Shown: positions 1-32,000 of the stretch, one piece after another
How positions within the stretch are numbered: the stretch's first letter is position 1
Layout of the letters: each line of letters opens with the position of its first letter
Origin: Candidatus Baldrarchaeum yapensis
Lineage (GTDB): Archaea > Asgardarchaeota > Baldrarchaeia > Baldrarchaeales > Baldrarchaeaceae
Assembly (NCBI GenBank): GCA_016840465.1
Contig: JAEOSH010000012.1
Location: 1-32,000 of the forward strand
Length of the DNA: 32,000 nt
Direction: 5' to 3'
Translations under genes and position numbers: made by a program
The notes under the pieces: generated by a model
Database searches by the model: none
Seen by the model: only the letters and a program-made list of their open reading frames with translations
What the model was told of the DNA's origin: nothing

Positions 1-6
1 CTAAGA

Positions 7-1296
7 TCACGATCTACGCTCTATCGCGAGCTCGTACTTTAACTTCACAATGCAGTTCGGGGGGATATTTCTATCGACAATAACTCCCGCCGATATTTCT
101 GAATCGTTACCTATAATTATTCCCGGCATTATCGAGACATTTATCCCTATTCGCGTGTTATCTCCTATAATCGCGCCAAATTTCTCCATGGGGACTCTAA
201 TTCTCTCACCATTTATTTCTATGCTAATAGTTCTCCCCCTTAGGGGAGTGTTCCAAGTTTGAGTCCCAGCGCCTATATCAACATTGCTACCGATGATACT
301 ATCGCCGATGAAAGAAAGACGACCAACCTTTGTTCCGTCGAAAATCACGCTATTCTTTGTTTCCACACCAAACCCTATTATGCTATTTTTACCTATCGAT
401 GTGTATTCCCTTATGAGGGAATTATTTCCAATGTAGCTATTCTCTCCGATGTACGACGGGCCCTTTATTACGGTTCCTTGCCTTATTACGGCATTATCGG
501 AAATCCATACGGATCCCTCTATCTTTACATCGTTCATTATCTCCGCTCTCTCCGAAATAAATGAACCTCTGCCCCTGAGTATCCTATTGAGAACATAAGA
601 GTTTGCCCTTAAGATATCCCACGGGTACTGTAGCTCTACCCATTCTCTTTCCCAAATCGTTACGAAGGCCCTTCCCCTTGCGGAAAGGGTATTCAATGCC
701 TCTGTGAACGATAGACTTTTTCTCAAAACATCAAAAATTTCAGAGGAGCACACATACACGCCTGTTATTGCATAATTGCTTGGCTCAGTTCCGTTCTTCG
801 GCCTTTCGATGACATAACGAACCTGAGAGTTTTCATCGAATGAAACTACTGTATGAAGGTGTGGCTCGCCCACCAACGTAACTGCAAGAACAATATCAGC
901 GTTTAATTCATCAAATGCTTGTAGCGTTCTTTTTACAAGCTCTGGCTCGAGCAACACGTCCGCATGCAATATTATAAACCGCTCATCGCTCTCTAAGAAT
1001 TTCTCACCTCTTAAGATGGCATCCCTAATCCCCATAGGTTCCTTTTGTTCCAAATATGTTATATGTAGCCCCAGAGACTCCCCACTTTTGAAGTAATCTC
1101 GTATTTGCTCTCCCTTATAACCTATAACCATGTAAACGTCGCGGATGTCGAGCGCAGATAGTGTTTGTAGCAAATAGAACAGGAGGGGACGACCCGCGAT
1201 TTCTATCATCGGTTTGGGTCTTGTATTTGTTATCGGCCTCAGCCGCTGTCCGAGACCCCCAGCAAGCACTAATGCCTTTAATCGCAGCCTTACCAC
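7..1296 (-). CDS. Sugar-phosphate nucleotidyltransferase with C-terminal left-handed beta-helix (archaeal GlmU-like / COG1208)
   Basis: N-terminal LAGGLGQRLRPIT...PKPM nucleotidyltransferase signature; C-terminal hexapeptide repeats (IGENSYIGNNS, IIGDNTRIGIN). Begins 4 nt after the fibrillarin stop. Confidence 0.85.
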   Translation of the reverse strand: MVRLRLKALVLAGGLGQRLRPITNTRPKPMIEIAGRPLLFYLLQTLSALDIRDVYMVIGYKGEQIRDYFKSGESLGLHITYLEQKEPMGIRDAILRGEKFLESDERFIILHADVLLEPELVKRTLQAFDELNADIVLAVTLVGEPHLHTVVSFDENSQVRYVIERPKNGTEPSNYAITGVYVCSSEIFDVLRKSLSFTEALNTLSARGRAFVTIWEREWVELQYPWDILRANSYVLNRILRGRGSFISERAEIMNDVKIEGSVWISDNAVIRQGTVIKGPSYIGENSYIGNNSLIREYTSIGKNSIIGFGVETKNSVIFDGTKVGRLSFIGDSIIGSNVDIGAGTQTWNTPLRGRTISIEINGERIRVPMEKFGAIIGDNTRIGINVSIMPGIIIGNDSEISAGVIVDRNIPPNCIVKLKYELAIERRS

Positions 1297-1300
1297 CTAT

Positions 1301-2002
1301 CTATGGCTTATACTGCGATATTACCATCGCATGTGCCTTATCAAAAGGCTCTAGATGCACTACGTCTTTTATTTCGAATCCACGGCTTTTAAGAGTCTCC
1401 ATCTCCTTCTTATACACCTCTGAGGGTTCCTTTGTTACGTCTATAGACCTTGCCTTGATAGCTAGGAATGCCCACCCTCCCTCCTTCAAGAAGAAGTCTG
1501 CATTATCGGCAAGAAGCCTTGCCTGCTCTGGTTGCGCGACATCCGCATAAATCACGTCTACTTCTTCAACTAACATCCTATACTGCCATGGGAAACGCGC
1601 ATCAGCCAGTATTGGAATCATATTTTTGCGATGTTCACAGACGGTCAATAACTCTCTCAGTATTCTCGGTGAGAACTCTATGCAGTAAACGATGCCCTCT
1701 ATACCGACAATATCAGCAACATGACTTGCAGTGGTTCCAGATGCGGCCCCAAGGTACAGTACTCTATCCCCCGGCTTTATTGGCATAAGCTTTATACCCT
1801 TCAATATGGAGGCCGCAAGTTTCGACCTGTAAGGATCCCAAGTCCGATACTCAACACCCTCTACTCGTGCAAGCCTCTCGCCGTAAACGCGAGTCCCCGG
1901 CGCGAGATTCTTCGTTGCAAGCCTCTCGACAACGTCATCCTCAAACTGTAACCAGTAAACCTCTTGGAACTTTTCATGAGGACGCACAGATGGGCTCATC
2001 AT
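1301..2002 (-). CDS. flpA: Fibrillarin, box C/D RNP 2'-O-methyltransferase
   Basis: [41 protein letters not shown] and DVAQPEQA motifs; ATGA overlap with the nop5 stop. Confidence 0.98.
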
Positions 2003-3222
2003 TTACCACCTCTCTTCTTTTTCTTCTTCCTTACTTTCTTTTCACGAGGCCTTTCAACCTTCCTCTTCGGGGGCCTCGGATACTTCTTCCTTATCTCTTC
2101 GATTCTCTTCATTAAGTCTTCTTTTAACTCATCCGCTATGTACTGACCGCTAAATGCGTCTACTCTCGCTGCAATTGCGAGTTTTCCAGCGAGAGCACGC
2201 GCGATTTTCCCGCGCTGCCACCTGGGTGCACGGTGTATCAGGGGGCTCTGGAATATCACTCCGTGCTTGGGAGGCTTTGCACCTGTTCTCAGGGCCCGGA
2301 ATAAAGCCTTCTCTGCACCTAAAACTTGAATTGTTGATGATGGCATTTTTGCCAACTCCTCGAGACTTCCCGCGAGGCTTATGAGGCGCGCACCAAGTAG
2401 TGGTCCCACGAGTCCCTTTATGTTGGGTGCAACCTCATCCATAGTCTCGCTTATGTACTCTTCTAAGTCCCTCCGTAACCTGTAGAGACCCAGAACTATA
2501 TTGGCAAGTTTTCTCAATCCCTCAATGTCCCTCTCAGTAACGTTCGCACCCATAGAAGTCTTCGCCGCAGACATTATTTTCGATATGAGATTATCATTTA
2601 ATCCGATTTCCTTAAGCTTCTTGGGAGAGAAGCTCGAACGCAACCCGAGTTTTGCAACCAAATTTATGAAATCCCGGTGTTCATCAACCAATTCATCAAG
2701 TTCGGGAAAGTGAAGGCTATACCATTCTCTTATCCTAGACGCAAATAAGTTTATTGTCTTATCAATGTCATCTATCGTTTCAATAGCCTGTGCAACGAAT
2801 CTATCTCGCCTCTCGGCTGCCTCTCTGATCTTCTTCTTTGATATTATCATACTGATCTCTTGAACGAATGGTATGTACTCGGTTATTGTCTCGACAATTC
2901 CAAACTCCTTGGCAAGTTGAGGAAGCCGTGCTCTAATGCTCTGTGCACCAGCGCTCGGCTTTTCTACAGAGATTAATGCATCCACAGTCTTCCTAAGCGT
3001 TGATGCGAGGTCCTCGCTCTCCACTATTATTTCATCAACTCCCCTTTTCTTGAGATTCTCTATCATTTCTAGTATTTCCTCTATTGCCTCTCCCTGCTGA
3101 AGTCTCATGATTTTCTCGGCTATCTGCTCTGGATCCTTCGGAAATAGGACCTTTTCGATCAGATTTTTATTTTCATCAAGAGCGAAGATTCCAATAGGGG
3201 TCTCTACAACGTATGTCTTCAA
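1999..3222 (-). CDS. nop5: Nop5 (Nop56/58 homolog), box C/D RNP core protein
   Basis: [44 protein letters not shown] and PPKHGVIFQ motifs; TTG start with GGAGG upstream; Lys/Arg-rich tail. Confidence 0.97.
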
Positions 3223-3261
3223 CCCGAACCCTCCTTTACATCATCGAATCTCTCAGTTATC

Positions 3262-3274
3262 GAAAAACCTTAAG
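3262..3274 (+). promoter_or_regulatory. Putative BRE-TATA promoter for pyrD-pyrK
   Basis: GAAAAACCTTAAG about 38 nt upstream of the pyrD ATG at 3312, with AGGTGG Shine-Dalgarno-like site in between. Confidence 0.5.
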
Positions 3275-3285
3275 AGGTTGTAAGA

Positions 3286-3297
3286 ATAAAAGTTTAC
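3286..3297 (-). promoter_or_regulatory. Putative BRE-TATA promoter for nop5-flpA-nucleotidyltransferase
   Basis: Minus-strand GTAAACTTTTATT in the divergent nop5/pyrD spacer. Confidence 0.4.
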
Positions 3298-3311
3298 CCA
3301 CAGGTGGAAGT

Positions 3312-4211
3312 ATGGTCGATATATCAGTTTCCATAGCGGGCCTCCATCTACGAAACCCGACAATGCTAGCATCAGGAGTTCTTGGAATGTCAGGCAAACT
3401 TCTGAAGAGAGTTGCATCTGCAGGAGCAGGGGCAGTGGTTACGAAATCTATAGGCCCCAAACCTCGCCCCGGCCATCCTAATCCCACGTTTGTGGAACTG
3501 CCATACGGATACCTGAACGCTATGGGTTTGCCCAATCCGGGTATCGATGAATTCGTTCAAGAAATCAAAATAGCTAAGGAGAGTGGAGTGCCTGTCATAG
3601 TGAGCGTGTTTGGCCAATCACCCGAAGAATTCGCTTATGTTGCGGAAAGGGCCGAAAAAGCTGGTGCGAGCGCCATCGAGGTAAACGTCTCTTGTCCTCA
3701 TGCAGAGGTTGGACTAATAGGCCAAGACCCGGTGCTGACAAGGGAGGTCGTTAGAAGTGTTAAGGAGAGAGTAAAAATCCCGGTATTTGTAAAATTGACA
3801 CCGAATGTTACTGATATCACCGAGATTGCATGTGCCGCGGAAAAAGCGGGTGCTGACGCCGTAACTGCGATAAATACGGTGAAAGCCATGTATATAGACA
3901 TCGAGAGTGCAAAACCAGTGCTATCGAACAAGATAGGAGGACTTTCCGGACCTGCTATCAAGCCCATCGCCATCCGATGCGTTTACGAAATTTATGAGTC
4001 CGTACGAATACCCATTATCGGCGTCGGGGGAATACAAAACTGGAAGGATGCAGTGGAGTTCTTCTTGGCCGGAGCATCGGCGATACAAGTAGGATCCGGA
4101 GTAATTATGGGGCTAAATATCTTTAGAGATATTTGCGGTGGAATAAAAAGGTACTTGGAAAGGAAAGGTTTCACAAAGTTGCGCGAAATAATAGGACTTG
4201 CGCACAGGTGA
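3312..4211 (+). CDS. pyrD: Dihydroorotate dehydrogenase family 1B, catalytic subunit
   Basis: [40 protein letters not shown] and [10 protein letters not shown] motifs. Start moved from the ORF-track 3213 to ATG 3312 (SD present, avoids overlap with nop5). Confidence 0.96.
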
Positions 4212-4218
4212 TTGGAAA

Positions 4219-5022
4219 ATGCCGATGGACATTGTGAGGATAGTGTCGGTGAAGAAGGAAACACAAAACGTCAAGACGATTTACTTCGAATGGGAGTCCG
4301 CAGAGAAAGCGCAACCCGGACAATTCGTGATGGTATGGATTCCAGGAGTCGACGAGATACCTTTAAGCCTCTCAAATGTTGGTTCTAAAATTGCGTCCGT
4401 TACTGTAAAGAAGGTGGGTAATGGAACGGCGGCCCTGCATCAAATGAATGTCGGAGACATGATCGGAATCAGGGGGCCCTACGGAAGATCATTCGCGGTA
4501 ACGGGAGATAAGGTGTTAATAGTTGCGGGAGGAGTCGGTATGGCTCCCATACTTCCTCTGATTAGGGAAGTCTGTTCAAAAGGATGTAATGTGACGGTAG
4601 TTGCGGGGTTTAAGAGTTCAGATGAGATAATATTCAGAGACTACCTAGAAAGTTCCCCCAAAGCTTTAGGAATTAAAGTGTATCTGTGTACGGAAGATGG
4701 CTCGCTCGGGATTAAAGGAACAGCACTCGAGGTTGCTAGGAAAATCCTAAAGAATGAGGTTTTCGATTGCGTGTACGTGTGTGGTAAAGAAACTCTAATA
4801 AGAGGCGTCTTTGATGAATCCATAAGAAAGGGAATTGAAATACAGGCATCTCTAGAACGATATATGAGATGTGGCGTTGGGCTTTGCGGTAGTTGCGTAT
4901 TAGGAGAATATCTGGTGTGTCGAGATGGTCCCGTTTTCGATACCGAAATGCTGAAAAACGTGGTTGATGAACTTGGGAACTTCAAGCGAGATGAATGTGG
5001 TAGGAAAACTAAAGTTTTATAG
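4219..5022 (+). CDS. pyrK: Dihydroorotate dehydrogenase electron transfer subunit
   Basis: PGQFVMVWIPG, IRGPYG, VAGGVG (FAD/NAD binding) and ERYMRCGVGLCGSC...CRDGPVF [2Fe-2S] motif; adjacent to pyrD. Confidence 0.95.
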   Translation: MPMDIVRIVSVKKETQNVKTIYFEWESAEKAQPGQFVMVWIPGVDEIPLSLSNVGSKIASVTVKKVGNGTAALHQMNVGDMIGIRGPYGRSFAVTGDKVLIVAGGVGMAPILPLIREVCSKGCNVTVVAGFKSSDEIIFRDYLESSPKALGIKVYLCTEDGSLGIKGTALEVARKILKNEVFDCVYVCGKETLIRGVFDESIRKGIEIQASLERYMRCGVGLCGSCVLGEYLVCRDGPVFDTEMLKNVVDELGNFKRDECGRKTKVL

Positions 5023-5073
5023 GTGGAAGAGGTATAGCATAAAGCCTAGAAAAATTAAGGACGGTGATATGAC

Positions 5074-5235
5074 ATGCCAGGTACCCACGGATCACTAAGC
5101 AAGGCCGGAAAAGTTAGAAGCCAGACTCCAAAGATCGAGGGTAGACCCCGTCACTCGCCTATTCCGAGAGTTAGAAACAAGCGAAATTACTTCAAGAGAG
5201 TAATTAAGGGACTGAGACCCGGTCAGCCCAAGTGA
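5074..5235 (+). CDS. rps30e: Ribosomal protein eS30 (S30e), 53 aa, missing from the ORF track
   Basis: Hand translation [53 protein letters not shown]; [16 protein letters not shown] is the eS30 signature; GGTGA SD at 5063-5067. Confidence 0.95.
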
Positions 5236-5248
5236 TAATAGGAAGTTT

Positions 5249-6268
5249 TTAACATACCCTCGGGATTGGCTCGCCATAGGGCTTCTCCAGAATCCTAGTT
5301 CCACCAATGCTTGTCCTTACTAGAACATAACCTGGCTTCTCCGCTTTCACTTCTCCTATGATTGCCGCGTTTCTCCCATATTTTGTCTTCCTTATTGCAT
5401 CAAGAACCTCCTCTGCCTTATCGTTGCTCACACCTATTACCGCCTTGCCCTCGTTCGTGACCTCAAGGGGATCTATGCCCAGCATTTCGGCCGCTGCCTG
5501 CACTTCCTCCCTTATAGGCAACGCATCCTCCTCTATCCATATGGATACCTTGGATTTTTCGGCCATATCGACCAACGCGGCAGCAACGCCGCCCCTTGTT
5601 GGATCCTTCATCGCTGTTATTCCTCCGACCGATAATGCAGCGTTTATCGTCTCCCAAATTGGTGCAACATCGGACTTTAACTCGGTTTCAAACTCCAACC
5701 CCTCTCTTTTTGCTAAGAGAGCAATTCCATGATCTCCGATGGTTCCGGTTATTATTATTTTATCTCCGGGCTTCAATCCTGAGTCTTTTATTATATGTCC
5801 TCTCTTCACGATCCCTACGCCTGTGGTCGTGATTATTATTTTGTCGACCTGTCCCCGTGGCACGACTTTCGTGTCTCCGGATATGAGTGCAACTCCGACC
5901 TCTTCCGCTGTTTGTGCCATTGATGCCAGGATTTTCTCCAAATCAGAGATAGGAAATCCCTCTTCCAATACCATTGCCGATGTTATAGCTATAGGGCGAG
6001 CACCCATTACGCTAACATCATTAATTATGCCTGCAACCGCCAGTTTACCTATATCTCCACCTGGAAAGAATATGGGATCCACAGTATGGGCATCCGTCGA
6101 GATAACTATCTCATAGTCACCCACTGGTATGGAGGCGCCATCATCCAGATCATCGAGGCCGACGCCACCCGCTGTCCGGAGGCTAAACTTTGGAATTATA
6201 ACGTTTTTTATTAATTCGTCCATTAGAATGCCGCCAGCACCGTGTGCCAGTTCTATCCTCTTTTCCAT
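5249..6268 (-). CDS. hypE: Hydrogenase maturation carbamoyl dehydratase HypE
   Basis: [40 protein letters not shown] and the C-terminal PRVC. Start ATG 6268 preferred over 6283. Confidence 0.95.
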
Positions 6269-6301
6269 TATTGTTTCCCCCATTCATGGAATCAAAAATA
6301 G

Positions 6302-6311
6302 GTTTATAAAC
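6302..6311. promoter_or_regulatory. Palindromic TATA element between divergent hypE and rps8e
   Basis: GTTTATAAAC, a perfect palindrome, preceded on the + strand by A-rich CAAAAATAG. Confidence 0.45.
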
Positions 6312-6353
6312 ATCGATTATTCTGTCTTTAAGGCAGAGCCGGGGTGCAGAAGC

Positions 6354-6749
6354 ATGGGTGTATGGCACGGCCCATCGAGGAGACTTCCAACAGGTGCTCT
6401 CAGAAAGCTTGCGAGGAAGAAAAGGAAGTACGAAATGGGTAGACCTCCTGTAGAGACGACTATCGGCGAGGAGAAGAGGAAAGTAGTAAGGGCGAGAGGA
6501 GGCAACATAAAGGTAAAGCTACTGCAAGCAACGTATGCGAACGTCTCTGACCCCAAGACGGGTATAACAAAGAAAGTAAAAATACTAAAAGTGATAGAAA
6601 ATCCTGCAAACCGGGATTACTCTAGAAGAGGGATTATCACTAAGGGCGCCATCGTAAAAACAGAAATAGGAGACGCCGTTGTAACCAGCCGACCGGGGCA
6701 GGATGGCGTAGTAAACGCTGTGCTTATCTCTGAAGAAACCAAGGAGTAG
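6354..6749 (+). CDS. rps8e: Ribosomal protein eS8 (S8e)
   Basis: MGVWHG...TGA...[35 protein letters not shown] and [15 protein letters not shown]. True start ATG 6354; the 6129 extension overlaps hypE. Confidence 0.97.
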
Positions 6750-6756
6750 AGCAGTT

Positions 6757-7053
6757 TTGAAGCAAAAAGACCATTACATCCTATGGCCTGTATATTTTGA
6801 CTCCAGAAAAACGAGAAAAGAGGGTAGGAGGGTTCCTAAGAAACTTTCTGTAGAAAATCCAAGAGTTGAAGAAATCATAAAGGCTCTAGAGGCTATGGGG
6901 ATCGAGGGAAAAATTGAGAAAGATAAAGCTTATCCTCGGTGCTGGTGGGAGGGAGGCGGTCGGGTTCTGGTTAGAAAGGATGCTTGTTCTTTTAATAAGC
7001 GTCGTCTTATACTCGAAGTTGCAAAACTCCTACACAGGATGAGAAAGAAGTGA
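6757..7053 (+). CDS. srp19: Signal recognition particle protein SRP19
   Basis: ILWPVYFDSRKTRKEGRRVPK and YPRCWWEGGGRV motifs; follows rps8e as is common in archaea. Confidence 0.95.
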   Translation: MKQKDHYILWPVYFDSRKTRKEGRRVPKKLSVENPRVEEIIKALEAMGIEGKIEKDKAYPRCWWEGGGRVLVRKDACSFNKRRLILEVAKLLHRMRKK

Positions 7054-7059
7054 TAAAAA

Positions 7060-7362
7060 ATGATAAAGAGACTGGGGAAGGTCTTACACGTATCACCGCA
7101 TAAGGTGATGATCGTCAGAAGTACCTTTGCCCCAGCGATCGGAAACACCGTAGTTACAAAGGACATGGAGAACATAGGCGAGGTCTTCGATGTATTCGGT
7201 CCCGTGAGCAAACCTTATGTGAGCATAAAACCCAAGAAGGGCGTCGATCCGGAAAAACTTATCGGTGCGACGTTATATGTGTACCTGGAGGAAGAAAAAG
7301 AAACCTCAGTGAAGAAGAGAAAACCCGCTAAGCGTAAAGTTAAAGGGAAGCCCCAAAAGTGA
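7060..7362 (+). CDS. gar1: H/ACA RNP subunit Gar1
   Basis: KRLGKVLH...IGEVFDVFGPVSKPYVSIKP Gar1/Naf1 core; srp19-gar1 order. Confidence 0.92.
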   Translation: MIKRLGKVLHVSPHKVMIVRSTFAPAIGNTVVTKDMENIGEVFDVFGPVSKPYVSIKPKKGVDPEKLIGATLYVYLEEEKETSVKKRKPAKRKVKGKPQK

Positions 7363-7508
7363 AGAGGCTGCCTGTGTAGGTGTCTGCTCCCTACATTTAG
7401 TTATAATAGCAAATGCTCACTTGGCGAATTACGACGTCTTAACAATAACTTTTTACACCATCTGGGGCGTAAATTAAACATAGTTGCCTGATGATGCAGT
7501 GATGCAGA

Positions 7509-7880
7509 ATGTCGCTCGATGAAAAGGCATACGAAATAATAAAGGCGGCTGGAAAGGAAGGAATTCTCCAAAGCGAACTATGGAAGAAACTTGGTATTTC
7601 GAGCAGAGAAGGTGCACGTATAGTTTCTAGACTGGAGAAAAGAGGTCTCATCGAGAGAAAACGAGTAATACACAATGGAAGACGAACTTACAGGGTCTTT
7701 GCGCTCATTAAGGAGGAATCGCAGATCCAATGGGACACATTAGAAGGGTGCCCCTGCTTCACATGTCATGACCTTTACAGATGCGGCTCGGGTAACCCCC
7801 TCTCACCCGAGTTATGTGAAAAGATGACTAAATGGCTTATGAAGCTGGTAGACAAGTTTAAGGATTCCGAAACCTCTTAG
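7509..7880 (+). CDS. tfeB: Transcription factor E beta subunit (RPC34/RPC39-related winged helix plus Fe-S domain)
   Basis: GILQSELWKKLGISSREGARIVSRLEKRGLIERKR winged helix followed by PCFTC-x5-C-x10-C...W cysteine cluster. Confidence 0.85.
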   Translation: MSLDEKAYEIIKAAGKEGILQSELWKKLGISSREGARIVSRLEKRGLIERKRVIHNGRRTYRVFALIKEESQIQWDTLEGCPCFTCHDLYRCGSGNPLSPELCEKMTKWLMKLVDKFKDSETS

Positions 7881-8454
7881 CGATAATATAAATTTCTGCG
7901 CTCCTCTTCCGGGAAGCCTCCGGCTTATACGGTTTGACAAATGAGAAAAGTTCCTTGACATTTTTCAGAAAATCCTCAAACATGTCCCCTTGGAACACTT
8001 TAACAACAAAGTTTCCACCAACTCTCAAAACACTCCTTGCAATCTCTAATGAGCGCTGTGCCAAAAACACCTGGCGTGCATGATCAACACACCAAACGCC
8101 ACTAACATTTGGGGAACAATCACTCAATATAAGGTCGTACTTTTCAGGACATGCATCCATAATTTTCCTAAGCGTGCTATCATCCGTTATGTCCCCCTTT
8201 ATAAATACAACGCCTGGGAGCGGAGAAATATCGACTATATCTACCCCCACAACCACCCCATCCTTTCCGACCCTCTTTAGTGAGTATTGAAGCCATCCTC
8301 CAGGCGCACAACAAAGATCCAAAACACGCTTAACACCGTCGAAGACCCTGTACTTGCGGTCGATTTGCTCAAGCTTATAAATAGCCCTTGACCTATATCC
8401 CTCTCTCTTAGCTTTTAGATAGTAATAGTCCGGTTTACGCCTTCTCCTTTTCAT
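7858..8454 (-). CDS. rlmE: 23S rRNA Um2552 2'-O-methyltransferase (FtsJ/RlmE)
   Basis: AKREGYRSRAIYKL, VLDLCCAPGGW, SDCSPN, FVVKVFQG and SRKRSAEIY (K-D-K-E tetrad). Confidence 0.95.
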   Translation of the reverse strand: MKRRRRKPDYYYLKAKREGYRSRAIYKLEQIDRKYRVFDGVKRVLDLCCAPGGWLQYSLKRVGKDGVVVGVDIVDISPLPGVVFIKGDITDDSTLRKIMDACPEKYDLILSDCSPNVSGVWCVDHARQVFLAQRSLEIARSVLRVGGNFVVKVFQGDMFEDFLKNVKELFSFVKPYKPEASRKRSAEIYIIAKRFRNP

Positions 8455-8457
8455 AAA

Positions 8458-9663
8458 CTAAGCACCCTTTGTGAGTTCCTTAATTATCTTAACAAGCTCA
8501 CCCCTATTAGCATTCGTCTTTATTGCATTCGGATTGAAGTGCGTTTCCACTGCAATATATCCTAAGCTTCTGAGGTGCTCTATGAGCATTTTCTTCGGGG
8601 GTATAGTTACTCCCGCCTGTTTAGATAGCAGAGGTATAATATGGTAAAAAGGAGGAGCATTTGCTTCAAGAATTGCGAGTCTCAGCATTTTCTCAACCCT
8701 TTTTCCTTTACCTAGATGCTTAGACCCAAATACATCCATCATTTTTGAACAAAAATCTTTGGATATTATGTTCTTCGTCCAGATGGGTCCTCCGATCTCC
8801 ACCTTCTGCGATCCACACTCCACGCACTTGTCGATCTTACTCGGAACAACTTCCTCTACTACCTCTCTGTGGTTGCAGTCCCTACAGTGCAGTACGTATC
8901 CTAAGTTCCTAATGCTTTTATCTGCTCTTCCCGCTCCTTCAGACAATTTCAAGAACACTCTCACATGGTGCCTGTAATAGTATGCGAAAAGGGGCTCCAC
9001 TCCAATCTCGTATTTTGCCGCCTCCCTAACCACATAGGAGATTAATATGCGAACTGCGAGTTCATGGCAGTATTCTACTCTCAAGGGGACACTTCCATAC
9101 TTTCTTATGCATGCATTCTTATGTACACCGCACAGTGGCGCCATGTCCGTTGCCGTGAGGCATAACATTCCAGTTCTGCTCTTTATCACCTTAAACGCCG
9201 AATCTAGAAATGGGGATGGCGAGCCAAATGGATCTATATCAACAACTTCGAATCTAGTGGACTTCTCTGCAAGTTCCAACATTAATGCGCAAGCCTCTCT
9301 ATTAAACACTTGGACTTTGTCCTCCAAATTGTTTAATTTTACGTTCAAAGCCATCAATTTCGCAGCGATCGGATTCTTATCGTTTATCACGACCTTGACA
9401 GTACCATTAACCTCTTTGGCGTATCGGAGACCTCGTATTCCGCATCCGGAAAGGGGCTCGCATACGGACATCTCTCTATTTAACATGTCCTTATAGGCCT
9501 GCAGTGCAAGAACAGAAATATCCCTGCTCAGTTCCATTTCCGGGTTGTAAAAAACGGGGGCCTCCGTAGGCTCGAATATTTCCATGTCTGGAGCGAAGAA
9601 CCGCGTTTCCCCTTCCTGATACATTTTTATTGGGAATCCGAGGTTGACATTGTTGACGCTCAA
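8458..9663 (-). CDS. trm1: tRNA (guanine26-N2)-dimethyltransferase Trm1
   Basis: PVFYNPEMELSRD, GCGIRGLRY, DIDPFGSP, LTATD, CIRKYG and GPIW motifs. Start uncertain (9663 or ATG 9624). Confidence 0.95.
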   Translation of the reverse strand: MSVNNVNLGFPIKMYQEGETRFFAPDMEIFEPTEAPVFYNPEMELSRDISVLALQAYKDMLNREMSVCEPLSGCGIRGLRYAKEVNGTVKVVINDKNPIAAKLMALNVKLNNLEDKVQVFNREACALMLELAEKSTRFEVVDIDPFGSPSPFLDSAFKVIKSRTGMLCLTATDMAPLCGVHKNACIRKYGSVPLRVEYCHELAVRILISYVVREAAKYEIGVEPLFAYYYRHHVRVFLKLSEGAGRADKSIRNLGYVLHCRDCNHREVVEEVVPSKIDKCVECGSQKVEIGGPIWTKNIISKDFCSKMMDVFGSKHLGKGKRVEKMLRLAILEANAPPFYHIIPLLSKQAGVTIPPKKMLIEHLRSLGYIAVETHFNPNAIKTNANRGELVKIIKELTKGA

Positions 9664-9697
9664 GATGAATCACCCAATATGCAGTGAAGGGTCTGTT

Positions 9698-10345
9698 ATG
9701 TATATTGCGGGGATTGACGAGGCGGGTCGTGGCCCCGTTATAGGTCCAATGGTAATAGCAGGTGTGCTGATCACCGAGGAAGATCTCGGCAAGCTAGCAA
9801 AGCTTAACGTTAGAGACTCGAAAATGCTTAGCAGGTCCAGAAGGATAAAGCTTGCGGAGGAGATATTGAGGATCGCCAAAAACGTGAAAATAATAGAGGT
9901 CAGTCCATCCGAAATAGACAATGCAAAGGGTCGCGGCATTTCTTTAAACGTGCTAGAGGCGATGAAGATCGCGGAAATCATAATTTCCCTGAAGCCCGAC
10001 ATAATTTACGTGGACTCGCCGGATATATTCCCAGATAGATTTGCTGAAACCGTGAAAAGCTTCTTACCGAACGAACTGAAGGAAGTGACAATAGTATCTG
10101 AACACAAAGCCGATGCAAAGTTCCAAATAGTGTCAGCGGCGTCGATTGTTGCAAAGGTACACCGCGACAGAATAATAACACGTCTGAAGGTAAAGTACGG
10201 TGACTTCGGAAGCGGATATCCATCAGATTGGAGAACAATAAGGTTCCTGCAAAATTATGTGAAACAGTACCATGATGTGCCTGATATTGTCAGAAAGTCC
10301 TGGAAGACCGTAAGAAAAATCCTTGAAAGTATTAAGAGTGGTTGA
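9698..10345 (+). CDS. rnhB: Ribonuclease HII
   Basis: GIDEAGRGPVIGPMV, RDSK, EHKAD, VSAASIVAKVHRD and GSGYPSD motifs; start ATG 9698. Confidence 0.97.
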   Translation: MYIAGIDEAGRGPVIGPMVIAGVLITEEDLGKLAKLNVRDSKMLSRSRRIKLAEEILRIAKNVKIIEVSPSEIDNAKGRGISLNVLEAMKIAEIIISLKPDIIYVDSPDIFPDRFAETVKSFLPNELKEVTIVSEHKADAKFQIVSAASIVAKVHRDRIITRLKVKYGDFGSGYPSDWRTIRFLQNYVKQYHDVPDIVRKSWKTVRKILESIKSG

Positions 10346-11327
10346 ACTCCTCGTATTTGCACCTTCTGCTGATTATGTTTATCAGATCCTCTGGATCCTC
10401 CATCCTCTTGAGTTCATTAGTTCTGAGGATCGGTACACCCTCAATACTGTTACTAACTTTCTTCCCCTCGATTATGAAGACAGCATCCTTCTGTACGACC
10501 TTAGATACACTTTTTACAATTCTTATCCTCCTCAAGATGGTTCTATCATCCGCATATCCCACTCCGGTTAGAAATATTGCCTCTTCCTGAGTGGGAGCCT
10601 CAGTTATAGCGTCAAACGGGGCGCATCTGGTCGGAAACGTCTTAAAACCAAGAGACTGAAAAAGCCTAAACACCTTCTCTTTCAAAATGTCTTTTATGTA
10701 TGAAAACTCCACGTCCTCTATCGTGACATCCGTTATATTCCACGAGAAAACATCTATAGGAAGGGTTATGTCTTCTTCGAGAACCTCCTCGAGCCTCAGT
10801 GCTGTTTCTAGAGATGCATCCATCTCTCCACGTTCATACTCGTAAATGGACTTTCTTGATACGCCAACAAGATCCGCTAATACCCCTAGGGAATATCCCT
10901 TCTTTTCCCGGCACGCTCTTATCTTCTCAGTATTCAGCTTAACGAAGAATCCTCCCCTTTTCGCATATATCACCGGAAGTAGACTTCTTATCAGGATATT
11001 ATAGAGCGTGAACGGATTTATTGCGGGAATGCCGTACCTCTCATAAACGACACCTTCCTCCATGGGCTCCTTCCCGGCTCTCTCGCCAATAAGCAGAGGA
11101 GATGCGGATAGCAGGTACGATATATATTTCAATTCCCTGGCATGATTGGCGCTAAGAGCGTCTATGTTTATTAGAACCTTTATCAGTGCCAGCAGAGAGC
11201 CTTTCCTCGCCGCTATGTCGAAGCACGATGACTTGACCCTACACTCAACGGAAATTGAAAAATCCGCCTGTTTCAATATATCCTTAACTAGGGCAAGCAA
11301 CTTCTGGCGATCCCCTATAATTGGCAT
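10332..11327 (-). CDS. Archaeal XRE-type HTH transcriptional regulator (COG1395-like)
   Basis: N-terminal SCFDIAARK...KVLINID...PLLIGER...GVVYERYGIP block and central HTH (SLGVLADLVGVSRKSIYEYERG). Start ATG 11327 (SD GAGGG) or 11360. Confidence 0.85.
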   Translation of the reverse strand: MPIIGDRQKLLALVKDILKQADFSISVECRVKSSCFDIAARKGSLLALIKVLINIDALSANHARELKYISYLLSASPLLIGERAGKEPMEEGVVYERYGIPAINPFTLYNILIRSLLPVIYAKRGGFFVKLNTEKIRACREKKGYSLGVLADLVGVSRKSIYEYERGEMDASLETALRLEEVLEEDITLPIDVFSWNITDVTIEDVEFSYIKDILKEKVFRLFQSLGFKTFPTRCAPFDAITEAPTQEEAIFLTGVGYADDRTILRRIRIVKSVSKVVQKDAVFIIEGKKVSNSIEGVPILRTNELKRMEDPEDLINIISRRCKYEEFNHS

Positions 11328-11452
11328 GTTTTCCCTCGCGCCAGAGATCTGCGAGTCCATTCCTCGTCACTATTTTCTCTTTAATTGAAATAATCAAAAC
11401 GTCGATCAATAATAATCCCTAGAATTATTTAAACTCCACGAATGGAAAAGTC

Positions 11453-11965
11453 TCAGACAAAACCACTTCTACCAAAGCGCTGCGGCCGGGACGGCCATAA
11501 TATGCTTCTGGCCTCACTTATATCCTCTTTGGCAACACCGAATCCTATCACCACGAGGGTTCTGAATTTTCTGCGCAATTCTGCGACGTGTGGCCAGTAA
11601 ATGTAAGGAGGCAGATCCGCGTCCATGTACCTTGAAAAGGGTAACTCGGTATTTCCTAGTAGCTTATGGATTGTGAACTGTTCGAGCTTCCCTCCTGCTA
11701 TTGTAAACACGCCCTTACCTAAATCAAGCCTACGGACAACCACAAATGGCAAGCGCAACATTTTATGAAAACGATCGGGCACGAACTCGGCCAACTTCCT
11801 TATCTCGTCCCTATCCAGCGAGTAGTGCGAACCATCTCTCGCGACAATATTTGGACTATCTTCTTTTAGCAATTCTTCGAGAGTTTTATAGGCTCTTGGC
11901 AGATGGTCGTTTATTTTTTCTATCTCGAACTTCCAAAGAACCCTTAATACCTTATCCACTATCAC
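11453..11965 (-). CDS. DUF61 (UPF0216) family protein
   Basis: EKINDHLPRAYKTLEELLKE...RDGSHY...LRLPF pattern; GTG start with GAGGTG SD. Confidence 0.75.
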   Translation of the reverse strand: MIVDKVLRVLWKFEIEKINDHLPRAYKTLEELLKEDSPNIVARDGSHYSLDRDEIRKLAEFVPDRFHKMLRLPFVVVRRLDLGKGVFTIAGGKLEQFTIHKLLGNTELPFSRYMDADLPPYIYWPHVAELRRKFRTLVVIGFGVAKEDISEARSILWPSRPQRFGRSGFV

Positions 11966-12060
11966 AAGAATTGCACCTCAAAATTCCAAATATTTATGAT
12001 TCGGGTAAAAGCCTTGCTAACATAACCGGAGCAGAGAAGACCGTGAGCATGGTGTCGATT

Positions 12061-13146
12061 ATGCGGGAAGATATACTGAAGACATTAATTGCAATATCCT
12101 CAAAGGCGGAGAAAAAGGGGAATGTGCCCCGCAAGGTATCTGCAAGTAGCGTATATAATATTATTAACGCAATATATAAGTTAAAATCAGCCGAATTCTG
12201 GCATATCGTGAAAGAATCCGGAGAATACACACTTGATGCATTCAAAATTCTTCTAGCCCTTATGGAGGAGAACTTTGTAAAGCGTATCGGAAGAGAGTTC
12301 ACTTTATCTACAAAGGGAAAACAAGCCGCCGAGTCAATAGGTTTAGTTGCAAAATCTGCAAAATGCAATATGTGCACCGGAAAGACCATTATAATTGACA
12401 TTTTATCGGAAATAAGAGACGAATTTGAAAAAATATGCAGTAAAAGACCAAGATTAAAGGTTGAATATGATCAAGCACCAATACTCCCGTCAGATGCATT
12501 ATCAAGAGTTGCATTCATGATAGAACGAGGTGACGTTTCTGGAAAAGATATAATAGTCTTGGGAGACGACGACCTTGTGAGTGTTGCCTTAGCGTTGACC
12601 GAGTTGCCAAACAGAATTGTTGTTTTGGACATAGACGAAGAGTTGATAAAATTCATCCGAGAACATCTGAGTACAGCATCGATTAAGGCTGAGGCCTTAA
12701 CATATGACCTGCGATATCCGTTGCCAGATGACCTAAGGGATTCCTTCGATGTATTCTTTACAGATCCCCCCGATACAACGTTGGGGCTTATTCTCTTCTT
12801 GTCAAGAGGAGCTGAGGCCCTGATAAAAGAGGAAAAGGTGCGGGCATGTGGCTATTTCTGCATGACACATGCGGATGCGCCGATCGATCGGTGGTACAAG
12901 ATTGAGAAGACACTTTTGGAAATGGGCTTCGTAATAACCGATATAATTCGTGACTTCAATACGTACTACGACCTTAGCGTCGAGACGGAGGATTATATAA
13001 AGGAGGGAATTCTGGAAAAAATTCCTCCACCAACCAAACCATGGTATGTAAGCTCATTGATTAGAATTGAGGGACACGGGAAAATAAGTCCAGCAATAAA
13101 GGGAACATTCTTTGATGAAAAGGTCTACGATTATCTTCACTGGTGA
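12061..13146 (+). CDS. bpsA: Branched-chain polyamine synthase A, N4-bis(aminopropyl)spermidine synthase
   Basis: KCNMCTGK, RPRLKVEYDQA, RGDVSGKDIIVLGDDDLVSVALAL, FDVFFTDPP and GFVITDIIRDFNTY, collinear with Thermococcus BpsA as recalled. Start at ATG 12049 or 12061, not 11746. Confidence 0.92.
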   Translation: MREDILKTLIAISSKAEKKGNVPRKVSASSVYNIINAIYKLKSAEFWHIVKESGEYTLDAFKILLALMEENFVKRIGREFTLSTKGKQAAESIGLVAKSAKCNMCTGKTIIIDILSEIRDEFEKICSKRPRLKVEYDQAPILPSDALSRVAFMIERGDVSGKDIIVLGDDDLVSVALALTELPNRIVVLDIDEELIKFIREHLSTASIKAEALTYDLRYPLPDDLRDSFDVFFTDPPDTTLGLILFLSRGAEALIKEEKVRACGYFCMTHADAPIDRWYKIEKTLLEMGFVITDIIRDFNTYYDLSVETEDYIKEGILEKIPPPTKPWYVSSLIRIEGHGKISPAIKGTFFDEKVYDYLHW

Positions 13147-13151
13147 AAGCA

Positions 13152-14513
13152 ATGAGCGGAAAACTCCCAGAGAATGTAAAGGCACGCCTCCGAAAAATCT
13201 TCGGAAAAAATGTCTCGTTCGATCTTGTAGACTTAATATGCTACTCGTCCGATGTTTTTCCGGAATCCGTGCAACTATATGCGAGGCATATTCCAGATGC
13301 TGTTGTAGTTCCGACCAACGTTGACCAAATACGTGAGTTATTAAAACTAGCGAATGAGTACAAAATCCCCATTATTCCGTGGGGCGCCGGAACCAACCTC
13401 ACAGGTGCGGCTACTCCTCTAAGTGGCGGAATAGTTGTCGATATGAAAAAGATGAACAGGATCATAGAGATAAACGAAGACGAACTGTATGTGTTTGTGG
13501 AAGCGGGAATTACTTTAGAACGACTGGAGAAATTTCTTCAAAATAAAGGATATACGATCGGGCATGAACCGGGAAGTTTCCCATCAGCTACAGTTGGCGG
13601 CGCTATTGCAACGAACAGCGTGGGTTATAGAGCAATTAAGTACGGGTTTATTGGCGATATAGTACTAGGACTGGAAGTCGTCCTTCCTCGTGGCGATCTG
13701 CTGGTGATAAGGCCTGCAACTAAAAGTTCATCCGGGTACAACCTAAAATGGCTATTTATAGGCTCAGAGGGGACGCTGGGAATTGTGACAAAGGCGTGGC
13801 TCAAAATAAGAAAGGCTCCTGAGGAGAGGATTCTGTTCTGTGCTCTTTTTAAGAGTTTTGAGGAGGCGTTGCTATGCGCAATTGATATTTTCAGGCGAGG
13901 TCTAGATCCCGTCTATTTAGAAGTAAATGATGAGAATGCAATGCTGGAGTTTGAGGATTACGTTCGTGAAGGAGCAAAAGCAATGCTAATTTTTGGGTTT
14001 GAGGGCCTTCGCGCCGAAGTTAAAGTGAAAAGCGACATTGCTACAAAAATATGCTCGAGACATAACGCTATATTTGTGAACGAGGAGTTCGAAAGGGAGT
14101 TCCTAAAAAACAAATACACAAGGTATGCACGATTACCTCCCGGCAAGTTTGAGGTCACAGAGGACTATTATGTTCCCGTTAGAAAAATCCTTAAATTGAA
14201 GAGGAAATTCGAGAAAATAGTGGAAAGGTACGGATTGGAGAATCTAGGAATATCTGTATGGATTTTCCCGTCTCTTTTCGAAATCTCTCTCCGTTTTAGT
14301 GACTCACAAATCGCAACTTACAGGAAAGTTGTGGAGGAGTTTGTAAAAGAGGTAGCAGACGCAGGCGGGTCTTTATCTCATTGCCATGGAGTAGGTACTA
14401 AGTTATCTGCTATACTCAGTCTCGAGCACGGCGACACGGGCTTCGACATCATGAGGAGTATTAAGCAAATTTTTGATCCAAATAACATCTTAAATCCCGG
14501 AAAATGGCCATGA
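13152..14513 (+). CDS. FAD-linked oxidase of the VAO/GlcD/AGPS superfamily, alkyl-DHAP-synthase-like motifs
   Basis: PWGAGTNLTGA, GHEPGS, TVGGAIAT, GSEGTLGIVTKAWL, GGSLSHCHGVG and FDPNNILNPGK. ATG 13152 has a GGTGA SD overlapping the bpsA stop. Confidence 0.85.
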   Translation: MSGKLPENVKARLRKIFGKNVSFDLVDLICYSSDVFPESVQLYARHIPDAVVVPTNVDQIRELLKLANEYKIPIIPWGAGTNLTGAATPLSGGIVVDMKKMNRIIEINEDELYVFVEAGITLERLEKFLQNKGYTIGHEPGSFPSATVGGAIATNSVGYRAIKYGFIGDIVLGLEVVLPRGDLLVIRPATKSSSGYNLKWLFIGSEGTLGIVTKAWLKIRKAPEERILFCALFKSFEEALLCAIDIFRRGLDPVYLEVNDENAMLEFEDYVREGAKAMLIFGFEGLRAEVKVKSDIATKICSRHNAIFVNEEFEREFLKNKYTRYARLPPGKFEVTEDYYVPVRKILKLKRKFEKIVERYGLENLGISVWIFPSLFEISLRFSDSQIATYRKVVEEFVKEVADAGGSLSHCHGVGTKLSAILSLEHGDTGFDIMRSIKQIFDPNNILNPGKWP

Positions 14514-14516
14514 CAC

Positions 14517-15449
14517 TCATACTGGAATCTCTATAGGCTTCTCATCCGTGGATACCGGAACATCAGTACGCTTTAACGCCATTAAAATGTCCTTAGGGAG
14601 TACGAATAACGCCTCATGGAGTTCCGGAGAATAATATTCGGTGTAAACACCCCTCTCTTCGAATCTTTTCTTTATAAGATCTTTACTTATACTTCTAGGG
14701 TCTATATGATCTGAAGCAATTATAAACATCCAATAGAGCCCAAAGGATGGAATCCATGCCCCATAAGGCCTGACTATCGAAAAAACCTCCGATAATGTCT
14801 TATAAATCGCAACAAACTCTCTCTGATATACGTATGGGCTCTCACTATGGGTAGTCACGATTCCATTTGAATTAAGTCTCGATTTTATTAATTTATAGAA
14901 CTCAACGGTGTACAGACGGGCTGACTGTCCCGAAGGATCTGTCAAGTCCAGAATTACCACATCAAACTTGTCATTAGTCCTCTCGACGAATCTTCGCCCA
15001 TCCTCTATAAAAATACTCACTCTTTCGTCGTTAAATGCATCCTTATGAACCTCTTTCAAGTATTTTTTCGAAATTTCTATTATTTCCTTGTCCAGATCTA
15101 CAAGAACAACCTCCTTCACGACGTTGTGCTTAAGAACCTCCTCTAATGCCCCTCCATCTCCTCCCCCAATTATTAACACCTTTTCCGGTCTGGGATGGGA
15201 AAAGAGGGATGGATGAACGAGACTCTCGTGGTAAATGTACTCATCGAAAGTCGATAATTGCACCTTTCCATCTATTAGGAGCATTTTGCCAAAGTCTGGA
15301 GATTCGACAATTTCCACTCGCTGATATTTCGTGGTGCCGGAAAATATCACTCTATTTATCTGTACCAGTCGTGAGAGACTCCTAGTGAGCCGCTCATGAT
15401 AAAGCATGCCACCAATGTCGATCGATGATGAAGAGGGCATATCTGCCAC
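14517..15449 (-). CDS. speE: Polyamine aminopropyltransferase (spermidine synthase family)
   Basis: TKYQRVEIV, LLIDGKVQ, DEYIYHESLVHP, VLIIGGGDGGAL, IEDGRRF and DVVILDLTDP. Start GTG 15449 or ATG 15440. Confidence 0.95.
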   Translation of the reverse strand: MADMPSSSSIDIGGMLYHERLTRSLSRLVQINRVIFSGTTKYQRVEIVESPDFGKMLLIDGKVQLSTFDEYIYHESLVHPSLFSHPRPEKVLIIGGGDGGALEEVLKHNVVKEVVLVDLDKEIIEISKKYLKEVHKDAFNDERVSIFIEDGRRFVERTNDKFDVVILDLTDPSGQSARLYTVEFYKLIKSRLNSNGIVTTHSESPYVYQREFVAIYKTLSEVFSIVRPYGAWIPSFGLYWMFIIASDHIDPRSISKDLIKKRFEERGVYTEYYSPELHEALFVLPKDILMALKRTDVPVSTDEKPIEIPV

Positions 15450-15842
15450 CTATCTCTGAAGTGCTGATATTCGCTCTATGGCGCTTCTCAAGTTTAAACT
15501 TATCAGTCCAATCTGCGAGAGTGCATCCGCTCCGGCATATGCAACTAATATGACATTTCTCCCTCCCGCGATCACAATGTAACCATTCGTCCCCCTTATC
15601 GTTATTTCACGCAATTCTCCTCGCTTGAGTTTTTCGGAGACGGTGGACGAGTGTTCATATATTTTGATTATGGCTTCAGCTGTGGGCTCATATGGGATCC
15701 TTTCGATCCCCTCCGCCGCTATCAATTCTCCAGTATTCGAAACAACAATCATTCCCTCAATTGCTGGAATGATCTTCATGATTTCCCTAAGAATTGCCAA
15801 TATCTGCTCTCTGGCCGCCACACGGTCTTCCTCCTTTGACAT
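15450..15842 (-). CDS. Roadblock/LC7 domain protein (divergent, full-length)
   Basis: IEGMIVVSNTG...GELREITIRGTNGYIVI...IGLI roadblock pattern; stop codon abuts the speE start. Confidence 0.85.
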   Translation of the reverse strand: MSKEEDRVAAREQILAILREIMKIIPAIEGMIVVSNTGELIAAEGIERIPYEPTAEAIIKIYEHSSTVSEKLKRGELREITIRGTNGYIVIAGGRNVILVAYAGADALSQIGLISLNLRSAIERISALQR

Positions 15843-15944
15843 CTATGATCTACATTCTCCTGCCAAGTTTTAATTGTAACGAACACCATAAATTAATTGA
15901 GTAACACAGTTAATATTTGATAACCCCAAGGAGCGTTTTCCCCA

Positions 15945-16229
15945 ATGCTATCCGAGGATGTCATTAAGAGCATTCTTGAGAACCTCGGGAAGATGGAAGG
16001 CGTTAAGGGGGTCGTTATCACAACGACGGAGGGAATTCCGGTACACTCAACATTCCCACCAGATGTAACCGAGAAAATATCCGCATTTGCCGCGTCTCTC
16101 TTAGGAAAAGCTAAAGAGATGATCAAGGAAGTGGGTGGCGCAAAGGTTACCTTTATAACACTAGACACGTCGGAAGGCGAACTCTTAATATCAAGTGAAC
16201 AGGAATATGTGATAGCGATCTTGCGGTAG
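15945..16229 (+). CDS. Short roadblock/LC7 protein, DYNLRB-like (94 aa)
   Basis: GVKGVVITTTEGIPVHST signature; ends after the last beta strand with no C-terminal helix. Confidence 0.88.
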   Translation: MLSEDVIKSILENLGKMEGVKGVVITTTEGIPVHSTFPPDVTEKISAFAASLLGKAKEMIKEVGGAKVTFITLDTSEGELLISSEQEYVIAILR

Positions 16230-16284
16230 GAATAAATTTAATACCGGGTTTGCCGTGAAAAATAATGATGTGGACGGTGGTCGA

Positions 16285-16752
16285 ATGGAGCCTAATGTCT
16301 TTGAGAAAATACTAACAAGGCTAATAAAGAGCGAAAGCGGAATAAGACGGGCGATCTTAGTCGATAGAACCGGTCTGACTATCGCCCATGCCTCGAAGTT
16401 CTCATCCTATTATCCGATAGACGTGGAGGGAATAGGCGCTATTGCAAGCGCGATTTTCGTTGGCAGTGAGGAGCAGGGCAAGAACCTTGACATAGGAGAC
16501 CTACAAATGGTGATATCAGAGTTCGAGAACGGAAAAATATTCGCAATCAGCTGCGGACAGGGGGTACTTTGCCTAATCACCGATCCGGATGTCAATATAG
16601 GAATGATAAGGTTGCTCATGAAACGAACTGCTGCAGAATTAGGGAAATTGCTGGATGAGTTCCTATCGGCCACCGTCTCGATTCCTGTAGAGGAGAAGAA
16701 GGAGGAAGAGGAAGAACTAAAGGCAGCCCTCGATGCGCTGGAACAATTATAA
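16285..16752 (+). CDS. MglB-like roadblock protein (putative GAP of the adjacent GTPase)
   Basis: AILVDRTG and NIGMIRLLMKRTAAELGKLL resemble MglB; acidic C-terminal helix; directly upstream of the MglA-like gene. ATG 16285 has a GGTGG SD. Confidence 0.8.
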   Translation: MEPNVFEKILTRLIKSESGIRRAILVDRTGLTIAHASKFSSYYPIDVEGIGAIASAIFVGSEEQGKNLDIGDLQMVISEFENGKIFAISCGQGVLCLITDPDVNIGMIRLLMKRTAAELGKLLDEFLSATVSIPVEEKKEEEEELKAALDALEQL

Positions 16753-16767
16753 TGGTGGCCATAAGAC

Positions 16768-17358
16768 ATGCCAAGAGTTGACCCCCAGGGAAGATTACAC
16801 TTTAAAATAGTGTTCTGGGGTCCCTCTTTATCGGGAAAGACGACATCACTTAGGTGGATATACAATAACGTAGAGGGAATAACTAAGGGGAGATTTGTGT
16901 CGATAGAAGATCCGACAGGCAGAACGCTATACTTCGACTACACGCCTGTCTCCATATCGTCAAAAGTCGTGTTCGATCTCTATACAGTCGCGGGGCAAAG
17001 AAGGCACAAAATACAGAGAAGGAAGGTGCTGGAAGGAGTAGATGGAATACTATTCGTAGCAGATTCGGATCCAGCTCAGCTTCAGGAAAATGAAATTAGC
17101 ATGACCGAATTAAGACAACTGCTAGGAGACAAGCTTGGAAGGGAAATACCACTTGTCGTGTTACTAAATAAGCGAGATCTTCCAAATGCCGTGAGTAAGG
17201 AAACCCTCCTCAATGCCCTTAAGATAGTCCCGGTAAATATTCGCGTTTATGAGGGAATCGCGATAAGAGGGATAGGAGTGAAACAGGCTTTCAAAGCGAT
17301 AGTTCGTGAGGTGCTCTGGAACTATTACCAGCGGGCTAAGCAACAGAAGGCACAATGA
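16768..17358 (+). CDS. MglA-family small GTPase
   Basis: KIVFWGPSLSGKTT (G1), GRTLYFDY (switch I), LYTVAGQ (MglA-type G3 with T in place of D), GVDGILFVADS and LNKRDLP (G4). Confidence 0.92.
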   Translation: MPRVDPQGRLHFKIVFWGPSLSGKTTSLRWIYNNVEGITKGRFVSIEDPTGRTLYFDYTPVSISSKVVFDLYTVAGQRRHKIQRRKVLEGVDGILFVADSDPAQLQENEISMTELRQLLGDKLGREIPLVVLLNKRDLPNAVSKETLLNALKIVPVNIRVYEGIAIRGIGVKQAFKAIVREVLWNYYQRAKQQKAQ

Positions 17359-17385
17359 AAAAGTTTATCCAAAACAGGAGTTTTC

Positions 17386-17793
17386 ATGTTTATGAAGGTG
17401 ATTGAAGTGAGTGAGGTTGTAGGGGTTGAGCCTCAAACACTATCCAAATTACTAAAGGAGTTTACAATGACAGTCCCAGAAATCGAGGGCGCGGCCCTTG
17501 TCACTGATGAGGGACTACCAATAGTGTCCGTTCTTCCAGAGGGTGTTGATGAAACAAAGATTGCCGCTATGACGGCAGCAATTCTATCTCTTGGAGAACA
17601 AACATCTAAAGAATTAGGGAAGGGGTCTCTAGAGCAGGTTTACATTAAAGGGAAGAACGGTTACATAATAGCGATGGATGCGGGATCGAATGCCGTGTTA
17701 GCCGTCATCGCAAGCAGTGAAGCAAAACTAGGGCTAGTTTTGTTTCGCATGGAGCAGCTTGCTGAGAAGATATCAAAGATAATATCTTTGTAA
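17386..17793 (+). CDS. Roadblock/LC7 domain protein (COG2018 type)
   Basis: EIEGAALVTDEGLPI...IAAMTAAILSLGE...ELGKGSLEQVYIKGKNGY...AKLGLV. Possible true start GTG 17407 (GGTGA SD). Confidence 0.92.
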   Translation: MFMKVIEVSEVVGVEPQTLSKLLKEFTMTVPEIEGAALVTDEGLPIVSVLPEGVDETKIAAMTAAILSLGEQTSKELGKGSLEQVYIKGKNGYIIAMDAGSNAVLAVIASSEAKLGLVLFRMEQLAEKISKIISL

Positions 17794-17810
17794 AGCTTGG
17801 GTAGTCAAAA

Positions 17811-18575
17811 ATGAATATTTTAGGGCCAATTTATCGGTTGTATGAATGGCTATTGTGGAGAAAGGTGAGTAAAGGGAAAATTCCACAACACGTTGGTGTA
17901 ATACTGGATGGCAATAGAAGGTTTGCACGAGAGCACGGCCTTGACATCGAAAGTGGTTACCGGAGGGGTGCTGAAAGAGTCAGGCACTTCCTCAAGTGGT
18001 GTTTAGACATAGGAATAAAGGTGATAACGCTCTATGCCTTCAGTACTGAAAACTTTCAGCGCGATGAGCGGGAAGTTAGTATACTTATGAAATTATTAAA
18101 AGAGTACGCAGAAAAGGCGCTAAATGAACCTTACATTTACAAATACAAAGTCCGTATTCGCGTACTTGGAAGAAAATATTTGTTCCCAGAGGAATTAAAG
18201 GAACTAATAAATGAACTTGAAGAGAGGACAAAAAACCATGACAAGTATTTTCTAAACATAGCCCTCGGCTATGGCGGACGAGCAGAAATTGTAGATGCGG
18301 TTAAGAAAATAGTAAGGGAAGCGATTAATGGGAAAATAGATCCCGAAGAAATAGATGAGGACATGATAAGAAGGTATCTTTATACCGATGGGCTCCCAGA
18401 CCCGGATATTATCATCAGAACCTCCGGTGAGGAGAGACTGTCAGGTTTTCTCCTATGGCAGTCAGCATACTCCGAGTTGTATTTTTTAGATGTTTACTGG
18501 CCAGCAATAAGAAAAATAGACTTCCTTAGAGCTATTAGAACATATCAGCAACGGGAACGCAGATTTGGAAGGTGA
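17811..18575 (+). CDS. uppS: cis-Prenyltransferase (polyprenyl diphosphate synthase)
   Basis: HVGVILDGNRRFAR, YAFSTENFQR, YGGRAEI, DPDIIIRTSGEERLSGFLLWQ and RERRFG motifs. Confidence 0.96.
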   Translation: MNILGPIYRLYEWLLWRKVSKGKIPQHVGVILDGNRRFAREHGLDIESGYRRGAERVRHFLKWCLDIGIKVITLYAFSTENFQRDEREVSILMKLLKEYAEKALNEPYIYKYKVRIRVLGRKYLFPEELKELINELEERTKNHDKYFLNIALGYGGRAEIVDAVKKIVREAINGKIDPEEIDEDMIRRYLYTDGLPDPDIIIRTSGEERLSGFLLWQSAYSELYFLDVYWPAIRKIDFLRAIRTYQQRERRFGR

Positions 18576-18579
18576 TTTC

Positions 18580-19086
18580 ATGAAAGAAAAAGAAAAATCG
18601 CTTCTTAAGAAACTTCTCTTCAAGAAGAGAAAAAAGAAGAAAATGGCAGTACTTATAGATTTAACCAATGTCGGAGAGGAGAATAGGATAACCCTTCTAA
18701 ATGAAATAAAAGCTCTTCTACTTTCAATTCCGAAAATGAGAACGATAAGCATGATAAAAATATTTCTGGGGGATAGCGCACCCGAAGGGATAATAGAGAT
18801 GTTCATGGAACTGGGGGTTCCTCCGGTTATAGTACCAGAACATCCGGACATTTATCTCGCATACGAACTTGTAGATATATCCCACTCAGAGAAGTTCGAT
18901 GGAGTGATTTTATACTCGTGTAACAAGAATATCCTCCCAGCACTCAGTAAGATAAAGGAGTCCGATAAAGAACTACTAGTGATCCTCTCAAAGCACGACG
19001 AAATTGCAGAAATTCTGAGATCAATTGCCGATCAAGTACTACAACCGGAACCTCCTCCAACGGAAGAGCAAAAAACAAGTAATTAA
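18580..19086 (+). CDS. NYN/LabA (DUF88)-like protein with degenerate active site
   Basis: AVLIDLTN...PDIYLAYE...FDGVILYSCNKNILPAL...LRSIADQV follows the NYN pattern. ATG 18580 has an SD overlapping the uppS stop. Confidence 0.65.
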   Translation: MKEKEKSLLKKLLFKKRKKKKMAVLIDLTNVGEENRITLLNEIKALLLSIPKMRTISMIKIFLGDSAPEGIIEMFMELGVPPVIVPEHPDIYLAYELVDISHSEKFDGVILYSCNKNILPALSKIKESDKELLVILSKHDEIAEILRSIADQVLQPEPPPTEEQKTSN

Positions 19087-19116
19087 TGGTAAGTAAGAAT
19101 AATTCGAAAATAACTC

Positions 19117-19374
19117 TTAGGAATTGCTTCTTTTACTATCATTGACATTCACGATAATTATATCTCCGCACCTCGTCCATTCGTAGGGAATGGTTATACG
19201 GTTCTGCTCCTTAGAATTCTCGTTTGCGCAATCTACATCTATTTGTCGTTTTATACTCACAATGAGCTTGCTTATTCTTTTCCTGTTGAGATCTATTATG
19301 ATGTCCTCAACAACGCCTACAAATACTCCTCCTGCCGTGTAAACCTTTTTTCCGACAAGTTTTGATGCATACAT
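19117..19374 (-). CDS. PRC-barrel domain protein
   Basis: ASKLVGKKVYTAGGVFVGVVEDIIID...IPYEW...GDIIIV PRC-barrel signature. Confidence 0.88.
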   Translation of the reverse strand: MYASKLVGKKVYTAGGVFVGVVEDIIIDLNRKRISKLIVSIKRQIDVDCANENSKEQNRITIPYEWTRCGDIIIVNVNDSKRSNS

Positions 19375-19379
19375 TTACG

Positions 19380-20090
19380 TTATTCCTCCGGCTTTGAGAG
19401 TATTATGCGTGCATCGACGGTTTTTGCGCCCTTTGAATACGCAAAGATTGGATTGAGATCCAACTGATCGATCTCCTCTATTTCCATTACCAACTTCGAA
19501 ACATTAAGTATGATATTTACCAGCGTATCAATATCGGCGGGTGGCCTCCCTCGGATACCGGTAAGCACTGGATATCCCTTTATCTCCTGTATCATCTCCC
19601 TCGCATCGTATGCCGTCAGTGGCGCTATTCTGAAGCTAACATCCTTCAAAACCTCAACAAATATCCCACCAAGGCCAAACATTATCGCGGGTCCGAACTG
19701 TGGATCCTTTGTCATACCAACTATAACCTCGGCCACAGGCTCAGGAGCCATTTCCTGTACGGTCACTCCTCTTATATCTGCGTCACTCTTGAACTTTCTC
19801 ACGTTTTCAATAATTTCCTTGAACGCTTGGCGAACTTCTTGATCATTCTTCAGATTAAGCTTGACACCGCCTACATCACTTTTATGGATAATGTCGGGGG
19901 ACAGTATCTTCATGACAACTGGGTACCCTATCCTGTTTGCGGCCTCCACAGCCTCATCTTCGTTCGTTGCAATCTCGAATTTTGTTACCGGAATTCCGTA
20001 ATCTGCAATTACCATCTTTGCCTCGGACTCGAGTAGGAAATTTCGTCCTTCAGATAGCACCTCTTCTATTATTTTTCGCGCCTTACTCAT
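19380..20090 (-). CDS. acdB: Acetate/acyl-CoA ligase (ADP-forming) beta subunit
   Basis: LLESEAK, GYPVVMKILSPDIIHKSDVGGV, DPQFGPAIMFGLGGIFVE and LDLNP (ATP-grasp). ATG 20090 has a GAGGTG SD. Confidence 0.93.
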   Translation of the reverse strand: MSKARKIIEEVLSEGRNFLLESEAKMVIADYGIPVTKFEIATNEDEAVEAANRIGYPVVMKILSPDIIHKSDVGGVKLNLKNDQEVRQAFKEIIENVRKFKSDADIRGVTVQEMAPEPVAEVIVGMTKDPQFGPAIMFGLGGIFVEVLKDVSFRIAPLTAYDAREMIQEIKGYPVLTGIRGRPPADIDTLVNIILNVSKLVMEIEEIDQLDLNPIFAYSKGAKTVDARIILSKPEE

Positions 20091-21531
20091 TGCTCTTAAC
20101 ACCTCTCTTTTTTAAAGCATAACCGCTTTCTCCAAATAATATTTTTCTAATTTCCTCCCTCCTCCTATGATACTCATGCAACGCCCATAGGGCTTTAGCG
20201 GCTCTTTCGGGAGTAGGATAAGCGGGTATGTTATTTTCCTCCAGCAACTCGGCTGCACGCATTGCGAACATTCCACCCATGACCACCGTCACGATGGGCT
20301 TACCCACAGAATCGGCAATATCGGCAATGTGGTCAACAACTGTCAGATCCAAAAGTGGGGCAGTAAATAACATTATCACCATCGCTGTATCGACATGTTC
20401 GGTTGGCAGAACATCTTCTAGGGCAATTCTGTATCTAAGCGCATCTGTATCTCCGGTCACATCAACCGGGTTCTTCACAATGCAATGTGGCGGATACTTT
20501 GTGTAGAGTCTCCTCTGAATTTCAGGAGGCAACTCGGGAACGCAAAGTCCGAGTTCTTCGCATGCGTCTACTGCCATTACCCCGGCTCCACCACCGTTTG
20601 TGACTATAAGAACTCTTGGACCTCGTGCAACGGGTTGCATGAATAGCGCTTTTGCAAGATCAAACGCCTCCTCGAAGTTCTTAGCCCTGATGACCCCTGC
20701 TTGTTTAAATGCGGCGTCATAAACTTGATCAACTCCTGCAAGCGCGCCTGTATGCGATGATACGGCTCTTGCCCCTCCCCTCGACCTTCCTGATTTTATT
20801 GCAATTATTGGTTTCCTGAGAACGACCTTTCTCGCGGCATCTATGAACTTTCGTCCCTCGTTTTCCTTAAAACCTTCGATGTACAAAACTATGACCTTCG
20901 TATCTTCGTCCTCTGCAAGAAACTCGAGCAACTCCGCCTCATCCACATCACATTTATTTCCTAGGGAAATCATCTTACTAATGCCCAAGCGGACACTCGC
21001 GCACCAGTCCATCATTGCGGAGGCAAATGCTCCACTCTGCGATATGAATGCTATTGGCCCAGCCTCGGGCCGATTGAGTTTATAACGGGGTAAAAACACG
21101 GTGTCAACGCCAGTCTTTGAGTCGAAAACTCCCACGCAGTTTGGACCGATGATCCGAATGTTAGATTCTTTGGCGATCTTTACAACCTCCTCCTCTCTGC
21201 GCCTTCCTTCTTCTCCAATCTCGCTAAAACCGCCCGAAATTATCACTACACTTTTTACCTTCTTCTCAGCGCACTCCTTGAGCACTCGCGGAACTATATG
21301 CGCAGGTGTGGCGATCACCGCCATGTCGATTTCATCGGGGATGTCGATTATACTTGGGTAACATTTTCGACCTAGAATCTCCCCGTAGTGGGGATTCACC
21401 GGGTAGACGCGTCCCTTGAACTTCTTGCTTAGGAAATTCCTCAATAAGACGTTTCCTACACTGCCATCTCTACCCGATGCTCCTATTATCGCAACACTAT
21501 TGGGCTCGAAAAAGTACTTTAGGTTTGACAT
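20083..21531 (-). CDS. acdA: Acetate/acyl-CoA ligase (ADP-forming) alpha subunit
   Basis: FEPNSVAIIGAS, IIGPNCVG, ISQSGA, SLGNKCD, SHTGALAG (phospho-His), TNGGGAG and NPVDVTGD. Confidence 0.95.
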   Translation of the reverse strand: MSNLKYFFEPNSVAIIGASGRDGSVGNVLLRNFLSKKFKGRVYPVNPHYGEILGRKCYPSIIDIPDEIDMAVIATPAHIVPRVLKECAEKKVKSVVIISGGFSEIGEEGRRREEEVVKIAKESNIRIIGPNCVGVFDSKTGVDTVFLPRYKLNRPEAGPIAFISQSGAFASAMMDWCASVRLGISKMISLGNKCDVDEAELLEFLAEDEDTKVIVLYIEGFKENEGRKFIDAARKVVLRKPIIAIKSGRSRGGARAVSSHTGALAGVDQVYDAAFKQAGVIRAKNFEEAFDLAKALFMQPVARGPRVLIVTNGGGAGVMAVDACEELGLCVPELPPEIQRRLYTKYPPHCIVKNPVDVTGDTDALRYRIALEDVLPTEHVDTAMVIMLFTAPLLDLTVVDHIADIADSVGKPIVTVVMGGMFAMRAAELLEENNIPAYPTPERAAKALWALHEYHRRREEIRKILFGESGYALKKRGVKSNE

Positions 21532-21614
21532 CTAATGCCCTCTTTCATGCTTTTGCATCGTCTCTGACTTACTTCCTAAAGTTCTTTAAACCCTTATATG
21601 TTTGTCAATTCCAT

Positions 21615-22382
21615 TCACTCGTAAACGACGAAATCCTCGCCGCCTGCACATATTCTCTGAAGTACGGCATAGAGGTCATCAAGCCCCTCCCACTTAACAG
21701 ATGATGTGAGAATAAGCCCGGAGGGCAATCCCATCTCGCTGAGAAGTTCACATATTCGGAGGCTCATTTCCCTCCGTAAGCCCCGCCCCTCCAGATCTAT
21801 TGCATTCAGCAAACTCATATGATCCTCTGACCACTCGAGAATCCTGTTAAGATCCTCCTCGGATAACATATCCTTTTTCGTCAGAACATAGATTTGAGGT
21901 TTATTGAACCTATATTGGACAGATAACCCCAAAAGGAATATGGACACGTAGCTTAGCGGATTGCTTGCCAAGACTCCATCCACAAGATACACGATTGCAC
22001 ATCGATCCCCACCGAGAACAGAGACAAGATATGGGCCCACACTTCTGTATGCAAACAACTCCATTTGTCCTGGCGTGTCGACTAGAACATAATCGGGCCT
22101 CAACTCCTCAATCTCATTTTTTAATCTGTCGATTTCTCCGATTAGCATGTCTATTGAAAGTATCAGCGCCCCGTTTGGTCCCAATTCGTAGTTCAACATG
22201 ACATCTTCAACCCTCACGTAATCGCGAACGTCGACATCCGGTGCGTATGGAAGCTTTCTCACGCCGGGATCGAGATTAACGGTAGCAACATTCACATCGT
22301 GCTGTTTTAACCACTCTGCAAATACTCCTGTCAGCGTGGATTTCCCGCTACCGGCTGTCCCGATAAAGAATACGAAGAACAT
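21615..22382 (-). CDS. GPN-loop GTPase (archaeal GPN)
   Basis: GTAGSGKS, NLDPG, LGPNGA (GPN loop), DTPGQMELF and TKKD motifs. Confidence 0.95.
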   Translation of the reverse strand: MFFVFFIGTAGSGKSTLTGVFAEWLKQHDVNVATVNLDPGVRKLPYAPDVDVRDYVRVEDVMLNYELGPNGALILSIDMLIGEIDRLKNEIEELRPDYVLVDTPGQMELFAYRSVGPYLVSVLGGDRCAIVYLVDGVLASNPLSYVSIFLLGLSVQYRFNKPQIYVLTKKDMLSEEDLNRILEWSEDHMSLLNAIDLEGRGLRREMSLRICELLSEMGLPSGLILTSSVKWEGLDDLYAVLQRICAGGEDFVVYE

Positions 22383-22544
22383 CTTATCACCGTTGGACGG
22401 AAGAACCCGTCAAGTGATGCACTTGCTCGCAATAATATATCGCCGGGCATCAATTTTTAAAACTTTTATACAGGTAAATACCTTCGACAATTGCCGATAT
22501 TTATTTCGATAAAATGCGAAACGCTTATTTTGTAAGATGACATA

Positions 22545-23306
22545 ATGGCACGTATGTCCTTCAGCGATGAATGGATCGAGAGAATAGCGCAGGAGATAGC
22601 AGGGGATATAATACTATCGGATGAGCCAGGGAAAGTGATGAGAAAGTGGAGAGAACGCTTTCAGGTATCGCAAAAGGACCTAGCCGAATACCTCGGAGTA
22701 TCTCCATCGGTAATAAGCGATTATGAGAGCGGACGCAGGACCTCCCCCAGAATCCGGACTATAAAGAGAATGGTGGAAGCCCTTATAATGATAGACCTCA
22801 ATCGAGGAGGTAATTTCATCAATGCCCTTAGAAAATTAATATCTCCGAATATACCTTCTGACATTCTACTAGACATCCGAGAGTTCCAATATCCGGTCCG
22901 TGCTGTGGACTTCTGCCGTCAACTCAACTGTGAAGTGATTGCAAATGAGGACATACTGAAAGAAACCATGATCTGCGGGTATACCGTCGTTGATAGTATA
23001 AAGGCGATTCTAAAGCTTACTCCCGAACAACTGCTGAGATTGTATGGTGTCTCCCCACAAAGAGCAGCTATCTTCACGAAAGTATCAACGGGTCGGTCTC
23101 CGATGGTAGCAATAAGGATAGTCCAAATAGGCGGCGGAAAGGCCTTAAAGCCGGCAGTTGTAATACTCCATGGTCCGAAAAAGGTGGACGAATTAGCGAT
23201 CAAAATCGCAGAATTGGAAAAAATACCACTACTCGTGTCAAAGATCGAGACTATCGATGAACTCCTGCGGAGAATACGAAGCTTCACACCTTATATGCAA
23301 AGGTGA
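22545..23306 (+). CDS. Archaeal XRE-type HTH regulator (COG1709-like)
   Basis: IAGDIILSDEPGKVMRKWRE...SPSVISDYESGRR and GYTVVDS...IFTKVSTGRSPMVAIR...VDELAIKIAE. Confidence 0.88.
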   Translation: MARMSFSDEWIERIAQEIAGDIILSDEPGKVMRKWRERFQVSQKDLAEYLGVSPSVISDYESGRRTSPRIRTIKRMVEALIMIDLNRGGNFINALRKLISPNIPSDILLDIREFQYPVRAVDFCRQLNCEVIANEDILKETMICGYTVVDSIKAILKLTPEQLLRLYGVSPQRAAIFTKVSTGRSPMVAIRIVQIGGGKALKPAVVILHGPKKVDELAIKIAELEKIPLLVSKIETIDELLRRIRSFTPYMQR

Positions 23307-23375
23307 TTTCTGAGGCGCACCAACCGCACAATCAAAAATTTAAGACAGAACGTGTGATCATGATAAAATTATGGA

Positions 23376-26180
23376 ATGCTTTCACGGGAGTGTGACAAAG
23401 GAGTGACAATCGCCGAGAAATATAGATCCTTTTTTACTAAGGAAAAATATGAAGTCGAACTTTTCCGGGAGAAAGGATTTGTCAGAAAGAAATGTAAAGT
23501 TTGCGGGAACTATTTCTGGACACTGGACCCCGATAGAGAAACTTGTGGAGACACGAACTGCGTAATGGGATATAAATTTGTAGGAAGGAGAGGACCTAAC
23601 TGGGACTTTCATCAGACAATAGACAAATGGTGCGAATTTTTTGAAAAACACGGTCATACGAGGATAAAAGAGTACCCCGTGGTCGCACGTTGGCGAGATG
23701 ACATAGCATTCACGATTGCTTCAATTGCAGACTTCCAGCCTTGGGTTGTTAGCGGCGTTGTCGACCCACCAGCGAATCCCCTTGTTGTGCCGCAACCTTG
23801 CTTACGGTTCGGGGGCAAAGGGTTTAATGACATAGATAATGTTGGAAAAACAGGAAGACATTTTTCTCTGTTCATAATGGGCGGGCAACATGCCTTCAAT
23901 TCAAAAAAATGGAAGAGTTACTGGATGGACGAGTGCATAGATCTTAACTTTAAATTTCTGACGGAATACTTAAAGATTCCACCGGATGAGATAACCTATA
24001 GAGAAGATGTGTGGTCGGGAGGAGGAAATCTAGGTCCATGCCTCGAGGCATTTGCCTACGGACTTGAAATCGTTAATAATGTGTTCATGCAATATGAGGT
24101 GCTACCCGACGGGTCAATAAAAGAAATGGAAAACAAAATCATAGATGTAGGATGGGGAATAGAGCGCATCTGCTGGTTTTCACAAGGTACTATAACGGCA
24201 TATGACGCAGTATTCGGCCCGGTACTTGAGTGGTTGAAGAAGGAAACTGGAGTAAAAGAGGACCTGTCACTACTGAAAAGATATGTCGAAGCATCATGCC
24301 TACTAGATAGTTCTGAAATCTCGGTGGCGGATAGGGATAAGATAGTTGCCGAAAGAATAGGCGTGCCCTATGAAGAGTTACAGCAGTCGCTAGGGCCGAT
24401 ACATGCTCTCTATGCAATTGCCGACCACACAAGGGCCTTGCTCTTTGCAATCGCAGATGGCGCAATTCCATCAAATGTCGGTGGAGGATATAATCTGCGT
24501 GTGCTGTTAAGACGCTCCCTATCACTTAATGACCTCTACGGACTGGATATAGACTTCATAGAACTGTTCTATAGGCATATGGAATATCTGAAAAGATCAT
24601 ATCCACGAGTACTCGAAGCGGAGGGGATAATAGAGGACATATTCAAGGTGGAAAGACAAAGATATTATGAAACTCTATCTAAGGGCAGATCTTACGTCGA
24701 ACGGTTGCTAAAGCGAAAGCGAGAATTGAAAAAGGAAGATCTCATAGAACTCTATGAATCACGTGGGATCCCACCCGAACTTGTGCAAAAGGTGGCAAGC
24801 GGGCTAGGAATAAAGGTAACCATCCCCAGCGACTTCTACGTGAGCCTTAGTGAGAAAGTATCTAAGCGCGAGGTAGGACAAAAAGAAGAGATTACTGAGG
24901 CACTCGCGAATAAGGTCAAAGACCTTCCTCCCACAAGAGAACTCTTCTACGAAGATCCCTACCTAATTGAATTCCGAGCTAAGGTTTTGAGAATAATAAA
25001 CAACAGGTATATTGTACTCGATAAGACATGCTTCTACCCGACAGGAGGCGGGCAACTTCATGACACGGGCTTTATAGGTAATACGAGAGTGATCAATGTC
25101 GAGAGAGTCGGAACCGTAATAGTTCATGAGGTAGAAGATACAACCACCCTGAACGAAGGTATGGAGGTCATCTGCAAGATAGATGCTGATCGCAGACGCT
25201 CCCTCATGAGGCATCATACCGCAACGCATATAATAAACGAAGCCGCGCGCAGAGTTCTAGGAAAGCATGTGTGGCAAGCAGGAGCAGAAAAGCGTCCAGA
25301 AAAGGCGCGATTGGACATAACTCATTATAAACCGCTAACACCGGAGGAAGTGAGGGAAATAGAGTATCTAGCAAACAAAATAGTGATGGAAAACAGACCA
25401 GTTGAGATAGAATACCTCGAGCGAACGATTGCTGAACAAAAGTACGGTTTCAGGATCTACCAAGGTGGAGCAGCACCAGGAAGAGTGCTGAGAATAGTAA
25501 AAATACACGACTGGGACGTAGAAGCCTGTGGCGGAACACACTGTTCGACGACAGGTGAAGTGGGATTGATTAAAATTCTAAGGGTTGAGAGGATCCAGGA
25601 TGGTGTTGTTAGAATAGAGTTCTGCGCGGGTGAAGAGGCCATCAAACAGATGCAGAATGAATTGTTGCTACTTGAAAAAGCTGCGCAGGTGTTGAGAGTA
25701 CCAAAGGAGCAGCTGCCAGATGCGGTAAATAGGTTCTTTAACGAGTGGAAGGAAAGAGGCAAGACAATAGAGAAGCTTATGGAGGAACTGGCTGAAGTTC
25801 GTGCCGACGCTCTCATATCCTCTGGAGAAAAATTGAACAACGTGTTGCTTGTTGCTGGCGTGCTCGGAGTTGGAAGAGAGGAACTCGTAAAGATAACTGA
25901 GAAGATAATAAACAGGGAGCCGTCCTCAATAGTTGCCCTTGGCGGAGGGACAGAAAATGCAACAGTGGTTCTCGGTTTCGGTGAAAGGGTCTGTCAGTTA
26001 TTTGATAACGCGAAAAAACTAACAAATGAGTTGTGCAAGAAGACGATTGGCGGTGGGGCCGGCGGAAAACCGCCGCTTATAGTTGGAGGAGGACCAAAGC
26101 GGGAATCCCTCGAAAGGTTGATAGAGGTCCTAAAAATAGAACTGAAAAGATTGTTGTCGGAACAAACCTTTCCGGAATAA
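23376..26180 (+). CDS. alaS: Alanyl-tRNA synthetase, archaeal type
   Basis: CKVCGNYFWT, YPVVARWRDD, QPCLRF, IADHTR, FYPTGGGQLHD, HHTATH editing motif, ACGGTHC and a C-terminal DHHA1-like region. Exact start uncertain. Confidence 0.98.
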   Translation: MLSRECDKGVTIAEKYRSFFTKEKYEVELFREKGFVRKKCKVCGNYFWTLDPDRETCGDTNCVMGYKFVGRRGPNWDFHQTIDKWCEFFEKHGHTRIKEYPVVARWRDDIAFTIASIADFQPWVVSGVVDPPANPLVVPQPCLRFGGKGFNDIDNVGKTGRHFSLFIMGGQHAFNSKKWKSYWMDECIDLNFKFLTEYLKIPPDEITYREDVWSGGGNLGPCLEAFAYGLEIVNNVFMQYEVLPDGSIKEMENKIIDVGWGIERICWFSQGTITAYDAVFGPVLEWLKKETGVKEDLSLLKRYVEASCLLDSSEISVADRDKIVAERIGVPYEELQQSLGPIHALYAIADHTRALLFAIADGAIPSNVGGGYNLRVLLRRSLSLNDLYGLDIDFIELFYRHMEYLKRSYPRVLEAEGIIEDIFKVERQRYYETLSKGRSYVERLLKRKRELKKEDLIELYESRGIPPELVQKVASGLGIKVTIPSDFYVSLSEKVSKREVGQKEEITEALANKVKDLPPTRELFYEDPYLIEFRAKVLRIINNRYIVLDKTCFYPTGGGQLHDTGFIGNTRVINVERVGTVIVHEVEDTTTLNEGMEVICKIDADRRRSLMRHHTATHIINEAARRVLGKHVWQAGAEKRPEKARLDITHYKPLTPEEVREIEYLANKIVMENRPVEIEYLERTIAEQKYGFRIYQGGAAPGRVLRIVKIHDWDVEACGGTHCSTTGEVGLIKILRVERIQDGVVRIEFCAGEEAIKQMQNELLLLEKAAQVLRVPKEQLPDAVNRFFNEWKERGKTIEKLMEELAEVRADALISSGEKLNNVLLVAGVLGVGREELVKITEKIINREPSSIVALGGGTENATVVLGFGERVCQLFDNAKKLTNELCKKTIGGGAGGKPPLIVGGGPKRESLERLIEVLKIELKRLLSEQTFPE

Positions 26181-26315
26181 TGTATTATCGCAATATTACA
26201 TTACAAATAGTTTCGCTTAACCCTCTCACTTCTTAGCAATGATCGCCTTAAGCCCACGTATTATTCTGAAAAGTTCTATAAACAGCCACTGTAAAGAGAC
26301 TACACGGTGGTTGTC

Positions 26316-26504
26316 ATGAAGAGGTTGCTGGCTCAAGCATATCTCCATAAACTCGTCGAGAAGATAGATGAGTTGCTGATGAAAGATGTAGAGGAGGAAA
26401 CATTGAAACTCAAAATATTGAGTTTACTCACGCCTTCTGAGCTAATAGACATATTACTAATGTTGCGGCGAAGTGCAATTACTGCACCAGCAACAAACAA
26501 TTAG
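26316..26504 (+). CDS. Small hypothetical helical protein (62 aa)
   Basis: GGTGG SD before ATG 26316, BRE-TATA-like GAAAAGTTCTATAAA at 26268-26282, amphipathic Leu/Glu/Lys composition, and it fills the gap up to the purA stop. Confidence 0.6.
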   Translation: MKRLLAQAYLHKLVEKIDELLMKDVEEETLKLKILSLLTPSELIDILLMLRRSAITAPATNN

Positions 26505-26506
26505 CG

Positions 26507-27517
26507 TCACACTTCGAATCTCCTATCGATAATTTCTTTACAATCCGGGCCAGTCCCTATGAGCGTAACTGGGAGCTTAAGTTCGCTTTCTATCTTTTCT
26601 ACAAATTCCTTTGCTTGAGTGGGAAGTTTTTCGTACTCCTTTATCCCTCTTGCTTCCGGAAATAGGACATCAAGTTTTGTGAGCGCTATTTGGGTTGCAC
26701 TATTAAGCATAATGGCTCGCTTTGCTAGTTTGAAGTTGAAAGGCGCAGCACGCCTCTCTCTGCCGGTAACCGTCGCCACCTCGTACCATCCCCTCCTCTT
26801 AGCCTCCTCTTTACTTATCTCACCCTCTAAGGGCCCGCCACCCACCCTCGTTACATAGGACTTAAAGACGATGATCACTTCATCGACCTTCTTCGGCCCT
26901 AGTCCAACATCAGCGCAGGCGGACGCTGCACATACGTCTTTTGATGTCACGTAGGGATACGTTCCGTGATATAGTGATAGAAACGTGCCTTGCGTTCCCT
27001 CGACGATCACAACATCCCCTCGATCAACTGCCTCATTAACCTCTAGTGGAACGTCGGTTATATACGGCCGAAGCTCCGGAATTTGTTCAGCAACTTTTAC
27101 AACCCTCAGTGCCCGATCGGCATTTGCCGGACCGCACCCCGATCCGGTGGTCCCTATTTTCCCGGACAGATGCTTTTCCCTTCTATCCCGATCTATGTGC
27201 GACTGTTCTATTATCGCACAGTATTTATCTATTCCCACCCTGCCCTCCGCACCGGTCACTTCTACCTCCTTGAGAAAAACCTCGGGATTTACAAGCACTC
27301 CTGGTCCTATGAGTAGCCGTGCCTTTTCATAGACAAATCCACTCGGTATCTGTCTGAGTTTATACGTTTTACCCCTGTAGTGAACAGTATGCCCGGCGTT
27401 CGGTCCGACCCCAGCTCTCACAACTATGGATGCCTTATCCTTCAACGCTAGGTAAGATACTATTTTTCCCTTCCCCTCATCTCCGAAAAATCCGCCGACC
27501 ACGACCGTACACACCAT
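26507..27517 (-). CDS. purA: Adenylosuccinate synthetase (short archaeal form)
   Basis: GGFFGDEGKGKI, GPNAGHTV, IGTTGSGCGPA, EGTQG, YPYVTS and ATVTGRERR motifs. Confidence 0.97.
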   Translation of the reverse strand: MVCTVVVGGFFGDEGKGKIVSYLALKDKASIVVRAGVGPNAGHTVHYRGKTYKLRQIPSGFVYEKARLLIGPGVLVNPEVFLKEVEVTGAEGRVGIDKYCAIIEQSHIDRDRREKHLSGKIGTTGSGCGPANADRALRVVKVAEQIPELRPYITDVPLEVNEAVDRGDVVIVEGTQGTFLSLYHGTYPYVTSKDVCAASACADVGLGPKKVDEVIIVFKSYVTRVGGGPLEGEISKEEAKRRGWYEVATVTGRERRAAPFNFKLAKRAIMLNSATQIALTKLDVLFPEARGIKEYEKLPTQAKEFVEKIESELKLPVTLIGTGPDCKEIIDRRFEV

Positions 27518-27671
27518 GGATATCCCTCTCGGTCTTAGTAGTTCTTCCTTTTAAACTTTCCGGCAGATAGAATAACTTCTCACAATAGTTTCTCAATTTC
27601 GGAATTTGCGAGCGGAATCTAAACACTCATGGCAGGAGCATATAGTTGAGTTACTACTTTAAGCGGAATTG

Positions 27672-27678
27672 TTTAAAG
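27672..27678 (+). promoter_or_regulatory. TATA box for the box C/D sRNA
   Basis: TTTAAAG ends 22 nt before the first base of the 15-bp stem (27701), consistent with archaeal TATA-to-TSS spacing. Confidence 0.6.
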
Positions 27679-27700
27679 TTCAACGAATATAGAACTATAC

Positions 27701-27781
27701 TGATCCGGCAAAGGTAAGGATGAATACTTCCGGCGCCGATTTGGTGACGATAAGGCATTTATCTGAACCTTTGCCGGATCA
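27701..27781 (+). ncRNA. Box C/D methylation guide sRNA
   Basis: C box AGGAUGA 27717-27723; 12-nt guide; D' CCGA 27736-27739; C' GUGACGA 27744-27750; 12-nt guide; D CUGA 27763-27766; flanked by perfect 15-bp inverted repeat TGATCCGGCAAAGGT / ACCTTTGCCGGATCA. Confidence 0.9.
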
Positions 27782-27884
27782 TCTCGGCGTAACGTAATTT
27801 GGGAGGTATTACTTTCATCCGAATCAATTTTATAATGCAAAGCAAGGGATGTTTGAATAGTTTTGATCCAAGGTGCACGTTGAC

Positions 27885-29537
27885 ATGAGAACAAGATACA
27901 TTTTCGTAACCGGAGGAGTGATGTCCGGTATAGGAAAAGGCGTCACTACCGCCTCCATCGGGAAACTTTTCCAGTTTCGCGATTACACCGTTGACGCCAT
28001 TAAGATAGACCCTTATCTCAACGTGGACCCTGGAACTCTCAATCCCATCGAGCATGGGGAGGTGTTCGTAACAGAAGAGGTTTGGGAATTCGAGCCAGTG
28101 AAAGGAATGAAATTCAGAATCTCCGAAATAGATCAGGACTTCGGAACCTATGAGAGATTTCTGGGAAAAAACATTCACCCTAGGAATAATATCACGAGTG
28201 GACAGGTATACCTATCGGTAATTCTCAAGGAGAGGGCGGGGGAATTTCTCGGAAAGACTGTGCAAATAATTCCGCATATAACGGACGAAATAAAAAGGAG
28301 AATACGGCAGGTCGCCGAAGAGGAACAACCCGACATACTCATGGTTGAGGTTGGTGGAACGGTCGGCGATATAGAAGCAATGCCATACCTAGAAGCAATT
28401 AGACAATTTAGACTTGAGGAGCCTAGATGGGCAACCGCATTAGTCCACGTTACCGTCGTTCCTCGACTAAAAACCGTCGGTGAGCATAAGACGAAGCCGA
28501 CCCAGCATAGCGTGAAACTATTACAAGGAATGGGTCTACAGCCCGATGTAATAGTTTGCAGAAGCGATACGTTTCTCTCTGATAATATTAAAAGGAAGAT
28601 AAGCCTATTTTGTAATGTTCCCCCAGAAGCGGTTATTTCAAACCCCGATCTTGAATGTGTCTATGAACTGCCACTAATATTCGAGAGGCAGGGACTTGGA
28701 GACTACCTCTGTAAGTTATTAAACCTAGAGCCTCGCAAACCTTACACCGAGAAATGGAAAAAAGTGGTATCTAGGTTTAAGAATGCGAGAAGAAAAGTAC
28801 GTATAGCACTTCCCGGAAAATACACAGCAATCCATGACAGTTATATATCGATAAACGAGGCATTATCGCACGCGGCGGCATATTTGGACGCAAAAGTAGA
28901 GATATCATGGCTTGATTCCGAAAAATTCGAAAAGGATAAGAAATCTATGGAAACATTGAGCGAATATGATGGAATTCTGCTAACGCCAGGATTTGGAAGT
29001 AGGGGAGTGGAGGGAATGATCCTTTCTGCGATTTATGCGATGAAAAACGACGTGCCATTTTTAGGAATATGTTTTGGCGCTCAACTATTTTTCGTGGCAT
29101 TCTGCAGGGAATATTTGGGACTGGAAGGAGCGAACAGTACAGAAGTTGACCCGAATACAAAGTTCCCGGTCGTGGATTTACTTCCGGAACAGAAGCGCAT
29201 AACTGCCAAGGGCGGAACCATGAGATTGGGAGGGCATGAGGTAATAATCGAGGAGGGTACAAGATTATACGACGCCTACAAGAGAAGAGTGGTGATCGAG
29301 AGATTCCGTCACCGTTACCACATAATAAGAGAGTTCGCAAAGAGGGGAGAGGAGTACGGCCTCGTGATATCCGCATACGACAAAACCGGTCGGATAATAA
29401 ACGCAATAGAACTTGAAGATGCAAAGTGGATGGTTGGCGTTCAGTTCCACCCGGAGTTTAAGAGCCGACCGGATGCACCATCACCCATATATCTAGCATT
29501 TGTTAAAGAATGCTTAGAGTACAGAAGTAAGAGGTAA
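27885..29537 (+). CDS. pyrG: CTP synthase
   Basis: YIFVTGGVMSGIGKG, KIDPYLNVDPGT, EVGGTVGDIE, KTKPTQHSV, GICFG (catalytic Cys) and QFHPEF. Start ATG 27885. Confidence 0.97.
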   Translation: MRTRYIFVTGGVMSGIGKGVTTASIGKLFQFRDYTVDAIKIDPYLNVDPGTLNPIEHGEVFVTEEVWEFEPVKGMKFRISEIDQDFGTYERFLGKNIHPRNNITSGQVYLSVILKERAGEFLGKTVQIIPHITDEIKRRIRQVAEEEQPDILMVEVGGTVGDIEAMPYLEAIRQFRLEEPRWATALVHVTVVPRLKTVGEHKTKPTQHSVKLLQGMGLQPDVIVCRSDTFLSDNIKRKISLFCNVPPEAVISNPDLECVYELPLIFERQGLGDYLCKLLNLEPRKPYTEKWKKVVSRFKNARRKVRIALPGKYTAIHDSYISINEALSHAAAYLDAKVEISWLDSEKFEKDKKSMETLSEYDGILLTPGFGSRGVEGMILSAIYAMKNDVPFLGICFGAQLFFVAFCREYLGLEGANSTEVDPNTKFPVVDLLPEQKRITAKGGTMRLGGHEVIIEEGTRLYDAYKRRVVIERFRHRYHIIREFAKRGEEYGLVISAYDKTGRIINAIELEDAKWMVGVQFHPEFKSRPDAPSPIYLAFVKECLEYRSKR

Positions 29538-29541
29538 GGAG

Positions 29542-30699
29542 ATGTCAAATGTTTCAAAAAGCATAGAGGGCCTGGTACGAAAAATAATAATGTTAGAGGA
29601 AGAGAAGGAGGTATTCGTAAACATACTAAGACGGGTAAAGTACAAAATCAGCACCGATATGCTCCCCAAGCCTTTAACATGGAACATACTGGAGAAACAG
29701 TTCGTATATGGCGTCATCCCTACATCTCTCAATGGCTTGCGAATAGCAGGTATCGATGGAGGTGTTGTCACTCGATATCTTCAGACATTTGACCTCGTCA
29801 TTACCCGAGCAGTCGCTGCAATTTTTCATTTTTCCGGAGACAGTTTGAAGGTGGAGTACTTCCCAGAAAAATTCCCTTCGCCAGAAATACTTCTCGACAT
29901 GGCGCCCTCGAGCATAGCCGACTCGGAGATAAACGCATCACTTGAGAGAGTAAGAGCGGAGCTTGATGTTGCAATGAAACTGATAGATGAGTACAGCGTA
30001 GATGTCATACTAATGGACGGGTCTATAATTCCGCAAATGAGCGACAGGCCACCAGCCTACTCAACTGAGTTAAATGCAAAGTACAGGGAAATAGTCACCA
30101 AGTACCTAGAACTGTATGATAGGTGTTCAGAAAACGATATTTTGCTTGCTGGGGTGATAAAGGACAGCAGAAGTTCCCGTTTTATGAGTATTCTCTCAAG
30201 GCTACTACCCCATATGATCCGTCAATATCCCGAATTAAGGGATCTGTTGAGGATAGATTACCGCAGGATACTGCTAAATTTCAAGGATACCGATTTTCTC
30301 TTCCGATTTTTAAACGTGAAGGAGCGCACGACTGTTTTTAGATTCTCAGAGAAATGGTTTGAAAGCCTATCAGAAATGGGAATTGATGCCGAGAAAAAAC
30401 TACGCGAGATGTTTTGCATCTTTTACATAAAACCGGCGGAGTTCGATGTCCCCCTAAGAATAGAATTTTTATCCGCAGGTAAGGACCCAGGTACTATCGC
30501 AGAAAGGCTATCCTCAATAATTTACCCATTATCCTCCCATCACCCAGAGTATGCGTTACCATCAGTTCTCATAGAAGCGGACGCGATGGCCAAGATTCTT
30601 GAGACTGATCTCGAGATAATATATGAGAGTTTGGTGAACAAGATAGGATTCTCACCATCTCTGCTGAGATTACGAAGAGAGCGAAGCCCATTCTTCTAG
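29542..30699 (+). CDS. nurA: DNA double-strand break repair nuclease NurA
   Basis: IAGIDGG, ILMDGSI, LLAGVIKDS, PLRIE and YALPSVLIEAD motifs; directly upstream of herA. Confidence 0.92.
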   Translation: MSNVSKSIEGLVRKIIMLEEEKEVFVNILRRVKYKISTDMLPKPLTWNILEKQFVYGVIPTSLNGLRIAGIDGGVVTRYLQTFDLVITRAVAAIFHFSGDSLKVEYFPEKFPSPEILLDMAPSSIADSEINASLERVRAELDVAMKLIDEYSVDVILMDGSIIPQMSDRPPAYSTELNAKYREIVTKYLELYDRCSENDILLAGVIKDSRSSRFMSILSRLLPHMIRQYPELRDLLRIDYRRILLNFKDTDFLFRFLNVKERTTVFRFSEKWFESLSEMGIDAEKKLREMFCIFYIKPAEFDVPLRIEFLSAGKDPGTIAERLSSIIYPLSSHHPEYALPSVLIEADAMAKILETDLEIIYESLVNKIGFSPSLLRLRRERSPFF

Positions 30700-30752
30700 A
30701 TCATTCCGTTAAAATTAAAAATTCGGAATACCAGAAGTTGATGGGGACATAA

Positions 30753-32000
30753 ATGAGAAAGGAGATAGGGACCATAATATGCACCGGTCGTTCACCCTGT
30801 GCATCCGAGTTTGATTTCGTAGTGACGGACAATTCATCCCCGATACCGGTGAGAAAGGGTCAATTTGTGGAGGTAAAGACCGAGGAAGGCATCATAATAG
30901 GTCAGGTTACCGAAGTCGTTAAAACGAATAGGTACTTCATGCATGCAGACGCGGTGAGAGAGTTCGAAAGGAGCGGATACTTGGTATCATCGATATTCCC
31001 GGTCGACAGATGGGAATATATAATAGGTAAGGCAATTGCACTCGCTGTCCTAACGAAAAACGGCATAGAGAGGGTGACATTCCCGCCCTCACCCGGAGAT
31101 AGGGTGTTTTTGGCAGATGAAGAAGTACTTCCAAAGTTCTTAGGCTTTGATATGGCGAATGGGGTCGAAATAGGAACCCTAATGTACCATGATGTTCCCG
31201 TGAGGCTAGATCTAACAAGACTTCTCCAAAAGCATGTGGCAATTCTCGCAATGTCGGGTGCTGGAAAGTCTTACCTTGCATCTATACTTATGGAGGAACT
31301 TCTGCTGAGAAGACCCGAACAGGGACGGATCGGTGTGATCGTGATAGACGTGCATGGCGAGTATGTTTCAATGGCCGAAAAATGCGAAGATAGCAATTTA
31401 ATAGACTTCTCAGACAAGATTTCGGTTATAGATGCCTCCTATTTTCAAATATCTGTGCCCTTACTATCAGAGCGTGACCTCGCAGAGTACCAACCGCAGA
31501 TGACACCTATCCAAATCAGAGAACTGGGGCGTATAATAAGTGCTCGTAGGAGGAAAATGCTAGAAAAGGGGGAGCCTTATGACTTAAAGCAAATAATTCA
31601 GGACGTGGAACGAGATGAACGGATACAACCACGAACAAAGGAGGCGCTTCTCGGATGGCTCTACGATCTCGAATCAACAGGACTATTTGGCCCTACAGAA
31701 TCACCAATACTCGAAAACATAATAAAACCCGGACATGCAACGATAATAGACCTTAGCGGAATCGTTAGCCTCAGAAAAAAGCAGATAATTGTCGCCTATA
31801 TGCTGAGAAGACTATTTGATCTGCGAAAGAGAAATGTAATACCGCCGTTTCTGGCAATAATCGAGGAGGCGCATCAATTCTGCCCAGAAGCCAGAAGAGA
31901 ACTTGCAATTTCAAAGAGCATAATAGAAACAATAGCGAGGGAGGGAAGGAAGTTCTTTGCATCATTGTGTTTAATAAGTCAGCGACCCGTCAGACTATCA
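30753..32000 (+). CDS. herA: HerA helicase/translocase, 5' part only (runs off the window end; absent from ORF track)
   Basis: Hand translation MRKEIGTII...VRKGQFVEV (HAS barrel), KHVAILAMSGAGKSY (Walker A), IDVHGEY, IIEEAHQFCPE and IAREGRKF...ISQRP; frame appears open through 32000. Confidence 0.93.
   Translation, partial: MRKEIGTIICTGRSPCASEFDFVVTDNSSPIPVRKGQFVEVKTEEGIIIGQVTEVVKTNRYFMHADAVREFERSGYLVSSIFPVDRWEYIIGKAIALAVLTKNGIERVTFPPSPGDRVFLADEEVLPKFLGFDMANGVEIGTLMYHDVPVRLDLTRLLQKHVAILAMSGAGKSYLASILMEELLLRRPEQGRIGVIVIDVHGEYVSMAEKCEDSNLIDFSDKISVIDASYFQISVPLLSERDLAEYQPQMTPIQIRELGRIISARRRKMLEKGEPYDLKQIIQDVERDERIQPRTKEALLGWLYDLESTGLFGPTESPILENIIKPGHATIIDLSGIVSLRKKQIIVAYMLRRLFDLRKRNVIPPFLAIIEEAHQFCPEARRELAISKSIIETIAREGRKFFASLCLISQRPVRLS

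Follow-up and report, generated by a model that had tools for sequence, protein, structure and literature searches.

In Asgard archaea, which are closer to eukaryotes than any other archaea, small GTPases and roadblock or longin proteins number in the dozens. Tran et al. 2024 (PMC10933270) state that gene positions do not reveal which regulator belongs to which GTPase, and Liu et al. 2021 report that conserved neighbourhoods are lacking for most eukaryotic signature proteins. The present locus, in which a single GTPase gene sits among four roadblock genes in a Baldrarchaeia-like archaeon, raises the question of whether it is an exception to this pattern and, if so, what kind of system it encodes. 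We regard it as such an exception, in which one defined GTPase is accompanied phylum-wide by four candidate partners, with orthologues in both cultured strains. A search of the main texts of openly accessible papers returned no published description of the five-gene cluster, and the main text of Liu, Makarova et al. 2021 does not describe it.

The genes occupy positions 15450-17793 of the window (the whole 32,000-nucleotide stretch of DNA that was analysed). Read from the sequence, RB1 is encoded by the minus strand, and the other four open reading frames, in the order RB2, RB3, GTPase, RB4, by the plus strand. An earlier note on this DNA had described these five frames; we found them at the same positions and on the same strands, and all four of the small proteins match Pfam Robl_LC7. 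The features discussed below are as follows.

14517..15449, minus strand: spermidine synthase (Spermine_synth, 4e-57); abuts the RB1 stop with zero spacing
15450..15842, minus strand: RB1, 130-aa roadblock; transcribed away from the other four genes
15843..15944, no strand: RB1-RB2 spacer, 102 nt, AT-rich, between the divergent genes
15945..16229, plus strand: RB2, 94-aa short roadblock of the DYNLRB/LC7 type
16255..16752, plus strand: RB3, MglB-like roadblock, 165 aa from the GTG at 16255
16768..17358, plus strand: GTPase, 196 aa, MglA family
16819-16842, plus strand: GTPase P-loop, G18-T25
16921-16926, plus strand: GTPase switch I R52-T53, with the intrinsic Arg
16984-16998, plus strand: GTPase G3 motif T73-Q77, TVAGQ, of the TxxGQ type
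17167-17178, plus strand: GTPase NKRD, residues 134-137, the NKxD motif
17386..17793, plus strand: RB4, 135-aa long roadblock, CvnB-like
17811-18575, plus strand: cis-prenyltransferase, UppS-type (Prenyltransf, 3.6e-84); 17 nt after RB4
18565-19086, plus strand: NYN-domain protein (NYN, 4.4e-07); 11-nt overlap with the UppS-type gene

Robl_LC7 scores of 37.5 bits (RB1), 61.3 bits (RB2), 45.6 bits (RB3) and 75 bits (RB4) all exceed the curated Pfam cut-off of 23 bits. The whole genome holds nine such matches, and by chance about 1e-6 five-gene windows with at least four of them would be expected. The plus-strand genes are tightly packed, with gaps of 25 nt (RB2-RB3), 15 nt (RB3-GTPase) and 27 nt (GTPase-RB4), and no extra ORF was found inside the compact cluster. 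An alternative RB3 start, the ATG at 16285, gives a protein of 155 aa and agrees with the N-termini of orthologues. Between RB1 and RB2, the spacer contains three AT-rich, TATA-like runs (15868-15875, 15888-15898 and 15910-15918, read from the sequence) and carries AAGGAG directly 5' of the RB2 ATG, and it is a putative divergent promoter region.

The GTPase matches Arf and Ras in Pfam. In a phmmer search of the PDB, residues 10-184 matched MglA of Myxococcus xanthus (9.5e-37) and of Thermus thermophilus (7e-36), and the next-best family was Arl8, at 2e-09. Its GRTLYFD and TVAGQ segments align with DRTLFFD and TVPGQ of MglA, and the motif residues are invariant across 17 Asgard orthologues. 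With matches of about 1e-36 to solved MglA and with the TxxGQ, arginine and NKxD motifs all in place, the earlier assignment to the MglA type holds. On sequence grounds, the protein is a true member of the MglA family, group-1-type, and not an Arf, Rab or Rag. EF-G and HydF were rejected as identities, their NCBIfam scores lying far under the cut-offs.

RB3 is MglB-like, and its closest characterised relative by sequence and fold is MglB. Pfam reports Robl_LC7 (6e-12) and MAPKK1_Int (LAMTOR3; 8e-08). The top solved match of the RB3 profile is M. xanthus MglB (1.7e-06), with LAMTOR2 at about 1e-3, and Foldseek ranks 1-6 for the AF2 model are all T. thermophilus MglB (about 5e-10, best 4.5e-10; TM 0.77-0.81). 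RB3 is not an equivalog of Thermus MglB: against the NCBIfam MglB equivalog NF052242 it scores 34.9 bits (1.5e-08) and does not pass the cut-off of 200. The modelled fold runs a1-b-b-a2-b-b-b-a3, then through a linker into a C-terminal helix. The linker (residues 139-148) is of low confidence in the model and variable among orthologues. The helix (about residues 145-164, nt 16687-16746) is amphipathic, acidic and conserved: L155, A158 and L162 do not vary among the aligned orthologues, and L159 and E163 hardly do. This linker-plus-helix tail, the sequence match and the Foldseek ranking together bear out the designation of one roadblock as MglB-like. RB3 is also the most constrained among the five proteins (alignment A4: 47 invariant columns, 67% mean identity), and it lies on the same strand as the GTPase in all 35 loci that have both, at a median gap of 191 nt.

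RB2 is the one short roadblock noted previously. At 94 aa, it is modelled by AF2 (pLDDT 91) as a-b-b-a-b-b-b, ending after b5 and without the third (C-terminal) helix, a short fold that it has in common with DYNLRB/LC7/km23 and with Odin-RBLC7 (7f8f). Pfam gives Robl_LC7 at 7.7e-17 and LAMTOR5 at 2.6e-07. Its profile (A3) reaches 6.7e-39 against the Odin LCB_4 roadblock 7f8f and about 1e-22 against DYNLRB1/2, with LAMTOR5 only at E 0.02, and Foldseek places 7f8f first (TM 0.92) and DYNLRB next (TM 0.84-0.88). To our knowledge, dynein is absent from archaea. The orthologue Odin-RBLC7 has been published as a homodimer, with a proposed helix-binding groove (Tran et al.), so RB2 would need no different partner in order to fold. 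The MglA-operon context of the RB2 gene is absent from that structural paper.

RB1 (Robl_LC7 2e-09) is the fastest-evolving among the four orthogroups (alignment A2: 48% mean column identity), and its orthogroup forms a single clade (SH-aLRT 99). The RB1 profile matches PDB 9jq8 at 6.6e-22; this entry agrees with the MK-D1 RB1 orthologue at 113/113 residues and contains two identical chains. For RB4 (Robl_LC7 4.1e-21; clade SH-aLRT 93), the profile A5 finds 7f8m and 9jue, both near 3e-31, as well as CvnB5 (3leq) at 3e-17. We rejected 7f8m (Thor SMTZ1-45) and 9jue (MK-D1 'Roadblock3 homodimer') as RB4 orthologues: at only 67-86 bits to Thor/MK-D1 RB4, and with 7f8m roughly half identical, they are RB4-like paralogues. 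Thor-RB 7f8m is a homodimer, as is 9jue by its title. No LAMTOR match for RB1 or RB4 appeared in profile searches against solved structures, and the NCBIfam candidates CfrA (for RB1) and RacA (for RB4) scored far under their cut-offs.

Among the four roadblocks the closest pair, RB1-RB4, shares 30% identity, and RB1-RB2 gives no BLASTP match. In a 139-sequence tree, the RB1, RB2, RB3 and RB4 orthogroups form one clade each. As far as their sequences can tell, this supports a descent of the four as ancient paralogues in separate orthogroups, not as recent duplicates, in keeping with the mutual divergence that had been described. To call two of them COG2018-like was imprecise, as RB1 and RB4 belong to separate orthogroups.

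Is the arrangement itself conserved? Baldr-, Frey-, Hermod-, Borr- and Thorarchaeota have the order RB1(-)|RB2-RB3-GTPase-RB4(+) in full, and Jord/Atabey, Hod and Heimdall have parts of it. RB1 and RB2 are divergently oriented in 21/21 loci with both genes, and median gaps across loci are 21.5 nt for RB2-RB3 and 17 nt for GTPase-RB4 (37 loci). Five named genomes were tested; RB2-RB4 are present in all five and RB1 in three. Phylum-wide co-occurrence is uninformative, because the components look near-universal (the GTPase profile is present in 250 of the 251 Asgard genomes searched). The recurrence of the complete or partial arrangement across class-level Asgard lineages is what makes functional linkage well supported; it disposes of the earlier concern that the arrangement might not be conserved, and it supports the five genes as a real, non-accidental multi-gene module. 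Co-transcription is not obligatory, since in Odin about 145 kb separate the GTPase from RB1|RB2-RB3-RB4, which stay together, and in Loki the five genes are spread over megabases, the single pair kept being RB2 adjoining RB1. Beside the solitary Loki GTPase no replacement partner was found, just a metallophosphoesterase, a GIFT-domain protein and a cupin. Heimdall keeps RB2 and the GTPase adjacent and has lost a recognisable RB1. In Thorarchaeota, a gene for a Sec23/24-like protein, a coat-protein homologue, is located between RB1 and RB2.

The neighbouring genes differ in how far they follow the cluster. Spermidine synthase probably shares a transcript with RB1, and does so in this genome alone. 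It is absent from the gene clusters that recur in at least four loci, so the link is probably lineage-specific, and we rejected a conserved RB1-speE coupling: the zero-spacing link of this genome shows no conservation elsewhere. On the other side, 30 of 31 loci have the UppS-type gene downstream of RB4 in the same orientation (median gap 72 nt), and three Heimdall loci (L004, L047 and L057) likewise keep the order RB4-UppS-NYN. Judged by gene order, the UppS-type and NYN genes are conserved downstream neighbours of the cluster and candidate members at most. The cluster lies within a larger syntenic block (SMC through to UppS, NYN, ACS and a GPN GTPase), so some of the linkage may simply be gene order passed down from an ancestor. 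Pfam analysis of the flanking genes agrees with the earlier remark that, unlike in conservons, no sensor kinase or receptor is present: the immediate neighbours are the spermidine synthase, the cis-prenyltransferase and the NYN protein, with no kinase, receptor or DUF742 gene flanking the cluster, and neither a sensor histidine kinase nor a DUF742 gene is found among the recurrent neighbours of the cluster loci.

We consider it probable that the five genes descend from an ancestral Asgard switch module of the MglA/MglB type with three accessory roadblocks. The GTPase shares with MglA of M. xanthus and T. thermophilus the TxxGQ (not DxxGQ) motif and the intrinsic switch I arginine, and RB3 has the fold, the length and the linker-plus-C-terminal-helix tail of MglB. 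In Myxococcus, further roadblock proteins also modulate MglA-MglB, as a candidate parallel: MglC, an accessory roadblock protein of that system, and RomY. RomY has been described as a second roadblock-domain partner of MglB (PMC9481161), and MglA:MglB systems of 1:2 stoichiometry are known (PMC4316618). The Asgard cluster differs from these systems in having four roadblock orthogroups per GTPase, not one or two, in an order fixed phylum-wide. It also stands outside any Frz, RomR or pilus context, and one of its roadblocks, RB2, belongs to the dynein-light-chain type of eukaryotes.

In the mechanism that we propose, the GTPase, as a group-1-type MglA, would hydrolyse GTP with its own R52 and Q77. 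By homology, an RB3 dimer would serve as the MglB-type platform, contacting the switch regions and bringing R52 and Q77 into place, which would give GAP activity, and the amphipathic C-terminal helix of RB3 may make a second, allosteric contact, as described for Myxococcus MglB. RB1, RB2 and RB4 would assist the same switch as regulators or adaptors. Most likely they would form dimers of their own and attach to the RB3-GTPase core or to the targets of that core, in the manner of MglC and RomY, and they could adjust GAP activity, nucleotide exchange or localisation. A complex prediction with two copies of RB3 and the GTPase, in which RB2 was scored, gave a median of 0.44, compared with 0.38 for a control in which the GTPase was replaced, and we count it neither for nor against binding. 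The analysis establishes the family assignments, catalytic motifs and predicted folds, together with the great age of the four paralogues and the conserved linkage of the genes; binding, GAP/GEF activity, stoichiometry and cellular process are all inferred. As to the process, our guess is membrane or cell-surface polarity, because of the linked prenyltransferase and, in Thorarchaeota, the Sec23/24-like protein; the polarity or nutrient role put forward in the earlier note is likewise conjecture.

Might the four roadblocks instead make up an obligate hetero-oligomer, in line with the scaffold proposed in the earlier note, with two heterodimers (for example RB2/RB3 and RB1/RB4) stacked as a Ragulator-like scaffold that both holds the GTPase and regulates it? 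Long-short and long-long roadblock heterodimers are known in Ragulator and EGO, and Ragulator (LAMTOR1-5) with Rag likewise joins several different roadblock-fold proteins, short and long, to a small GTPase. The cluster offers four distinct, co-inherited paralogues in a fixed order, with RB2-RB3 and GTPase-RB4 almost contiguous, and its roadblocks stay adjacent in Odin, where the GTPase has moved, and in Loki (RB2-RB1). MglA sits asymmetrically on MglB (PMC11016934), and a heterodimeric platform would suit such seating. We nonetheless judge this arrangement unlikely. The RB2 orthologue and the RB4-like paralogues are homodimers, 9jq8 (RB1) has two identical chains, and RB2 is far nearer to DYNLRB, a homodimer, than to LAMTOR5. 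The cluster contains no gene for a LAMTOR1-like wrapping subunit or anchor, and its GTPase is a single-domain MglA without the C-terminal roadblock domain that Rag has for docking. Membership in Ragulator proper was rejected, the GTPase being MglA-type and the Pfam LAMTOR5 and MAPKK1_Int matches, although real, falling well short of those to DYNLRB and MglB. What survives of the Ragulator analogy in the earlier note is the architecture, in which several roadblocks are combined with a GTPase; the GTPase itself is MglA and not Rag, RB2 is DYNLRB-like, and the anchor gene is missing.

Alternatively, the genes could be linked and yet independent, with RB3 alone working with the GTPase and RB1, RB2 and RB4 acting as homodimeric regulators or adaptors elsewhere, for instance on further small GTPases of Asgard archaea or on proteins of the cytoskeleton. 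The cluster would then consist of old tandem duplicates in a slowly rearranging block. The homodimer crystals of the RB2 orthologue and the RB4-like paralogues suit this explanation. So do the Loki dispersal, the Heimdall loss of a recognisable RB1 and the Odin separation of the GTPase, with the other genes retained, and an extended synteny that takes in clearly unrelated housekeeping genes. More roadblock and GTPase genes occur elsewhere in the genome, and the many other small GTPases of Asgard genomes might be served by the extra roadblocks instead. We still find independence improbable: tandem duplicates whose functions are unrelated rarely hold order, orientation and a spacing of some tens of nucleotides across class-level divergence, and after rearrangement the roadblocks remain beside each other or beside the GTPase rather than drifting singly.

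To a bolder proposal we give similarly little credence. Here the Asgard ancestor would have had one physical, proto-Ragulator-like machine, with RB2 (as direct archaeal forerunner of the dynein light chain Roadblock) and the other roadblocks on an MglA/MglB core, to which Thorarchaeota recruited a Sec23/24-like protein. If that were true, MglA, and not an Arf/Sar relative, would be the native GTPase partner of Asgard Sec23-like proteins. The Sec23/24-like proteins of Thorarchaeota did not act as Arf effectors in published tests (PMC11914678), and the cluster suggests a new candidate GTPase partner for them. Actinobacterial conservons (CvnA-D) also pair a roadblock (CvnB; RB4 resembles CvnB5) with an MglA-family GTPase (CvnD), but a conservon reading was rejected, as the Asgard cluster has neither the CvnA kinase nor a DUF742 protein (CvnC). 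The cluster also differs in having four roadblocks instead of one and a GTPase with group-1-type, not group-2-type, features.

An MglA/MglB-type switch with accessory roadblocks remains our preferred reading. The cluster makes testable how Ragulator-like platforms and the dynein Roadblock light chain arose from prokaryotic MglA/MglB, and the deposited structures 7f8f (RB2) and 9jq8 (RB1) gain a genomic context from it. Another conserved Asgard pairing of the two protein families is the roadblock - Rab-like GTPase - DENN operon (Liu, Makarova et al. 2021), which differs from the present cluster in that its GTPase is a different paralogue (35% identity), a DENN protein is included, and the roadblocks number one or two. 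A copy of this operon lies on the same contig, just outside the window.

The five genes that an earlier note had read as a candidate hetero-oligomeric signalling module, four roadblock (Robl_LC7) genes and an MglA-type GTPase gene, are all present as open reading frames (ORFs) in the layout it described.

Genes of the cluster in the window (all ORFs)
15450-15842, minus strand: roadblock RB1, 130 aa
15945-16229, plus strand: roadblock RB2, 94 aa
16255-16752, plus strand: roadblock RB3, 165 aa
16768-17358, plus strand: GTPase, 196 aa
17386-17793, plus strand: roadblock RB4, 135 aa

Each of the four roadblocks scores above Pfam's curated Robl_LC7 cut-off, with extra matches to LAMTOR5 for RB2 and to MAPKK1_Int for RB3 and RB4. 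The divergent RB1 and RB2 are 102 nt apart, with three AT-rich runs in the spacer, and the plus-strand genes follow one another at gaps of 25, 15 and 27 nt (RB2-RB3, RB3-GTPase and GTPase-RB4). The genome (2.27 Mb, 96% complete) holds nine Robl_LC7 matches, and the chance expectation of four such genes in one five-gene stretch is ~1e-6. The start of a spermidine synthase gene abuts the RB1 stop codon with zero spacing (14517-15842, minus strand), so the two are probably co-transcribed in this genome; other loci do not keep this neighbour and have SMC or different genes after RB1. Elsewhere in the same genome, further roadblock genes lie near GTPase-like genes (G000:C83:18-314 and 5619-5858; G000:C30:40778-41062 and 41594-41866), and a 35% identical GTPase paralogue lies 12 kb past the window end (G000:C64:44448-44963).

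The sequence of the GTPase places it in the MglA family rather than with Arf or Rag. Solved MglA proteins of M. xanthus and T. thermophilus match nearly its full length at E ~1e-36, with Arl8 the next family at 2e-09. The MglA hallmarks are present: the P-loop GPSLSGKT; R52-T53 within GRTLYFD, the intrinsic arginine finger; TVAGQ, in which Thr replaces the usual G3 Asp and the catalytic Gln is kept; and NKRD. Across 17 orthologues drawn from different Asgard classes, none of these motifs varies. All close relatives are Asgard proteins, the best species-representative locus being that of a Baldrarchaeota MAG (68% identity for the GTPase, 76% for RB3), and a profile of the orthologues found the GTPase in 250 of 251 Asgard genomes at least 80% complete. 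MglA-group GTPases in Asgard archaea have already been listed by published surveys (10.1101/2024.02.28.582541; PMC10933270).

To compare the roadblocks, 80 loci around GTPase relatives were taken from species-representative genomes, ORFs were called, and an iterated HMM yielded 146 roadblock ORFs, each assigned to its best-matching window roadblock. Assignment was sharp; RB3 orthologues, for example, scored 170-226 bits against RB3 versus 25-30 bits for the second-best type. A maximum-likelihood tree built from 139 sequences recovers every type as a single clade (SH-aLRT 99 for RB1, 99 for RB2, 93 for RB4 and 86 for RB3, rising to 99 without one crenarchaeal outlier), which indicates that RB1 to RB4 are paralogues dating from before the Asgard classes sampled here diverged. 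Within the four, BLASTP identity peaks at 30% (RB1-RB4), with 28% for RB3-RB4 and no match between RB1 and RB2; the view that they are mutually divergent rather than recent duplicates thus holds.

RB2 is a short roadblock of the DYNLRB/LC7 type. Its profile matches the Odin LCB_4 roadblock 7f8f at E 6.7e-39 and dynein light chain Roadblock at ~1e-22, versus 0.02 for LAMTOR5, and its AF2 model (pLDDT 91) lacks the third helix, with 7f8f and then DYNLRB as best Foldseek matches. RB3 is MglB-like and shows the strongest conservation among the roadblocks (47 invariant columns, mean identity 67%). M. xanthus MglB is its top solved sequence match (1.7e-06) and T. thermophilus MglB supplies its top fold matches; it scores below the curated MglB equivalog cut-off, and carries a variable linker followed by a conserved amphipathic helix. 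RB4 is long and CvnB-like, its profile matching PDB entry 3leq at 3e-17, and RB1 is also long, the fastest-evolving orthogroup (mean column identity 48%). In one Hermod-like MAG, RB3 is split into two ORFs of 106 and 99 aa (L036:4275-4945) in an otherwise intact cluster, reflecting a frameshift, assembly error or pseudogene.

The arrangement itself, whose lack of conservation the earlier note had named among several refuting findings, does recur across Asgard classes. Complete RB1(−)|RB2-RB3-GTPase-RB4(+) loci occur in Baldr (L006), Frey (L003, L007), Borr (L044) and Hermod (L030, L032, L033, L035, L036), and in Thor (L010-L028) with extra genes inserted. Jord and Atabey have RB2-RB3-GTPase-RB4, and Hod has RB3-GTPase…RB4. 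One Heimdall group has RB2-GTPase, and other Heimdall loci have the GTPase beside RB4 and its downstream partners; the search of Heimdall found no clear RB1, and the RB3-like gene there is much more divergent. Odin keeps RB1|RB2-RB3-RB4 with no GTPase between RB3 and RB4 (L088:145-1910; G253:C1:853047-854809), its GTPase gene lying ~145 kb away. In the cultured Lokiarchaeia MK-D1 and L. ossiferum, RB2 lies directly beside RB1 in the same orientation and the other three genes are dispersed, RB3 and the GTPase being ~37-47 kb apart and RB4 far off.

RB2-RB1 pairs in cultured strains
L087:152-958 (chromosome 2144954-2145757): MK-D1
G252:C1:5953619-5954349: L. ossiferum

Over all loci the tightest pairs are RB2-RB3 (median gap 21.5 nt) and GTPase-RB4 (17 nt), and RB1 and RB2 are divergent in 21/21 loci holding both.

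Taken together, we consider it reasonably probable that the cluster is an ancestral Asgard switch of the MglA/MglB type. RB3 would be the cognate platform and GAP of the GTPase, with an allosteric tail, and RB1, RB2 and RB4 would serve this switch as accessory regulators or adaptors, a role comparable to that of MglC and RomY in Myxococcus.

A true Ragulator-like heteromer seems unlikely. The published structure of the Odin RB2 orthologue, 7f8f, is a homodimer for which a helix-binding groove was proposed (Tran et al., PMC10933270), and PDB 9jq8, for which no paper was found, is the MK-D1 RB1 orthologue (113/113 identical) with two identical chains in the entry, a matter of chain content and not of biological assembly. 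Hence RB2 can, and RB1 probably can, fold without a different partner, which argues against obligate LAMTOR-type heterodimers; it does not argue against dimer-on-dimer or helix-in-groove assemblies. Two further candidates for RB4 orthologues, 7f8m and 9jue ("Roadblock3 homodimer"), were rejected as RB4-like paralogues. Neither the window flanks of the cluster nor its recurrent neighbours include a gene for a kinase, a receptor, a DUF742 protein or a LAMTOR1-like protein, in line with the earlier observation that sensor kinase and receptor genes are absent.

Conserved gene order extends beyond the cluster, which is embedded in the series SMC, RB1 | RB2-RB3-GTPase-RB4, a cis-prenyltransferase, an NYN protein, DUF7121, ADP-forming acetyl-CoA synthetase subunits, a GPN-loop GTPase and an HTH protein. 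The UppS-type cis-prenyltransferase gene comes after RB4, in the same orientation, in 30/31 loci, and RB4, UppS and the NYN-domain protein form one unit of constant order (window 17386-19086; L004:2728-4748; L047, L057), even in Heimdall loci where it opposes the GTPase strand. Part of the linkage could therefore be inherited gene order, which somewhat weakens the linkage argument, yet after rearrangement roadblock genes still adjoin each other or the GTPase, as would not be expected of unrelated neighbours; that the roadblocks are linked but functionally independent is thus quite improbable.

What is new is an MglA/MglB-type system whose roadblocks form a fixed, phylum-wide set of four distinct kinds, including one of dynein-light-chain type; its parts all come from known families. 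Liu, Makarova et al. (2021) described only ESCRT and roadblock/Rab-like/DENN neighbourhoods, with most eukaryotic signature proteins outside conserved neighbourhoods. Tran et al. (PMC10933270) solved single roadblocks as homodimers and state that MK-D1 GTPase genes do not, in general, share operons with those of roadblocks, making matching hard. A paper from 2026 presents a model of a Thor MglB-homologue dimer together with its GTPase, and MglA:MglB ratios of 1:1 and 1:2 are on record (Wuichet and Sogaard-Andersen, PMC4316618). A search of openly accessible main texts turned up no account of a cluster with one GTPase and four roadblocks. Conserved across the phylum closest to eukaryotes, the cluster pairs one GTPase with a defined and testable set of candidate regulators; cultured strains have the orthologues, and two structures are already in the PDB.

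The neighbours point loosely to membrane or surface processes, given the prenyltransferase, a Sec23/24-like gene in 16 Thorarchaeota loci (within L010-L028) and a Hod prepilin peptidase. The Thor gene lies between RB1 and RB2, co-oriented with RB2-RB3 and a median 140 nt upstream of RB2; it encodes 543 aa (L026:2109-3740, plus strand) with Sec23_trunk (4.4e-09), Sec23_BS (5.6e-08), zf-Sec23_Sec24 and VWA domains. Asgard Sec23-like proteins showed no nucleotide-dependent binding to Asgard Arf proteins in a 2025 study that contains no gene-neighbourhood analysis (PMC11914678), and a more promising candidate for their partner may be the MglA-type GTPase. In Hodarchaeota loci (L051:3394-4224, plus strand; L045:6096-7364, minus strand), RB3 has a prepilin-type peptidase gene (Peptidase_A24 and Arc_PepC_II) upstream, and RB4 has a TPR protein gene downstream. 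The solitary Loki GTPase has as conserved neighbours a metallophosphoesterase, a cupin and an IFT52 GIFT-domain protein of 308 aa (2e-11; L070:6625-7551, minus strand, and 11 other Loki loci).

Follow-up and report, generated by a model that had tools for sequence, protein, structure and literature searches.

A gene cluster of four roadblock proteins and an MglA-type GTPase around the Baldrarchaeia ortholog of Odin-RBLC7, an archaeal relative of the dynein light chain DYNLRB

Odin-RBLC7 of Odinarchaeota LCB_4 (OLS18093.1, PDB 7F8F) was crystallized as a homodimer without a C-terminal helix (Tran, Akil, Senju and Robinson, 2024, PMC10933270). Its structure was solved using a DYNLRB model and is most similar to MglB and DLRB1, and the authors proposed that it binds a helix of a partner, which they left open (PMC10933270). 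An RLC7 dynein homolog of Lokiarchaeum is also among the entries of a 2016 review (PMC4917890). In eukaryotes, DYNLRB clamps two amphipathic helices of the dynein intermediate chain (PMC10886578), and LAMTOR4 and LAMTOR5 of Ragulator are short roadblocks completed by a LAMTOR1 helix in a GTPase scaffold (PMC10933270). A further related system is the MglA/MglB(/MglC) switch of Myxococcus xanthus and Thermus thermophilus (6IZW, 3T12), in which the C-terminal helix of Myxococcus MglB keeps MglB on MglA-GDP (PMC13408092). As for gene order, an Asgard operon of roadblock, small GTPase and DENN genes has been described (Liu et al., bioRxiv 10.1101/2020.10.19.343400). Tran et al. found Asgard GTPases hard to pair with roadblock regulators from gene order, and the GTPase genes of MK-D1 generally lie outside operons with roadblocks (PMC10933270). 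Since Odin-RBLC7 has been crystallized and a Lokiarchaeum RLC7 listed, the type of protein treated here is already published, and the diverged copy described below adds little by itself. The value lies in its gene cluster, in which one Asgard lineage keeps RBLC7 together with MglA and three further roadblocks, one of them MglB-type.

The RBLC7 gene lies at 15945..16229 (+) of the window, the whole 32,000-nt stretch of Candidatus Baldrarchaeum yapensis DNA that was analysed (contig JAEOSH010000012.1), in a genome of 2.27 Mb that is 96% complete. It starts with ATG, stops with TAG and encodes 94 aa; a putative Shine-Dalgarno-like AGGAG (15929..15933, +) is located 11 nt before the ATG, and four independent contigs all carry a gene call of 94 aa. 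The protein scores 61.3 bits against Pfam Robl_LC7 (PF03259, cut-off 23), and its AlphaFold2 model (pLDDT 89.8) has helices at 4-15 and 39-62 and five strands, in the helix, two strands, helix, three strands order of the Roadblock/LC7 superfamily. The last element of the model is strand E88-93, and no C-terminal helix follows in the model or in the open reading frame, just as the preliminary description, made from the sequence alone, had it. This short form is no truncation, because the C-termini of 34 RBLC7 orthologs lie 0-11 residues past the last strand; the sampled intact non-Asgard roadblocks have 18-39 more residues there.

RBLC7 is the Baldrarchaeia ortholog of Odin-RBLC7. The Odin protein is its top PDB match (83.4 bits, 94/94 residues, gap-free, 43% identity) and also ranks first by Foldseek for the RBLC7 model. 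Both are 94 aa long without a C-terminal helix, and three neighbouring genes, called RBup, RB2 and RB3 below, are common to the two loci and stand in the same order. Within its own genome RBLC7 is the best match to the family profile, at 122 bits against 69.5 for a paralog. The family is vertically inherited, mostly single-copy and nearly pan-Asgard, and the present member is an ordinary, rather diverged copy. In 89 columns it shares 21 identities with macaque DYNLRB1, while the family median is 34 and Odin-RBLC7 reaches 39. It also has S83-S84 where the family has A-P. Furthermore, MglA lies within the cluster here but elsewhere in Odin genomes, and the cluster goes undescribed in PMC10933270. 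Against human DYNLRB1 (PDB 1z09), RBLC7 gives E 2e-9 and 40.8 bits. The roughly 18 identities and single one-residue gap that had been counted by eye agree with the 20-21 identities and one gap of the alignments, but "closely resembling" DYNLRB was an overstatement for a copy with 21/89 identities against a median of 34. RBLC7 ranks 32/34 in likeness to DYNLRB, so that this copy is no special link to eukaryotes.

The kinship of the family as a whole to DYNLRB is much clearer. A profile of 29 Asgard orthologs, searched against the PDB, gives DYNLRB1 87 bits and the next prokaryotic chain 41. In the reverse direction, a profile of 26 eukaryotic DYNLRB sequences gives 7F8F 88.7 bits and the next prokaryote 28.3. 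When the DYNLRB profile was run over 251 Asgard genomes, the 150 matches listed scored 66-96 bits, with RBLC7 at 77.9, and 22/28 Asgard families matched at E below about 1e-8. Among about 850 non-Asgard genomes, a sample that leaves out DPANN, Thermoplasmatota, Myxococcota and Actinomycetota, the best score was 42.8 bits. This score came from a set of 151 genomes from the phylum to which a Halobacteriota record belongs. The other sets peaked at 29.7 bits (301 genomes, phylum of a Thermoprotei record), 30.3 (151 Chloroflexota genomes), 26.6 (151 genomes, phylum of Syntrophus) and 29.1 (a further 101 non-Asgard genomes). The best non-Asgard matches are long roadblocks. Since the DYNLRB rows had been gathered with the present RBLC7 as query, which may bias them in its favour, the proteins were rescored with a profile of ten canonical DYNLRB rows and, separately, with DYNLRB1 alone. 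The medians of the Asgard orthologs were 76.6 and 59.8 bits, respectively, against at most 33.0 and 19.9 for named non-Asgard rows and at most 30.2 and 31.4 for unassigned prokaryotic rows; RBLC7 itself scored 56.5 and 42.9, with the rank given above. Thus, of the prokaryotic roadblocks sampled, none is closer kin to DYNLRB than Asgard RBLC7.

The family also groups with DYNLRB by phylogeny. In a tree of 79 rows and 89 columns (LG+C20+F+G4, C-terminal helix excluded, no LAMTOR rows), DYNLRB and all 29 short Asgard roadblocks fall on one side of a branch with support 100/99. The eukaryotic DYNLRB rows form a branch of their own (100/99), outside of which RBLC7 lies, and their neighbours in the tree are Loki- and Odin-type rows (97/80, 98/89). 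Monophyly of the Asgard rows is not rejected by the AU test (p 0.154), and therefore no donor lineage is claimed for DYNLRB: a position nested in the Asgard family and one as its sister both fit the tree. An earlier tree (LG+G4, 110 rows), which still included long branches, joined RBLC7 to a long bacterial branch (90/47) and was set aside; 31 rows, long branches and near-duplicates among them, were removed before the mixture-model tree was made. Placements of single rows are unsure because of this attraction. The preliminary description would have dropped the kinship if the protein did not group with DYNLRB and scored no better against it than other prokaryotic roadblocks. The family does group with DYNLRB and far outscores the other prokaryotic roadblocks sampled, and it very probably is either the prokaryotic sister group of eukaryotic DYNLRB or its source.

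At the residue level, K55-A56, F70, E79 and Y88 are common to the RBLC7 family and DYNLRB and rare in other roadblocks. The short fold is also shared, with a TM of 0.88 between the RBLC7 model and human DYNLRB2 by Foldseek. The basic strand-3 motif of DYNLRB (R72, R74, K76-K77), however, is missing from RBLC7, as are Y45 and Q94: R72 (100% of 26 rows) and R74 (85%) are replaced by T72 and D74, and Y45 by I. Loki-type orthologs (f9, f23; L166, L167, L173, L189, L190; f and L label families and loci) have Arg at position 72, and most other Asgard orthologs have Thr. Searches of the 96% complete genome, made without a positive control, found none of the dynein heavy chain, LC8 and Tctex families. 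This agrees with the early statement that the protein stands beside a GTPase and without any dynein gene in the window.

That GTPase gene (16768..17358, +) is one of four that accompany RBLC7. It encodes a 196-aa small GTPase of the MglA type by profile (Thermus MglA 170 bits, best Arf 65) that keeps the intrinsic Arg (R52 in RTLYFD) and Gln (Q77 in TVAGQ). Between RBLC7 and MglA lies RB2 (16285..16752, +), a 155-aa MglB-type roadblock; it has a linker, and its C-terminal helix is acidic and amphipathic. Its best PDB match is Myxococcus MglB, it is 53-71% identical across Asgard archaea, and it scores 35 bits against NF052242, below the cut-off. RB3 (17386..17793, +), a fourth roadblock recognized by Pfam and in related loci, is of a generic long archaeal type, and its start may be a few codons downstream. 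RBLC7 opens this co-oriented run of RBLC7, RB2, MglA and RB3. RBup (15450..15842, -), a divergent long roadblock of 130 aa, points away from it at a distance of 102 nt; it forms its own clade (100/96) in the tree and changes fastest in the cluster (25-38% identity). The cluster thus resembles the MglA/MglB switch in that its GTPase and RB2 match MglA and MglB, including the intrinsic Arg and Gln and the C-terminal helix, and RB2 is the predicted partner of the cluster MglA. It differs from the switch in the number of its roadblocks, four different ones where the switch has one or two. RBLC7, moreover, is by sequence neither MglB nor MglC: it is not a long roadblock, has no third helix and no NCBIfam MglB match (RB2 has a weak one), and no MglB chain appeared at E<=10 when the PDB was searched with the RBLC7-family or DYNLRB profile. 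The operon of Liu et al. likewise holds conserved roadblock and small GTPase genes; it differs in its DENN gene, which the RBLC7 cluster lacks, and in the kind of roadblock.

In the 21 Asgard families checked, MglA occurs within the RBLC7 cluster in 14, RB2 is adjacent to RBLC7 in 15 and RBup in 13, and at least one cluster gene stands beside RBLC7 in 20. The counts are not independent, given the shared ancestry of the families, and are presented without a statistical test. All five genes occur in the same order in Baldr, Freyr/Jord, Hermod and Thor-type genomes, f15 and f26. The clusters of Atabey and f8 have no RBup and those of Odin and f20 no MglA, and RBLC7 directly precedes MglA in f5, f14 and f25. 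The Loki-type families f9 and f23 are rearranged, with RBLC7 followed by RBup; their RB2 profile match stops at positions 130-133, before the C-terminal helix. A loss of MglA in Loki was considered and ruled out, as a diverged, unlinked copy was found there (186-195 bits against over 290 elsewhere). In f16 and f19 (12 genomes, 66-91% complete), neither RBLC7 nor RB2 was found, and a more distant MglA is present. A literature search found no paper describing the RBLC7-RB2-MglA-RB3-RBup cluster.

How might RBLC7 act in this cluster? By the crystal structure of its ortholog, RBLC7 would form a homodimer with a continuous ten-stranded sheet, as do Odin-RBLC7 and DYNLRB. Without the third helix, each subunit would have an open groove, which may take a helix of a partner as DYNLRB takes the intermediate chain; for archaea, this is the proposal of Tran et al. 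Strand alternation predicts that F70, T72, D74, E79 and Y88 line the groove. Conservation of F70, E79 and Y88 fits a kept binding site, and with T72 and D74 in place of the DYNLRB arginines, the ligand would not simply resemble the intermediate chain. Since the cluster neighbours are conserved, the pathway of RBLC7 would be an MglA/MglB-type switch, in which MglA may have the RB2 dimer as its GAP/GEF-like partner. As RB2 would already serve as the MglB, RBLC7 is most simply seen as an accessory, non-catalytic adaptor, which would clamp or position the MglA/RB2 module through the helix of a candidate partner. We lean towards this reading, if only slightly.

Complex models bear on the MglA-RB2 part. 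The model of MglA on the RB2 dimer, in which MglA also binds RB2 residues 141-155, scored 0.72, against 0.16 for the best of three controls, on a scale whose mark was reached by 58/80 solved pairs and 2/110 mismatched pairs. The runs share at least 86% of contacts, with partner pLDDT at least 86. These models support binding of MglA to the RB2 dimer across the central helices and the C-terminal helix, and likeness to solved MglA-MglB may explain the passing score. In a model of two RBLC7, two RB2, MglA and GTP, scored for MglA, no RBLC7 residue lay in the confident interface, and with RB2 replaced the score fell to 0.00. This lends no support to direct binding of RBLC7 to MglA and was counted neither for nor against it. 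The acidic C-terminal helix of RB2 was considered as a filler of the RBLC7 groove and set aside as less likely: the passing model lays this helix on MglA, the groove residues T72, D74 and E79 are neutral or acidic, and f9 and f23 keep RBLC7 although their RB2 match ends at 130-133.

The adaptor reading has to be weighed against other functions. In f9 and f23, MglA is unlinked and RBLC7 stays with RBup only, Odin-type MglA lies elsewhere, and in f21 a Rab-like GTPase gene is followed, after about 0.8 kb, by two different RBLC7 copies in tandem (L196, L197), all of which speak against a fixed tie to MglA. Of these, f9, f23 and f21 suit a heterodimer of RBLC7 with another cluster roadblock, most likely RBup, in a Ragulator-like multi-roadblock scaffold for MglA: RBup is adjacent in 13/21 families, RBLC7 and RBup have become a co-oriented pair in f9 and f23 without RB2 or MglA, and Ragulator (PMC10933270) and axonemal dynein (PMC10886578) provide examples of roadblock heterodimers. 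The f21 pair itself may be a short-roadblock heterodimer by analogy with axonemal LC7a/LC7b. We nevertheless consider pairing with RBup unlikely, for Odin-RBLC7 is homodimeric in its crystals (PMC10933270), adjacency to RBup is lacking in f5, f8, f13, f14, f17, f21, f25 and f27, and RBup changes faster than the other cluster genes. Distinctly unlikely is a second MglB-like platform, in which MglA or another small GTPase would dock straight onto the paired central helices of the RBLC7 homodimer. Small residues do form a conserved flat face on the central helix (E43 and A47 100%, S51 91%, G54 94%), which resembles the A-S-A face of RB2. RBLC7 also directly precedes MglA in three families, its paralogs adjoin GTPases (L175, L176, L197), and DYNLRB1 binds a Rab GTPase, Rab6, in an account within PMC3747258. 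Yet the MglB features already belong to RB2, which those three families (f5, f14, f25) possess in diverged form, and RBLC7 is retained where the cluster MglA has diverged and moved. Finally, gene order might be an inherited leftover, with RBLC7 clamping a protein of another pathway unrelated to MglA. The cluster is broken in f3, f9, f20, f21 and f23, a second f15 copy stands alone, and the main role of eukaryotic DYNLRB is that of a clamp without a GTPase (PMC10886578). We give this little credence, since some cluster gene stays beside RBLC7 through several rearrangements (20/21 families) and the link to MglA recurs in a duplicate pair (L175).

Two further alternatives concern ancestry. The lineage had initially been proposed as possibly ancestral to either DYNLRB or LAMTOR4/5-type roadblocks, of which the DYNLRB part is supported by profiles and tree and the LAMTOR4/5 part is not. 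RBLC7 passes the Pfam LAMTOR5 cut-off weakly (31.1 bits, cut-off 27), a LAMTOR5 cluster ranks fifth in an Atlas feature search (0.89), and LAMTOR4/5 are likewise short. On the other side, the family profile gives LAMTOR5 15-16 and LAMTOR2 18.6 bits against 87 for DYNLRB1, LAMTOR4 is absent from its matches at E<=10, Foldseek places DYNLRB chains from rank 2 and HBXIP/LAMTOR5 at 41-44, and the top three Atlas clusters are DYNLRB. LAMTOR4 and LAMTOR5 are also heterodimeric and serve Rag GTPases rather than MglA. An equal or closer kinship to LAMTOR4/5 is therefore very improbable; LAMTOR4/5 may be a faster-evolving offshoot of the RBLC7 family, which is compatible with those scores. Contamination from a eukaryote, or recent transfer from one, might be suspected from the fact that, after Asgard orthologs, most matches among 1.84 billion proteins are eukaryotic DYNLRB. 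It is refuted for practical purposes: the gene stands among archaeal genes on four independent contigs, orthologs occur in 22/28 Asgard families, closed genomes included, in the same gene order, and RBLC7 lies outside the separate branch (100/99) of the DYNLRB rows.

If RBLC7 is indeed an adaptor of an MglA switch, the cluster could show the role of a dynein subunit before dynein. RBLC7 would have come down from the last Asgard ancestor as a fixed subunit of a four-roadblock MglA switch, and Heimdall-type lineages would have retained it next to MglA; the intermediate chain would later have replaced the groove helix, and binding of DYNLRB1 to Rab6 would be a relic. This scenario is tentative, and we hold it as possible rather than probable. 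It can nevertheless be tested with the five small proteins of the cluster, and if it is true, these five genes are a small set open to reconstitution.

Several other loci deserve mention. In the same genome, a second short roadblock of the family (L176, C30:41579-41962, -) scores 69.5 bits to the family and 50 to DYNLRB, and lies about 400 nt upstream of a co-oriented gene for a 160-aa Arf-like GTPase. L175, its Baldrarchaeum counterpart, faces a duplicate MglA gene in convergent orientation; this MglA has Ala in place of the catalytic Gln, plus an insertion. Another roadblock of the same genome, L178 (C66:20038-20538, +), has at its end an amphipathic, acidic helix that strongly resembles the one in RB2, and may be a second candidate MglB-type regulator. 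A search for fusions found four long proteins with Loki-type RBLC7 domains on contigs of 1.8-5.9 kb. Proline-rich and zinc-ribbon tails are seen in such long proteins (P0228-P0231, P0040), and P0228 has an N-terminal Rab-like domain; these proteins seem to be specific to their lineage or mis-assembled, and no partner can be read from them. In the window, the stop codon of RBup abuts a spermidine synthase open reading frame (14517-15842, -). No speE match lies beside RBup in related loci, whose flanks are short, and the junction looks particular to this lineage. A BpsA-type branched-chain polyamine synthase (PF01861) is encoded at 11746-13146 (+). This enzyme points to a thermophile, and the Asgard lineage of RBLC7 is probably thermophilic.

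Follow-up and report, generated by a model that had tools for sequence, protein, structure and literature searches.

A probable double-guide box C/D sRNA between purA and pyrG of Candidatus Baldrarchaeum yapensis, with two predicted methylation sites beside helix 69 of 23S rRNA

Our analysis indicates that the spacer between purA and pyrG of Candidatus Baldrarchaeum yapensis very probably encodes a double-guide box C/D sRNA. The element occupies positions 27701-27781 (+) of the 32,000-nucleotide stretch of contig JAEOSH010000012.1 that we analyzed (the window). It probably has its own promoter, and we predict that it directs methylation of a G and an A in 23S rRNA (C59:3164 and C59:3196 on the contig that carries the rRNA genes), as the Asgard orthologue of sR125 of S. 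acidocaldarius and sR109 of I. hospitalis. A preliminary description had called the element an unannotated box C/D guide RNA. That reading holds, given adjacent 23S targets, conserved guides, a stem and boxes that covary, and a target pair already published for crenarchaeal sRNAs. We conclude that it is an ordinary archaeal C/D guide RNA that was missed by annotation and that its unusual points are minor.

On re-reading positions 27701-27781, we found every element of the preliminary description in its place, base for base. The plus strand begins with the 5′ arm of a 15-bp terminal stem (27701-27715), which forms the C helix of a K-turn, followed by a 3-nt bulge, AAG (27716-27718), and the core of the C box, GAUGA (1b-5b; 27719-27723). 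Next come the D′ guide, AUACUUCCGGCG (27724-27735), the D′ box, CCGA (27736-27739), a UUUG loop that differs in length and sequence among homologues (27740-27743), and the C′ box, GUGACGA (27744-27750). The D guide, UAAGGCAUUUAU (27751-27762), is followed by the D box, CUGA (27763-27766), and the 3′ arm of the stem (27767-27781) begins directly after this box, forming a perfect 15-bp inverted repeat with the 5′ arm. Thus, the K-turn geometry first noted for the element, an AAG bulge before GAUGA and a D box directly before the stem arm, is present. Like archaeal C/D sRNAs in general, it has tandem sheared G·A geometry, a 3-nt bulge on the C strand and a D box abutting the stem, and this geometry is kept in six genomes. 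Both guide spacers are 12 nt, as had been reported, within the archaeal range of 10-12 nt (PMC7994747).

Two features depart from consensus. The C box reads AGGAUGA instead of RUGAUGA; its five core positions, GAUGA, agree, while G replaces the usual U at position 2 (L3), the bulge in relatives being GAU or AAU. In a review, a U at this position is cited as one of three features needed for binding by L7Ae/15.5K (PMC7994747). Given the variability of archaeal C boxes, this G lowers the case for a C/D sRNA without excluding the element from the class. Second, although D′ and C′ boxes with a short loop between them are present, C·C stands at 3b′·3n′ where the closest relatives have U·U. The preliminary description had proposed that the D′ and C′ boxes carry matching U-to-C changes. 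Since the closest homologues have U·U, with CUGA and UGAUGA as their boxes, both changes are derived, and to that extent the proposal stands. A strictly compensatory reading fails, as in distant homologues the C of the C′ box occurs with either a U or a C in the D′ box, and UGACGA is found with CUGA. At most, the two changes appear to be loosely correlated.

The predicted fold of the RNA has a z score of -6.4 to -7.0 relative to shuffled sequences, mostly due to the palindrome. For the same reason the opposite strand, read as RNA, folds equally well, but it lacks C/D boxes and is sense to rRNA; the plus strand is therefore fixed by the boxes and by guides that are antisense to rRNA. In a rough scan of the genome, the 15-bp terminal stem was the longest among candidate C/D sRNAs, the others having stems of 4-8 bp. 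A long stem might offset a weaker K-turn or shield the ends during trimming, and stem ends have been proposed to stabilize di-sRNPs (Yip et al. 2016).

The genome is a 2.27-Mb MAG of 100 contigs, with a full 23S rRNA and a partial 16S rRNA (5′ part missing) on contig C59. Scanning C59 for pairing, we found that the D′ guide pairs with the organism's own 23S rRNA at G000:C59:3160-3171 (CGCCGGGAGUAA) through 10 Watson-Crick pairs and one G-U pair, with one terminal mismatch. The D guide was placed on C59:3192-3203 (CCAAAUGCCUUG), where 9 Watson-Crick pairs and one G-U pair cover 3194-3203. Taken singly, these matches are unremarkable, as they were equaled by 106/1000 and 257/1000 shuffled guides; both guides matched within 60 nt for 3/1000 shuffled guide pairs. 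Both sites fall in domain IV, separated by 32 nt, with the D′ site on the 5′ strand of helix 69 (H69) and the D site on the H70/H71 strand; their surroundings are the universally conserved H69-H71 stretch. The residue at N+5 is the G at C59:3164 (the first G of GGGAGUAAC) for the D′ guide and the A at C59:3196 (the third A of CCAAAUGCC) for the D guide, and each of these residues forms a Watson-Crick pair with its guide.

We took C59:3170 as the residue equivalent to E. coli A1912, which puts the predicted sites at -6 and +26. Since BLAST found no match to the 23S target region in E. coli genomes, the E. coli numbering comes from the anchor of Dennis et al. (2015, PMC4644070), in which A1912 is alignment position 2178. 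By this anchor, the sites are approximately E. coli G1906 (alignment 2172, the base of H69) and A1938 (alignment 2204). With m5C2278, G2283 and G2288 of yeast 25S rRNA as reference points (PMC4174444), the D site is yeast A2281 and the D′ site is yeast G2249.

As the 16S rRNA of the MAG is incomplete, a better 16S target for either guide is possible. Exact 12-mer targets elsewhere in the genome amounted to two matches, on C70 and C46; both were coding-like, at about chance frequency and on contigs without tRNA, and we rejected them. The rough scan also gave C/D sRNA candidates at G000:C69:2137-2183 (-), C56:27463-27511 (-) and C74:17453-17497 (-). The D guide of the candidate on C69 pairs with 23S rRNA at ~C59:3151-3161, directly 5′ of the D′ site described here and slightly overlapping it, so that H69 would be approached by two different sRNAs.

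BLAST and a two-guide pattern search identified homologues with both guide cores in 4/4 genomes of the same order (G001-G004) and in one genome of another family (G008). Within these loci the guides are kept while the flanks are not, and the boxes and stem covary. In the alignment of the six genomes, G-A-U of the C box, U-G-A of the D box, G-A of both internal boxes and the 4b′-4n′ G-C pair are invariant, and the cores of both guides are conserved, that of the D′ guide in the five other genomes. The K-turn pair 4b-4n is G-C here and U-A in the five relatives, a compensatory change, and the four stem pairs adjoining the K-turn are all changed on both sides across the six genomes. Over the terminal stem and 4b-4n, 94% of cells are paired, compared to 33-53% in slid controls, and five of six pairs show compensatory change.

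Only one of the same-order genomes, G001, has an assembled 23S rRNA. Its target sequences are identical to those of this genome, and its D guide matches the D site perfectly, at 12/12 positions; the D guide of G001 fixes the target better than the window's own copy. The 23S rRNA of G001 contains a 581-nt intervening sequence (L135:955-1535) with an ORF (948-1457, -) for a LAGLIDADG endonuclease (Pfam, 1.5e-15). The insertion point, after CUCUUAA, lies precisely between the sRNA's two targets, and the window's own genome has no such insert.

Using a covariance model built from the six sequences, we detected the D guide core AAGGCAUU in 23 of the 151 sampled genomes of the phylum. Most of the more distant matches keep AAGGCAUU as their D guide and have other D′ guides, several of which are directed to the 3′ strand of H69. 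The 4b-4n pair is A-U in genus g3, where the terminal stem is 13 bp long; in another family the stem is ~10 bp, and the stems of the C/D homologues span 4 to 15 bp in all. Weak BLAST matches in relatives that share GACGATAAGGCATTT turned out to be protein-coding (D-D-K-A-F) and were set aside. This DNA is present in hydrothermal-vent and sediment metagenomes, and a search for RNA runs with the locus or with the 101-nt element returned none.

These data bear on whether both arms methylate their targets. If the RNP forms but the main role of one arm, or of both, is to chaperone rRNA folding through pairing that does not lead to efficient methylation, one could accommodate the two D-guide bases next to box D, which are unpaired on the organism's own 23S rRNA in contrast to full pairing in same-order relatives, as well as the non-consensus K-turn (G at L3) and K-loop (C·C). 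The sites also bracket H69, a folding-sensitive region, and helices 68, 69 and 71 have been described as methylation hotspots (Dennis et al. 2015, PMC4644070). However, the 9 Watson-Crick pairs and one G-U pair of the D guide still span the N+5 position, the pair at N+5 is Watson-Crick in both arms, and C′ boxes reading UGACGA recur among the homologues. We consider a predominantly chaperoning role unlikely and prefer a methylation guide.

Pfam confirmed both genes flanking the spacer, in agreement with the earlier placement of the element. Upstream, purA (26507-27517, -) is divergent; downstream, pyrG (+) most likely starts at ATG 27885 and not at GTG 27873 of the ORF list, and gene calls of other assemblies give a pyrG of 550 aa (MRTRYIFVTGG...). 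Across four families, at least 12 homologue loci have a divergent purA 5′ of the sRNA. Related genomes had been suggested as a place to look for the same element 5′ of pyrG, and it is there in the same-order genus g2 (4/4 genomes) and at single loci in G020 (family f8) and G025 (family f13). Searching for related loci with pyrG itself returned bacterial CTP synthases only.

The box TTTAAAG (27672-27678, +) is a TATA-like sequence and the putative promoter of the sRNA. As the preliminary description had it, its position suits a start at the stem, the box lying 29 nt 5′ of the first stem base. T/A-rich boxes, read by eye, lie at an equal distance 5′ of the terminal stem in 5/5 close homologues. 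These boxes fit independent transcription of the sRNA, which is the rule for archaeal C/D sRNAs (Lui et al. 2018).

Conservation of the position between purA and pyrG in several Asgard families would also be expected of a cis-acting K-turn and hairpin element that binds L7Ae or another factor and regulates pyrG or purA, instead of a guide acting in trans; binding of L7Ae to mRNA K-turns in archaea has been proposed (PMC5539422). Conservation is nevertheless concentrated in two rRNA-complementary guides and not in the flanks, and the crenarchaeal orthologues are catalogued as sRNAs. Moreover, purA runs in the opposite direction, and pyrG is preceded by a separate TATA-like box, TTTTATAA, at ~27829-27836, between the sRNA and the ATG at 27885. 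A cis-regulatory element is therefore highly improbable compared with a trans-acting guide RNA.

Downstream of the element, pyrG of all 4/4 same-order genomes is interrupted after ...DAIKIDP by a 31-32-nt insert (L136:2007-2037 in G001, and at the same place in L137, L138 and L139). An in-frame TAA opens the insert, which includes a hairpin of 9-10 bp and causes a frameshift; removing the insert restores DPYLNVDPGT, as in the intact pyrG of the window. Its fold consists of a helix, a 4-bp helix, a 3-nt bulge (UAA), a hairpin, a 4-bp helix, a 3-nt bulge (GAA) and a helix. As this is the layout of a bulge-helix-bulge, we regard the insert as a candidate mRNA intron that the tRNA-splicing endonuclease would cut.

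It is scarcely credible that the element has no function in this genome, whether as a C/D-like palindrome in decay or due to chance, or as a MITE-like repeat: despite its non-consensus C-box position 2 and C′/D′ boxes, the unusual length of its perfect inverted repeat and the precedent of sRNA-like, MITE-like elements in Pyrobaculum, its stem arms occur only once in the genome and hence form no repeat, its sequence is unchanged in four other, independent assemblies of this organism, neither guide nor any G·A position is disrupted, and orthologues are found across the phylum.

The proteins that would serve such a guide RNA are encoded in the genome. Nop5 (1999-3222, -; Pfam Nop, 8.5e-77, and Nop5_56-rel_N_Arc) and the methyltransferase fibrillarin (1301-2002, -; Pfam Fibrillarin, 5.8e-105), both of which would act in trans, lie in the same window, as first reported, and two genes of the L7Ae family are found elsewhere in the genome. 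The window also contains a gene for an FtsJ/RlmE-like 2′-O-methyltransferase (7858-8454, -) beside that for Trm1, a tRNA m2,2G methyltransferase (8458-9663, -).

A model for the double-guide sRNA follows the established mechanism of C/D RNPs. Transcription would probably start from its own promoter, with the TATA-like box at 27672-27678. The K-turn would be made up of the C and D boxes with the 15-bp stem closing them, and the K-loop of the C′ and D′ boxes. L7Ae would bind both motifs, after which Nop5 and fibrillarin would assemble. With the D′ guide base-paired to the 5′ strand of H69 and the D guide base-paired 32 nt downstream at H70/H71, fibrillarin is expected from the N+5 rule to 2′-O-methylate G C59:3164 and A C59:3196.

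Current understanding of C/D RNPs is unchanged by this element. What it adds to an Asgard genome is an unannotated, well-supported guide RNA; we found no catalogue of Asgard C/D sRNAs in the literature searched. In addition, the homologue set shows clean natural covariation at K-turn pair 4b-4n (G-C, U-A and A-U) and supplies natural variants for testing what L7Ae tolerates, namely the G at L3, the C·C combination at 3b·3n and stems ranging from 4 to 15 bp.

At gathering score, Rfam gave no match in the whole window. With permissive thresholds, nine of ten weak matches within 27500-27900 were to C/D-box families, all on the plus strand over the element and none near its cut-off; such weak scores are expected for a family with different guides. 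Among these, snoPyro_CD (RF00095, 16.8 bits), sR9, sR11, sR15 and sR17 resemble the element in the order of their boxes, their spacers of 12 nt, their ~50-nt core and their K-turn/K-loop arrangement. Their scores of 14.6-17 bits compare with cut-offs of 36-45, and they differ from the element in having unrelated guides and short terminal stems.

The closest known relatives are S. acidocaldarius sR125 and I. hospitalis sR109, whose D target is 23S A2204 and whose D′ target is 23S G2172 in the alignment numbering of Dennis et al. (supplementary tables of PMC4644070). Like the element described here, each is a double guide, and the two methylation positions and their assignment to the D and D′ guides are the same as those we predict. 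In the same paper, the labels P40 and T40 fall near these alignment positions. Both sRNAs have the D-guide core AAGGCAUUUG in common with this element, and the D′ guide of sR109 is nearly identical to the one found here. The D′ guide of sR125 has CCCCC where the rRNA of S. acidocaldarius has GGGGG, while I. hospitalis and this genome have a U opposite the A of GGGAG. These differences track the rRNA, which we read as guide-target covariation across phyla. Both published sRNAs are from Thermoproteota and not Asgard archaea, and their published sequences show no long terminal stem; the element here differs by having a 15-bp stem, a G as the second C-box nucleotide and C·C within the C′/D′ motif. 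No Rfam model recovers the sR125/sR109 family at gathering score. Since the same pair of D and D′ targets has been published for sR125 and sR109, we assign the element as an orthologue of a known sRNA family that is absent from Rfam. One double-guide sRNA, aimed at the base of H69 and the H70/H71 strand, would thus be conserved from Thermoproteota to Asgard archaea.

In yeast, the site predicted for the D guide, A2281, is one methylated by snR13 (25S Am2280/Am2281), and the core of the D guide is complementary to the same universally conserved strand. The human counterpart of snR13 is SNORD15 (U15). Only the 3′ guide region of the Rfam SNORD15 model matches the element, and faintly (10.4 bits, E = 6.7, against a cut-off of 75 bits), a score far too low to show common descent, and snR13 gave no Rfam match at the element under permissive thresholds. 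These eukaryotic snoRNAs also differ in length and architecture and are without a second guide to the base of H69, and the likeness can be explained by the common target alone. It is doubtful that the purA-linked double-guide lineage, present in Thermoproteota and across Asgard archaea, is the direct ancestor of eukaryotic snR13/U15. If it were, the guide gene, beyond the methylated site Am2281, would have been inherited vertically from the archaeal host, and the long external stems of several Asgard lineages (15, 13 and ~10 bp) would aid processing or stability, in a way comparable to the external stems on precursors of eukaryotic snoRNAs.

Follow-up and report, generated by a model that had tools for sequence, protein, structure and literature searches.

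The spacer between the genes purA and pyrG of Candidatus Baldrarchaeum yapensis raises the question whether it encodes a guide RNA, and which rRNA nucleotides such an RNA would select. We analysed a window of 32,000 nucleotides (contig JAEOSH010000012.1 of assembly GCA_016840465.1, from position 1), in which the spacer holds a complete box C/D sRNA on the forward strand at positions 27701-27781. Very probably, this stretch encodes a genuine small guide RNA that an Asgard archaeon uses to aim at two 23S rRNA sites. Its divergent neighbour is purA, coding for adenylosuccinate synthetase (26507-27517, reverse strand), which adjoins the sRNA in relatives too. The downstream neighbour is pyrG, coding for CTP synthase (27885-29537, forward strand). 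The reverse-strand open reading frames 27673-27894 and 27759-28178 were taken as mechanical.

The sRNA shows the arrangement of archaeal C/D RNAs, four boxes in order within about 50-70 nt: boxes C, D', C' and D follow each other over 50 nt (27717-27766) and delimit two guides of 12 nt. Box D (CUGA, 27763-27766) is exact, and box C (AGGAUGA, 27717-27723), box D' (CCGA, 27736-27739) and box C' (UGACGA, 27745-27750), the last two placed by sequence and alignment, each depart from the consensus by one base. Folding places a perfect terminal stem of 15 bp around the boxes, with its 5' arm at 27701-27715 and its 3' arm at 27767-27781 (duplex -26.8 kcal/mol, fold z = -7.6). The free RNA is predicted to be able to fold its two guides onto one another. 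In an anchored K-turn analysis the sequence agreed with kink-turn geometry: the stem is followed by a 3-nt bulge, AAG (27716-27718, so that bulge and box C together cover 27716-27723), then by G-A, A-G and U-U pairs and a closing G-C pair. The bulged position of box C is G27718 in place of the usual U, which is found in all homologues parsed and is named in a review as required for L7Ae binding (PMC7994747). A TATA-like box, TTTAAAG (27672-27678, forward strand), lies 29 nt before the stem start and is a candidate for the sRNA's own promoter. Its position suits archaeal promoters. The sRNA sequence is identical in a second assembly. A scan of the window with Rfam gave no match up to E 1, therefore no curated Rfam family covers this sRNA.

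Elsewhere in the host genome (G000), at least seven further candidates for box C/D sRNAs are unannotated, and most of them have guides that form 9.5-12 pairs with 23S rRNA. Candidates are located at C69:2137-2185(-), C51:14529-14586(+), C1:53244-53292(-), C1:57375-57430(-), C74:17453-17499(-), C65:21537-21588(+) and C68:39116-39171(-). On the rRNA locus of the host (L001), the 5S gene is followed by a GC-rich structured stretch (4330-4560), which, judging by its conserved motifs, may be RNase P RNA.

The first-pass annotation had assigned the D guide to a single adenosine of 23S rRNA, using a target sequence of crenarchaeal type, and this assignment was borne out on the host's own 23S rRNA (G000:C59:1031-4195, L001), which reads GGUAGCCAAAUGCCUUG as expected. 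The guide UAAGGCAUUUAU is found at 27751-27762, with CUGA directly behind it. Nine Watson-Crick pairs, from U27760:A1936 to A27752:U1944, and a terminal G-U pair (U27751:G1945) are formed as claimed, and the final two bases of the guide are unpaired with the target. The fifth base upstream of box D, U27758, stands opposite the third A, which corresponds to E. coli A1938 (L001 position 3196). Both guides of the RNA reach at least 9 bp with a Watson-Crick pair at N+5, namely 9 Watson-Crick pairs plus one G-U with U:A1938 for the D guide, and 10 plus one G-U with C:G1906 for the D' guide.

A1938 is the best 23S site of the D guide by a wide margin (score 9.5, against 6.0 for the next). The target search covered the 23S rRNA, the 16S rRNA without its unassembled 5' half and 32 tRNAs, and no comparable site of the D guide was detected in any of them, tRNA scores being at most 5.0. 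The unassembled 5' half of the 16S rRNA may hold a second target. The 9-mer alone is weak, since the genome contains 31 occurrences of AAATGCCTT, and pairing of equal quality somewhere on rRNA is reached by 6.7% of random 12-mers from the genome. The joint chance that both guides match within 100 nt is about 3e-5, and their actual separation is 32 nt. The match of the D guide is above chance because it comes with the C-D'-C'-D layout, the 15-bp stem, a second guide with its target 32 nt away, and conservation in other genomes. The target shows almost no variation, with AAAUGCCUU present in 21 of 25 Asgard 23S stretches, and it was also found in two complete Heimdallarchaeia-like genomes. No paper with experimental evidence of Am1938 in an archaeon was found.

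The D' guide AUACUUCCGGCG (27724-27735), left unassigned in the first-pass annotation, forms 11 bp including one G-U pair with the 5' strand of helix 69. It pairs with 23S positions 1902-1912, its best site on the host 23S rRNA, and its +5 base C27731 selects G1906 (L001 position 3164). It is highly likely that positions 27701-27781 encode a stand-alone double-guide C/D sRNA of the archaeal type, directing 2'-O-methylation at A1938 and G1906.

Proteins of the C/D sRNP are encoded by the host. Fibrillarin, its catalytic methyltransferase (PF01269, E 6e-105, Pfam match range 1307-1987), and Nop5 (PF01798, E 3e-77, Pfam match range 2098-2775) are encoded on the reverse strand inside the window, and L7Ae elsewhere in the genome. 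The nop5-fibrillarin gene pair (1307-2775) and the sRNA share a contig, with the gene pair about 25 kb upstream. Transcription of the sRNA, RNP assembly and both methylations are predicted here from the established mechanism. L7Ae would bind the C/D kink-turn and the C'/D' kink-loop and then recruit Nop5 and fibrillarin. The D guide, placed on 23S positions 1936-1945, would direct 2'-O-methylation of A1938, and the D' guide, on 1902-1912, methylation of G1906. Since the two targets lie 32 nt apart on either side of helix 69, at the subunit interface, one RNP could hold them together, presumably during folding of the helix-69 region. In thermophilic archaea, helix 69 has been described as a hotspot of methylation at this interface (PMC4644070).

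For the survey of Asgard archaea, a profile built from homologues was run on 150 relatives, and pattern matches were added. Clear copies of the sRNA were found in at least 19 other Asgard genomes belonging to eight families, with weaker candidates from a further three. The same D' guide, with specificity for G1906, is present throughout the four genomes of the host's order, and a G1906 guide is also kept in one further family. Jordarchaeales and Odinarchaeia possess the A1938 guide next to purA/pyrG, with a partner guide that is different or degenerate. The pair formed between box C and box D covaries: the host has G-C, nine relatives have U-A, and Odinarchaeum has A-U. The guides have exchanged positions in Njordarchaeales and in one other family. 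Position -3 of the G1906 guide in the swapped families is C, against G1904 in congeneric 23S rRNA, whereas the host has G opposite C1904; this covariation holds at genus level only, as the swapped genomes themselves are without assembled 23S rRNA. The A1938 guide was not found in Heimdallarchaeia-like genomes with the queries used. The bare pattern AGGCATTTNNCTGA, searched over 400 Asgard genomes, was rejected, its matches being mostly chance occurrences in coding DNA. A pattern of box and guide with a CWGA box D gave only a handful of real cases, because box D of the relatives reads AUGA or UUGA, and this shortfall was corrected by the profile search.

Several other features were observed in these genomes. 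One locus (L152, about 1490-1640, genome G149) carries on its minus strand two nearly identical C/D cassettes in tandem. In both, the D' position is occupied by a guide of the A1938 type and the D position by a guide to the helix-69 loop. Genome G150 (L331) has one such cassette, with predicted targets A1913 and A1938, both of which are methylated in eukaryotes. The 23S rRNA genes of Odinarchaeum (G005, L419:1580-1740) and of genome G015 (L420:1570-1760) carry inserts of about 30 and about 50 nt, respectively, at E. coli position 1927/1928. These fall between the A1938 and G1906 targets and are probably rRNA introns. A related-locus search with PyrG as query returned only distant loci, nearly all bacterial. 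In four of four genomes of the host's order (G001-G004; L017:1465-1497 in G001 and the same place in L018 in G004), an insert of about 31 nt interrupts pyrG behind codon 44, and the host's own pyrG is without it. The insert contains a stop and a strong hairpin (z = -3.7) and resembles a bulge-helix-bulge intron. In another Asgard family, pyrG has its GGVMSGIGKG motif split by a different insert of about 30 nt (L022, L010 and L020, about 1470-1500; genomes G044, G052 and G060).

Guides to A1938 were also present in Thermoproteota, where box, guide and box were found in 52 of 301 genomes, and a reversed control gave 1. Among the 50 loci inspected, 13 were of the G1906 type and 28 had a partner guide to A1912/A1913. 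The archaeal partners of the A1938 guide vary, and include guides to G1906, A1912/A1913 and C1920.

It is unlikely that only the D guide is productive, or that the D' guide acts elsewhere, on G1948 in helix 71, reached through a 2-nt bulge. In that register, the U of the D' guide that stands opposite G1908 in six of six copies of the host's group would form a Watson-Crick pair with A1950, Odinarchaeia and Jordarchaeales have a degenerate or different partner guide, and guides of S. islandicus are reported, in work cited in PMC11077068, to obey extra recognition rules. Nevertheless, the helix-69 duplex is contiguous and stronger (-19.9 kcal/mol, against -14.1 for the G1948 pairing), and the crenarchaeal and Njordarchaeales homologues fit helix 69 and covary with it. 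Our own first reading placed the D' guide on helix 71 (G1948) and was dropped as weaker and bulged in favour of helix 69. A role of the stem beyond the kink-turn was likewise considered, with the 5' arm as an extra antisense element that opens helix 71 beside the A1938 target. The arm can form 12 bp with 23S positions 1940-1951 (one bulge, -19.0 kcal/mol, 9 nt exact), for which a post hoc test gave a chance of 0.001-0.004 in an 82-nt window, and plant U15 employs extra pairing near the same site (PMC8053127). However, the arm is held by a more stable stem within the sRNA (-26.8 kcal/mol), which the K-turn needs, the pairing overlaps the D-guide duplex, and the match was present in none of 11 Asgard homologues of the same layout, whose longest match is 5-6 nt. 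As it is missing from the homologues and weaker than the stem itself, the match is probably due to chance, and we consider the antisense role improbable. Window positions 27698-27715, the 5' arm with the bases just before it, can pair with 23S positions 1940-1956, interrupted by one mismatch and one bulge (-22.3 kcal/mol), and the homologues do not share this longer match.

Another alternative is that the copy has decayed or lost its function, or that short motifs have come together by chance. It would be in line with the one-base departures from consensus in each of boxes C, D' and C', and with the many chance matches of the bare guide and CUGA pattern in coding regions. Nonetheless, box D' and box C' depart in a matched way (U-U to C-C), the two guides are undamaged, and the sRNA is kept in position and sequence across families, which makes this explanation very improbable. 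We therefore retain the double-guide sRNA directed to A1938 and G1906.

The site selected by the D guide is methylated in eukaryotes. The first-pass annotation had equated it with yeast A2281, and the yeast modifications Am2256, m5C2278, Am2280, Am2281 and Gm2288 (PMC5199042) indeed match host bases at a constant offset of 343. Yeast Am2281, guided by snR13, corresponds to human Am3764, guided by U15, and to the target of AtU15 in Arabidopsis (PMC8817022), also in line with that annotation. Its further suggestion, a guide-target relationship common to this archaeon and eukaryotes, stands for the site. It is less secure for the RNA gene, since the partner target is G1906 here and the equivalent of G1945 in plant U15. 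A site equivalent to G1906 is missing from the lists for yeast (PMC5199042) and Arabidopsis (PMC8053127).

The wide spread of the A1938 guide over Asgard families and Thermoproteota fits inheritance and an archaeal origin of the Am2281/Am3764 modification. Nevertheless, shared single guides are often convergent (Dennis et al. 2015, PMC4644070), and a guide of 9 nt to a conserved site can arise repeatedly. It is conceivable, although somewhat doubtful, that true orthology links the A1938 guide to the D guide of eukaryotic U15/snR13, with the guide kept from a Thermoproteota-Asgard ancestor into eukaryotes and its partner exchanged several times. Orthology is unproven, as the host and eukaryotic RNAs have different partner guides and the search of Heimdallarchaeia-like genomes yielded no guide. 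If true, it would place this guide among the very few snoRNA specificities that can be followed from archaea into eukaryotes. At a more modest level, an uncultured Asgard lineage gains an unannotated guide RNA and two predicted methylations of its rRNA; no published catalogue of C/D sRNAs was found for this lineage. It also indicates that a guide for a subunit-interface methylation conserved in eukaryotes (Am2281/Am3764) is spread over many Asgard families and Thermoproteota.

Similar to the host sRNA, plant U15 and human SNORD15 (U15A/B) have a D guide that selects the equivalent adenosine (Arabidopsis A2282, human Am3764; PMC8053127, PMC8817022). However, the second guide of plant U15 selects the equivalent of G1945 (G2289) and not that of G1906 (PMC8053127), and the Rfam models of the SNORD15, U15 and snR13 group gave no match in the window up to E 1. 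Yeast snR13 also guides Am2281 (PMC5199042), but it serves the neighbouring Am2280 too, to which nothing in the host sRNA points. It is a longer eukaryotic snoRNA with no detectable similarity to the host sRNA outside the guide.

The published counterparts of the host sRNA are archaeal. A comparison with known archaeal guides, as the first-pass annotation had proposed, led to Sac-sR125 of Sulfolobus acidocaldarius and sR109 of Ignicoccus hospitalis (Iho sR109), which were already predicted to act on A1938 (PMC4644070). Both RNAs were detected by RNA-seq, and their predicted targets are given as A2204 and G2172 in the alignment numbering of that study (Dennis et al. 2015, PMC4644070, Additional file 1). 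Since A2178 in the same numbering is E. coli A1912, these targets correspond to E. coli A1938 and G1906. The target pair, the RNA class and the mechanism are already published, and the relationship is not new for archaea. Like the host sRNA, Sac-sR125 and Iho sR109 are double-guide C/D sRNAs with the D core AAGGCAUUU directed to A1938 and the D' guide to G1906, and guide order and spacing are the same. Their targets are predictions too, although the RNAs were seen by RNA-seq. On the question of descent or convergence, the two guides, their order and their spacing are the same and the type has a wide distribution in Thermoproteota, but the RNAs are too short for a tree and the gene context differs. 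The A1938 guides of Thermoproteota with an A1912/A1913 partner have the same D guide and box layout as the host, whereas their partner reads the helix-69 loop. Unlike Sac-sR125 and Iho sR109, the host sRNA belongs to an Asgard archaeon, has a 15-bp terminal stem, lies between purA and pyrG, reads AGGAUGA, CCGA and UGACGA in its boxes C, D' and C', and has one G-U pair in its D' duplex.
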